From Guillardia theta CCMP2712 (Eukaryota > Protista > Cryptophyta): a DNA stretch of 64,000 nt. The notes under the pieces were generated by a model. The model made no database searches. It was not told the origin of the DNA and saw only the letters and a list, made by a program, of their open reading frames with translations. Of this stretch, positions 1-64,000 are shown piece by piece. A program made the translations under genes and the position numbers. Positions within the stretch are counted from its first letter, which is position 1. Each line of letters starts with the position of its first letter. The DNA lies in NCBI RefSeq assembly GCF_000315625.1, contig NW_005434656.1, positions 696,645 to 760,644 of the forward strand. Direction: 5' to 3'.

Positions 1-240
1 TTCGTCATCGTCCGAATTCCATCCAGGTCCTGCGATCCAACGGTGAGCCTGGAGTCAAGACGCAAGGCTCCTGCCTGTCGGCCATTCGTTGGGATCCTCG
101 TAGACATTGTTGGTGTCAGGATTCCATACGCGCTGGAAAGGAGCTACTTCCGAATGCGGAGCAGTGTACAGGACGCTCTTTTCAGCACTCTAGTTGACCA
201 GAAGATGTCAGGAGGGAGCAACGAGGCGACAGATCAGTGA
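1..240 (+). CDS. 3' end of a spliced gene, unknown product (partial)
   Basis: A GT-AG intron at 43-103 joins ...QVLRSN to DIVGVRIPYALERS...ATDQ; stop at 238-240. Confidence 0.55.
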   Translation, partial: FVIVRIPSRSCDPTVSLESRRKAPACRPFVGILVDIVGVRIPYALERSYFRMRSSVQDALFSTLVDQKMSGGSNEATDQ

Positions 241-264
241 GAGGAGGAGGAGGAGGAGAAGGAT

Positions 265-2678
265 TCATCCCCACATGTTCTTGCTGATCTCCCACGTATG
301 TACCTGATAATCTGTGAGAGATTGAAAGAGGACAAGGTAAGGAGGATAACCTCTTGGTTTGATTCTTCCAGCAGCTGGCTAGTGAGCTGAGTGCTCTGGT
401 TCTCGTCTCCCCACAGCTGAGAAAGTTTCACTTCCTCGTCATACCATGATCTCCCTGACTCTCCTCTCCCCCTCACCCTCTGAGCCCCCTGTGCACCTTC
501 TCCCCATTTCCTTCCTCCCACCTCCCTCCCTTCCTGTCTCCAATTTCTGCTCCCGTCACCTAAACCCTGACTCTGGCTTTCTCTCACCATCCCTTCCCAT
601 CCTGCTCCTCCCAGCATCTCCTACTTACCCGGCGCTTGAGCGTCAGAGATCGTCGGAAGTACTCGCGAGCTTTTTCCCATTGTGACATCGTCTTGTACAC
701 CTGACGGGGACCAAGAGTGAGGGAAATGGGGTAGGGACAGAGAGAAGACGAGTGCAGGAGGGCAACAGAGGAAGGAAACTAACAGTCAAACGTAACAAGA
801 GAAAGTGAAGGGAAGAGATTGGAAGAAATCGACTGTGGTGCGTTGGAAATAGGCAGTCGTACACACATGCTTACCGTGCCAATGGCAAACGTCATGGCAG
901 CCACTTCCTCGTCATCCTTTGAGAACTCTTCCCAGTAGCTCAGAGCTCTCTCGTAGTACTCTAGCGCCTGCGGGAGGACTTCAACTTCCTCCCCATCCCA
1001 GATACCATCATCTTCATCTTTTTTCCTCCTCTCCTTCCTCCTCTTCTTCCTCTTTCTCTCATAAACTCTCAAACAAATCAGCCCAAAAGCTTCAATCGCC
1101 ACCACCGCCTCCTCTCTCCCACACTTCTACGTGGCTCACCCTGTCCATGTCGTAGTAAGAGTGGAATATGCTTCCTTTCCTCCACAGCGACATCTTCTCC
1201 TCTTGCCTCTTGGTCACCTCTGGATCCTCGTCAGCTTCACGCTCCTGCTTCTGCTCATCTCACGTCAGCGACAGCTCGCAAGCATATAACTCTTGACTGA
1301 CCATCTTGTTCTGCATGCGCAGCAACGAGATCTCCTGATCAAACATTGTCGTCCCTTGCTCCTCTTCCGATTCTGACTCGCGCTCCAGCAACAATCCCGG
1401 CATGTCATTCCGCATAGCAAAGTAGGCGTCCCCCATCTCAATCCCCTCCACCCCTGGGTCCGTCACGTTAGAGGAGGGGACCCCTTCCCCTCCTACCGCG
1501 TTCTCCTCCTTGGCCTTCACCCGTTTCATCATCTTGAGCTTTTTCAGCGCCTCCTCGTCCACCTCAGGCGCATCGCTGACGGATTCGTAGTACACCTCGT
1601 CGTCCTTTCCAAAGCTCAAGTCCTCCTCCTCCTCCTCCTCCTCCTCCTCCCCCTCCTCATCTCCTCCATCCTCTGTTCTATTTTTTGGCGGTTTGGTGGT
1701 TTTCGCTGGCCCCACAAACTCATCTTGGGAGAAGTTCCTCTTCTTGAGATCCTCTATGACCTTGAGCATGAGCTCGCCCTCATGATCCAGATTCCCATCA
1801 TCCTCGAACTCTCGATCCTCCTCCTCCTCCTCCTCCCCAGTGCTCACAGAGGACTTCAATGCGTCAGACTCCTCCCCCGCTCTCTTTCCTTCTCTCCAGG
1901 TCTTCCTGGGGTCCACCTCCTGCATCTTGCCTCCTCCTAGCTCAATGTACACTGACTCCTTCTGTGCCGTCTGATTCTTCCCCTTCTTCGGGACGATCTC
2001 GTCCACTGGCTCGTACTCAGAATCCACATCTCGAAAGCCACGGATCCTCTCCTGGATAAGGTCCTCCACCTGATCTTCATTCTCTATCTGTTCCTCGCTC
2101 TCAACTTTCTTCTCCTTGGCTATCTGCTCTGCCAAGTCCTCCTCCTCCTCCTCCTCCTCCTCCTCCTTCACCTCCTCCTTCCCTTCCTCATTGTCCTCAT
2201 CGAGTTGCAGATCCCCCCACTGGGAAGAGTTGTCGTTCGACTTTCGGTCTGACGACGACTCAAGCTCATGCTCTTCCTCTAGCTCCGCAAAACCCTTCAT
2301 CATCTCTGCCTCATCCTCCTGCCCTGCATTCAGCGATTTCTCCGTCAAGACCTCGTTGCTTGGGTTCTGCTCTCCTTCCGACGACAGCCCTTCCTTCTTC
2401 CAACCCTCTTCCAGCACCTTCTCCCAGTCCAGCTCCGAGTCCTCCGTCAGGTTTGCAGAGCCTCCTCGCAGCTGCAGCGGTCGGACGCCCCTCCTGGCCA
2501 TGGCGGATGCACAAGAGCAAGGACTCATGGCCCGCGGCTCTGACAGCAGTGCTCCCGCTCTCAACGACTGGACTGGTGGATCGGCTCCTATGTTGTCGCC
2601 TTGCAGGAAGAGCACGAGGGCCAGCAGGACAAGGCTGCTGCAGACACGCATGCGGCGGCGCTCTCCTGACATGCTCAT
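265..2678 (-). CDS. Multi-exon protein: signal peptide-like N-terminus, long acidic region, C-terminal TPR-like helices
   Basis: Hydrophobic LVLLALVLFLQG, then LQLRGG. In-frame exons 2678-1302, 1250-1140, 967-875 (ALEYYERALSYW) and 700-629 (WEKAREYFRRSL). The last exons are uncertain. Confidence 0.6.
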
Positions 2679-3832
2679 ACCTGTGGTTAGCAATGTTGAT
2701 GACTGGTAGGCTGGTCTCTGGACATGTCCTGCGAACCGGGCCTCCTTCGGCACAGACTCAGTGGAAAGGAGGGCGAATGCAGTCCGCCATGGCCGAACGT
2801 TTCTGTGCAGCATGTAAGAGCAGAGTCCTCAGTGTGAAGCAAGAAGATCTGGCAACATATCTTTCATGCTCCAATGAATGCGCAACTCTGTCGCTCCCTA
2901 CCTTCCTCCGTCGCTCCCTCCCATCGTTCCTCTGCCTCCACCTCTGACTCCGTTTCTCTCTCTCCCTTCCTCTGCAACCCTATCTTCTCATCTTCGTAAC
3001 ATTCTTTCTCCCGCTTCAGGCGATCCCCCACCTCAGTTTCTGCCGCCTAACTTGGTTATGAGCGTGTCCTATCAGATTTACACCCGTCTCTGGATTAGGC
3101 ATCTGCTTGAAGACTTCATCTCTTTCTCCTTGTTTCACATCTGCATCTTCCTTCTTTCCCTACCAAACTCTCTTCCCCTCCTTCCCCTCCTCCTCTTCAT
3201 TAGCCGCATCCACCAGGATCATTTCTTCCGTGGGTGGGTCCAACAAAGGGGAGGGTACGGGTAGTTTGGAGTAGGGGTGATATCCGTCTCGAACTAGTAT
3301 ATTTGGTGGGTAGGGGTCATCTGTTGATGGGGTGAAGGACAGGGTTCCAGGTATTTGTAACTACCGCAACCTAACGATAAATAACGGATCATTGTGAGAG
3401 TAACCGTTTTATTTCCTGTTTTAGCAGAGCCCCACCCCCTGCCCTAGGTTTGATATCACCCCACCCATAACGTTTGAGTACCTTGGCTCTTCGTGGCTAC
3501 CCCCTATTATTCAACCCTGAGGGTTTTTGTCCATGGGGGTAGGCAATCATTTTGCTGATGAGTTGGCTCACACAGTGTTCAAAACAATTTACTAAATTTC
3601 ATAATAATACTACATAGGTTTCCAAAAATATCCCCTACAATCGCCAACTTTCGTATCGAAAGTCTTTGTACTACCCTACCTAGCCGATTCGAGATCTTAT
3701 TTGGACTCCGGTCTTTTCTGTACCCAATGCACCCACCCACCCCCGTGTAGAAGGAACCTACCCACTGAAATCGCAATTCCGCAAAGGAACCATGTCCCTT
3801 GGCTAACGCCAGCTTCCCCACGACCATGCGCT

Positions 3833-4038
3833 GCGCATACTCCCTTCACTCAAGAACTTTTCTTTACCGCATATTCCCTTCACTCAAGAACTTTTCTTTA
3901 CCGCATATTCCCTTCACTCAAGAACTTTTCTTTACCGCATATTCCCATCACTCAAGAACTTTTCTTTACCGCATATTCCCATCACTAAAGAACTTTTCTT
4001 TACCGCATATTCCCATCACTCAAGAACTTTTCATTACC
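3833..4038. repeat. Minisatellite, about 6 x 34 bp
   Basis: Head-to-tail unit CCGCATATTCCC(T/A)TCACTCAAGAACTTTTCTTTA with no spacers. Confidence 0.95.
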
Positions 4039-5581
4039 TCTCCTCCGCATATTACCTTCACTTCCCATCCTTGCTTGACTCTTTTGGTTTCCATTTGCCT
4101 ACTCCACCCGCTCTCGCGTCACCTGATCTCATTTCAACATTATGTTCATCAACCAACAAGAACAACAACAACAACAACAACAGCAACAACAACAACAACA
4201 ACACCTTCTACTGCATCTGCATCTAACTGCAACTGCAGCTGCATCTGTTGGTTTATAACGGACTTCAACAAATGAACCATTACAACAAAATTTTCATCAC
4301 AATCTTCATTCTTTTTCTGAACCTCAACATCATCATTATCCCATTTCCTGACTTCGTGCACAATCATTCCGTTTGATGCTGCTTTAATCATCATCGTTTT
4401 CATCCATATCATTTGGTTGTCGAATTTACAGATTGCTAAGAAAGCTTGAGAATTGCATAGGTGAAATGTTGCGGTGCCGGATAGAATCGAATTGCAATTC
4501 GTTCGAAAGGAGCCATGACTTCTCGAGTGTTGCTGCTTTAAATGAAAACGTCAGGGAGAACAGGAAACGTAGTAGGGCAGGAAATGCGTCGCTGGCTGTG
4601 CAAGGACTTTTGTTGAGCGAACACAGTACTGAGATGGATTTATACACATGCGATCACTAGCTAGGGAAGAAGAATAGTGCTCTTAGAAGAATAGTGCTTT
4701 ACTCAATTGCTGCTTTCTATTTTACTTCTCCACCTGCTGCATGTCTATAGATGATACAAGAGTCAGCTTCGAGTCAAGGCGTCAGTGCTAGAAATTCATT
4801 TGACGTTGCAGTGTGCAATCGCTGCGAACTTTCTATCTTCTGACGGGTCTTGCTTGCAGTTCCGTTTCCTGATCGTATGAGAATGTTCTCGGAACTTCAT
4901 GTAAGCTCTCGTCCCCTTGATGCAGCTTCGCCCATGTTCTTGGCTTACCCACGCTCTCATCCTCTCCTCCTCATCCTCTATCTTTCCTATATCCTCATCC
5001 TATATCCTCAATTCCTAGCCCTATGCTGCGTGTTCACTCTTTCCATGGATTGAAATATGGTGAACCTTACAGGACCTGAGCTACCAGAACAGCTGGAGCT
5101 GGTTCTTGAAGCCAAGAGCCCAGGCCAAGGAGAAGAAATTGTTGGAGAATTTTCACGCAGCTGGTTTTCCCCTTCCAAAGGGCTTCCAGGACAGCAAGGG
5201 AAAATGAACAAGGACATGGTGAACGTGGGAGGGCTTAGTGTTGGGGGTCGCTAGCACGTGCTCGGAACCATGTTATTCGTCGTGAAGGCGGCGGTCTCTT
5301 GCTGCATGCATCGTTGATGTGCGAGGCATGTGGGCATGCAAGCTTTCATTTCTTGCGGTGGAAGTGCGGAAAACAGATGTATGTCAGTAAACAAAGATTA
5401 CATTGGAAGTCTAGTGGTTTTGCTCTAGCTGCATGCACGGATTGATAGGCCGCGCTTGTCCACGCCGATTTCTTCGAGCATGAAAACATGACTACACCTC
5501 AATCACTTTCGCAAAAGATTCCGCAGTACATTTTTCCTGCAACAAATGAGTTTTCTTCAACACTATCCACTTCGTAGCTTG

Positions 5582-7126
5582 TCAAATCATTTTTTCATCC
5601 TCCAGTGGAGACACGTTGATCAGGCACTTTGGCCCGGGGAAGAGGGTAATCTTCCAGGTGGGAACGATGGGCGGACAGTTCTCCGAGACCTCGAAGCGAA
5701 AGTTCTGCACCAGCAGCGCCAGCACAGCCATGAACTCTTTCTCTGCGAAGTTCCTCCCAATGCACTGCCGAGCTCCTGCCAGGAAGGGAATCCAAGAGAA
5801 GGGGTGCTTGTCGTCCTTGGTGGGAGACGCCTGGAGCCATCGCTCTGGCCAGAAGTCATCCGGACGATCCCAAAGCTCCAAGGAGCGTCCTAGGAGGAAT
5901 GGGGAGACTACCATGATCGTACCCTTGTCAACTTGATTGCCTTGGATCACCTCGTCTTTGGTGGTCGTTCGGAAGGTGATGGGGGCAGGGGGGTAGAGTC
6001 GGAGGACCTCTTTCATGACCGCAAAGAGGTAGGGGAGGTGCTTGTCGCTGAGCTCATGCACAGCCGGGCACCGCCCTTGCAGCTTGCCCGACAGCTCCGC
6101 ACGGAGCTTCTCCTGATTCTCCCGGTGGCCCGCCAAGAGGTAGATCGCCCAGGAGAGCGCGTTGCCAGTCGTCTCGTGCCCAGCAACCATGAAGGTCTGC
6201 ACGTTAAAGATCAGTTCCTCCTCCGACAGCCTCCTGTCTGGGTCCTGGTTGTCCGTAGCATCGATCAGCAGCCCCAGAAGGTCCTTGCAGTTACCCCCTT
6301 GAGCCATCCGCTCCCTCACGATCTTCTTGACGGTGGACCGAAGGACTTTCTCAGCTTGTCGCTCCCGGTAGTAGCTGGGGAGGTCGAGCATGTACAGGAG
6401 AGGGTAAGTCCTGCAGAAGAACATCCACAGCGAGCTCCCAGCCGTCGGGGTCAACTCAAGATAAGCCTGCCGGAGCTCCGAGTTGTTTCCCTCGATAGCA
6501 TTGAAGTCATAGCCGAAGGCCGCCAGCCCGATGATGTCCAGAGTGAGGCAGGACATCTCGGACTTGAGATCGATCTCGTGCACCTTGTTGCTCTGCAACG
6601 ACACCTGCCGCTTCCACCTGCGGATGATGCGCTCCGTCGAGGAGGTGAAGATGGGATACAAGTTCTTGAGAGCGTCGAAGTGGAACGCCTCGCTGATGAT
6701 CTTCCGATGCCTCACATGGTCATCGCCATCCACTGTCAGCAGACCATTCCCGACGATCTTGCGCAGTAGCCGGATCTCAGTCTGAGGCTTGTGAAAGTCG
6801 CGGGGGTTGGAGATGAGAACGCGCTTGAGAGATTCGACGTCGGTGATCACCAGCCTGTAGCTGATCCCGATCAGGCGATAGCAGAACACGCTGCCGTACT
6901 CCCTCGACCATCGTAGCAGCGTACCGCAGACATCATGGCGGGCCTCCGGCAGGCTGCCAAGAATCAAGCTCTTGCCCCTCGGCCCCTTGAACTTGCTCAT
7001 GGTGCAGATCGTGCGGTACCATCTCCCTACTCGAAGGACGAACTTGATCGAAAGGAATGAGAGGAGCGCCCTCGTGCCATATCTGGTCAGCAGACGAGCC
7101 AAGCTCTGGTCCACGTGCTGAAGCAT
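5582..7126 (-). CDS. Cytochrome P450, intronless
   Basis: N-terminal hydrophobic anchor, I-helix AGHETT, K-helix EVLR, PERW and heme motif FLAGARQCIG. First ATG at 7126; the ORF-track start at 7225 is not ATG. Confidence 0.95.
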   Translation of the reverse strand: MLQHVDQSLARLLTRYGTRALLSFLSIKFVLRVGRWYRTICTMSKFKGPRGKSLILGSLPEARHDVCGTLLRWSREYGSVFCYRLIGISYRLVITDVESLKRVLISNPRDFHKPQTEIRLLRKIVGNGLLTVDGDDHVRHRKIISEAFHFDALKNLYPIFTSSTERIIRRWKRQVSLQSNKVHEIDLKSEMSCLTLDIIGLAAFGYDFNAIEGNNSELRQAYLELTPTAGSSLWMFFCRTYPLLYMLDLPSYYRERQAEKVLRSTVKKIVRERMAQGGNCKDLLGLLIDATDNQDPDRRLSEEELIFNVQTFMVAGHETTGNALSWAIYLLAGHRENQEKLRAELSGKLQGRCPAVHELSDKHLPYLFAVMKEVLRLYPPAPITFRTTTKDEVIQGNQVDKGTIMVVSPFLLGRSLELWDRPDDFWPERWLQASPTKDDKHPFSWIPFLAGARQCIGRNFAEKEFMAVLALLVQNFRFEVSENCPPIVPTWKITLFPGPKCLINVSPLEDEKMI

Positions 7127-7613
7127 CGGGGCAGCCCTCAGTCGAGGAGTCGCTGCTACGAAAACGTCATACAGGGAAGCAGGCGGGGGGCGGTTAGAAC
7201 AAGGTTCACTGCTTCCTACCACCAAACTACCAGTGCAGTTCCAGATCTATCCTCTCGGCACTATATTCACAGCATTTTTCACTCTGTGCTAAACACGTTT
7301 CCTCTCTAGTCATCCAACAAAGTGAAAAGCGTGTATGGAAGATTCCTTGCATTCCCGCCTCCCTGCCTTCTCCAGTACCGCATGCAATATCCAGGCGTTG
7401 CGTCCTCCTCCATGCATCGCACTCTGTCCTCCTTATCCCTCGTATACTCTCCCTGCAGTCCTCTCTTCGCTCTCCTCCTCCCCCCCACATCCGATAGATG
7501 CATTGCATATCCTTCCAGTTTGTCGAGGGCGTGACAGAGGCATGCCCTCTTCCCCGCTCTTTATTTACGTGTCGGGCGCAAAATCCAACCTGGCGCAACT
7601 CAGCGACGTAACG

Positions 7614-8868
7614 ATGGCGCGGGCAGCAGCAGCGCGCATGGCAGTCTGCGTGACCTTCGCGTCCCTCCCCACAGGGATCTCATCCTTTCGTTCTCTGGCC
7701 TCCAGAAGGTTCTGGTCTCCCCGCCATGCCACGCTCCTGTCCTCCCTCTCTTCTTACCCATCTTTCCGTTCCTTCAGTACTGCTTTCTCGCTCGCCCCCG
7801 TACAAGCCAGCTTCCGTACCCTGCGATCTGCGTTCTATTGTCCTGACAGGACAGACAAGTCAGGTAGCAATCATTCATCAAGCTTCTTGCTTCGCAAACG
7901 TTCTTGTGATGATAGCTTTCAGTTGTATCCTGTGTGCCAAGTACGCAAAAGAGCAGCGCAGGTTCGGCTGCCTTCTTTCCCAGCAGTGTGGGAGGCTCAC
8001 TTGGTACTAGCCCGCAATCTTGTCATGAGTGTACAGGCCTCAAAGCTGCAGGTTGAGCAGTTTCCTTGCTTGAACGACAACTACGGTACGTTCACTTGTG
8101 TAGAAGCTTGCTTGTATGTGAGATAGCGTTGCGACAGGCTATATTATCCACGACCCCTCGTCAGGAAAACTCCCTCAGACCTGATCATCTCTTGATGACA
8201 TCTTGTGCAGGGCTCACAGCAGCCATCGATACGCCAGAGCTAAAGGTTGTCTTGATCGCTTGAAAAGTTCTCTCCCGTCTGACCTGATGCTGTATATAGC
8301 CGTACCTCCATGTCCTGGAAAGAAAGGGGTGGAAGCTTGACTACATATTGAACACGTAAGCCATCTCGTCCTCTCTCCGTTTGCATGCTCTCTGAACGGT
8401 TGACCCTGCTCGAATCGGCACCTCCTCAGGCACCATCATTTCGATCACGCAGGTTGCAACCTGGAACTGAAGAAGTCGACAGGGTGCAAGGCAAGTGAAG
8501 TATGAGGATGACTTGTAGGGGTGATTGACATACGAAATCAGATCGTTGGACCAAAAGGAGAGAAAGACAAGATTCCTGGTCCTCCGGCCTCCTTGCCTTG
8601 CACAAGATTCCGGCTCTAAAACCGTGTCACTCGACAGGAATCGACATCGCTGTTGACCAGGGTGACACATTCGATTTCGGAGCCAAGGTGATTGGTGAAG
8701 ACCGACTGCTCTGACCTTGACTGTGCGTGGCCGCCGTAGAAAATTCATGTCCTGAATGTGGGGGGCCACACCCATGGGCACATAGCGTACTTCCTTCCGG
8801 AGGAGAAGTAAGTTGTGAATGTGCAGGCTGCACTGATTGTTTCTCTCGCTCGCTCGCTCGCTCGCTCG

Positions 8869-8940
<72 letters not shown>

Positions 8941-9228
8941 NNNNNNNNNNNNNNNNNNNNNNNNNNNNNNNNNNNNNNNNNNNNNNNNNNNNNNNNNNNN
9001 NNNNNNNNNNNNNNNNNNNNNNNNNNNNNNNNNNNNNNNNTCTGACGAGACAAGACTTATATGGATCAGTGTGTGCTGCTGGCGTGTTAAGTCGATAGCT
9101 GTAAGAACTGTACCCACAGTGACGCATCATCCGTTGTTAGGCTCCTAGAAAATATTATAACAACCCCTTAGTAGTAGGAAGCGAGAAAGACATGCATCGA
9201 GTATGTCGCTCGCTCGCTCGCTTAATCG

Positions 9229-9304
<76 letters not shown>

Positions 9305-10079
9305 CCCTCCCTCCCCCCTCCCTCTATCTCTATCTCTATCTCTATATCTATCTATATCTATCTATCTCTATCTCTATCTTCCTCCTCCTCCCTCTCTCTC
9401 TCTCTCTCTCCAACACGTTGGTATGATTGTTTGCCTGACGTTGTTGTCTTCCTTGGATCAGCTGTGCGTTCGTTGGAGACTCCTTGTTCGCTCTCGGATG
9501 TGGCAGGCTCTTCGAAGGTACATTCCCGCAGGTGTTTCCTCCTTTTCTCTTACGCCAACAGCACTTGTGTGACAATGGCGTGTCAGATGTACGACTCCCT
9601 TCAACGCCTTGCAAGTCTACCCGATGACACGGTAATTGAGCGAAGGATGGACTTGCGTTTGAATACTTGTATCCTCTCAGGTCTTGTACTGTGCCCACGA
9701 GTACACCATGAGCAACGCGAAGTTTGCCTTATCAGTGGAGCCCGGCAACCCGATGCTGCAGAAGCGATTCGAGCAGGTTTGTCTCCTCGCTTTCTCCCCG
9801 TTGCAGCCTTCCCGGACTGCCCTCCTTGCTTCTTATAAGCTTCTTTCCAGATCAAAAAATTGAGGGAGGTCGGCAACCCCACGGTGCCTTCGCTCCTCTC
9901 AGAGGAAAAGGCTACCAATCCCTTCCTCAGAACGAGCAGCCCTGAGATACGAAATGTTGGAGTGGAGGTTGCGGAAGGCATGGGGCTGACTCTTGTGCTC
10001 GCAGTCATTAAAGCTGTCGCCTGACGCTAAGGACGTCGAAGTCTTCGCTGCCATTCGCAAGGCTAAGGACAACTTCTAA
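7614..10079 (+). CDS. GLO2: Hydroxyacylglutathione hydrolase (glyoxalase II) with organellar-type presequence, many introns
   Basis: Spliced motifs [62 protein letters not shown] and terminal IRKAKDNF*. Confidence 0.92.
8875..9302. repeat. (CT)n microsatellites on both sides of the assembly gap 8941-9040, inside a GLO2 intron
   Basis: Two (CT)n runs, each preceded by (CGCT)n and CCAT. Confidence 0.9.
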
Positions 10080-10159
10080 TGTTGGTGTATCTGTGAAGTG
10101 AGGAGGTCGAAACTGGTCGGGATCCCCCGCTTTTATGCCGCACATTCATCAAAACAATC

Positions 10160-10743
10160 TCATTCAGATGCAAGCATCTCTGCATAGTCTTCGTAATACA
10201 CCTTGTTCGTCTCCGGGTCAACGGCAGCTATTATCATCTCCTTGACCTGTCGAACGCGTCAACGGCGAGATGTCTGCCGGCTCTATGACTGGTTCTCACC
10301 TCCTCTTCTGAGAACTTCTCGCCATAGGACGTGATGAGCCGCTCGAGCTCGTCGGCTTCAAGGTACCCCTTCTTGTCGACGTCCAGCGCCTGAAACGCCA
10401 TGAGGATTTCGTCCTCGGTGTTGCGCTTGTGACTCATGGCCTCCTCCGTAAGGAGCCGGACGGCGAGTGCCTCGAACTTGTCGAAGACGATGAATCCCGT
10501 CGGCTCCTCCTCCTCGATCTCGTGGATCCACCTCTGCAGCTGCTTCTCTGTGGGAAAGATGTTGAGGGAACGGATGATGGTCCCCACCTCGCGGACGTCG
10601 CATGCCCCCCTCCCCTCCCTGTCAAACACCTGTGACGAGTCACATACAGCAGCCAGCTCGACATTATGGCGGACAGGCACCTGGAATGATTCTTTGATCT
10701 TCTTTCTTAGTTCAGCATGCTCGTCTTCACCAGCGAACGCCAT
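10160..10743 (-). CDS. DRC8: EF-hand protein, dynein regulatory complex subunit 8-like (3 exons)
   Basis: FQ|VFDREGRGACDVREVGTIIRSLNIFPTE...EEEEPTGFI...AFQALDVDKKGYL...GEKFSEEE|VKEMIIAAVDPETNKVYYEDY matches the EFCAB2/DRC8 pattern. Confidence 0.82.
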
Positions 10744-10993
10744 GGTGTTGTCCCAGCCTGCACTCCTTTCTACTTGCCTGCATGTGGAATTCTCAGAAGG
10801 ATGCTCGAGACCATAATCGTTCTCTCCACTGGTCTCTTCATTCTTCATTGTCTTTTTCTCCCACGGATACTAAATTCAACCTTGTAATAATCCTTCTCGT
10901 CCTCGTCCCTGTCCTCCTCCTGCTCCCGCTCCTCCTCCTCGCCTTTCTCCTCCTCCTTGTGATCCCACTCCTGCTCCTGCTCCCCCTCCTGAA

Positions 10994-11031
<38 letters not shown>

Positions 11032-11221
11032 CCCTCCTGAACCTGCTCCCCCTCCTCCCTCCTGCTCCTCCTCCTCTCCATCCACATCCTCCTCCTCCTC
11101 AACCACCACCACCACCACCTCATCATCATCATCATCATCATCATCATCAGTATCCTCCTCCTCCTCCTCCTTTTCCTCCTCCTCCTCCTCCTCCTCCTCC
11201 TCCTCCTCATCATCATCATCA

Positions 11222-11467
11222 TCACCGCCGCACATCAGGCGTGTAGACGTGACCGCCTTTCCGTCGCAACATGTTGATCTCTGCTTTGAGTGCCTCCATC
11301 TCCCTCGCCTGCAGCTTCACCAGACTGACGAGCTGCCGCAACCAGTCAGTCTCGCCATCCCCCCCCCCGTAAAGTTGTTGTCTCACCTGTTCCCTCTCAG
11401 CTTTCACCTTCTCCTTTGAAGGTCCGACTTCTGCCACCATGCGAGACTGTGTGGAGTTGAGCTCCTT
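11222..11467 (-). CDS. CFAP44: C-terminal two exons of a CFAP44/WDR52-like axonemal protein, running into the gap
   Basis: KELNSTQSRMVAEVGP...EREQ|LVSLVKLQAREMEALKAEINMLRRKGGHVYTP resembles the CFAP44 terminus (LVQLQAQEIEALKEEI..L.RKGGH). Confidence 0.7.
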   Translation of the reverse strand, partial: KELNSTQSRMVAEVGPSKEKVKAEREQVRQQLYGGGDGETDWLRQLVSLVKLQAREMEALKAEINMLRRKGGHVYTPDVRR

Positions 11468-12076
11468 NNNNNNNNNNNNNNNNNNNNNNNNNNNNNNNNN
11501 NNNNNNNNNNNNNNNNNNNNNNNNNNNNNNNNNNNNNNNNNNNNNNNNNNNNNNNNNNNNNNNNNNNTCAACTCACAATGATTCGGCACTCCTCCGAGGC
11601 AAAGTGGGTTAGCTGACTGAGTCACGAGGACAGTAGACTCAGTCACAGCCTCCGCTCGGAGTCAGACAGGCTGACTGGCTCGCCAGCCCGGCCGCCGCCG
11701 CCGCGGGGCGGCTTCCTGGCGTGACCGTGACCGCCGGTCACCGAGCGGCCTCGTGAGTTGCCGTACTACCCATAGCGTTGCCGTTCCGTATCCTTGTCGG
11801 ATCAGTCAACCAGGGTGGTTCTCATAGTAGTTTTAGTCAAATTCAAGCGGCAAGAGAAAATTGACCTAAAAATGTTTGCTCCGTCAATTTATGTACCTTT
11901 TTCGTTGCCAGGGCTGCCGGGCCATCCAAGACAAGAAGGGCAATGTTGAGCAAAACCTTCCTCTATTTGATATGAATAGGCGTGTATAGTTGACTAAATA
12001 ATCATGAGGAGGCTCGGGGTAGGTATTCAAAAGATTTGAATTATCATCGTCATAATCATCATCATCAGCATCGTGG

Positions 12077-12246
<170 letters not shown>

Positions 12247-12371
12247 TTGCTCCAAGTTCTTCTGCCACCATTCCCCACCCACACAGCAATCTCTTCCACC
12301 ATCAACGGCTCTGGGGTGCCCTCATACCCTTTTATTCATCCCCCTCATTCCCTTTTGCTAATTTCGTCGCC

Positions 12372-13346
12372 ATGTTTGCTGATATTCGCGAGTTTGTCGC
12401 CCTCGACCAGGTAGGGGAGGGGACGGGAGGAGGACGGAGAGTGGAGAATGATGATGACGATGCCGATGACGACGATGATGATGATGATGGTGATGGTGAT
12501 GATGACAATGGTGGTGGTGGTGGTGGTGGTGGTGGTGGTGATCATATCAATGAGGAGGAGGAGGAGGAGGAGGAGGAGGAAGTGGTGGCGGTGATGGTGG
12601 TGGTAGTGATGGGTTTGAGATGGCGGTGCATATGATGGTGGCATTGATAGAGAAGAATGAGAAGAAGAGGAAGAGGAAGAGGAAGAGGAAGAGATGATTG
12701 AGGTGAGAGCGTGGAGAAACGGCGGAACAGAAGTAGGTCAGAAAGGGAGATAGGGACGATAGATCATGCAGATTGAACCCTGTTGAACTATGAGGTGAAA
12801 ACACGACCTTCAATTTTATCTGATGTCTCTCCGATGCATATGTTTTCGGCTGTTGCACTGAGTGAATATCACCGATTGATTTGTCCTGGCGGGGTTAGTT
12901 TGATGATGTAGAAAATAGCGCAGAGAAGAGGAGAACGTGCGGCATGTGTTGAGTAGTGGGCTTGGTCATACTAATCGCCGTCTCCCTCATCCTTGCTTAC
13001 TGCTCCTCCAGTATCGTGGAACTTTTGAGTTCCCCAAGATCAACGATTGCAGCACGCCTGGAGAGTGCCACAGCTCTTGGAAGGGTAGCATCCCTGCTTC
13101 TTTCTTCCTGCCGCTGAACATGTCGCTTGCTCTCAGAGGGACAGTACATCGACAACATGGCTTCGGTCACCACCAACTGGGACAACATCGGAACCGGAGC
13201 AGGGGAGGGCACTGACAACATCTACCTCCACTTTGACTCGTAAGATCCCTTGGCTCTAGGGAGCGGCAGACTGACGTTGCTGCCGCAGGATGGCTTCAGA
13301 CTCTTGGAAGGCCGGGTCCGCTCCCAACCCCTCCGTTTTCTGGTAA
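12372..13346 (+). CDS. Small 90-aa hypothetical protein, 4 exons
   Basis: Exons 12372-12410, 13012-13084, 13137-13239 and 13289-13346 splice in frame via GT-AG introns; GCC-ATG start, TAA stop. Confidence 0.6.
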
Positions 13347-13625
13347 ACCCTGTCGGCGTCAAGCTCACGGGCTGGGAGCGAAGACGATGAGCAGAGGAGG
13401 TTGCAGAGAGACTGTAGGATGTCAGATGTTGGATAAATTCAAGTTTTCACTGTTGCAGCCAACCGAAAGTACACGAGACAGCCACTGACTTATCGCGATG
13501 GATGCAGATGAAATCAAAGGGTTTGTACAAACTTCTCCTACCGGTCACATTCCTCCTCCTCGCGCTCAAAAGGCATCAGCTCCATGATCGTGGAAGGATA
13601 TTCGAGACGCTTCCCGTCTGAAGCT

Positions 13626-15371
13626 TTACCGAGCTGTGGTGGCAAGTCCATAGCTCTGGACATGCTGGACAGTGTGAACCTTGCCTTCGCTCTGAGCTGC
13701 GGCAGTCCTCTTCTCATACATCAACGAACCATCCTGCATGGCACCATGCAGCTCCTGCGAGAAGATCAACGACGGAAAGGGAAACATGGAAGGGAAGAGA
13801 GGAGGAGGGAAGATAGTAGGCAGAGGGGAGGGAGGGTTGAATGGCTGCACGCACCTGGATCGATCGCATGCCTACATCCTGCAGGGCCTGTCGGAGACAC
13901 ATGTGCAAATGGGGAAGGTACATGTGCAACGACCCCTTGTCGGCAACGAAGCCAGACACACCCTGCTCCACCTGGATCCCGGACTTGCTGTTCATCAAGT
14001 AGCGTGTGCTGCTACCCTTCTCCATGGCCTCCTTGGAGCCCATCCCTCTGTACTTCTTCATGCGCACGCCATCGCGGTAGAACCATTCGCCAGGAGCTTC
14101 ATGGGTGCCTGCCAACATGCTTCCCATCATCACACAGCTTGCTCCGAGCGAGAGCGCCTTCATAATATGCCCGGGGGAACGGATGCCTCCGTCGGCGATG
14201 ATGGGGATGTCAAACCTTCTAGCGAACCTCGCGACTTGATAGATGGACACAGCCTGAGGTCTCCCGCACGCCATCACCTCTTGAGTCGTGCAGATGCTTC
14301 CAACACCCATTCCAACTCTAAGAGCATCACAACCAGCTTGGATCAGGTGCGCTGCCTGACGACTAGTAACCACATTCCCAGCAATCACTTCGATGTGAGG
14401 ATAGTTTTGCTTGATGTGACGGACCATGTCAGCTTGGTAGGTTGAATCTCCCTGGGCTGAATCAATAAGGATGATGTCGACATGCTCCTTGGCAAGCTGG
14501 GCAAGACGGTCGTAGTCAGACTGACGCGTCCCGATAGCTGCTCCGCAAAGAAGCTGCTTCGAGGTTTTGTCCACGGAGCAGTTGGGGTAATCACGATTCT
14601 TGAGCAAGTCAGTCCTCGAGATGAGAGCCACGAGCTCTCCGTTTCCATTCACGATAGGAAGCTTTCCCTTCTTGCTCCCCTTCATGATGTCGTTGGCCTG
14701 GGAAAGGGTGCAGCCTTCCTTGGCAACGATCAAGTCCCTGCTCATGACGTCTTGCACCGACAGGTCATCGTCGCCGACGAAGTCGATGTCACGGGTGCAG
14801 ACCATTCCCACTAGCTTTCCTCCGATCTTGCCCGTCTCAGTGATTGGAATTCCACTGAACCCCTTCTCCACCTTGATCCTTCTCACGTCCTTCACCTTGG
14901 CGTCCAGCCCGAGGGTGATGGGGTCGGTGATGAAACCGTTTTTGTAGCGCTTGACCTGCCGCACCATCTGGACTTGCTCCTCGACCGTGCAGTTATAGTG
15001 GATGATACCGATCCCTCCCTGCAGAGCCATCGCCACAGCAAGGTTCGCCTCTGACACCGTATCCATGGGGGAAGACACAAATGGGCACTTGAGGCGAATG
15101 TTCTTGGTGACCCTCGTGGTGGTCGACACTTCCTGCACACCATCATCAGCCACTCGCCCCTACTCGTCCCTCGCTTGCTGACCTGCGGAGAGAAATAGAT
15201 GTGACCAGGGAGCAACAGAAAGTCGTCGTAGGTCAGCCCGGGCTGTTCCTTAACCAAGTCCTCGACGTTAAATCCGTCCCTTCCTGAATCCTCGCCGTCA
15301 GCCAATCCATGCCTGCGACTAGCTTCGAACAAGCTCACCATGCTCCTTGAGAGCCGCCTCGAGTTCTGCAT
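13626..15371 (-). CDS. IMPDH: Inosine-5'-monophosphate dehydrogenase with CBS pair (3 exons)
   Basis: [21 protein letters not shown], catalytic [23 protein letters not shown]. Exons 15371-15183, 15132-13855, 13754-13626. Confidence 0.97.
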
Positions 15372-17337
15372 TCAGTGTTGGCCTGCGCGGCTCCAGTAAG
15401 TTCTTGCTCGATTGTTGCAGGTGCAACTAACTTGTTCTCCTTGTACCCCACGCAGCTCGAGCCCAGCTCAGGGGAGAAGGGAACCTGGCATGATCGTCAG
15501 GTCGCAGCTTTGGCAGTGATCTGCTTGACATCTCACCTGCCCAAAGTGACTGTCCATGGAAGGACTGAAATCAGAGTTCGGACCCTGCTGCAAAGGAGCA
15601 TAAGTGGGAGCGATCGGGGAAGGAGAGCATACCTGGCCGCAACAAGACATGAAGGTGATGGAGTGTGTAGGTAGGAGAGGTGATACAAGTCTAGCGCAAC
15701 GGAAGCAAGAAGAGGCAGAGGGGGCGGTAGCGAGGTTGCAACGAAGGGATGTGGAAGGGAGGAGGAGGGGCGGGAATGGGGGGGAAGTAGCTCGAGCCGC
15801 AAGAAATCATGCTTGGGGTAGGGGTAGGGGTAGTTGGCATGAACTTCAGGGTAGGGGTAGGGTAGGTTATATTAAGGCAGGGTAGCGATAGTGGAATGGG
15901 TAGGGTACTGGATGCGGGCATTAATACCCCCTCCATGATCGGCTAATTGGTGGGTACGAAGTTGTACCCCTCCCGAATCATCTCAGCAGCAATGTAGATC
16001 GGACCACCCCACCCGTTGACAAGGAAAACCATTCAGTACCCCAAAAAGGACTGTAAAATTACCCCCACCCATGCGACCCTTTCTCGGTACCCCACCCTGT
16101 AAAGAGAACATGGAGAAAATTTCATCACCACCCCACCTTGCGTAGAGCCCTGTCGACCTGACTACCCGATAGCCGTAACCACCCCACCCTGTGGTTCCGC
16201 ACGTGCGGTCTTCTGGGGGCCGGGACTTATAATCTGCCTTGACTTGTAAAAATCTTAATAGCTGTTTTTATCAAGTTGCATATTACATAGAGTACACTTT
16301 TTCAGCAAAATGGTTTTATTGAATACTTTACTTCGTAATATAAAATAATATAATATTTTTATAAAGTACCATATCTTAAAACTAGTTAATACAAATTCCA
16401 AAATACGTACCATGATCGAAATGCTTTTAAAAATACTTTTGAAATATCCGTAGTGGTTTTGTACCAGAGGATCCAACAGTACAGCATGCATTGCTTTATG
16501 GAGGAATGCACGACCGCACCTGCACTGCTCAGCCAGCCATCCTCCCTCTCCCCTCCCCCTCCCTCCGCGTTCCCATTCTCCTTGCAACGCTCCTCTCTCT
16601 CGTGCCAACTGCCCGTGTCTTGCTCACCCATTCTCCGTTTCCACACAACCTCCTCGCTGCCCTGCCTGCCCTGCCCCGCCCTGCCCTGCCCCAGTAGTCG
16701 CCCCACCTTGAGGGAACCTGCCTTTTATCCTTGCAGTCATAACCTTCATGTTGCCCTCTTGCTTCTGACTTTCTGTTGTACAATGATATGTAAACCTCTG
16801 GTCCCATATTGAGATTCTTCTGGTATACGCTGTGCCGATTCCCGAGGCCGATGTTCTTTTTTCGTAGCGTTCATGGCTTTTGTATTCTTGCATCCCTGTG
16901 CGCCGAATCAAGGCTACCAGTACGTGTGCAAATATTGAGATAACCAAGACCTTGAATCTACATCATCACAGAGTGTTCTTTGCACAGACTTGTTTTGATC
17001 CAGGGGTGACGTTTTCATCGCAACTTTTCTTCCAGTGCTCAATCTTCGACCTCTTAGTCCCCCCAATCACCTGATTTCGTTGATAACATTTATTCTTCCA
17101 CAACCAACATGTCTTTGCGCTGATGTCTTTGAATCATTTTCATCTCTTTACTTGGAGTCCGCTCGTACTTCCTGCTATGGTCGATGCGTCCCTTTCGTTC
17201 TCCTCACCATTTCCATTTCCTCATATCCTCGTGACCTCCTTCACCTCAACCCCATCCGTGTAACTATGTAAATGCCCAATCGTGCTTCATTGTAGCTGAT
17301 AGCGCTTCCTGGTTCGCAGAGAGAGAAGCTGTAGAGG

Positions 17338-19471
17338 ATGGGGCCCAGCAACAAGGTAGCGATCCTGGATGCGGGAGCGCAGTACGGAAAGCTCATCGAC
17401 AGGAGGATCAGAGAGCTCAAGGTAGAGTCTCATGTCGTCCCGTTGGACTCGAAGCCCGAGGACCTGCAAGGGAAGTACGACGCCATCGTCATCAGCGGCG
17501 GGCCGGGCTCCTGCTACGCCCCTGACGCGCCCAAGTTCCATCCCGAGGTCCTTGAAATGGGGCTGCCGATCCTTGGGGTGTGCTATGGTTACCAGCTGCT
17601 TAACTATGTGAAGGGAGGAAAGGTAGAAAAATCGAGCAAGAGGGAGGATCTGCAGGAGACGGTTGACATCGACACGTCCTCTCCTCTGTTCCAGGGGCTC
17701 ACGAGCAAGGAAAAGACCCTCCTGACCCACGGCGACGCGGTCGTGGAGGTCGCTCCGGACTTCAGGCCGGTCGCCTGGTCGAAGGGGCTGGTGATTGCGA
17801 TCGAGAACCAGGGAAAGAAGATGTTCGGCACTCAGTTTCATCCCGAGGTGGACCTGACGGAGAACGGCGTCGCGATCTTCAAGCACTTCCTGTTTGACAT
17901 CGCCAAGATGTCGCCCGACTACACGCCCGAGAGCAGGCACGAGGCCGCCATCGCTGAGATCCGCTCCATCGTCGGGACGAAGGAGATCCTGGTGCTGGTG
18001 TCTGGCGGGGTTGACTCCTCCGTGTGCGCTGCTCTCTGCCGGGAGGCCGTGGGGCCAGAGAAGGTTCATGCAGTACACATTGACCATGGCTTCATGCGTA
18101 AGAACGAGAGCGAGACTGTTCAAGTATGTCACCTCCATCCAATCTCTCTTTGTTGTTTTCCTTCTCAAACTTCTGTTATCCCGCCGTTTGCATTCACTGC
18201 TTCGACTCCCTGCTCCTTCGTTGGCTCCATCCTCACCCTCCTTGCAGGTAGCCCTCGGAAAGGTCGGGATCAATCTCCACATGGTCCACTGCGCCGATGA
18301 CTTTGCCAAGGCGCGGACCATGGCGAAGGGAGTGGAGGTGGGACCACTGGAGGAGACTGTAGCGCCGGAGCACAAGAGGATGATCATCGGGGACACGTTC
18401 ATGCGAGTGACCGAGCAGGCGGTCAGAAAGCTAGGGATCAACGCGGACAATGTCTATCTTGCTCAGGGGACTCTGCGCCCTGACCTGATCGAGAGCGGCT
18501 CTCATCTTGCGAGCTCCAAGGCCGACGTGATCAAGACGCATCACAACGACACGGCCCTGGTCCGCGAGCTCCGCGCCCAGGGCAAGATCGTCGAGCCCCT
18601 CAGAGATTTCCACAAGGATGAAGTTCGCGCCCTCGGGACTGAGCTGGGACTCCCCAAGCACCTGGTCTGGCGTCAGCCCTTCCCTGGCCCCGGACTGGCG
18701 ATCCGCTGCCTGTGCTCCGACGGCAGCTGCCCGCCGCTGCTGTCCAAGGAGGACATGCACAAGGTTGAGCAGCTGGCGGCCCAGTACACCAAGGGGAAGC
18801 TTTCCGTCTGCCAGCTGCCTGTGCTGACTGTGGGAGTACAAGGAGACTGTCGCTCCTACAAGTCGGCTGTGGCCCTGAGCCTTCCTGGCGAGCCCAAGAG
18901 CAGCGACATTGACTGGGAGCAGCTCTTCCACATCGCTCGCAACGTGCCCTCCGAGGTGATGTCCGTCAGCCGGACCTGCTTCATGTGGGGCCCGCCATGC
19001 ACCAACGACAGCGAGGGCCTGCTGGACGTCACGCCCACCTACTGCACTCAGGACGTGATGGAGCAGCTGCGGGAGGCGGACAGTGTCGTGACGGAGGCCA
19101 TGCTGGAGTCTGACCTGGTCCACACCCTCAGCCAGGTCCCTGTCGTCATCTTCCCCGCTTCCTTCGGGACCAAAGGCAACAGAAGCATCGCCATCCGCCC
19201 CTTCATCACCCGCGATTTCATGACTGGGAAACCAGCCGTTCCTGTATGTTGCCCCTCCTTCCCTCCTCGTCTCTCCCTCGCTCTTGCTTCCCAAACCCCT
19301 TCCCCCTCCTGCTTCCTCGCGCTTCTGCTTACTAACGGCATCCTGCAGGGGCAAGAGCTCCCCTTCGAAGTGCTGGACAGCATCATCGCCAAGATCAGGC
19401 AGGTGAAGGGCATCTCGCGCGTCGTCTACGACCTCACGGCAAAACCTCCTGGAACCACCGAGTGGGAGTAG
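17338..19471 (+). CDS. GMPS: GMP synthase (glutamine-hydrolysing), long eukaryotic type (3 exons)
   Basis: ILDAGAQY, GVCYG, QFHPE, SGGVDS, IKTHHND, RQPFPGPGLAIR, KPPGTTEWE*. Introns 18124-18247 and 19244-19348. Confidence 0.97.
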
Positions 19472-19528
19472 CGAAATCAAACGACAAAAAGCTGCTCGAT
19501 GCCTCGGAGACTGTTTCAACAGCCCCTG

Positions 19529-19613
<85 letters not shown>

Positions 19614-19634
19614 CCTTTCCCTCACCCTCACCCT
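19529..19634. repeat. (CCCTCA)n hexamer array
   Basis: About 17 near-perfect units just downstream of GMPS. Confidence 0.95.
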
Positions 19635-20454
19635 CCGACACTGAGTCAGGCTGAGACTCCGGCGAGTCTGAGAGCAAGAGCTACTACTTCGTGACGGTTC
19701 GTTGAAGGTCGGGCGAGTCTCCGAGGCCGAGCGGCCCACTGAGGCTGGCAGACACTGCCGTGACTCAGTGACCCGGTGACCGAACGGCCCGGCGCCGGCC
19801 GCCCCCGGGGGGTCCTGACGGAGCACAAGTTTGTTGGACTTGTACTATGCCAAAGTCACGCAGATATCACATCGACCTTAGTTGTAACAAGACAGTTTTT
19901 GCTCACTGAGACCGAGTTTAATGCACACAAAACCAGAATTGAGGAGCACATGAGAGATAGACTGTGGCAAGACGGCTAGGAAAGCCCCCTCTTCGTCTCT
20001 GCACTACATTGCCGGCAGTCTTGAAAACACTGACACGTAAGTCTTGGTTTACAGGAGAGTTTTTGTTAACTCGGCGCTATCTGACTGGCACGGCTGGCCG
20101 CATATCGGATCCATCAAGTCCGGGTACTTCCGAGCCCACGCCTGCTGAGTAGGCGCCCCCTGAATGGGCCGAGAGTCGGATTTAATTCAGGGTGTAGGGA
20201 CCCCGCATCGCTGTTATGAATGAAGTTCCGAAGTTCCGGGATTGTTTCTTACGGTAGTAGCGTTTTTTATTACGCCGGGTACTGCCCCGGTACCGTGACT
20301 AGTATGATACGACTCTTATACTTGCCCTCAGAGTCTCGCAAAAGCTCCCGGGCGGCCCGGCCCGGGCCGGGAATCAATGGTCACGAGTGGGGATGAGGGA
20401 GGTCGCCAGGATATCGCTGATTTCTTGCGATCTATTTCGGGAAGCCACCAGGCC

Positions 20455-22048
20455 ATGGACCGCTTGCAGAGTGCGTTCGGTAAGTGAGACTGAGGAGAAG
20501 AGGACGCGGCTGGGAAGGTGGCAGGGCACGAGCATGTAGCGATGAAGGGAGCTGGACATTAATACTATGCTGGGAATATGTTTGGCATGGAACTTCGGAA
20601 AGGGAGGGACCAGACCAAGTGGGGCAGAAGTAATGGGTGAAGGAGCAAGGGAGCTGTCATGGGGAATGTGCGAAGATCGAACTCGGCAACTTTTAGTTGT
20701 TTGTATTGAAAGACTCGACCGTCAGAAGCGGTTCAAGATATAGTGCCAGGAGGAGGAACGAGGCGACTAGTTTTGAGATACATCCGATGACTGACAAAGC
20801 AAGGAATACTAGATGCTATGGGTTGAGATTTTGAAACGTGTGAGATGAGATAGTGTCACACGATTTGAGAGCGTCGCGTGTGTCGTGCCTGGCAAACTTG
20901 AAGGGGTCGGGTATGCAGGTTGAACTGACGTCTGCACCTCGCAGGGAAGATCCCTATATATTGCTTCCTTGCGGAATGCGTGGGCGTTGCTCTCTTTGCC
21001 TTCTTCGGAGGAGGATGTAGTGCGAACTCCGTCAACTCAGGCACGTGCTGCCGGCATGTTCCCTGCTGCCCCTGACATTGGCTTCATCGCAGGATTGCCA
21101 ACAGCCGCGCTCGGCAACGGCTTCTGCCTCGGCATCCTCATCTACGCCACCGCAGGAATCTCTGGAGGACACTTGAATCCAGCTGTGTCTACCGCATTCC
21201 TGATGACGAACAGGCATGCATCGATCATGATGGTCCTCCTCTCGTCTGACTTGTTGTCCAGACTGGGAAAGCAACGATACCTCCTGTACATCACTGCACA
21301 GGTGAGAAGTCGAGCTGGTTCCTGACCCTCGGAAAGCTCTCTGACTGTCTTTCGAAAGCTCCTGGGTGCTGTCTTGGGTGCATTCTTGCTTAGGATCGCG
21401 CTGCCCCCCGAGTTCCTGTCGACTCCCTTCACCACGTCTGGAAGCTTGACCACGGCGTTCCCAACTCAGGTGACAGCAAGGAGGAAGAGTGCGACGAGCT
21501 GACGCTGTGGTCAGGTCTTCTTGCTCGAGTTCATCTGCTCCTTCCTCCTTGTGTACACTGTGTTCGCTTGCGCTGTCGACAAGCATGGCTCCGCCATGGT
21601 GACCTCCTTCCCTTGAATGGTATGGCGGCTGACAGCACGGCAGAACGCTGCTCCTCTTGCCATCGGCCTCTCCTGCGCTGCAGGCATCTTTGCTGAGGTG
21701 ATGACAAGGACTCGTTGAGATGAAGTGATGAGGAACACAGGGCCCATACACTGGAGGCTCCATGAACCCCGCCCGCATGATCGGAGCAGCCGTCGTCTTC
21801 TGGGACTTCACGCACATGATCCTTTATGTCGTCTCTTCCATTGGTGAGCATATTCGTTCAACACCCTCCACATCCTGACCAAGAGAGCAGCTGGCGGCGC
21901 CTGCGCTGGAGTCGTGTACAATAGTCTCTATCTGGAGGATCAGGTTTGCTAGCTGCGGGACGAGGCGGAGAAAGTCTGACCATGCTGCCAGCCTGCAGAG
22001 CCTGAGGACAGGGACGAGGAAGAAGAGCTCTTCGAGCCCTCCAAGTGA
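20455..22048 (+). CDS. Aquaporin (MIP family), multi-exon
   Basis: MDRLQSAFG|KIPIYCFLAECVG..., ISGGHLNPAVS, LEFICSFLLVY, YTGGSMNPAR: both NPA boxes present. Confidence 0.92.
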
Positions 22049-22342
22049 AGCTCGTGGGGGCCTTGGAGGATCTCCTTCCGATAGCTCCATCAGTGTAGAG
22101 AAGATCATTTGCAATGAAATGTGTTGAACTGTTGATCGGCAGTAATGTATGGGTTGTTGTCCTATCTCAGTCGTCCGAGTCTGAGTTCACGCTGTCCCAG
22201 TTGGCCTGTGAGGGTGACGGGAGTGAGTAGGTGAAGTTCCACGAGGAGGAGAAGCCTTACAGCAGCGTTGCGGTTGGAAGCAGACAACCTTGCTGAGGAG
22301 GACTCCGAGTGAAAGCTGCGGTGGGTGGAGACTGGCGTCAAA

Positions 22343-25300
22343 TCACGGCGCTTTAGGATTCCCTGGGAGTGAAGTCAGGACGAGCTGGCAAGGGACGGGG
22401 AGAAGAGCATCAAGGGACCTGCTGGCTTTTTCTGGCTTCTCCTGCCCTGTGGGGACCAGGGCTTTCTTGCCTGATCTCTGTCAACTCCTCGCTGTCTTGA
22501 ACATCTTGGTTGAAGATGTCCCATGGCTTGCTCAACTGCAGACCAGCTGTTAGCAGAGTCACTTCCTAGCAAGCTACAAGTGCCTCGAAGAGCGAGGAGC
22601 GAATGTCCATGGCAGGTTGACGGAAGTTGAAGGTGGGAAGTTGCAGAGACAAACCGAGCGAGGAGAGGGGAATCCCAAGAAAGTTTTCGGGCTGATCGTC
22701 CGGCTTCCACGAGTCGTGTGGCAAGCCGTCGTCTTCACACGGTGCGCGAGGCTCCATGGTGTTGTCTTCCAGGTCATTGCTGAAGACCCGCAGCTGGTTC
22801 CGTTCGGAGAAGCAAACCTTGTCCTTCTCCCGCGGGGATGTGAACTTTGCTTTCTCGCTCCTCTCCTTCATCAGGCACTCCAACTGGTACAGCCGAGCGT
22901 TGAGAGAGCTGTTCTCCTCCGACAGGGTCCTGTAGAGGGCCTGCTGAGCGAGCAGGGACCGCAAGATCTCTGCCTCCTCGTCCAGCGGGTGATGGGCCTT
23001 GGGCTTGAGGAAAGCCTGAAACCTGTCGATCTGCGACTGGTTGTCAAGTTTGCTCACGAGGTCTCGGAACGTGAAGCCGTCGGAGTCTTCTGCCTCGAAC
23101 AAGTTGAGGATGTCAAACAAGTCCTGCAAACGAGCCCCCTTGCTCCTCCTCGCCCGAAACGACGACCAGAAGTGCTTGAAGATGCGGCGGATCTGGTCGA
23201 TGAGGGACTCGGGGTCCAGCAGGGCCTTGAGGGACCTGGTGTAGGTGTCGACGAGGATAGCAAGGAGGACGTTGATCAGGACCATGGCGACGAGGAAGTC
23301 GAAGGAGATGAAGAAGAAGGGACCGAACCATGGACTGAGCTGCTGGATCTTGTCGCTGTCATAGTTCCCTGCAGGGCATCGTAAGAGATGTGAGCAAAGG
23401 GAAGAGGAGGAGGAGAAGAAGAAGAAAGAGAAGGAGGGGGAAAAGGAGGAGGAGGAGAGGGAGGAGGAGGAGTCAGTCAATTATAGTACAATTTGAACAC
23501 AGGAAGCACGACGACAAGACAAGGGAGGAGAAGGTGGAGGCAGGAAGACAAGCACAACGAGAACGAGAAAACTTAGAAAAGAGGTCGAGTGGAGAACCTT
23601 GCATCATCTCGAACTGAGCTTGAGCTGCTCTCGTCAGGCTGCCATACTCGTACATGGAGGTCCCAAAGAGCATGTAGCCAATGAAAGAATACCCGATGAA
23701 GACAAAGAAGAACTGCATAACAAGCACATGCATCAACAGAGTTCCACCGTGCAATCAATGAATTTACATACCACCAGAATGAAATGGTACAGGTTCACCC
23801 AGCTGTTCTTGATCGTGTCCGCCATGATCTTCATCCTGTCTTGAAAGTCGTAGTACTTGAAGATCACAAACAGGCAGATGAGCCCGTTGATGCCGTTGAC
23901 GCTCGTCTGCTGCGACTGCAGCGTGTGGAGCCTCTCCAGCTGCTCCGGATAGTCGGGCGAGGGGAGGGGAGTGGGGCTGCTGTATGCCTGATACACGTAG
24001 ATGCCGCGGAGACAGAGGCTGTAGGTGAAGAGAACGGCGTTGAGGAGGTCGAGGTAGTTCCAGATATGCGTGAGCCATGCCATCAGGGCCATCTTCCTTG
24101 CTGACGTGTAGGCGCTGTACAAGATGTTGCCCAGGTCGAAGCCGACGAGGAAGACGAAGAAGAGCTCGAGAACCAGGAGAAGTTTCCCCTCGTTGCGTGC
24201 GTAGGGCTCCGAGTTCACGCACTGCACGAAGAGACTGTGCGGCTGAACAAGAGAGGATGCATGGCAGGAGGAGGAGGAGGAGGAGGAGGGTTATACAGGG
24301 AGGATACCGACGGAGAAAGTAGAAACGAATATTAAGAAAAGATCCAAGACATGCGAAGAAGAGTGAGGAATCAAGTCAGAGATGGTCTATCACTGAAATT
24401 TTCTCCTTCCAACTCACCAGGATCAATCCTCCTCCCATGCTCATCTTGACCGTCAACGACACGACGGAGAACAATCCCAGCATCTGGTTGTACATGGCGA
24501 ACTTGACCTGCAGGCTGGTTGTCTGCCTGTCGATGAATCTGTTCTCCCGCAGGGCCGAGAGGACTTGGAGGTTCCCTGGGAGGGAGTCAAAGTTGACAAC
24601 TGACTCAGGCCGTTGGCACCTGAGCCGTTGTAAGCCGGGAGAAAGACCATGTGGGCCCCGTACTGCTCTGCTCGACAAACATGTGAAGGGTCTGTCACGT
24701 AAATCCAGTCGCCTTCACCTGAGAAAGTCCAATTCATGCCCTGGGCTCCGAAGGTCGAGTTGTCGATCTGGCTGGAGAGGCAGGTTCCGTAGAAGGCCCC
24801 GTACCTGCAGCTGAGGAAGGATCAGACAGAAAGAGAAGCTGGAAAGACTCTGAAGACTGACAGCTGGGATCTGCAGCTTGTTGTCGTTGCTGTGATGGAA
24901 TGATTCAGCTACGAGCGCTAGACGAAGATTTAAGTAAGGCTACCTCGTTGCTGCAAGATAAGGACGCCTCCAACCTGATAACGAATCATGCGCAGATGGC
25001 AAAGTGAGCATGCGGGGAGAAGGGCGAAGAAGCAGAACAGTTCGAGGTAAAGAAGACAAAAATGAGTATGACAACGGATGGGAATACTGAAGAAGAGCAT
25101 GTTGAGATTTCGAAACGAGAGGGAGTGAATGAGAAGGGAAGAGAGGGCAGCAAGCAACATGAAGACACTCGTTCACACACCAGCTTGTTCATCAAGAGGA
25201 TGCTCTCGGCTTCAGTTGAGGAGAAGGGTTGATCGTTGTACCATCCTGGCAACACAAGATCATCTCATCGCAAACATCTCAACCTGGTCGTCTTGCAACA

Positions 25301-26358
25301 GCACCGGCAGGGAAGAGATAGTCAAAGACGATTACACTCGCCGATCCTCCTCCTCCCGACTTTGACCTTGTCAAGGAGCGTCAACGAGACAACTGTAGCT
25401 CTTCTCCACTCATTCCACCTCCTCGACTTCTTGGGCTGCTTCACAGCAGCAGTCTGCGCAGTCGTGGCAGCCTGCGAGAGGACTCACTGTAACCATCGCA
25501 TGCGGCGAGGGCTCGGCGACTTACAGCCGCTGCTGCCGTCTGCGCCGTTGCCACCTCCACCGGGCCAATCAAGTAGTCCCAGAGGGCAGTGACGTCCCGT
25601 ACCGAGTCGAGCCTGCACTCCAGTCAGCCTCGTCATGGCGGCCGGCGCTCACATGGAGTCTTGGCTGAAGATCGTCCCCCTGATCTGCGACACGACCTGT
25701 TGGCCATGAGTTTTGCTCTCTGACTTCCTCTCCCTCTTCTGGACCTGATACGATCGATTCGGCTGGTTCTGAAACCAGAAGGTAATCCAGAACACCAGCA
25801 CGTAAAAGCAGTAGAAGAACAGCTGTCTGTATCCTTTCAGAATCCCCGGAAACGTTCTCAGGCGCTTCATGGACTCCCTTGGCTCCCTCAGTCAGCGCGA
25901 TGCACATGAGGAGCAAGAGGATGGCAAGGTTACCTTGTGTCGAAGACCGCGTTCGCATCAAAGTCCTTCTTCCTCCTTACGCTGAAGATGACATGGGAGA
26001 TGATGGAGGAGCTCGTGGAGATCCAGGAGCCTCCTATCCTCCGAAGCTTCTTCAGCTTGTCGTTCCTTTGCTCGTCAGCCCTCTGCTTATCGTCCTTGTG
26101 CTGTTCCCTTTGCATTCCATGGCTCCCATTTGTTCCATTGATCCCATTTTGTTGGTCGTCCCTCTCACCATGCTCATCGTCTGCGGGCCCATGCCCATAG
26201 TCCTCTGTTGCGCTACCTTCTTTGTACACGGCATGCTCCTCCTGACTTGCTTGTCTTCCGTCCTGTTTCGACTTCCCGTTCACATGCTCGACCGAGCTGA
26301 CCTCCCTTGCGGCAGCATCGTCTTTCCTTTCCTCTTTCCTCTCCACCGCTTCCATCAT
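22343..26358 (-). CDS. Polycystin-2/TRPP-like cation channel, multi-exon
   Basis: LRENRFIDRQT...FAMYN (TOP domain), WNYLDLLN, GYMLFGTSMYEY, FGPFFFISF...VLINVLLAILVDTY. The 3' exons are approximate. Confidence 0.85.
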
Positions 26359-26823
26359 GCGTGCCTCTGAGCAGGGACCTTGTACTCTGACCTGTCTCTG
26401 CCTCCTCCCTCTCCCCTCCTCTACCTCGACGCCCTGCTTGTCTTTCTCAGTGATGTCTCGACCATAATTCGCATCCCCGAAAAAAGACCATCGGAGTGCT
26501 GCCGTCGATAAGTGGTGCTAAGGTGTAATTGATGGTTGCTGCCTTGAGTATAATGTATGCAAACCAGCGAGGCGAGCTTGTCTTGATAGATATTGCTCCT
26601 CCCGGTTTTCAGGTTTTCAGGGCCGAGGCAGAGTCGATGAAGAAAAATTTATCAAACAAGCATGTCTAGAGACAGAAAATATGATTTAGCATGAGAGAAA
26701 TAGTTTACATGATGACAATGACGGCGGCGGCAGCAGCATCAACATCAATCCTGAATGATTGCAGTAGTCGTCGCAACAACAGCAGGACAAACAAGAAAAA
26801 CATGATTGAGTCTTGTTGATCTT

Positions 26824-28558
26824 TCAGGTGCCAAGCATGTCCGGGTGAGCTGATCGGTTCACGCGGTAGAGGCGATGCATCTGACAGCAAGTGAGGCTGA
26901 GAAGGCGGGAAAGCAACGAAGAGAGCAAGGAAGGCAAGGCGGGGAGGAGGGCCGATTGGGGTGGGGGATTGGAGAAGAAAGCGTGTGATGACGCCGGTGC
27001 TGTTGTGGTTGTTGTCGTGGTTGTTGTTGTTGTTGATGATGATGATGATGATGATGACGACGACGACGACGATGGACGATTGCAAAGATGAGAAGTAGGA
27101 GGAGGGGGAAAGGAATGCATAGATGGATTACCTTGGTCTTGAGGTTGTAGAGCGAGAGGTCATGCAATTGGATCTCCCCGATGATGCGAAGGTTTCTCGG
27201 TCCTTGGAAGAGGACGGCGAGACTGAGATCTCTGTACCCGTCCTGCACGTCCTGCTTGTCGTAGGCGAACTTGTTCTTCACCCGGCATACCCTAAGCTTC
27301 GAGCTCTGCCCTCCTTCCTGGAACCACTTCATAACCTCCAGCACGTGCGCTGGGCTGGTGCAGACAATGGAGATTCGGACAGGGTCGAGGATGCAGGCCG
27401 AGAGGGGCCAGGGGCGGATGTTCTTGTACTTCTCCAGCTTCGCCTGCATGCGGTTGATGGTCTTAATGGCGGCAAAGTGGACGGAGAGCGTTCCCGGAGC
27501 AGCCTCGAACTTGCAGCGCCGCATGCTGAACGTGTGCCCTGCCACTTTGTCGTAGCTTCTTGCCCTCTTCTTGAAGTCTTTCCGTCCGTCGAACGTGCAG
27601 TGCTGGTCAATGACGGCAAGCACGGCCTTATCGAACTCCTCCTTGAGCAGCGTCGCCCTCCTGTACAGCTGATGAATGAACACATCCTCGTTGGTGGAGC
27701 TGGGGATCCAGGACGAGGCCTTGACCCTCCTGCACAAGTAGACGCTGCTCATGCTCTCCGCTTCTCGCTCAGCCTTGTCGATGCTGGTCGGCCTTATCGC
27801 ACCGACCTGAGGGAGAGCGTCAAGTTCGGAGGAGGAGGCGGCAGAGTACTCACCGTGTCTTGGCGCACAGCAGCCATCTGTAACCAGTTCTCTTCCGTCA
27901 GACCTCCCTCGAACATCCCCCGCAGGTCGGGGAAGGTGGGTTGGTCCGGGATGAGGATATCGCTCGGGCGGCGAAATTTGATGACCTCTCGGCCGACTTC
28001 TGCATCATTCCTTTCCTCGTCCCCCTCTCTGCATACTCAGTCAGATCGCCGTAGAGACGTCAAGCACAGCATGCGGCACTTACTCATCGATAGTTGCCGG
28101 GCCCATCTCGAAGATTTTCAACCGCTCGAGCTTGATCAGCTCCGCCCCCCCCACCTCCCTCACCAGTTGCTCGAAGCGGTAGTGGCAGAGCCCAGCAAGC
28201 TCATCCATGTATGCTCTCACCGACCCCTTCAGCTTCCTGAATAGCGCGCATTTCTCATCCTTCCAGATGCGGATCTTCGACACCTTGACCTTGAAGTACT
28301 CGAACCTCTCGTGGCAGTTCGACACCCTCATAGTAGCCTCCGAAGCGAAGGAGCTGGTGTTGCTCACGTGCGACTGTCTCTCCTCCTCGGTGCTGTCCTG
28401 CTCGTGCTCGTGCTCGTGCAGATGCTCTATGGCCTCGTCGTAGTCGGGCTGCAGCAGGTTCGTGCTGACATCCAGCAGCCAGCTCCTGAACGCATGATAC
28501 TGATGGGACCGATGCTTACGGGCCTTCCCCTGCTGCTCTTCTACCTTCTCCTGCTCCC

Positions 28559-28591
<33 letters not shown>

Positions 28592-30228
28592 CCCCGACGA
28601 TGCAAGCATAAAGAGCATCCACTTGGTTTATGTCAAAGTCGCGCCACAGCGCAAGCTGGGCTGCTGCTTCAAGATGCCGTCGCTGCAGAAAGACGACAGA
28701 TTCTCGCATTCTCCAGAAGGGAACAGCCTCGTGGCTCAGGAAGAATCCATCCTCCTGTTGTATAGTTAAGTCGCTTCGATGTTATGAGGACAGAAACGAG
28801 AGAAGGGAGGTGGAGCGGAGGAGAGACAGAAAGATGGAATTTGTGGGAGTCGTCAAAACAACCAGGAAAAGGAAGCAGGAGGTGCAGAAAAATAACATTG
28901 AGAACAGAGGATAGGGATGGAGCAGCACCTTGTTCAGCCTGAGCCGTCTCCGTATTTCTCTCATCTTTTCGCTCAGGCAGGAGTCGCCCTCGATCTCGAA
29001 CTGTCGCTTCTTCTTGTAGACGAGGAGGATGAAGATCATGAGGCAAGAGAGAAAGAAGGAGCAGACCACGACGGCAACGATCGCCGGATTGACCCACCTG
29101 GGAGCGAAACCGTTCACGTACGAAATTGTGAGATTCCAGTCGTTGTTCGGAACTTGCACAGTGACGGTCACACCGTCGCCGATGGGATGGGAGGAGGAGG
29201 AGGAGACGACTTTCACAGACTGCACTGCCTTCCCCGACGCGTAGGAGACGTCCAGGCGGGTGAGGTTGTAGATTATCCCCTTACTCTTCAGCTCCTGAAG
29301 GATCCCACTTTGATTGAGGAGGAGGGGATAGTTGAACAAGCAAGTGACGAAGCCCCAGAAATTCTTTCCGGCCACAACCTCTCTTTCTACTCCTGCGATC
29401 TTCCTTGTATCCATCGAGCCCGGAACGTCCACATTCACAAACAGTGGAAGTCTGCCGATCAGGAAGTACCCTCCTTGCACCAGTAGCACGGGCCCTGTCC
29501 GCCCGTCACTAAAACGAGGACAGCAAAAATTACCGCGTACCTGACATAGTGAACTCCCCGCTGCTGATCGTGCGCAGCGAGTCCGGCGCCCTCGTCGGGT
29601 CTTCAAGCTGGTCATATCCTGTCGCACCCTCGTTGCCCGCTGCAGGATATGTCATTGTGATAATCCCCCGGGGAGCAAGCTGTAAGGAAATCATAGTCGG
29701 ACTGAGGGACGTCAACTGCAGGATGTCCGAGCAGGTGCCGGAAAAGATGTTCAGAGTGGACTGAGGGATCCCCGATACGTTGCGATAGACCTTACCATCC
29801 TCTCGCGGGACTAATTTGAAGTTTTGCGCAATCCCAGAGAGGTCGGTCAGGGCAGGGACTCGAGTGATGAAGGCGGCGAGGGAGTACATTGGAAGCAAAG
29901 CGCTCTGCAGCTCCTTGGAGAAGAATGCCGAGTAGTAGGTGGCCAAGCTCTGGGCCTCCAGGCGCCTCGAGTCTATTTGGTTCTGCCTCGTTGTGAAGAT
30001 GGTGGAGAGGCCGATGGCGTTGAGCGACAGGATTAGGACTAAGAAGAAAACTCCCACCCTCCAGGTGAACTGGGGCAGCAGGTCGTGCACATACTCCCTG
30101 ATCGACCATCCTGGAGTTGCCCAGTTGCTGCCTGCGCTGGAAAGATTCCCTCTTGAGTTCGAGTCGACCTCAAGGACCACACTTTCTTCCTCCTTCACAG
30201 ATTTCTCTTTCTCGTGATTCCCGTTCAT
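26824..30228 (-). CDS. Membrane protein: TM-CHASE-TM, cytoplasmic linker, C-terminal RelA/SpoT-like nucleotidyltransferase domain
   Basis: CHASE-like GYDQLEDPTR...GPVLLVQGGYFLIGRLP...FWGF between two TMs. C-terminal KTINRMQAK, ILDPVR, RVKNKF, DGYRDL, GEIQLH, MHRLYR. Exons join through canonical introns. Confidence 0.75.
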
Positions 30229-31497
30229 GCCTCCTCGGACGCCTCAGTCCGAACGCTGCCCCCCGCGACGCAGGAGAGAAGAGCAAGCTTCACCACTCCA
30301 CATCAGGCATACAGGAAAGATATATCCTCAATCGCATGCCTGCATTACATTGTCAGCGACAGGAATGCTTTCTAAGTCAACTAGAGCCATAACATGCCCA
30401 AGAATCAGAAGAGACTTCTTGATTTCAGGAGTAGTAGCACGAGAGAATAGAATCACGAGGAGAAACTGATCAAGACGCAATAGGAAACAAGGATACATGA
30501 GGAACATGAATATGTTGGAGAAATCGGATGTCAAAGGTAGTTGGTGGCGGGAGGATCAAGGGTACGGGCAAAATCTGGTGGTGGGCACACAAACTTGCGG
30601 ATCACGTCTGGACTGAGCACTTGCGGGATATCACAAGATGGAGATGAGGGACGAGAGAGAATGTAGGAAACCATGGAAGAGGATGGCATCGGGCGTGAGT
30701 GGATAGTGAGCGAGAGCGATCGCAAGGGAAGAAGCAACCAGCTGAACGGGGGAAGAGCATGGCACTCGGGAATTTATATCTGGTTATAAATATATATATA
30801 TCAATTAAAGCAGGTACAAGTGAAAGGAGGGTACGTAGGAAACAATACTTTTATAACCAAAACTTGGTATTAATACGAAATCATAAAAATATGGGCACAA
30901 ATACTTATATTGTACCGGCGTACTGCAGATATGTACATATCCAGCGATCGCAACGGTTCGGCGATCCAGAAGTACCCAGCTCTAAATTCCTCTCTGACGG
31001 AAATCGGCAGCTCCCCATTTAAATCCTGGGGGGAAGTTTGGATAAACTGGGGTCAACTTTGGTACTGCGATCTTTACTACATAAAATCGAGGTCGCATCG
31101 CGATGTCCGAGTATAATTAGTTTCACCGGCCAAGGGCCGGGGGCCGGGGAACTCCGAGGCTCAGCGGCCGGCCGGGCGGCAGGCTAGGGCTCCGATCATA
31201 GTAGTATCCACAGCCGAGCCTCCGAGAGTCGGACCGCCGGACGAGCCCCCCCCCGGGGGGGGGGGGCACACTGGCGGCTCAGTGAACTTCGGACATCGAT
31301 GGCGCCCGGCGGCCCGGCCGCCTCGGATGTGCGGCGGCCCGTGCCAGTGGCTGCCGGGTTACAGGAAGTTCAACCTCAGTTTGATAGCAGTGCCGCCGCC
31401 GCCCGGGCCGCGGAGAGTCTGACCGTCAAGTCGGCCAGCCAGACTCGGACCAGACGGTCCGACTCTCACTTCACGGCGTGGCGCTTGCATTCAGTTG

Positions 31498-33825
31498 TCA
31501 ACCTCTCACCGACCTGAGTTGGTTCTTCTCCAAGGTCGTCAGACGCCCTTCGACAGAGTCGAGCACGCGCTTGATCTGCCCCGGAGAAGTCAAAGACATT
31601 TTGGGATAGTATCTGGATGATCGTGCCCACCTGCTCCACATTGTTCTGGAGCCTCTCCAGGTAGGCCCCATCCGCTCCTTCGCCACGGCCTGACAACCAT
31701 CTCAATCTCTCCTCTCCTCTCAATCTCTCCTCTCCTCTCAATCTCTCCTCTCAATCTCTCCTCACCCCCTTGTGGGCTCTCCAGCTTGTCAAAGTGATTC
31801 CTTCCCACGTCTTCTCTCTTGGGGAGTCTCAGCTTGGAGATCGATGGCCGCAGGTCGGAACTTTTGTCTCCAGGAGAAGCTTGCGGGGCAGTTGGGGTGG
31901 TGGGGAGCATCCTGCTGGGCCGAACGGCGTTCTTGTCGCCATTTATCTCTTCATACTGCACGGAGAGCGGTATGCTTGCCTTGGTAAAGCGCCTCAACTC
32001 CTCGATAGCGAAGTAGAGCTGCCTGTAGAGGTCCTCCTTCCTCGCCTCGAAGGCTATAGATCCCTTCACGTCTATGTCATACTCTGAGGCTCGCCGCGGC
32101 AGCTTCTTGAAGATGCTCATCCTCACAGACGAGGACCTCGTTCGGGCCACACTCGCCTTCCTTCTCCACCATAGCTGGATGATCCTCGACGCTGTGTTGA
32201 GCACCTTGAACCGCAGGTGATTGTGGTCCATCTTCTGCATGATGAACGCCTCGTCCTCGTTCATCTGCAGCGTCTGTGTGATACTCGCCGTAATGAAGGC
32301 AACGATGATGGGGCCGACAGCCATCGCAATGCATGCAGCGAAACGGCCGAAGTGGGTGACAGGAACAGCATTGCCGTAACCGACCTGCACAGCAAGACAT
32401 GGCAGGATCAGCGGACGGCAGGCACGACAGCATACTTTGATCTCACAGTCGTCAGAGTGACGTAAACGATCCACATCTGGTCCCAGATGTATGTGCTGTG
32501 AGGCTGATATGCCGGGCCCTCAGCGATGCGGACAAAGTATGTGATGGTGACGACGATGGAGAGAGTGAGGGCTGAGATGATTTCAACAGGATGCCGCTTG
32601 ATCGCAACTTTGATGGAGAGGAGGCGGAAGGATATGTTGGTGCTCTGAAACATCTTGACGGTGGCGTGGTCTCGGAGCAGGTAGGACTCCTGCCGCTCAT
32701 GTCAGATTGGATTGTCACATGGGTGAACTCTTAGAAGCTCTTGCGAGACCTCTGGGTTAAAGTAGCGGAACTGGACCTGACAGGCTGCTCGTTAGAAACA
32801 GGATTTTCAACAGCGCGCCATCCACACCTTCATGTGCACCCAACGCCAAACATGATACAGCCTGATCAGCATGACGGCACACAAGATGGACTCTAGCCGG
32901 TAGTAGAAGGTGTTGCCCGACATCTGCAGTGGGAAGTCGTGATACACGAAGGGGACCGTGTGAATGGAGTTGATGACAAGCTCCATGTAGAGTCGCAGCT
33001 TTTCCTTCCAGCTGCTGGTGATCTTGGTCCGGGCAGAGGCAGGGTCTTGGTTTTCTCCTTCAAAGGGAGACTTAGTCACCAGCCGCTCCTGCGAGGTTTG
33101 GAGCTGTCCGTGAAGTCGGAACTGCACGATGATCAACCCAAGGATGACGGCCGTCACGAAGCTCTGCAGCAGCTTAACGAATTCCGCGATGGAGTACTCG
33201 CACTTCCGTGGTGGCCTGTTAGGATCCTTCAACGCTGCCTGCTCCTCCGGCGTGAGGGGGTGGTCGATATACTCCCCTGCCACACACAGCTCATTCACTA
33301 TCACTCCGAGGATGATGGAGGCGATGGCGAGAATCGCTACAACACTCTGACGCGTGTTCATCATCTTGGAGATCCTTCGGATCTGCCTCTGCTCTTGGCT
33401 GTTCTTCATCATGAGTTTCGCAACAGCTTCCTGAGCATGATTTCAACATCTCTCGCGTGTCTACCCTCAGCCCCGCCCACCTGAACTTCAAACTTTGCCG
33501 GGCGGATCTTGCTCTGGCGGATGCTCTCGCGAATCTTGCTTCGCATGCGAAAAGACGGACGGATGGCAACAGCATTAGGCAGCAGCTCATTGTTCCTCTT
33601 TGGGATCCTGTGCAGGAAAACGTCATTGTCCTCGTCCTCATCGGTCGTTTCTGTGTGTTCGCTGTCGCTGTCGGGCTTGCGTTTCTTCATGACGCTATGT
33701 CGGAGGGACCTCCTGAGGGTCTGGAAAGGGCGACTGAATTCCTCTTCCTCTTCCTCTTCCTCGTCTTCCTCGAGGTCAGGTGGGGGGAAGGACTGCTTGC
33801 GCGGCGGAGCTCTGCCGTGTGGCAT
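31498..33825 (-). CDS. SK/KCNN-like 6TM potassium channel with IQ-like tail
   Basis: Pore TLTT|VGYGNAVPVTHFGR, S4-like MLIRLYHVWRW, ELVINSIH, and ASRIIQLWWRRK. Confidence 0.85.
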
Positions 33826-34455
33826 CCTCCGAGACCTCGGTTTGGTGCGCGGCTATGGCAGGAAAACATCAGTCGACTTGTGCGAGGTACTTTTAGAATA
33901 TTCCTCTTGAATAGTGAAGCATCACTTGCAAAGGCAGGGGAGGGAGCATGAGACTGGTGAGATAGCACAGCCTACTGAGGTTTATGCTGGTAGGCAATGA
34001 TAGCTGAGATAGAAACATACAGCAATTAGGTGAGTTAGATCGCTCAGGCGATAGTAAGCAATCTATTGGGCACCGAGAAGGAAAATCATTCATCGACACG
34101 AATATTCAAACCCAGCGGGGGAGGAAAAAAATATCAACAACTGGAAGAGGAACGTGAAATGTGAAGAAAACGACCAGAGAGGAGCACTGATTGCAGCAAG
34201 GAGGGCTGATTTCATGAAACGAAACAGGAGAATTCAGGGGCACTAGCCGGAGGCCAGTATAGAGAAGAGTACTAGCGGGGTTTGGGTTGAGAAGGGGATG
34301 AAGAGGCAAAGGGGGTGGTGAGATTGCAACGAGTGAAAAGAGGAGGAGAGGAGAGAAGGAGTGGAGAGAAGGAGAGGAAAGAAGGAGAGGAGAGGAGGAG
34401 AGGCGAGAAGGAGAAAAGGAGGAGAGGAGAGGAGAGGAGAGGAGGAGGACAGAAG

Positions 34456-34590
34456 GAGAGGAGAGGAGAGGAGAGGAGAGGAGAGGAGAGGAGAGGAGAG
34501 GAGAGGAGAGGAGAGGAGAGGAGAGGAGAGGAGAGGAGAGGAGAGGAGAGGAGAGGAGAGGAGAGGAGAGGAGAGGAGAGGAGAGGAGAG
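34456..34590. repeat. (GAGAG)n pentamer array next to gap 34603-34702
   Basis: Perfect repeat run. Confidence 0.95.
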
Positions 34591-35911
34591 GAGGAGAGAC
34601 GGNNNNNNNNNNNNNNNNNNNNNNNNNNNNNNNNNNNNNNNNNNNNNNNNNNNNNNNNNNNNNNNNNNNNNNNNNNNNNNNNNNNNNNNNNNNNNNNNNN
34701 NNGCAGTTTGTCGGAAGATAACAGAACTGACGATGCTTTGCTCAGTATGGAGCATCCTGTCTTCGGTTGGAGCATGTTGGACCACTGAAGTCACACATTT
34801 CAGTCCGTGTGAGGTGCTGCAGATGTTGCATATGTGTGTGTAGTCATGTGAAGTTCCTCAATAGTGACTTCGATGTACGTGCCGAGTCAGGTAGGCGACA
34901 TGAAGGAGCCGAAGGTCCGCCATATGTGGCTGACGATGAGGTAGATGGTGTTGGTGAGCTTCCAGCTGTCCTCGTAATCTTATAACCCGGAGAGGAGAGG
35001 AGAGGAGAGGAGAGGAGGAGAGAAGGAGATTAGATGAGAGAAGGAGATGAGAGGCGAAGGGCGTGGCTTCGTCTTTGTTAGTGTGAACATTTTTGTACGC
35101 TGTGGTCGCAAGGTAAAGAACCCTCCTTCCCTACTACCCCATGGAGTGGATACACCCACCCTAGCGTGTTATCTTAGCACTCAACACCCCTACCCTCAAT
35201 TTTACCAGTGACAGAATGAAATATATCCACCAAGCATTATTACCCCACCTATCCTGGACCAGTTGTAGTACCCCACCCCCTGAGACGTGCAGGTTGTTCC
35301 CCGACTTCAAGACCCTCGGGTCGGGGTTCACTGATATATGCCTGAAGCGGGTGTACTGCCATGGCAGACTAGGCAGCTAATCTTGTGGCTGCCGGGAGAG
35401 GGGGAGAAGGGAGGAGACAGGGAGGAAGGGAGAGAGGGAGGGAAGGGAAGGGAGGAGGCAGGGAGGGAAGGAGGCAGGGACAAGAGACAGAGACAGAGAT
35501 GGAGATGGAGGGAGGGGACGGAAAGATCGAGTAAGGAAGGAGAAGTATCTTCAAATTCAAATTCTGAATTCACATGATCGTTCAGTCTTCAGTCGCACTT
35601 GAGGCAGCTTCTTCGTTCCTGATGGCATTGCATGTCTCCTTTGTCGCTGACACGACAGTCTCTGCAAGCTTCATCCCACCAGGTCAACCAGGTCAAGAAG
35701 AACAGGAATGAGGTAACGGGGTAATGGAAATGTTTGAGCACTCTTGTGCATGAAGTATTGCTTCCAAGATGTAACTCGAGTGAACTGTAAGAAATCGAAC
35801 AACACCGATGTTCCCCCGCGCTTTCACTCAGCAACGGGAGCTCCTAGTTTACAGCTGGTGCGTTATGATATCCCCCAGCCCCGTGGTGGACGCTACTGGC
35901 CCTGACAAGTC

Positions 35912-38900
35912 TCATGAGTTCGTTCTCATGCCGACTGCTGGGTAAGGAGATTTCCAGCTGCCATGAAGCGCGTCGCCAGAGGACCTCGAGAGGACGGAGC
36001 TCTTGGAGCCTTTCCTCGCCGCCTCCTCGCGCAGATCCTGCAGCTCCTTCGAGACCCTCTCCACCAGCTCCTGCTGCCGGTCCATCCTGACCTGGTGGGC
36101 AAGTGAGGGCGAGTCCACAGTCTCCTGCTCACCTGGAAGTCCATCAGCCTGTCGGGAGCGACGGAGGATGAGGAGAGGAGCGATGGGAAGCCTGTGCTGC
36201 TGCTCCCCCGCAGAAGGTCGAGGGTGTTAGGAAACATGTTCTCCTGTGGCCTCTTGCAGAGCTCCTGAGGGAAGGTGAACGGCGGGCAGTGTGAGAGAGG
36301 ATGGAAGAGAAGGGAGGAGGAGCAGTGAAGGAGTAGGAACTGAAGGAGAGAGCGGGACGGAACGAGCTATGGTGATACGCAGAAGCAGGGAGGAGCAAGA
36401 CCAGGGAGGGAGTAGAGCAGGGAGAGCCGAGAAGGAAGGGAAGGAGAGGATGAGATGAAAGGGTAAACAGTTGGTAGTGTGGGAGGTAGGGAGGCAGAAA
36501 GAGAGAGAGAGAGGCGGGGGGGGGGATTAAGGGAGCGCATGACAGAGGTTTGACCTGCACGATGGCTTGCGACTGCCTGTGGTTCTCTCTGTTCGTCTTG
36601 GTCACCTTGTCCATGGAGCTCTTGAGGGTATCGATGGCAACCAACAGCTTGCTCCTTCCTCCCTCCTCCTCCTCCTCCTTCTCCACCAGACTCGCTCTGA
36701 CTTGGCGGAGTTCTTCCTTCAGCCTGTCGACCGTGGCGTTGTGAAGGGCTCGTAGCTCGCTGATCCTCCTGCTCTCCTGCATCGAGTCCGACTCCCTTCC
36801 ACCCAGCCCTCCTCCTGCTCCTCCTGCTCCCCGCGCCGCCTCCAACCTCAGCTTGGAAGTGATCATGGCAGAGTCGAAGTTTCGCTGCTGGGCGGCATGC
36901 AGCTGCTGCTTCAGGCTCTCTGTCTCCTTGAGACAGTCCTGTCGCACGCTCTTCACTTTCTCTGCTGTCCTCTCCACCTCCTCCTCTGCGCGAACAAGTC
37001 TGTCTCGCAGCCTGTGCAGCTCCTCCTCCTTGAACTGAACCTCCTCCCGGAGCTCGCGCGCCTCGCCCCTAAGAGCCAGTGAGGAAGAATGCGCTCCTTC
37101 GCACTCCGCCTGCGCCTCCTTCAGGCTGAGAGAGAGGGAGAAGTTCTGGCGAGACAAGGAATCCCTCTCCTGCACCTCAAGTCAGAGCTGAGAGGGGAGC
37201 AGTCCAAGGGCGAGGGTGCGGTGAAGTACGACAATGTAGCAAGTGAAGAGCAGCGGAAGGGAGATGGGGAAGGGAGGGGATCGAAGGAGCGAGCGAGCGA
37301 GGGCAGGTTCTGACATGCATGGACGATCTTGGAACGCGTCCTCCTCCTGCTCAGGACTCAAAGAGATTCAAGTGAGCCTGTCCCTTCCTCGCCCCTCCTC
37401 CACTTCATCGTAGAGGAGGGAAGGAGAGGGGAGGTGGNNNNNNNNNNNNNNNNNNNNNNNNNNNNNNNNNNNNNNNNNNNNNNNNNNNNNNNNNNNNNNN
37501 NNNNNNNNNNNNNNNNNNNNNNNNNNNNNNNNNNNNNGGGGGGGGGGACGACAGGGCACACCATCTCGAGGTTCTCAATCGTCCGGTTGAGGAGGGAAAT
37601 CTCTGACTCCATCTTCTGCATCGTCTCCTCGGCGGTCAAGAGCTTCTCTCGCTGCGACAGGAGCTTCGCCGCGTCCTCCTCCCGCAACTCCCGCATGTGC
37701 CGACAGCACGCGGAGGTCTCGAGGACGTGCTGCAGGTGCCGGATCTGCTCCCTCCCCGCCGAGAGCTCCTTGCTCATCCCCTCCGAGGACTTGCGCAGAA
37801 AGACCAGCTCCTGCTCCATCCTCCTGCTCCTGTCCTGGCGGCTCAGAGTCGCTATCGACATGTCCTTCAAGGCAAAGTCGATGGTGTCGATGGCAAAGTC
37901 GAGGTCTTGTACCGCCTGCGACAGGGACTGGGAGAGTTGCGCATCGTCGAGTCCTGCAGGAGGCATGAGGGGAGGGAGGAGGAAAGACAGGAGGAGAGCA
38001 GCGAAGAGTGATGAGGATGCAGAGGAAGCAGAGGAAGGGGTGGGACGAGAAAGGTTGAGGTGACAGGGCAGAGAGGAAAAGAGGGAGGGGGAGAAAAGGG
38101 TCAGTCATCGCACCTCCTGCGGATCTCTTGACGGGAGAGGATGCTATGCTCGACCGTTTCTTCTCAATCTCCTCGCCTTCTCTGCACATCCGATGGATCC
38201 TTTCGAGCTCGACCACCATCTCCTGCACCTTCCCCATCACCTTCCGCTCCTCCGCTCGTCTCCTCGATGTCCCCACAGCCTCCTGGCATTGATGCGCCTC
38301 CACCGTCCTCCTCGTCAACCTCCACAACCCCTCCGTCAGATCGCACAGCCCGTCGATCATCGTTGCCTCTTCCTCCTCCTTCTGGTCGGACGACCGCGCT
38401 ATTCTCGTCACCTCCTCTCCTATCGTCGCGGAGAGGTCCCGGGCGCATTCAAGATCGCCGAGGAGCGAGCGCAGAGCACAGCAGGCTCGCTCCGCCATCT
38501 CAGTTCTCCTCTCCGCCTCCTCCCTCCACCTCTTCAATCCCCCCTGAAGGCCTTGCACGTCCTCCCCCCACCTCCTCTCGTTCTCCAGGAACGTTTCTTC
38601 CGCAACCCGGAACTCTGCTACCTGCCCCACGAGCTCGTCGTTCCTCGCTCTCGATGACATCAACTCCATCCTCAACCTCTCGCCCTCCCCCCTCAGCTCA
38701 GTCATCTCCTTCTCCCTCCCACACAGCGCTTGTGTGAGCCTCTCCACCTCGATCAAGAGCTCCTTCCGTTCCTCCCCTTCCGCCCTCCTCTCCATCCTCT
38801 CCCTCTCCAGTGCCCCTTGCAAGGACTTCAGCTCCTGCTCGAAGGAAGCGACCTGATCGAGGAGCATCGAGAGGGAGGCATCATCCTGCTTGAAGCCGGC

Positions 38901-39370
38901 GATCTCAAGCCGAGTCTGCAGCTCGGTGTTCCTGCCCACCTGATTTCTCAGCTCTTGTTCGAGCTGTTCGATGCAGCTAGAAACCTCAAGTCAGTACACG
39001 CAAAGGTGACAATCTGCTCGGCTCTTATCTCTGTCCATTCCTTCTCTCCCTTGCTCCCTCCCTCCCTCCTCTCCATCCCCTTCCTCCTTGCCTCATTCTT
39101 CCCCTCTCTCCTCCCTACCCTGCACGTGATATTTGCTTCTTAGTCACAACTCTCATTGCCTTCCTGCCCTGACTTTCCCTCCTCCTCCTCCTCCTCCTCC
39201 TCCGGCCCAGCCCTCACCTTTCAAGCTTCGCCTTCTCCCAGCCGTTATCTGCAGCAAGAGACGCGTGCAGATCCTGCAGCTCTTCTTCCAGCTCCGTAAT
39301 CCTCAACCTGGCCTGCAGCAACTCCCCAGCAGAGACAGTTCTGGAGCTCGGCTTCTCTTCCTTCTCCTCC

Positions 39371-39411
<41 letters not shown>

Positions 39412-41004
39412 CTCGTTCCCCTCGTTCGAGTTTCTCTCTCTAACAATGTCCTGATACAGCGCCTCCTGCTCGAACAACTTTGCACGAAACAGCTCCCTCT
39501 CCCTGCTCAGCTTCTCCTTCAGCGCCTCCTCTCTCTCGAGTAGCTGCTGCAGCAGCACCCGCATCCTCGATCCCTCCTCCTCCCCTCCGACCATGCTCGA
39601 CAGTTCCGTGAAGAACGTCTCACTCAGCGGGTCAATGAGGAGCAGGGCGGAATCAATGGACTGCCTCCGTTCCCCAAGTGTCGGGTCCCTAGCAGGGAGA
39701 TCGTTGCTGACGATGTTTCTCCTCGCCAGAAGCTTCGAGCTTGAGGAGGAGGAGGCGAACTTGAGCGTCGAGATCGTTTCCCCAAAGTTCACCGGCTCGT
39801 TGCTCACGTTGGCGATCAGGAAGGTCTTGGAGTTCCCGCCTATACTGTTCCGGAGGAGGAAAGTCAGCTTGCTGTCCCTGTAGGGGATGTGCCTGCTGCC
39901 ACTCCCCAGGCTGAGGATGACGTTGCCGAGGGCAGAGAGCGAGCGGTTGATGTTGTTTGCTTCCTTTAACCTTTTCCCCTCCGACCTCGACTGGTTCTGT
40001 CGCTCGCTGCCTGCTAGATCAACCTGCCAGCAGGCACTCAGAAACTACCCCTCCTGCTCCACCCCACCCTCTTCCTCCCACCTTCTTCCCCCTCTCCATG
40101 GCTCTGTCCTCTCTACTTCACCTCTTCCGCCCTCTTTCTCCCTCATCACGCTGTCCCCATTCCTCCAACACGCTCCTTCCCACTGGCCAGGGGGCCCAAG
40201 GAAACTTACAAGGTGGAGGGCAGAAGTCTTGACCACCATCTTAGCCTTATCCTCCTCCCTCACGTCAAGAAACAGGCTCAGTATGCAGTGAGAGCGGCTG
40301 CTGCACTCGTTGGCGCATGTCGCGCCCACCCGCCTCCTCGCGATGCCTCCCCGAAGCAGCTCGAGGGCCTCGGACAAGCTGCGGACGAGGGGGGAGCAAG
40401 CGCCCTCAGCGAACGTGACCCCGTCATCCATCCTCTCCCTGATCTGCAGGGGCCTCGACTCGGCGACTAGCAGGTCGATAACCTGCTCGTTGTAGATCTC
40501 CAGCAAGCAGCACCGCAAAGCCACGTGCTGGGCGCCGGAGAAGTTCTGCTGCATCCTACCGAGGATGAACTCCAGGCTCCTGGGGATCAGGCCAGCCCCC
40601 TCTCTCTCCTCTAGAGATCCGTACATGGTATGCGTCTTGCCGCTGCCCGTCTGACCGTAGGCAAAGATGGCGGCGTTGAATCCGTCCAGGAACGCCTCGC
40701 ACGCCTCGCGCCCGACGGTCTCGAAGATTTCCTCCTGCGAGGAATCAGGTCCGGCGAGACTTTCGAAGTTGAAGTGGTAGAATCCTCCCTCTCCTCTCGA
40801 GCTGCTCAGATGCCTTGGGATCCGGAGCCGCAGCCTCCCGTCCTCCGACAGCGACAGCAGCGACCCCTGCAGACCCAACTGCTCCCGGAGACCGTTGGTA
40901 GACGAGCGGCGGCTCGCTGCCTTGTCCTCCTGCCTCGACTCCTGAGGTTTGATGCGCACGAGGACTTTGATCGCCTCTGCCTTTCCCTCCATGCTGGTGT
41001 CCAT
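35912..41004 (-). CDS. N-terminal motor kinesin with long coiled-coil tail (kinesin-12-like), multi-exon, spans a gap
   Basis: [63 protein letters not shown]. Confidence 0.9.
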
Positions 41005-42457
41005 CCTCGACAAGGGGTCACCTTCCTATGCTGGGGTCTACTAGCGCCAGTTGCCGGCAAAGGTCGATAGGCGGGGCTTCAACAAATCATGTTGACCTGT
41101 GCAGGGCAAAAGTTTGAGAATGGCGCGAGCGACGGCATGGTATCGGCTTCACGTGTTAGATCGCAATCCCGGACTCCAACATCATCTCGCAAGTCTTCAA
41201 CGACACTACTCCACCCTTGAGGACTCTAAGCCTCTCCTCTTCTACAAGTTCGTTCCTACTCTTGCTAAATCACCTCAATTCCAAAGTATCCCAACAGAAT
41301 GAGAAAATATGTGATCTTGTCTGTCTTTTACAACGCCGCCGGGGCTCTCGGCACCTCAAAATTCTCCATGTTTTGTGCACCTCCTTGCAACGCTCTTTAG
41401 TAAACTCTGTTCACTATGTCTTACCTCATATTCCTGCCCTCTTCTGCTCTTCTGTACTTCTACTCTTTCTTGTCCTCTCTTCGATTTACCTCACTTCTTC
41501 TCTCCTCTTCCCTCTCCTCTCCTGTCTTCCCCTCCTCTCCCCTCCTCTCCCCTCCTCTCCTCCTTCCTCCTTTCCTCTCCCCTCCCCTCCTCCTCCCCTC
41601 CTCCTTCCCTCCTCCTTCCCTCCTCCTCCCCTCCTCCTCCCCTCCTCCTCCTCTTGTCTTCCCCTCTTCTCTCCTCCTCTCCTCTTCCCTCCTGCACGCT
41701 ACTCATGTTGTGCATTGACATCGTCCACTATGCGGCATCAGTTCATCGGGTAAATGATACCCACCCTGACCAAAGACCCCTACCCCATGTCAGCCAGTGC
41801 CCTACCCTTCACCGACTTCACAAAGTGCAGGTGAATGGAGCACCGGTACTTTTACCTGCCAAAGTACCAGTAAAAGAAGGGAAATCAATCTAATTTGATA
41901 ACCCCCACCCTCCCGTGATTAACCCCTACCCCCCACATTGTATTCATCACCCCATCGCTCGCAGACCCCTCTCTGCCAGCTCCGTTCAAAAAATCCTTAG
42001 ATAGTACACCCTACCCCCCATAAATCACCCTGAATATATGAAACGCAGGGGTGGAGCATCCCCGAGCAAAACCCGAGGGTCATCCATCTCACGCGGTTAC
42101 AACCCTGCTCTTTTGTCGGGGAGCAGCGGGAGAGAGGGAGAGAGGGAGAGAGGGAGAGAGGGAGAGAGAGAGAGAGGGAGGGAGGGAGGGAGCAAGGCGA
42201 CGAGGCAAGAAAGGGCAGAGGGAGGAAGGAGCCGAGAACATATGCAGATGAGACGTGTGGGATCGAGCACAAAGGATACCGAATCCGTGAAACGACAAGA
42301 TAGAAGGAGGAAGTGTATGTGCTTGGTGAACATGTAGGCCGGTTGCAAACAAGTTGAGAAGACTTGCAGTGGTAGGACAGGGCAGATAAAGCCGTGCGGC
42401 ACGGTATTCATTTTGATGCGATTGATCAGCAGATATGACATTTCCAGCGGAAGAAAG

Positions 42458-44320
42458 ATGACAATGAGGCGACTGCTGTTGGCAAAACTTGGTTTCATCA
42501 GAGGCAGTGCTCACGTGCTATGTTGTCTCCTCCTCTTTACCGGCCGCGTCACAGCAGGGCAGAGAGAAAACTTCACGGTTGTTGCATCCCTGACAAGACC
42601 TGAGGAGATATACCTCCCAGGACGAGTCGGAGCAAGGTGCGAGCAGGTCAGTCACTCCTTCCCTCTTGCCTGTCGGCAGCCCTGACGGCCACTTGCTGCA
42701 GGCGCTGGTCAACTTTAGCAGGCCTCACAAGGAGCGATGGAACGCATCACTCGAGGACTTCTTGTCGCTGCTCCCGGCAAAATTTTCATCTCTCCGCGTA
42801 GGCGAAGTTTTCCCTGTGCTCAACGAGACCGCGGTCCTTGACCGATGGCTCAGAAAGCTCCACCCAGGAGCGAAACATGCTCGATACCATCCCCTCGACC
42901 CGCAGGTCAGACCGGAGGCTGGAGGGTACGGCATTCTCAGAGCCATCTCCAACGAGAGGATGGAGTTTCTTTTCCGCATCCAAGCAGAGTTCCTCCTGCA
43001 GCCATCTCCCCCGCTCTTTGCAATGCCCAGCAGGTTGGATGGAACGCTTGTCATGGATAGCTCAGGACAGAAAATTTTCTTCTTCGATTTGTCTCTTCCG
43101 ACTGTTCGCGCCTACAACCTACTGCTGGAGTGCGGGGAGCCCTTTGCTAAGCTGGGGAACAAGCTCGACGCTGCTCCGAGCTCCCCAGATGCCCGAAGAC
43201 TGACAGTAAATCGTCTGATCCTCAGGAGAGATGCAATCGACAAGGAGGGAGACAGAGAGGACGGGAACTGCGAGCTCTTGCAGGACAGCAACGATCACGT
43301 TGCTGCTCGTTTGAACGGGGAGGAACTACCGGATGATGTGGAACCCCCATTGATGAGGATGGACGACAGAGATCAAGCTGAGATCGCTGCAAGCAACGAC
43401 GGAACTCCCGGAGGGGTTGAAGGAGGAGCTGCCATGGCCATGGCAGATTTTCAGGTGTCGCCATTCGCATGAGGTGTTCCGTTGACCTTTGCCTACAGTT
43501 TTTCCCAGGAGTGAACTCAGAGGAGAGCCCAGCCGCGGACATGACTCTGGACACTGCAGTGCAGGTATGAACGGCCGGGCTGTGCGATTCTGCCGCCTGC
43601 CAGTGATCTGCTGGACAGGAGCTGAACTTCACGGAAATGAGGATCCAGTATCGATCGGAGCTATACGATCAGCAGGTGGCGATCGAATGGACCGCGTCGT
43701 TGCCTGTGGCAGACGCACAAGACAAACTTGCCGTCTCTCTGTACCCCTTCCTCGGTGCTGGCTACGACCAGGACTACATGCAAGCCTTCGAGAGGGCAGG
43801 AAGCAGCAGGCGGCCGCTCTTGGCCGTCGTGCTGTGGGGGGCACTGGATGATTCGTCGTGCTGAGGGACTGGAAGGGTCCTGCGGAGTCTGGTGGGTGTT
43901 CGGGCCCCTGCGATCCCATCCTGACGTGCGTGCAGCTTTCTGAGACACCTGTCATACTCCTGCTGAGGGAGAGGTTTGTCAATACCTGGGTCCTCAAGAA
44001 AGATCTAGAGGATGACCTGAGCACGAACTCGGAGGGTTCCACCATGCTACCCCGCAGGATGCTAGCAAGGCGCCTCCTCGCCGCATCGGACCAGCTTGCC
44101 CAGGTTTTCCTCAGGGGGGCAGGGCGAGTCTCACCTGCTGTTCCAGGTTGTCGTTCTCACGGCTGATGAATACGGAGATTTCAGTTCGGAGCGGGCGGCG
44201 CTGACCTTGTACACAGAGACAGGCGCTAACGCCGCTATGGACAGAACCGTGAGCGGTTTCATGCAGTTTTTGCAGGACTGCCTGGACCAGCATCACCAAC
44301 ATAACCAGGCGGACATTTGA
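42458..44320 (+). CDS. SELENON: Selenoprotein N homolog; Sec-UGA at 43862-43864
   Basis: LWGALDDSSC-TGA-GTGRVLRSL|LSETPVILLLRERFVNTWVL aligns with SelN LWGALDDQSCUGSGRTLRE...PILTLLNESFISTW. Hydrophobic N-terminus; SECIS in the 3' UTR. Confidence 0.9.
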
Positions 44321-44326
44321 TCTGCG

Positions 44327-44391
44327 GCAAGCTTCACACATGACGAGGCATCTTGAAACCGGGAGGAGAGGTGTCTCCGATACAAGCTTGC
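44327..44391 (+). promoter_or_regulatory. SECIS element (type II-like)
   Basis: Helix I GCAAGCTT/AAGCTTGC; core ATGA (44340-44343) with GA (44379-44380); helix II GAGGCATCTT/GAGGTGTCTC; apical AAA (44356-44358) plus a CC/GG ministem. Confidence 0.9.
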
Positions 44392-44736
44392 AAATAAACA
44401 TGAAAACAAGGCTTTCAGTGCTGCTTTTGAGTGCAAGAAAAAAAAAAGAGTTCATTCGTACTTTACACGTCATCGCACAAATCTATGCCAAACAGAAGAT
44501 ACTTCTACTTCACATCAACAATAGACTTGAGAGCGACGAAGCAGCCTGCCATGTTTGCGCTGTCGAAGGCTGATACATTTTTGTGCAATACAGATGTACA
44601 TGAGTTTGGTGCGCCAACAAAAAGGACATGCAGCAAAGAAATTCAAAGAAGAAGAGGTGCCGTGGTCGGAGCTGTACAATCCTGTGAACGTCCGAACATA
44701 CTGATAAATTCACCGATGAAGGGCCAGGTCGTTTCC

Positions 44737-45195
44737 TTACTCCATGTCCACCGGTCCATCTTTCACATCATCGCTCTCCATCCGCAGCAATTTGCGCTTG
44801 TTACATGCTCTGTCGGGAGGTGGGACATATTTCGCCTCAGTGAGCAAACGGCTCGTTGCTGCTGTCACATTGCTTTCCAGTTTGCTCCAGTTTGCAAACT
44901 CTCCAGCAGGCAGAGCAAACGCACCCTGCCCTTGAGAAGCTGCTAGCCTGCTATCAACACTCACGGGGTCGGCATCACCCGTATCAGAGTTTTCTTCCTG
45001 CACCACCTCAATCTTACATTCCCCTGACAAGCTCATGCTCTTCTTCATCGCGCTCCGCTGGTATGAATCGAGCCATTGGGAGTCTTCCATCATGACGTTC
45101 ATCATCCAATCAGGCATGAAACAATCTTCATGTGAATTGCCTCGGCAAGTCTCCAGCTTCATGAAGCCGCTCATCGAGTCGTTCTGGTCTTCCAT
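44737..45195 (-). CDS. Hypothetical protein (probably spliced, 3' end uncertain)
   Basis: Open frame MEDQNDSMSGFMKL... with plausible splice sites; no recognised domain. Confidence 0.4.
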   Translation of the reverse strand: MEDQNDSMSGFMKLETCRGNSHEDCFMPDWMMNVMMEDSQWLDSYQRSAMKKSMSLSGECKIEVVQEENSDTGDADPVSVDSRLAASQGQGAFALPAGEFANWSKLESNVTAATSRLLTEAKYVPPPDRACNKRKLLRMESDDVKDGPVDME

Positions 45196-46589
45196 GTCGC
45201 CTCTACCGCCACTTGAGCTGTTGCGAGAATGAGCGATTTGAATGATCAAGATCAATGAGATGGCAAGAGAACAACAACGTAACCCAGAGCAGTCAGTCAC
45301 TGAACAGTAAGCAAACAGGTGGATGTAAAGTACTCTTCTCCTCTGCCCGTCTGTCACAAGTTTGCCCTACAGCCTCACGCTCCGCTCCTCCTTCTCCCCG
45401 AGTATACCCTGCATGCGACGGTGCGCACGGACTGGAAACATGACCGATGACCAGGAAGGATATGAAAACACTTCTTATATGACTCCATAACACTTGGTTT
45501 GGGATGAGAAATAACACTATTTGAAATCTTAATCTCAAGATCTTCACTTTCTATAAAGTACCCCTTCATAACCCACTCACCACCCCAGGTCGGAGTTGCA
45601 ACAGAGTCAAACTTTCTAAACTTTGAGCATCGCAATCTTTGAAATTTTGATGTCCGGGATCAACCAAAGAACAACGCTTCGGGCTCAGTACCGATTAGAA
45701 CGTAAAAGTCAGTGGTCTCTGATGCCATTTGGATCTGAAACAACCCGTTTTCCCATTTTCAAAACCGTAGAGTTGCCCGACATAACGGACATGACTGGCC
45801 CCGCCGCCTCCGAGCACCGGGCGAACCAATTGAACCCGGAGCCTCAAGGCCGGGCCGGGCCGCCGAACCGGGCCGCCGAACCGGGGCGGCCCGGTGATGG
45901 CCCGGTGGTCCAACTGGTGTGAGAGGAGAGGCATCGGGACCACCCCCGGTTCAAGATCGACACATCCGGCCAGGGGAAGCACCGGTCCCTTTCCCAAGAC
46001 AAGTTGGTGCACGTGCGAGACCCACCCCAAAGCATTGCTTTATGTGGGTACCACCTCCTTGCACCCTCTCGTAAACCTACCACCCCTTCTCATCGGTCGG
46101 TCTATAACACAGTGAGCTCAAGTACCCCTGCATCACCATTGAGAACCCCCAGATTGACTGGACTAAGACCGTTCCACAAACAAATAGATGAAGAGGCTTT
46201 ACACCAGTACCCACCCCGTTTGTGAGTACCCCACTGTATACTCACCTTTGCCATACCCCTACCCCTACCCCAAACGGCGATACCTAAAGACTTGGTATCG
46301 TTGTCGAAGCGAAAAGCACGCAGAGAGTACTACCCCTGCTGGGTAGTTGAGTACCCGACCAATCACTTTATACATCCTCTACACCTTCTCTTCACATCCC
46401 TACCGGTTGTTTGAACGAAAGGCCAAAGACAGGAGACCCGGTACTGACCTTTGACTACCCACCCCCTTTCGTATCCAAAACACCACTACCAATGCTCCCC
46501 CACCCTACCCTCCACAGCCACAAAACTTCCACCACCCCACCCGTGCCTTTATACTTGGGAGTCCGGGAGCTTCGCCATCCCCTGCCGCC

Positions 46590-47817
46590 ATGGACACTCT
46601 CGCAGCACATGCAGCTTCAGCAACCGCTGATGATCATCTTACTGGCACCCTCGCTGCCAAGGTGATGGTCAACAGCAGTCTTTCATATCCATCTGTCAAT
46701 TCTTTCTCTGGCGAGCAAATTTCACTTTTGCTGTCTGTTTGCGCGTCTATTTCGTTTGGACACAACTATGTGTTTTGAGACCCGAGCATTTATCATCTCT
46801 TACGATATGTACACTTGATTTTTGTCTGGTTATCACACACACGATGATCTGTTCAACCTGTCCTGATCGAACTTGAAACAATCTCGGGGAGAAGAGGTTG
46901 AGTAATTTGTTTCTCCAGGTCGGGCACGCTCAGATGTTGAAGGGTGGAGTCATCATGGATGTGATGAATCCTGAGCAAGCAAGAATAGCACAGGAAGCCG
47001 GTGCTTGTGCAGGTACATCATTTACTTCCATCACCTCTCAGATGCATCTGACTAGAACGCAGTTATGGCGCTCGAGCGCATTCCTGCTGACATCCGCCAG
47101 CAGGGTGGAGTTGCACGCATGAGTGATCCCAAGATGATCAAGGAGATCAAGGCTGCTGTCACCATCCCTGTCATGGCCAAGTGCCGCATTGGCCACACTG
47201 TCGAAGCCCAGATCTTGGAGGCTATCGACATCGACTACATCGATGAGTCGGAGGTTTTGACTCCTGCCGACGATGTGCACCACGTCAACAAGAACAAGTT
47301 CAAGGTTCCTTTTGTGAACGGATGCCGCAACCTTGGCGAAGCCCTTCGTCGTATCGCTGAGGGTGCTGCCATGATCCGTACCAAGGGTGAGGCTGGTACC
47401 GGCAATGTGGTCGAGGCTGTTCGCCACGCCAAGGCCGTGCAGAGTGAGATCCGCCGCCTTCAGTCAATGGACGAGGATGAGTTGTACGTGTATGCTAAGG
47501 ATATTCAGGCTCCTCTGTCCCTTGTCAAGAAGACCAAGGAGCTTGGCAGGCTGCCTGTTGTGAACTTCGCTGCCGGCGGTGTTGCGACACCGGCTGATGC
47601 TGCTTTGATGATGCAGCTGGGCATGGACGGCGTGTTCGTCGGAAGTGGAATCTTCAAGTCTGGGAACCCCAAGAAGCGTGCAGAGGCCATTGTGAAGGCT
47701 GTCACTCACTACAACGATCCCAAGATGCTTGCTGAGATCAGTGAGGACCTCGGAGAGGCGATGGTTGGCATCAACTCAGGAGAAGGTTACATCATGTTCT
47801 GCAACCGCGACTCGTAA
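46590..47817 (+). CDS. PDX1: Pyridoxal 5'-phosphate synthase subunit (3 exons)
   Basis: TGTLAAK|[61 protein letters not shown]. Introns 46662-46918 and about 47013-47062. Confidence 0.97.
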
Positions 47818-49867
47818 TTGAGGAAACGTCTTTGTAACATAAGCTGGGGATCTCGTAAAAAGTATTCAACACCCTCACGTTGAACCATTGGGCTGCCTGG
47901 TAGGACCACGGCTGCCTTTCCGTGGTGTGCTTGCGGTCTGCTGGCCGCGCCTCGCATGACTCAGTTCGCTCACGGCGGATCATCTGATCGCGTAACCAGC
48001 TCCCGGCCACTGCTGATGGAGCGGTTCAAGGCTTTGATGGCTGTAATTCAATGTTAAAACTCCGTTTAACAGTACTTCCAAGGTCGTCGATGCGGCAGGG
48101 TCGACTGACGAGTCTAATATTGTCGCTCGGACAATTGAATGATTGCCACGGATGATCACTGATCCGACGGTATCATATAGTATCATGGGCAGACAGGCGC
48201 TGGCTGGCCCGGCGCTCCGGGTGGCCCATGGCATTTACCAATGGCATCCGGTTCATGGCATGACCATACTGAGTAGCCTGTACGCCGTCCCAGTCCGATC
48301 GTCCCGGCTGTCACAGTGTCCCGGAGCCTCGGAGCCTCGCCGTCCGACGAGCCTTGGCGGCTCATGACTCTGTGATTAGTAAGCCGGGCCCCCGGGATCG
48401 GGACCGCGCCGGGCTCATCGCGGCGGCGGCCGGTGAGAGATGAGTCCGACCGGCCGTGGGTATGATGAAGTGTCCGAGGCGTTTGCTTTCTTTTTTGTGA
48501 GAGTCGGAGGCTGACCGCCCCGGCTGCCTTACCTTCATTTTTTATCGTCTTTTTGTGCAGCGGTTGCCAAAGGGGGTGGGCACGTGAGGCAGCTCCTGCA
48601 GGGTCCCGGGGGGTAGGGTCGCAATACAAATTGGGGAGGTCAGGGTAGACGAATGCACGTGAACAAGGGGCAGTGTAGGAGCCAGTCCAAGATTGATCGA
48701 GCAGACAATTGAAGAAAGGATGCAAAGAGGTATGTTCTATTTACCTCGCTCATAGAGGATTTTGAGGCAAACGTAGGTAGGGTCCCTGCGCGTCCCCTGC
48801 AAACCTCTCAGGGGTAGGGTCGCATCGCAAAGTGGGTAGGGTGAATGATGTGGCTGACTCAAAGCAGGGGTGCTTGCTACTTTGTTTCTGAGGTACTCAC
48901 TATGGTGGGTGGTAATATTGAGTAAAAGATAAGGCCCTTCCTAGAGCTTTCTAGAACTGGTGCATGTTAGGGGTATGGAATTGAACAGGGTGGTCCACTG
49001 TGATCAAGGGTAGGGTTAAATTTGTGTTCCAAAGAGGGGTAGAAAATGCACTAATAGGCAGAATGTTTTCACCGGGGGTAGTGCGTTGTGTCCCAACAAT
49101 TTAAAATGTTTAGTTACTTTTTATTGTATTATAAATTTATACCGAGTAAGTTTCATCAATGCTTTATTTGTACCTCAAAATTTCTCACAGCCTATTTTAG
49201 AGGAGGTGAGAGGGGTGGGTTCTTTGGAGCCCTCACTTTTCCGGGTGTTTTCAATGAAGGGGTGGGGTGAGTGTGGGGATTGCAGCAGACGGTAAACACG
49301 GGACGAAACTTTCCGGGGGTTGATACAGGGAGGGGGTGGGGTGTAGGCTAGGGATCACCGGGTACTTTACATAGGAGATGAAGGGTCGTGTGAAAACAAG
49401 GGGGTGGGGGGTGGGGGTGGGGGTGCTGGGGGTTTTTGGTTTGTGGCAGGACTGATGATGTTGTTATGACGACAGTGCACAAACGAAAATGCGCGAGAGA
49501 GAAGGGTCAGAGGGAGAGAACACGCTGCATACAGGGTTCAAATGAACAAATGAGGTTGTGAATGAGATGAAAGGATGAAGAATGAGGCGAGGCGAGGATG
49601 TGGAAGACGTGGAGAGGTCGGTGGAAGATGAGGGAAGTAAACGGGAAGGGATCCGGTTCGGCAAGCAGTGCGGATGTGAATCTTGAAGTTTTGAAGCTCT
49701 CGCCCACAATGATTGAATGTTTGAATTGTCCTCGCTGCCTCAAACTCGGAAGTTGGGCACAAATTCTTTGAATCTCCGTCTCACAGAACGGTCGCAATCC
49801 AACGAACCTTGCGGTTCCTCGATTCGGATTGGCACAGATCTCCTCCAGAGCATCAGCATACAAGGCA

Positions 49868-51740
49868 ATGAGTGCAGGTTCAGTTGCAAGTGCAGCAACT
49901 GCTAGGCTGTCCGGAGAGAGCATGGACGCAATGAAACGAAAGAATGATGGTGAGCCTTGCGTTGTTTTCTTATGGCTTGCTGACAACCAGCACGAAGGAA
50001 TCTGGCTGAAGCCTGTAAGTGAAGAAGATCTCTTGACTTGGCAAGGATTGGTCCTGGGTCCAGCTCTGTCGCCTTATGCATTTGGATTCTTTTCCTTTTC
50101 GATCAAGGTATTTGAGCAAAGGCGGCATGTGGACAACTTTGGTTGACTCGAGTGCAGTTTCCTGCGGAATACCCAAGCTGCGCTCCTGTGGTTCATTTTT
50201 TGACGACCAACGGTGGCAAGACAAGGTGATCAACAGTTTAAGTGAAGCAAATCTTGCGACTTGATGCTCGCCATGCAGGTTCAATCCAAACTTGTATGCA
50301 GATGGCAAAGTCTGCCTGAGCATTCTAGGGACGTGGAGGGGGGAAAGTGGTGAGTTGTGGAGCAGTGTGCAAAACTGTCACTCCGTCATGGTTTCAATAC
50401 AATCTCTGTTGGACGACGAGCCATATCACAATGAGCCTGGCTTTGAGAAGCAACGAAGTGTAAGTTTTGATTCATTTGTTACCTCGTTGGAAGGATCGGC
50501 TAAGGTGAGTGTTGCCCTCACGCACGAACCCCCCTTGAAGTTTGTCTTGACCAGGCTTCTCGGGACTACAATCTCAAAATCACACATGAGACCGTCAGGG
50601 TTGCCGTCTGTGACGTGTTGGAGGAGATCCTGAATCGATCGGAAGTTGAAGAAGCCGCCAACGGCTTTTGTGATATAATCAAGTGGCACTTTTTGTTGTA
50701 CTGCAGTCGATATTTGGAGATCGTTGATCAGCATGCTGAAGTCGAGGTGATATGCGCATCACTTGACATGGAGCGTGTCCACCTCACGAAGAACTTAGGG
50801 TGAGTTCGAGATCATGGAGTTCGAGTATCAACGCAACTGGATGAGCGGATCATTCAACTTCAAGGTGCTTGCTTGTGAATTTTTCCAGCTCCGTGTGCTG
50901 ACATCAGTACAGGAGCTGAGATCACGGATCTTGCTCATCAAGGAAAGCCTGGTATGCTCTATCATTTGTACAGGGTATGCTTCATTTAAACTCCTGATCC
51001 AGGTCAAGGAACTTGTTCAGTGGCAGAGGGAAGGGGTCGAGAGTTCCAAGCATCAATCGTTTGCATGCCAGCACATCTTGAGCGCATTTGAGGTGCTGGA
51101 CACTAAACTTATTGCTTGTATATCTTTGAAATATTGTACTGATCACATCTACATCTTTCAGAAATGGTCAAAACTGAGCAATGCGGGGATCAGCGCGGCT
51201 CCCAGGGAGGCGAACAAGTTCGTATGGGACGTGACCATCATGGGAGACTTGGACGGGGGATGGTGATAGCTTCTGATTCCATGCATGCATGTAAGACCAA
51301 GTGCTAGGTATGAGAATGGCATGTACCAACTGGAGATCACGTTTCCTCCTAATTTCCCGGATTGCATGCCCCGACCGAGGTTTCAGACGCAAATGTTTCA
51401 TCCCCAGGTACATATCCAGCTCAAACGGTGCATGCCCCAATATGACGCCCTTGTTTCAGATCGACGAAGATGGCTTTCCCTTTCTGTCTGTCAGCATGAC
51501 AGATTCCAAGGTTTCTGTTGCTATTTTCAATCGCCGCTCACAAAGTCTTAGAACGTTCAAGCTATCATATCCGACGTTCATTCCTTATTGAAGAATCCCC
51601 CAAGCCCCGACCCTCGTACCTGGGTGAACAAGAAAGCTGCGGATATGTATTTCGGCGGGGATCAAGAGGAATTCAAACGAACAGTCAGGCGCTATGCTCA
51701 GAGAAGCATGGAGCAGAGTAAGAAGATTCGCGATGGATGA
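49868..51740 (+). CDS. UBE2Z-like ubiquitin-conjugating enzyme fused to a second, Cys-less E2-like (UEV) domain
   Basis: [19 protein letters not shown]...[10 protein letters not shown]. Second domain WDVTIMG...[17 protein letters not shown]...FHPQ|IDEDGFPF...VNKKAA. Many short introns. Confidence 0.85.
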
Positions 51741-52065
51741 ACGTTTCTTGACATGTACAACAGGCGATTCATGACGAATGTTTTCAATTGCTTGCACTTC
51801 TTGCAAGATCATACACTTTCACATTCTCTTTTACTGATTCACCATACACTTGTTTCATATTCTTTTGTCGCATTGTCCATGTATTCATAAATAATGCGAA
51901 TGGTCTGATATAATGATTCTGGTTGTTCATTACATTGTCAACATTCTCCACGCTTTTGCATTCAGGATGTCGAGCATTTGTACACTATAACTGTTCAAAA
52001 GATTGTTCATGCCGCATGGCTCTCAATCTCGTTAATAGGCGAGAAGTCAAATCTTGTCACACAGA

Positions 52066-55000
52066 TCAAGTCTGGTTTGATTCCAGAAAAGCCGATCGGA
52101 TCAATTCAATGATCTTTTTAGACGGAGGAGGAGGAACAAGGTAAAGAGGGCACTTGGGAGGCTTGTCTTGCATGTCTAGCACGGATTGGTGGATTTTATC
52201 CCTGCGAACTGTCAGATGTTCGTTTCTGAGCATTGACTTTTGCGTCTCGATCATGAAGCGATACTGGAAAAGCAGAAATGTCAGGAAAACAAACCGGAAA
52301 GAAGAAAGTCTCCTCACCTCTTCTCGCGTCAACCACAAGTTGAAAGCGTCTCTCCATCTATCCTTGTCCACCAGCAGCTGCCGTCGCAAGCTCGTGGCGA
52401 ACGCCCTCAGTTTCTTGAGCTTGATGTCCGGGGAGATGTAGAGAGTCTTCGACGTTCCTCCTGTCGAGCTCGAAGCGTGAGAAGCTTTCGGTGCGAACTT
52501 CTTGAGAGCCTCGTCCACGTGCTTGTCCCACAGGTCAAACAGCTTCGCGTCATGCAGGGCAGCAAAGTTGCGATATTGACGGAAAGCTCTCTGAATCTTG
52601 ACCACCTTTCTCCTGTACTGCCTGAACACAAAGCGAGCCGTCTTCATGGTGCGCTGAACGTCAAGGAGGAAGGAGTGGATGACAGGGATGGATTCTTTCT
52701 TCCTCTTCAGCCTCCGCTCCAACTTGAACTTGCTGTAAAACTTTGCAATCGAGGTAGCCGCAATGTCGTACTTGACCGTCAGGCGCTTTCCGAGGTGTTT
52801 GCGATACCTGCGCTGAATGCTGATGGCAGCAGCGCTCCACAGCATCAGGTCACTTCTGACCCGCCTTACAAGGTCGACGAGCCTCTTCCACGTCGACGCT
52901 CTTGACACGAGCGCGACGTTCAGGAGCCACATGGCCGACAGCCTCGTCAGCTTCGCATGCGCGATGGCTGCCCTGACGCTGTGCAGCCTCTTCTCGTCGT
53001 TAATCTCCTTGCGATTGATGGCGATGTTGGTCCGCTCTATCCTCTTGAGATCCTTCTCAGAATTCTCCTGCTTGGTCGCCGTCATGGCCTCCTTCAGCCT
53101 CTCCGTCTTCTCCATCTTCTCCTCCCTCCTCCTCACATCCAGCCAAGGATCTTTCACCAGCTGGCGGTTGAGCATGATCTTCTCAGAGAACTCCGGGTGT
53201 CCGTTGACTTGCAACTTGTGTTCTCTGATCTTCATCTTCAACGTGCGATGCAGCCGGGGATCTTCCTTGATCTCGTCGATCTTCTTCTGCAAGTTCTTCA
53301 GCTTGCTCAGCCCCATCACTCTGTGCGGATTCTCCTCCTCCTCCGTCGCCTTCCTGACCCTCCGCACTGAGGAGACCCGCTGCCTGCTCTCCAGCAAGCG
53401 CGCTCTCGTCTTCAACCTGAGCAAGGAAGGAAGCACGTCTTCCGGTTTAGGACCGTACGCCCATGACGTCTCGTCCTCGTAGCATGGGGTCACCTTGCCC
53501 TTCTCAATCCTCTCAACAAAAATCTGCATAGCAGCAGACGTGTAGTCTGAGTGCACCTGCATGTGCCTGTGCCTTGGATCGTCCACCGCATCGTCGGCAT
53601 CGTCGGCATCGTCATCTTGCATGTAATGGAGAGCACTGCTGGAGATCCGCGCCTTGATGTCTGTTATGCTGTCCTCGGGCAGCGAGAGCGACAGCTCCCT
53701 CATGGGCATTTCGAGGACATGGCTCTTCCCTGTGGCAAACACGACAAAGCCGTCGGTCAACTCCTCCTCTGGCTCTACCGCATGCCCGAAGAAGGTGCCG
53801 GGGGAGACGGAAGCAAGAGGAGCATCGTGGAAGTTCTTCTTGGTCACCTTGAACTCTCCGTCCAGCAAGAAAACAACAGAGTCTGACGGCAGCGAATGGT
53901 TGTAGACTTGATCTTGACACTCGTGACTGCGTCGCGTGCAGGTCCTGGCGAGCTTGTCGAAGAGGAAGTACGACAGGTGCTTGAAGCAGTTCTTGAAAGT
54001 CTCGTGCTCCCTGATAGCGCTGATGTGATCCTCCGCCTCGATTCTTCTCGCCATCTCCCTCGCCTTGCTAGGAAACCAGACAAGAGCTGATCTCTTTACA
54101 GCCACCATCTTGAACTCCTTGAGGTAAGCCTCTTCTCCCAGCACCTTGGGATCCAGAACGTCTCCCTCCTCCAGCATGTCTGGCACCCAGCTTCTCTGCC
54201 TCTTGCTAACCTCCTCCTCTCTGTCCCTCACGGATCGCAGAAGCCCTTTCCGCACAACGAGGATCGTTGAAGATGACTCTCTGCCAAACTCAAGTTCTTC
54301 TCCTGCCTCAGCGATGGTTTCTGACGCTCGCCGCGCCAGGAAGAGCGACGCCTCGAGCGTGCTGGGACAGAGTTCGTTGGACTCCAACCAGAAGAAATGT
54401 CTGATCCAGCTCACCTCTTTCTCCGAGTGCTTGTAGGTGCTACTTGCAGGCGGTTGTTTGCCTTTCACGTTGATTGATACAAGGCTTGACAGACTTGGTA
54501 TCTTCCGCAGACATTTCTGATCAATGACAAACAGCCTTACTGACCCTTTACATATCGAAGTGTACGGCATGGAACTGAACAGGAAAAATTCTATTTGCCC
54601 AAAACAATCACCTTGCTTCACTTCTGCGATTTCTTTCCCAAAAGACTTCAAAAAGAAATCATACCCCCTTAATGAACTCATGAAATCATGCTGTACACGA
54701 GAATTCCTTTCAAACAACATCACACTCCCTTCGTCGACTAAATGTATCGCATGCGCGTCTTCGCCCCCGCATGTAATCACATCTTTATCTGCAAAGTGAC
54801 GCTCTGTGACAAATGGCAGGATGCTCAACATCATCTTCTCCGACAGACCTCGAAACAAAGGCACTTGAGCAAGACAATCAAGAGTCGACTGCTGGTCCTT
54901 GAAACTCATCTCCGACGGCTCAGAGTCGCCGGAGTCAAAATGGACCCAATCGCTCTCATCCCAAACTGCCAAAACTGCCGGAGTGTTGCATGAGACGTGC

Positions 55001-56949
55001 ACCTGGTCGGGAAAGAAACGCCCGAGAGGAAGAGCCTGCTGGAAGAAGTCTTCCTGCAAGATCACCTGACCCTCGAGAAGCAGGCTGTACTTGTCGACTT
55101 GCACCTCGGGTCCTGATAACGAGCGCAACACAGCGCGTTGAGACAGCAACCACAAGCTCTCAGCAGGGACATCACCAAGTGCCTGGGCCAGGAGGTTGAA
55201 AATGAGCAGCATCAACGCGGGGTTCGTTTGTTTCTTGCTCCTGCAAAGTCTCTCCAACCGCTCGCTGCAGCATACCCCTGCTATCCGCAGCAGCGCTTCA
55301 CGGTCTATCTGCATCAAATGCGTAGCGACCAAGGTCCGGTAGATGTGCCTTGAACCTACCATGCCGAACATGCTGGAGGGTCCCAACAAGTTCAAACATC
55401 GACCCTCCACCGGAACATCGCACTTCAAACAAACTTGCTCGCTCCTTTCGATGCACGCGATCATCCCCGAGCAAATGATCGAAACCTTGTCCGAGGCGTG
55501 CAGGACCTGCTCCCCAGCTTCCACTGTGTGCAAAGAAGCACACTCGGCAATCAGCTCAAGAAACTCATCGTCGGATTGCTTGAAAAGATGGCAAGCAAAG
55601 TTCTTGAAGAACACCATCAACGTTGATGTCTGCCTACCCTCTGTGGGGCCTCGAAGAATGCTTCCATGGAGGCTGAAGGAGTAGCCAGCTGCGCTGCCGT
55701 GCCATTGCTCGATGATCATCTCAAGGGACCTCCGGTCTATAGTCAGAGTCAGTCCTGTCTGCGTCCGACATATCATGGTGGAATGCTTTTTGTGGCTGGC
55801 CAGCAGGTCGACTTCGCCCAACCACTCCCCAGGCCCTCTGATTCCGATCTGATTCCCAAAGCTGACGTTGGGGCCGAAGGACCTTGACTTCAAAGTGTCG
55901 TACAAGGCCAGGTCCGGCTTCTTGTTCTGATGGTGGAGAGTGAAAACTCCTGAGAGGATGAGATGCCCGCAGTTCTTGTCCGCTGGTTCGTTCTGAACTC
56001 CTACCACGTCCGATTCACTCCACCGCTGCAGTCGCCCATGCATACAAAGGAACTGAAGAAACTTTCGGCTCATCAGCGAGCTACTTGGAAAATTCTGCAG
56101 GATCTCTTCGGTTACAAGGTCAATGTCTGTCAGACCTCTGTCCGGCATTTGCTCCTGCATCACCTCCAACAAGTGCTCCGACGGGTTGTAGCTTGATGGG
56201 CGCTTTTCCTCGAAATGGCGAATCTTAACAGAGATGCAGGTCTTGAATCCTTTCTGCGACCTCGAGTCGTCCTTCATCTTGAACTCAAACTGTCCTTCAA
56301 GTGAAGTGATGCGAAAGAATTCTGTGAGGGTGAAATAAATCTCCTCGGACTTGTCGTCAATGTCTGGGAAAGCTCTTCTTCCGCTCTCTTCGTCGACTCT
56401 CAGCTGAAACATCCCGATCTCACTCAAGAAATCCTTTTCTTTGAGCATCAGGGAGAATTTCAAACTCGTCTCTGCGTTCCCGGGCAGAATGTCAAGCTGT
56501 AAAGTTTGGTGCCAGGCAGGATTCCTCGTACAGTCCACCTCTCTTGTTGACACCTTGCGACTCCCACAGGATACTGCGACGAAGACATTCCAGTTGCGCT
56601 TTTCTTTGTATGAGCTGGGGCAGAACACGTTGCTACCATCCTGAATCTGGATCTCGACCCTGGAGTCTTCTTGGAGATCTTTGACGAGCGCGTCTTCAAA
56701 TCCATGAGCCAAGGGTCTGTCGTGGTCAGGCGAAACTGACGCGGTCAACTCAGATACCCTGGGGTCTCGGAACTCGCTCGGAGTGCCAATGTAGTCACGA
56801 GATCCGCTCAGTTGCTGGAGGAAACTTCCTGGAGGAGCAGAAGAGGACCGGAAGTGATACAAGCGCTCGCTCGATGCGCTGGGTTGCGGGGCGACTGGTG
56901 TTCTGGACCTGGTCGACGACCCTACAGCGTTGCTCTTCGATTTCCTCAT
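52066..56949 (-). CDS. About 1600-aa protein with C2-like region, several cyclic nucleotide-binding (CAP_ED-like) domains and IQ motifs
   Basis: NPAWHQT (C2-like); GPGEWLGE, QVPLFRGLSE...QGDCFGQ, PGTFFG; AAISIQRRYRKH, VVKIQRAFRQY. Confidence 0.8.
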   Translation of the reverse strand: MRKSKSNAVGSSTRSRTPVAPQPSASSERLYHFRSSSAPPGSFLQQLSGSRDYIGTPSEFRDPRVSELTASVSPDHDRPLAHGFEDALVKDLQEDSRVEIQIQDGSNVFCPSSYKEKRNWNVFVAVSCGSRKVSTREVDCTRNPAWHQTLQLDILPGNAETSLKFSLMLKEKDFLSEIGMFQLRVDEESGRRAFPDIDDKSEEIYFTLTEFFRITSLEGQFEFKMKDDSRSQKGFKTCISVKIRHFEEKRPSSYNPSEHLLEVMQEQMPDRGLTDIDLVTEEILQNFPSSSLMSRKFLQFLCMHGRLQRWSESDVVGVQNEPADKNCGHLILSGVFTLHHQNKKPDLALYDTLKSRSFGPNVSFGNQIGIRGPGEWLGEVDLLASHKKHSTMICRTQTGLTLTIDRRSLEMIIEQWHGSAAGYSFSLHGSILRGPTEGRQTSTLMVFFKNFACHLFKQSDDEFLELIAECASLHTVEAGEQVLHASDKVSIICSGMIACIERSEQVCLKCDVPVEGRCLNLLGPSSMFGMVGSRHIYRTLVATHLMQIDREALLRIAGVCCSERLERLCRSKKQTNPALMLLIFNLLAQALGDVPAESLWLLSQRAVLRSLSGPEVQVDKYSLLLEGQVILQEDFFQQALPLGRFFPDQVHVSCNTPAVLAVWDESDWVHFDSGDSEPSEMSFKDQQSTLDCLAQVPLFRGLSEKMMLSILPFVTERHFADKDVITCGGEDAHAIHLVDEGSVMLFERNSRVQHDFMSSLRGYDFFLKSFGKEIAEVKQGDCFGQIEFFLFSSMPYTSICKGSVRLFVIDQKCLRKIPSLSSLVSINVKGKQPPASSTYKHSEKEVSWIRHFFWLESNELCPSTLEASLFLARRASETIAEAGEELEFGRESSSTILVVRKGLLRSVRDREEEVSKRQRSWVPDMLEEGDVLDPKVLGEEAYLKEFKMVAVKRSALVWFPSKAREMARRIEAEDHISAIREHETFKNCFKHLSYFLFDKLARTCTRRSHECQDQVYNHSLPSDSVVFLLDGEFKVTKKNFHDAPLASVSPGTFFGHAVEPEEELTDGFVVFATGKSHVLEMPMRELSLSLPEDSITDIKARISSSALHYMQDDDADDADDAVDDPRHRHMQVHSDYTSAAMQIFVERIEKGKVTPCYEDETSWAYGPKPEDVLPSLLRLKTRARLLESRQRVSSVRRVRKATEEEENPHRVMGLSKLKNLQKKIDEIKEDPRLHRTLKMKIREHKLQVNGHPEFSEKIMLNRQLVKDPWLDVRRREEKMEKTERLKEAMTATKQENSEKDLKRIERTNIAINRKEINDEKRLHSVRAAIAHAKLTRLSAMWLLNVALVSRASTWKRLVDLVRRVRSDLMLWSAAAISIQRRYRKHLGKRLTVKYDIAATSIAKFYSKFKLERRLKRKKESIPVIHSFLLDVQRTMKTARFVFRQYRRKVVKIQRAFRQYRNFAALHDAKLFDLWDKHVDEALKKFAPKASHASSSTGGTSKTLYISPDIKLKKLRAFATSLRRQLLVDKDRWRDAFNLWLTREEVRRLSSFRFVFLTFLLFQYRFMIETQKSMLRNEHLTVRRDKIHQSVLDMQDKPPKCPLYLVPPPPSKKIIELIRSAFLESNQT

Positions 56950-58103
56950 GATAGGTCAGATGAGCTGTCTCTATAGACCTGCACTCCTCGAAGCCTCGGC
57001 TGAGTTGCTTGCTGGCTGCCTACCGCCAGCCGTCGCATTTGGCAGGACCGGATCTTGTTCGCCCTCATTGTCTGGCCATCCCGACCCGGTAGCCCGTCAC
57101 CCTACCCAATCAAGATCCTGTGAACGCCGGTCAGAAGGAGGGGTCGGGGGTATCGATCAGGGGCACGTCAGTTAATGGGGAACGGTAGTGTAGCAGAAGG
57201 GACTCATCATTCCAAAGGGGCTAAATTTCGCAATATGGCTTGAAAAATCTTTGGATAATTCGAATTTATGATGAATTGATCCATCGAATTTTTCTTTTGG
57301 CATTTCAGATTTTCAGCACCGAACCTACTTGAACTCTCCTCTGCCATTTCAGACTTTCTTATCACAAAATTTCAACTTAAAACGATTTCGTTCGTACTAT
57401 ATTATTTTTACGTGGACCACTTCTTTCAAAGTTTGTATACAATCACTTTTACTACAGCGCCCTTCATACAAAAGCCCCGTGCGGTACAGATCATAATTGT
57501 AATACGGTACAGATAATAATTATACCGGAATCGTCCTTGGTACATTTTTTCTACATTCCGATCGACTTCTGTCAAGATATTCCTAGTAATAGTAATTGTT
57601 TTGGTACAAATATTTGGAATATAATATTCATTGCTGGTACTGTCCTTCTCCCGTACAAGGAGCCGCGGGCTTAGAAAAGTGCCTCTACGATTGGAAAGTC
57701 GGTGGGTGGGGTAGTTCATGCAAAGTACAATAGTAGGTACTTTGACAGATTAAAGAAGGGGTGCTATGAATTTGTAAACGCAATGCACGGGTGGGGTGGT
57801 ACAGAAGGTCCGGCCAGGTTGGCGCCTTTTTTTGTTGAGGCGGCGATCATGGCGGTGAGGTGGGAGATGTGTGATAGTCGAAGGCAAGCGCTGAGCTGAG
57901 GAGAACGATTTTCTTGCATGATAACACGTGAAGACAACGTGTCAAGCTGAATCTCCGCCCAAGATCGTCCCAATCGAGATTCGTTGAAGTGTCAGGCGAT
58001 TGGTGTGTCGCCAACTTTGTTTTGGAATTCGGCTGGTAGCTCGGCGTCAGTCTGACACTTGTTGTCACAAAGAGCAGCTCTGTAAGCAATCATTCTTCAA
58101 ACC

Positions 58104-59608
58104 ATGGAAGAGACTTTCAATCCTCAGGCTGGTGGCTGGTCTGAGGCTACGTTGCTATCTGCATGGGAAGAGCTGCGCCGCATTGTATCAGAACACTGCC
58201 ACCCTCCACAGCAGAGGGACAAGGCGCTCAAGCTCATAGAAACCGTGATGACAGAAGAGAGAAGGAGGAATGCATCCGTAGTTGACAGAGGCATCCAGAA
58301 GGCTTTTGGAGGGGTGAATGGCTCAAATCCTTTTGGACTCGACTCTGTCTTGTCCAAGGACAACAGGGAGTGGGGTGGGAAAAATGTTCTTGGGGTGTGG
58401 GGGAATGCTTCATCGCAAAACCAGATCTTAGCTTCCTCGCTTCTAAATAAGTGGGGTGGGTCTGTCAATGAGAATGAATGGCAGTTCGGGCTGGGTAATA
58501 TCGCATTGGATGGGGATGACGCAGCTGACATGAAAAGGCTGAACATCGACAGTGGCCCGTCCGAATTTGTGCGATGGAACTCCGGATCTGGTGGAGGTCT
58601 GGATCTGGGTGAGCGACCCATCAATGCTGAATTTGGACCATCGTTTCTGAATGCTGCGACTGGAAATCAGATAGATTTTCCCTTCCCGCAGGTACAACAG
58701 CCAGTAATCCCCTCTTCAATCAACGTTCCTGAACAGCAACAAACTCCCTCGATCATAATGCAAGGGGGCGGTGAGACTCAGAAGAATGGACAGAGTGGAA
58801 TACAATTCATGTTCAATCAGCAAATGAATCCAGTACAGCTGCACATGCAACAACAACTTCAATCCAATGCAACTTCTTCTGGATCAAGCAATGTCGGAGG
58901 AATCTCTCTTGCAAACATTCAGCAAGAAGAAGAACAGCAGAAAGTACCAAATTCTCAAGGAAAATTTCCGACAAATTCTGTGGGCCCTACTGTTACTGTA
59001 CGGAATCCGGTAATCAAATTGCATAAAATCTTCTGTTTTCGATTCTTTTACGATCGACTGTTTACTAAACACCATGTCACAGAACAACTCTGCTGGGGAA
59101 AATGGTACCAAGAGGAGCATGGAAGTTCCAAAGCGAAGCGAAGATGCTCGTGTGGACCCGAAAAGAACAACAGAAACCACCAAAACAACCACCAAAACTG
59201 AAGGGAAACGAACTGAACCAAAGGTTTCAATTTGATGTCCTTGGTATGCAAGGGAGGTCACATATGCAATTTCAGGGGAAAGGGGCCACCACAAAGGTCA
59301 AACTTCGGGGCTTGCCTTATGGAGCAACGACTGCAGATGTTCTGAATTTCTTCAAGGGACTTGGGGTCCTTGAAGAAAGCATCACGTTTGGCATCAACTC
59401 TGTAAGGCATTATAGTGCAAAAAATTCACTTCTGACGCAAAATTTGCAGGAGGGAAGACCAAGTGGAGAAGCTTGGGTATCCTTCAACAGGATTGAAGAT
59501 GCAAGAAAGGCGGTACGTGAGAAGGACAGGCACCACATGGGCGATCGATACGTGGAGCTCTTCCTCCTGAATGAATGTGGCGGAGTCGCCAGTCGTGCTC
59601 TCAAGTGA
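58104..59608 (+). CDS. hnRNP F/H-type qRRM RNA-binding protein with Q/N-rich low-complexity N-terminus
   Basis: VKLRGLPYGATTADVLNFF...GRPSGEAWVSF...DRHHMGDRYVELF; three canonical introns. Confidence 0.85.
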
Positions 59609-61093
59609 AGGACGGCAGAAGATCGTGGGGCAATGGTACTTCGAAGACCATGTGATTTTCTTGTCGTTCGTTCTATTCTATTGGGGGGGGGGGGGGGGGG
59701 GGGGTCCCCCGCGCGCTCCAAAAAGGTTGCCGAGGATGTGGGAGATGAACAAGTGTGTGGGAAGGTTGAAAACTTATCTAAGGTTGGTGAAAATTGTTTG
59801 GTCAAGAATACTCTCACAGTGTAAGTCATCGTGCATGGAAGTCGTGGATAAAAGAACAGCGAGTGAAGTTGAATCATTTCAAAATCCAGTGAAATTCATT
59901 GGAGCTTCTTCAAGACTGGGAAAATTTCTCGCTATGGTTGGTTGTGCTCAGACTTTCAAGAATATCTTGATGTCCATGTGTTCGTGGAATGAAATGTTAT
60001 AAGCAATACTTCTCATGAGTTGAGGAGGTGGTGGATTGATAAGGGGAAGGCTGCGTGGGAGGAGGGAGGAAGAGAGCGCAAGCTAAGGGAGGGCAGGAAT
60101 GAAGAATGCGGGCCATAGGAGGTGCAACGGTTAACCTTTGGATGCCCATCCTATCAATCCATGTCTGCTTGCTGGCCGTTGATCCATGAGGTGGACGGTC
60201 TTTACCTGTCGTTACATCCGCCTGTCCTGGCTTGCTCGTATGACCTTTTTTTTCCCTGCTTTGAAAAGGATGGCAGAGGGCCCGGTGATCGATGACGAGC
60301 TAGGCGCATGCATCGCAGAGAGACTGTCATGGCGCTCAGTCGCTCCTCCTCCTCCTCTCCCTGACCGCTGGACAGCTCAACCTTGCCTCCAGCCCGGGGC
60401 TGTGAATCGAATCGTCGCGCGAGCAAACGAGCACGCGGGGGCCCTAGGACTAGTCGTGTCATGGGACCAGCCCTTTGCTGTTCGCAGTGCGGCGAATATG
60501 CGTGACGAGGAAGGTGGGAGAAGAGGGAGGAGGGAGGGAGGTGGGAGGAAGGTGGGAGGGGGATGGAGGGGGAGGAGGGAGGAGGGTGGGAGGAAGGGGG
60601 AAGCATGGGGAGGAGGGAGGAGGGAGGAGGGTCTCGTTGAAAATGATGTGCATCAGGCCACAAACAGGATGACGAGGAGTATAGTCAGCCAAGGATCTGC
60701 GAGGGGGATTGGTAGGTGAATCCTTGCTGGGTGATGACAACTCAAGCTGATCGCTAGGCTACTGAGCATCGGAGATATCGATGTGAATGCAGACAGGGCG
60801 AACAAGAGTGAGCTCGTCAACAGACTTGTTATGTATCACATTCACACTAGAATACAACCACGTTGCCCTCACATCCATACTCGCAGGCATGGGGAGCAGG
60901 GCGAACGAGTCAGACTCGTCATGCAGCGAACTGACAAGACGGTCTTACTGCATGTCCGTAGAGCCAACGCGTGCGTGACTTCCTCTGCTAGATCTACTCT
61001 GTCACCTTGAGGCGCCATTATGCCGCTCCTGGGGAGCCGCGCATTGACATCCTGCGGTGCTAAAGCAGGAGGAAGAAACGAGCTGCAGGCATT

Positions 61094-64000
61094 CTAGGGT
61101 TGCCACAGCCATCGATAGATGGGGAGAGCAGAGGACGAGATGCGAATCTCATCGAGAAACCCGCGGAAGAAGCCGAAGGAGCGGCCGACGTCACCGCATG
61201 CTCCCACTCTCCACCTGCTGATCATGTCATGACTTCATCTCTGACTAACTTACTGAGGTCACAGCACCTGATGTTGGGCTGCGATGTGAACAAGTCGCTG
61301 CTGCATGCTGCGAGCTCGGCGTCTGCCCTCCACGAGCCCGTGTCGCGATCGAAGACGAAGATCTTGCACGTTCCTTGGGTCCGGTCCCCGACGATGGTTA
61401 CCTTCCACCATCTTCCTTCATGCAGCTCCGTGGAGCCAGCTAGCGAGAGGAGGTCGAGGGACGCGGTCGTCCATGAGAGTACAATCCTCCTTGACATGCT
61501 CAACTGAACCCGCAGCCCCGGGTGATCCCCTGAGAAATCGAGCAGGCACGAGTCCCAGCCCTGAGGTTCATCAACCCGCAAGCTGAACTCGATGGTGAAG
61601 GAGGAGACGTTGATGAGGTTGAGGGAGGAGGCAGGAGAGGGAGACAGGAAGTTGACCCCGGGGAAGAAGGCAGAGGCCCTGGTGCCTGCGCAGAGAACGG
61701 CGAACTTCTCCTCTGGGGGGACTTCACCGGAGTAGACAGGGGCGAGGCTCCCTCCGCCTCCCTGAGCATAGAGATCGTTGCGAGGGGATGCGACCCCGCT
61801 CTCCCGGTACCACTCGTCCTGCAGCCCGACGGGCGATGCTGCGTTGATCTCGATTGCTATTGCGCCTCCTCTCCCTCCCTCCCCCTCGAACCTCCAGTAG
61901 GCGAGAACGTCGGTTATCGACCGTGCAGAGCAGGAGCAGTGTACCCCGTCCCCGGTCCATCCAGCCTGGCACTTGCCCTGGTAGTTTCGCAGCCCCACGG
62001 ATATCCGAGATGGAGGGCGCTGGACGTGACCATTGCGCCCGACGCAGGTGCCGGAGAAGGAGGAGGGAGGGCAGGAGGAGCGGTAGAGCTCCACCCTTAG
62101 AGCCGCCTCGTTCTCCCACGAGACCGGGAAGATGCGGAGGAAGCGAGCGGAGAGAGGAGAAGGGAAGGAAATCAGGCGGACACTGTCTGCGTCCTCGTTG
62201 CCTTGGAAGAGGGTCCCCTGCCCTGTCTCCTCGTCTCCTACCAACATCCAGTCGACCCCCGTCGTGCTGCTGCGCACCAAGAACGACTTGACCCAGCCCT
62301 CGTTGCTGCCGTTGACGCCCCACCTCCCTCCCTGCAGGCCAACAGCGACCAAACTGTCTTCCAGCTGATGGAGCTCGACCTCGAGATAGGCCTCGGCGTC
62401 TTCCAGCTGTGGTCGCCATGCTCCTCTCTCGAAGTTCGCGTCGGGTGCCTGGTAGAGCCGCCCGTAATCGGCTGAGAAGTTCGAGCTGACGCTGCTGCTG
62501 GATCGCAGCTGGCGGGATAGGAAGAGGTTCCGGTTGCTGACCCCCAGGGCCTCGGGGCTCCCCCCGTACATGCATCCTCCCTCCTGAGATGCCCTGCTGT
62601 ACTTGGACACCTCGTCCTTGCACCAGTCAGAGCAGCTCTTCCAGCCGTCTTGACATGCCGCGGTCCTCTCCACCCCCGAGAAGAAAAACCCGGCCGTCTC
62701 TCTCCCTGCTGCGCAGACGTTCAGCTGCATCTCCTCGTCCCACATCCCTCCTCCGTGCTTGTCGCCAAAGTCGTACATCCTCCACAAGTACCTCCCGTAC
62801 ACGTCGCCCGCCACTCCTCCTCGCAGACTAGCCTCCTCCCATCCTGCTGCCGTCCAAGATCCTCCCATGACGGTCGTCGGTGAGCGGCTGACGGCCCTGT
62901 AGACGGTGATGACGTCACCTCCATCCTGGAAGTTGGAAGACAAGACGCCCTGCTCAAGGTGCTGGACGTAGAGGACCTCTGAGAAAGGATAGTTCCTGCA
63001 GTCCGCTCGGTAGCCTGCAAGGTAGTGAGAGAGAAGAGGGAGGGAACGTGAGAAGGGAAGGCGAGTGAGAGGAAGGAGAAGGTTGAAGAGAAACGCGGAG
63101 GGAAAGGTGAACAGACATTGTGGAGCGAGAAGGGGAGAAGGAGAGGGCGTCGGAGGAAGGGTGAGTTGGCGAGAGAAGGAAGAAGAGAGGAGAGAGGAGA
63201 GAGGAGAGAGGAGAGAGGAGAGAGGAGAGAGGAGAGAGGAGAGAGGAGCGCGGAGAGAGGAGAGCGGAGAGGAGAGAGGAGAGAGGAGAGAGGAGAGAGG
63301 AGAGAGGAGAGAGGAGAGAGGAGAGAAGAGAGAGGAGAGAGGAGAGAGGAGAGAAGAGAAGAGAGAGGAGAGAGGAGAGAGGAGAGGAGAGGAGAGAGGA
63401 GAGGAGAGAGGAGAGAGGAGAGAGAAGAGAGGAGAAAGGAGAGAGGAGAGAGGAGAGGAGGGGCTACCATCAGTCCCGTAAGGGAGTGAGAGGTCGAAAG
63501 CGAACTCGTTCACAAGATCGACACGCTCAGTTGTTGTGAAGCACATCAGCCATCCCCCTCCCATGGTCTGCATGTCGCAGTAGCCGACGTGCTCCTTGGT
63601 GTGGTTGACGAAGCCGTCTTCATTCTGCGGCAGCAGCCAGTAGAGGCCCGACTGGTTATATCCTCTCTCCAGCAGCTCCAGGCAGGATGAAGCTGCAGGA
63701 TCAAGTGAGGAAGGGGCGAGGTATAGGAGGAGAATGGAGGAGGGAGGGAGAGAGGGAAGAGGAAGAGGAGGGGGAGGAGGGAGAGGAGGAAAAGGGAGGA
63801 GGGAGAGGAGGAGGGAGAGAAGGGAGAGGAGAGGAGGCGGGCAGGAGAGTCAAAGAGGCAAACACGGAGAAGAAATTGAGGAGGGGGAGAGGACGGACAC
63901 AAGAGAGGAGCAGGCCGGAGGGCTGGGAGGACGAGGGATGGACAGCAGACAAGGCTGATACAAACTGCCGTCCAGGAACCAACCAGGAGCGTGATCGATG
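61094..64000 (-). CDS. Extracellular-type protein with F5/8C (discoidin), EGF-like and LamG/concanavalin-like domains (5' partial)
   Basis: GAWRP...LQG...WVKSF...FQGNED...ARFLRIFPVSW...ALRVELY; CQAGWTGDGVHC; LAYWRFEG...FTIEF...FRGFLDEIRIS. Confidence 0.8.
63185..63460. repeat. Degenerate (GAGAGGA)n intronic repeat
   Basis: Purine-only array inside an intron of the terminal gene. Confidence 0.9.

Follow-up and report, generated by a model that had tools for sequence, protein, structure and literature searches.

The window (the whole 64,000-nucleotide stretch of Guillardia theta DNA that was analysed) carries on its forward (+) strand a real, spliced and expressed cryptophyte gene that is related to animal selenoprotein N (SelN; Table 1). 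The gene is single copy in the genome. Its six exons run from a start at 42458 or 42416 to a coding end at 44320, and are separated by five GT..AG introns of 43-55 nt each (42647-42701, 43455-43498, 43565-43618, 43892-43935 and 44104-44146). Read from 42458, the gene model comprises 540 codons, with one internal TGA at codon 418 and a second TGA as its terminal codon. The alternative start, an in-frame ATG located 14 codons further 5′ and preceded farther upstream by an in-frame stop, may be the real one; judged by eye, the residues encoded between the two starts are like those with which the Hanusia phi orthologue (P0001) begins. All five exon joints occur exactly as modelled, with zero differing letters, in transcript contigs from three studies, which extend at their 3′ ends to 44405-44411 and give a 3′ UTR of 91 nt in total. 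A raw RNA run (X19) contributed 30 reads on the locus, too few for the UGA region.

Table 1. Features of the G. theta SelN locus, in positions of the window.
Feature	Position	Strand	Remarks
5′ UTR	42213..42457	+	Transcript contig X1 starts at 42213; may contain the true start, ATG 42416
Exon 1	42458..42646	+	63 codons from ATG 42458; basic N-terminus, then hydrophobic segment
Exon 2	42702..43454	+	251 codons; conserved SelN N-terminal domain, then acidic low-complexity linker
Exon 3	43499..43564	+	22 codons, within the linker
Exon 4	43619..43891	+	Thioredoxin-like domain begins; redox motif S-C-U-G
Putative Sec TGA, in frame	43862..43864	+	Codon 418 (from 42458) or 432 (from 42416)
Exon 5	43936..44103	+	56 codons; conserved post-Sec sequence (LSETPVILLLRERFVNTWVLKKDLE...)
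Exon 6, coding part	44147..44320	+	57 codons plus terminal TGA 44318-44320
SECIS with apical mini-stem	44327..44391	+	Fold and descriptor match
AATAAA 44393-44398 and transcript 3′ ends 44405-44411	44393..44411	+	Sequence and transcript contigs

The open reading frame 43637-43864 is closed by TGA 43862-43864, straight after ...WGALDDSSC, and the frame past this codon reads GTGRVLRSL until the GT donor at 43892; the stretch WGALDDSSC-TGA-GTG spans 43835-43873. A preliminary description of this DNA had placed the stop in a SelN context (DDSSC-U-G) with SelN-like sequence continuing in frame, and both the sequence and the gene model bear this out. It had also named beforehand the removal of the TGA by splicing as an observation that would speak against recoding; the contigs of all three studies retain the TGA. 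Beyond it, 122 codons stay open across two more introns.

Homology is found on either side of the TGA. Exons from both parts of the gene match, in order, a protein of Mactra antiquata named selenoprotein N by NCBI (P0080): exon 2 matches residues 180-344 (E = 4e-13, 27% identity over 169 columns), exon 4 matches residues 388-446 (E = 1e-5) and exon 5 matches residues 443-467 (E = 6e-7). With the Hanusia phi protein, exon 2 shares 81% identity. A profile search returned about 118 relatives of the family, animal SelN models among them, and a profile search on the closest relatives returned environmental proteins without names. When the relatives from the profile search were used for a local BLAST, the spliced C-terminal part matched P0026, P0071, P0075 and P0080; P0110, which looks like a mammalian SelN fragment, was part of this set and was left out of later comparisons and of the tree. 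As the preliminary description had proposed, the part encoded downstream of the TGA is SelN-like: it aligns with SelN C-termini of animals, bacteria and a cryptophyte-like relative (locus L021). The 122 post-UGA residues align end to end, with 46% identity to L021 and 22-31% identity to animals and bacteria, and the motif FMQFL in exon 6 lines up with the C-terminal ends of the animal and bacterial proteins. Pfam matched no family on any exon, on the cryptophyte-like protein P0009, on the bacterial homologue P0029 or on the C-terminal part of L021; to our knowledge, SelN has no Pfam model. Sequence searches of the PDB with exon 4 and P0029 as queries gave no match. In the ESM Atlas, exon 4 matched only bacterial clusters without names, at 0.85-0.87, an uninformative result.

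A TGA followed by in-frame continuation is also found in loci L018, L020 and L021, as well as in 22/22 of the bacterial homologue loci checked (Poribacteria, Planctomycetota), which came from a search with the pattern LDDESC and therefore represent the LDDESC subgroup only. The expectation that standard annotation would truncate or split such a gene holds at the level of the family: 78 of the 119 database proteins end exactly at the Cys preceding Sec, the cryptophyte-like relative on L021 is annotated as two genes, and animal SelN gene models skip the Sec codon. It is highly improbable that the TGA stems from a mistake in sequencing or assembly, or that it is a nonsense allele which this strain carries in place of a Cys codon, so that the gene would be a Cys homologue or a pseudogene. 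A single base change does separate TGA from TGC and TGT, the codons for Cys, but the genome and the transcript contigs of three independent studies all have TGA, orthologues of other organisms carry TGA too, a Cys form is present in none of the 119 family representatives, and algal SELENON is almost exclusively of the Sec form according to PMC7539508.

Downstream of the terminal codon, the transcript folds into a candidate SECIS element. The preliminary description had reported a SECIS with an AUGA/GA core, a 10-bp helix II and an apical AAA, starting 7 nt after the stop, and here the fold and the coordinates agree. Helix I pairs 44327-44334 with 44384-44391 (8 bp), the core consists of AUGA 44340-44343 and GA 44379-44380, and helix II pairs 44345-44354 with 44368-44377 (10 bp without mismatch). 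The apical AAA (44356-44358) is followed by a CC/GG mini-stem with the loop GGGA (44359-44366). This unpaired AAA lies approximately 11-12 nt past the core, as eukaryotic SECIS elements require. The minimum-free-energy fold of the region is exactly the AUGA/GA SECIS shape, with a modest fold z-score of -1.96. A SECIS descriptor had one match in the window, searched on either strand, and this match is the element itself; the chance expectation was 0.025 matches per window (5/200 simulations), an estimate that comes from first-order Markov simulated sequence and from a descriptor written after the element had been seen. The transcript contigs cover the whole element, placing it inside the 3′ UTR of the mature mRNA, 388 nt downstream of the Sec UGA. 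The spacing between the terminal TGA and the SECIS stem, with 6 nt between them, is unusually close.

The Rfam model SECIS_1 (RF00031) scores 17 bits at the element, below its gathering score of 35, and mis-pairs helix I. However, no locus of the whole genome reaches the gathering score with this model and the best match has 27.2 bits, so the low score at the SelN SECIS reflects the limits of the model in this lineage. The three best SECIS_1 matches elsewhere in the genome have the same layout (AUGA, about 12 nt, AAA, mini-stem, GA), but belong to different protein families. For the L021 orthologue, a relaxed descriptor gave a SECIS candidate with a GUGA core about 80 nt past the stop, and Rfam gave no match downstream of the gene. 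A stem-loop (SRE) just downstream of the Sec UGA has been described for human SEPN1, as cited in PMC4561486. No stable SRE-like hairpin was found after the UGA of the cryptophyte gene, where 50-80 nt of mRNA have z-scores of -0.5 to +0.6 against shuffles and form only a small 6-bp hairpin.

The supposition that the genome holds the machinery for Sec incorporation was upheld for most of its components. We found tRNA-Sec (RF01852, 72.9 bits), which ARAGORN also calls as tRNA-SeC(tca), together with SepSecS (PF05889, 423 bits) and the selenophosphate synthetase SelD (TIGR00476, 290 bits). A further locus (L010) combines GTP_EFTU and euk_SelB_III (29.4 bits) and, from these domain matches, is likely to encode eEFSec; a whole-genome search for euk_SelB_III (PF21208) was blank. 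The search for PSTK returned one KTI12-family locus, which could be KTI12 itself.

We therefore put a probability of about 90% on the locus being the single-copy cryptophyte SELENON (SelN), with UGA 43862 read as selenocysteine through the SECIS of the 3′ UTR. For such a gene we infer Sec insertion, localisation and redox activity as follows. The mature mRNA would retain the in-frame UGA within the S-C-U-G redox motif of the family, and the SECIS hairpin would recruit SBP2, eEFSec and Sec-tRNA(Sec). The UGA would then be decoded as selenocysteine, giving a protein of about 540-554 residues, and the second UGA would end translation. By analogy with the minimal spacing known in mammals, this terminal UGA is probably too near the hairpin to be recoded.

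There is only a slim chance that UGA 43862 is instead an ordinary stop, which would give a truncated protein of 417 residues and leave the downstream exons and the hairpin as relics or untranslated sequence. Such a stop would leave a thioredoxin-like domain that breaks off at the active site, and the same TGA occurs in every relative examined. The long open frame after the UGA, the conservation of the protein that it encodes and the Sec machinery of the genome argue against it likewise, although UGA is also the normal terminator of the same gene, Sec insertion rests on inference and the Rfam score of the SECIS is under threshold.

Decoded through the UGA, the protein would begin with a hydrophobic leader, followed by a conserved, beta-rich N-domain of SelN type, then an acidic linker and a thioredoxin-like domain that has Sec at a strand-helix junction. 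The hydrophobic segment of exon 1, judged by eye, is likely to be a signal peptide or a signal anchor, and such a leader would direct the protein to a secretory or ER route. The thioredoxin-like fold was modelled on the bacterial homologue P0029 (AlphaFold, pLDDT 87.8) rather than on the G. theta protein, which aligns with it in order, residue for residue, over the domain. The C-terminal domain of P0029 best matches DsbH, UAS, thioredoxin and DsbD folds, with a probability of about 1.0, TM by target of 0.45-0.56 and weak E-values (3.5e-4 to 0.06), and in this model the redox motif is located between a strand and the next helix. Thioredoxins carry their CxxC at a strand-helix junction. As Sec would be placed where thioredoxins have CxxC, the G. 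theta protein is most likely a thiol/selenol oxidoreductase, an activity predicted from the modelled fold.

Pfam found no EF-hand on any exon. Sub-threshold EF-hand matches are present at residues 50-95 of the animal models P0080, P0071 and P0026, and the EF-hand is absent also from the cryptophyte-like P0009 and the bacterial P0029. It was therefore treated as an animal addition that does not define the family. By this domain evidence, the G. theta protein lacks the Ca2+-sensing module of animal SelN. The preliminary description had pointed to the link between SelN and ER Ca2+; given the missing EF-hand, that link should not be carried over to the cryptophyte protein.

In the tree, which is unrooted, the gene groups with animal SelN and not with the bacterial-type sequences, with a support of 99/97. 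The proposal that the gene indicates a pre-animal origin or a transfer of the family fits this animal-side grouping, but an unrooted tree limits what can be taken from it and the idea is not new. The gene neighbouring SelN on L021 is closest to Rhodomonas. Alternatively, cryptophytes could have acquired the gene, still as a real selenoprotein gene, horizontally, with an animal, some other eukaryote or a bacterium outside the sample as donor, in which case the gene would be uninformative on pre-animal eukaryotic SelN. We regard this as less likely than not. Long branches lie between the cryptophyte-type and the animal clades, and at the 99/97 split the former is nested neither in animals nor in any sampled bacterial group; moreover, five spliceosomal introns, a eukaryotic SECIS and host-like composition mean that any transfer must be old. 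On the other hand, every named eukaryotic member from outside the animals is cryptophyte or cryptophyte-like (Hanusia phi; L021), the patchy distribution fits transfer or massive loss alike, the tree has no root and the short post-Sec motifs GTG and FVNTW look more bacterial than animal.

Vertical descent of the cryptophyte gene from an early eukaryotic SelN is possible, and we advance it tentatively as part of a wider picture. SelN would be an ancient selenoprotein family of Planctomycetota/Poribacteria, cryptophytes and animals, and so of two domains of life, that almost always keeps Sec, with a core composed of a beta-rich domain and a DsbH/UAS-like thioredoxin domain with S-C-U-G. Animals would have acquired the EF-hand and the SERCA link later, and the original function might have been a Ca2+-independent redox reaction in a secretory or periplasmic setting.

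In humans, the gene for SelN is a disease gene, associated with the SEPN1-related myopathies, and the reaction that the protein carries out remains poorly defined. An older survey called SelN animal-specific (PMC2375036), and the orthologues named in recent reviews are confined to vertebrates and some invertebrates (PMC12839072). SELENON is, however, among the algal selenoprotein families in PMC7539508 (2020), which also counts 14 selenoproteins for G. theta, and the catalogue may include the present gene already. The novelty is therefore modest and the gain limited: the finding soundly corrects the annotation and adds a useful SelN from outside the animals, but is no new kind of biology. In practical terms, it mends the model of a gene that ordinary callers break off at the active site. 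The conserved core of the family is delimited by a cryptophyte orthologue that is expressed and has no EF-hand, along with the bacterial homologues, in which Sec is retained. Cryptophyte and bacterial SelN offer simpler systems in which to search for the substrate and to ask why Sec almost never gives way to Cys.

Compared with animal SelN (SELENON/SEPN1), the cryptophyte gene has the same domain order, the FRI(Q/H)AEF block of the N-domain, the pre-Sec block ...LWGALDDxSC with a UGA-encoded Sec in S-C-U-G, the post-Sec motif G-x-G-R-x-L-R ... F(V/I)xxW-L, the C-terminal (Y/F)xxFL motif, a SECIS in the 3′ UTR and an N-terminal hydrophobic segment. It differs in having neither an EF-hand nor an SRE-like hairpin, in the long acidic linker between its domains, in a 3′ UTR of only 91 nt, and in its use of UGA also as a terminator, whilst protein identity is only about 25-30%. 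Given the absence of the EF-hand and these other differences, a role in ER Ca2+/SERCA regulation cannot be assumed. The bacterial SelN-like proteins, which are hypothetical proteins of Candidatus Poribacteria and Planctomycetota (e.g. MDE0014519.1, P0042), share the two-domain core, a TGA straight after ...LDDESC with about 95-120 more in-frame codons in each of the 22 loci, and the post-Sec motifs GTG and FVN(T/A)W; our literature search found no paper describing them. In contrast to the cryptophyte gene, they are shorter, with about 280 residues ahead of Sec, and intronless, would depend on a bacterial SECIS inside the coding sequence, and fall on the opposite side of the 99/97 split. Lastly, the thioredoxin-like domains of DsbH, UAS and DsbD-gamma resemble SelN as the best folds for the modelled C-domain of P0029, but SelN has the motif S-C-U-G instead of C-x-x-C.

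The preliminary description had proposed a hidden selenoprotein N (SelN) gene; this is confirmed here, and its reading as a recoded gene is supported. The TGA at 43862-43864 closes an ORF (43637-43864, + strand) immediately 3′ of ...VVLWGALDDSSC, and beyond it the same SelN-like frame continues GTGRVLRSL, reaching a GT at 43892. Splice sites were enumerated to give a six-exon model (see table) of 540 codons, with a single internal TGA (codon 418), a terminal TGA at 44318-44320 and five introns, all GT..AG, of 55, 44, 54, 44 and 43 nt. Translation may in fact begin 14 codons farther upstream, at 42416, where an in-frame ATG is preceded by a stop; by eye, the added residues are similar to those at the N-terminal end of the Hanusia phi orthologue, and the protein would then have 554 residues with Sec at residue 432. 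SelN is a single-copy gene in the genome and GC content is roughly 53%. A strongly strand-biased, CT-rich/GA-rich low-complexity tract (41200-42300) lies upstream of SelN and partly within its 5′ UTR, and produces long spurious ORFs on both strands (Ser/Pro/Leu-rich and Gly/Glu/Arg-rich).

Exons of the SelN gene and elements of its SECIS
Feature	Position	Strand	Basis or remark
Exon 1	42458-42646	+	splice-site model, joints in transcript contigs
Exon 2	42702-43454	+	splice-site model, joints in transcript contigs
Exon 3	43499-43564	+	splice-site model, joints in transcript contigs
Exon 4 (contains TGA 43862-43864)	43619-43891	+	splice-site model, joints in transcript contigs
Exon 5	43936-44103	+	splice-site model, joints in transcript contigs
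Exon 6	44147-44320	+	splice-site model, joints in transcript contigs
SECIS helix I, GCAAGCUU/AAGCUUGC	44327-44334 / 44384-44391	+	fold
SECIS internal loop, AUGA and GA	44340-44343, 44379-44380	+	fold
SECIS helix II, 10 bp, three G-U pairs	44345-44354 / 44368-44377	+	fold
SECIS AAA	44356-44358	+	then 2-bp mini-stem

Three studies (X1, X2 and X6) supply transcript-type contigs in which all five joints occur exactly as modelled, with zero differing letters and zero indels against the locus. These runs carry only the label 'RNA?', and are taken as spliced RNA because intron-less joined forms have no other source. The TGA is not spliced out, being retained in contigs of all three studies (contig piece 43616-43890). 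None of the contigs begins before 42213, and they stop at 44405-44411, shortly past an AATAAA at 44393-44398, which gives a 3′ UTR of 91 nt. A convergent transcript on the - strand (44431-44700; X1 and X6 contigs) has its 3′ end at ~44431-44434, only ~20-25 nt from that of the SelN mRNA, so that the intergenic gap is almost nil.

No sequence match to the window SelN was found among Pfam models or solved structures. The top protein match to exon 2 came from the cryptophyte Hanusia phi (81% identity), which with the short introns and the GC content indicates a cryptophyte, very likely Guillardia theta. A profile built from exon 2 plus its three nearest relatives (A1) recovered 118 proteins from 1.84 billion representative proteins, including a jellyfish protein (P0071) and a hypothetical protein from a Poribacteria MAG (P0042). 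One carries the NCBI name 'selenoprotein N [Mactra antiquata]' (P0080), and its residues 180-344, 388-446 and 443-467 match exons 2, 4 and 5 in order (E 4e-13, 1e-5 and 6e-7, respectively). Moreover, the 122 spliced residues after the UGA align throughout with the C-terminal ends of relatives, being 46% identical to L021 (an environmental orthologue) and 22-31% identical to animals and bacteria; together with the exon 5 match, this places SelN sequence beyond the TGA. This cryptophyte locus is a genuine SelN orthologue and carries a canonical SECIS.

Truncation or splitting by annotation, as had been predicted, is seen across the family: 78/119 proteins terminate precisely at ...x(S/T)C, immediately ahead of the Sec codon (DDQSC 41, DDESC 12, NDQSC 10, DDASC 5, plus others), the signature of a selenoprotein family cut at UGA by gene callers. 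Two marine metagenome contigs, L018 and L021, carry ...WGALDDASC-TGA-GTGRVLRS(I/L)LSEPEV... as a single intron-less frame, and on L021, which the gene caller divided into two genes, the frame stays open to a stop 143 codons on. This clade is probably cryptophyte too, because the gene adjoining SelN on L021 has its closest protein in the cryptophyte Rhodomonas. In a further relative, L020 (2184-2400), an intron comes directly behind TGA-G and a single base separates it from the Sec codon; the nearest intron of the window SelN is 27 nt downstream of that codon. SelN is mis-modelled in animals too, the Sec codon being skipped or garbled in P0071, P0075 and P0080: P0071 goes from ...LLWG directly to SGRTLRE, and P0075 has junk between DDQS and GSGRTLRE. 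Among Poribacteria and Planctomycetota, TGA follows ...LDDESC in 22/22 loci examined, which were retrieved by that pattern and represent one bacterial subgroup only; 94-300 further in-frame codons (most ~95-120) follow, with conserved motifs. Annotation treats these genes (L029-L076) as hypothetical proteins cut off at ...LDDESC, and they seem to form a bacterial selenoprotein family that has gone unannotated.

The SECIS described 7 nt past the true stop, with its AUGA/GA core, 10-bp helix II and AAA, was confirmed by folding, both minimum-free-energy and centroid folds reproducing the shape exactly (z = -1.96). Its AUGA core lies 388 nt downstream of the Sec UGA and only 19 nt downstream of the terminal UGA. 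A descriptor built on the usual SECIS rules, after the element had been seen, had a single match in the 64-kb window, both strands included, at the SelN 3′ UTR, against a chance expectation of 0.025 matches per window (first-order Markov simulations). Rfam SECIS_1, whose gathering score is 35, gave this site 17 bits and mis-paired helix I; no locus genome-wide reached the gathering score (best 27.2 bits). The top three genomic matches (L026, L027 and L028) share the AUGA - 12 nt - AAA - mini-stem layout and fold as good mini-stem SECIS elements; G. theta has many selenoproteins (PMC7539508) despite these low SECIS_1 scores, and SECIS elements of its lineage would be missed at Rfam thresholds. 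In L021, a relaxed descriptor picks out a candidate SECIS ~80 nt downstream of the stop, with GUGA as its core. No SRE-like hairpin was found after the Sec UGA of the window SelN.

Most of the Sec machinery is present in the genome (87,145,349 bases in 669 contigs searched). We found tRNA-Sec (72.9 bits, RF01852; tRNA-SeC with anticodon tca by ARAGORN), SepSecS (423 bits) and SelD (290 bits). One locus is likely eEFSec because it combines GTP_EFTU and euk_SelB_III (29.4 bits, cut-off 27); the genome-wide euk_SelB_III search was blank. The PSTK search returned one ambiguous KTI12-family locus. The tRNA-Sec (L001 1500-1586, G000:C65, - strand) has a tRNA-Ala(AGC) (1592-1664) as same-strand neighbour at a distance of 5 nt, and the two could be a tandem or co-transcribed pair. 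The SelD match (~310 residues; L009, G000:C2:791896-792825, - strand) sits inside a 962-residue stop-free frame, pointing to a fusion protein that has further domains.

A maximum-likelihood tree of 91 N-parts (309 columns) placed the window SelN and five environmental, cryptophyte-like representatives together in one clade (100/100). A 99/97 branch puts this clade, P0021 and a 27-row clade containing all named animals on one side, and 57 rows, including all named Planctomycetota and Poribacteria sequences, on the other. The proposed 'pre-animal origin or transfer' is compatible with this topology, in an unrooted tree whose rows are mostly without names. One SelN shared by eukaryotes and predating animals would fit; an old transfer into cryptophytes would fit too, although we consider it rather unlikely.

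The window protein comprises a hydrophobic leader, a conserved N-domain, an acidic linker and a redox-motif domain. An AlphaFold model of a full-length bacterial member, P0029 (pLDDT 87.8, pTM 0.82), has a beta-rich N-domain and an alpha/beta C-domain, with the motif loop between strand 301-306 and helix 317-326. Structurally it comes closest to DsbH-type, UAS, thioredoxin and DsbD-gamma folds, with a probability of about 1 and weak E-values, and thiol/selenol oxidoreduction is therefore the likely chemistry at family level. No EF-hand was found in the window SelN, the cryptophyte-like P0009 or P0029, whereas animal SelN models give weak EF-hand matches. Lobanov et al. 2007 described SelN as apparently animal-specific (PMC2375036), and a 2026 review names only vertebrates and some invertebrates (PMC12839072). 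In the catalogue of Jiang et al. 2020 (PMC7539508), SELENON is one of 42 algal selenoprotein families; it nearly always contains Sec and belongs to those with the narrowest distribution. The same work credits G. theta with 14 selenoproteins in 12 families and gives the SELENON-bearing species in figures only. The cryptophyte SelN is either a new member of a known family or one with little earlier documentation.
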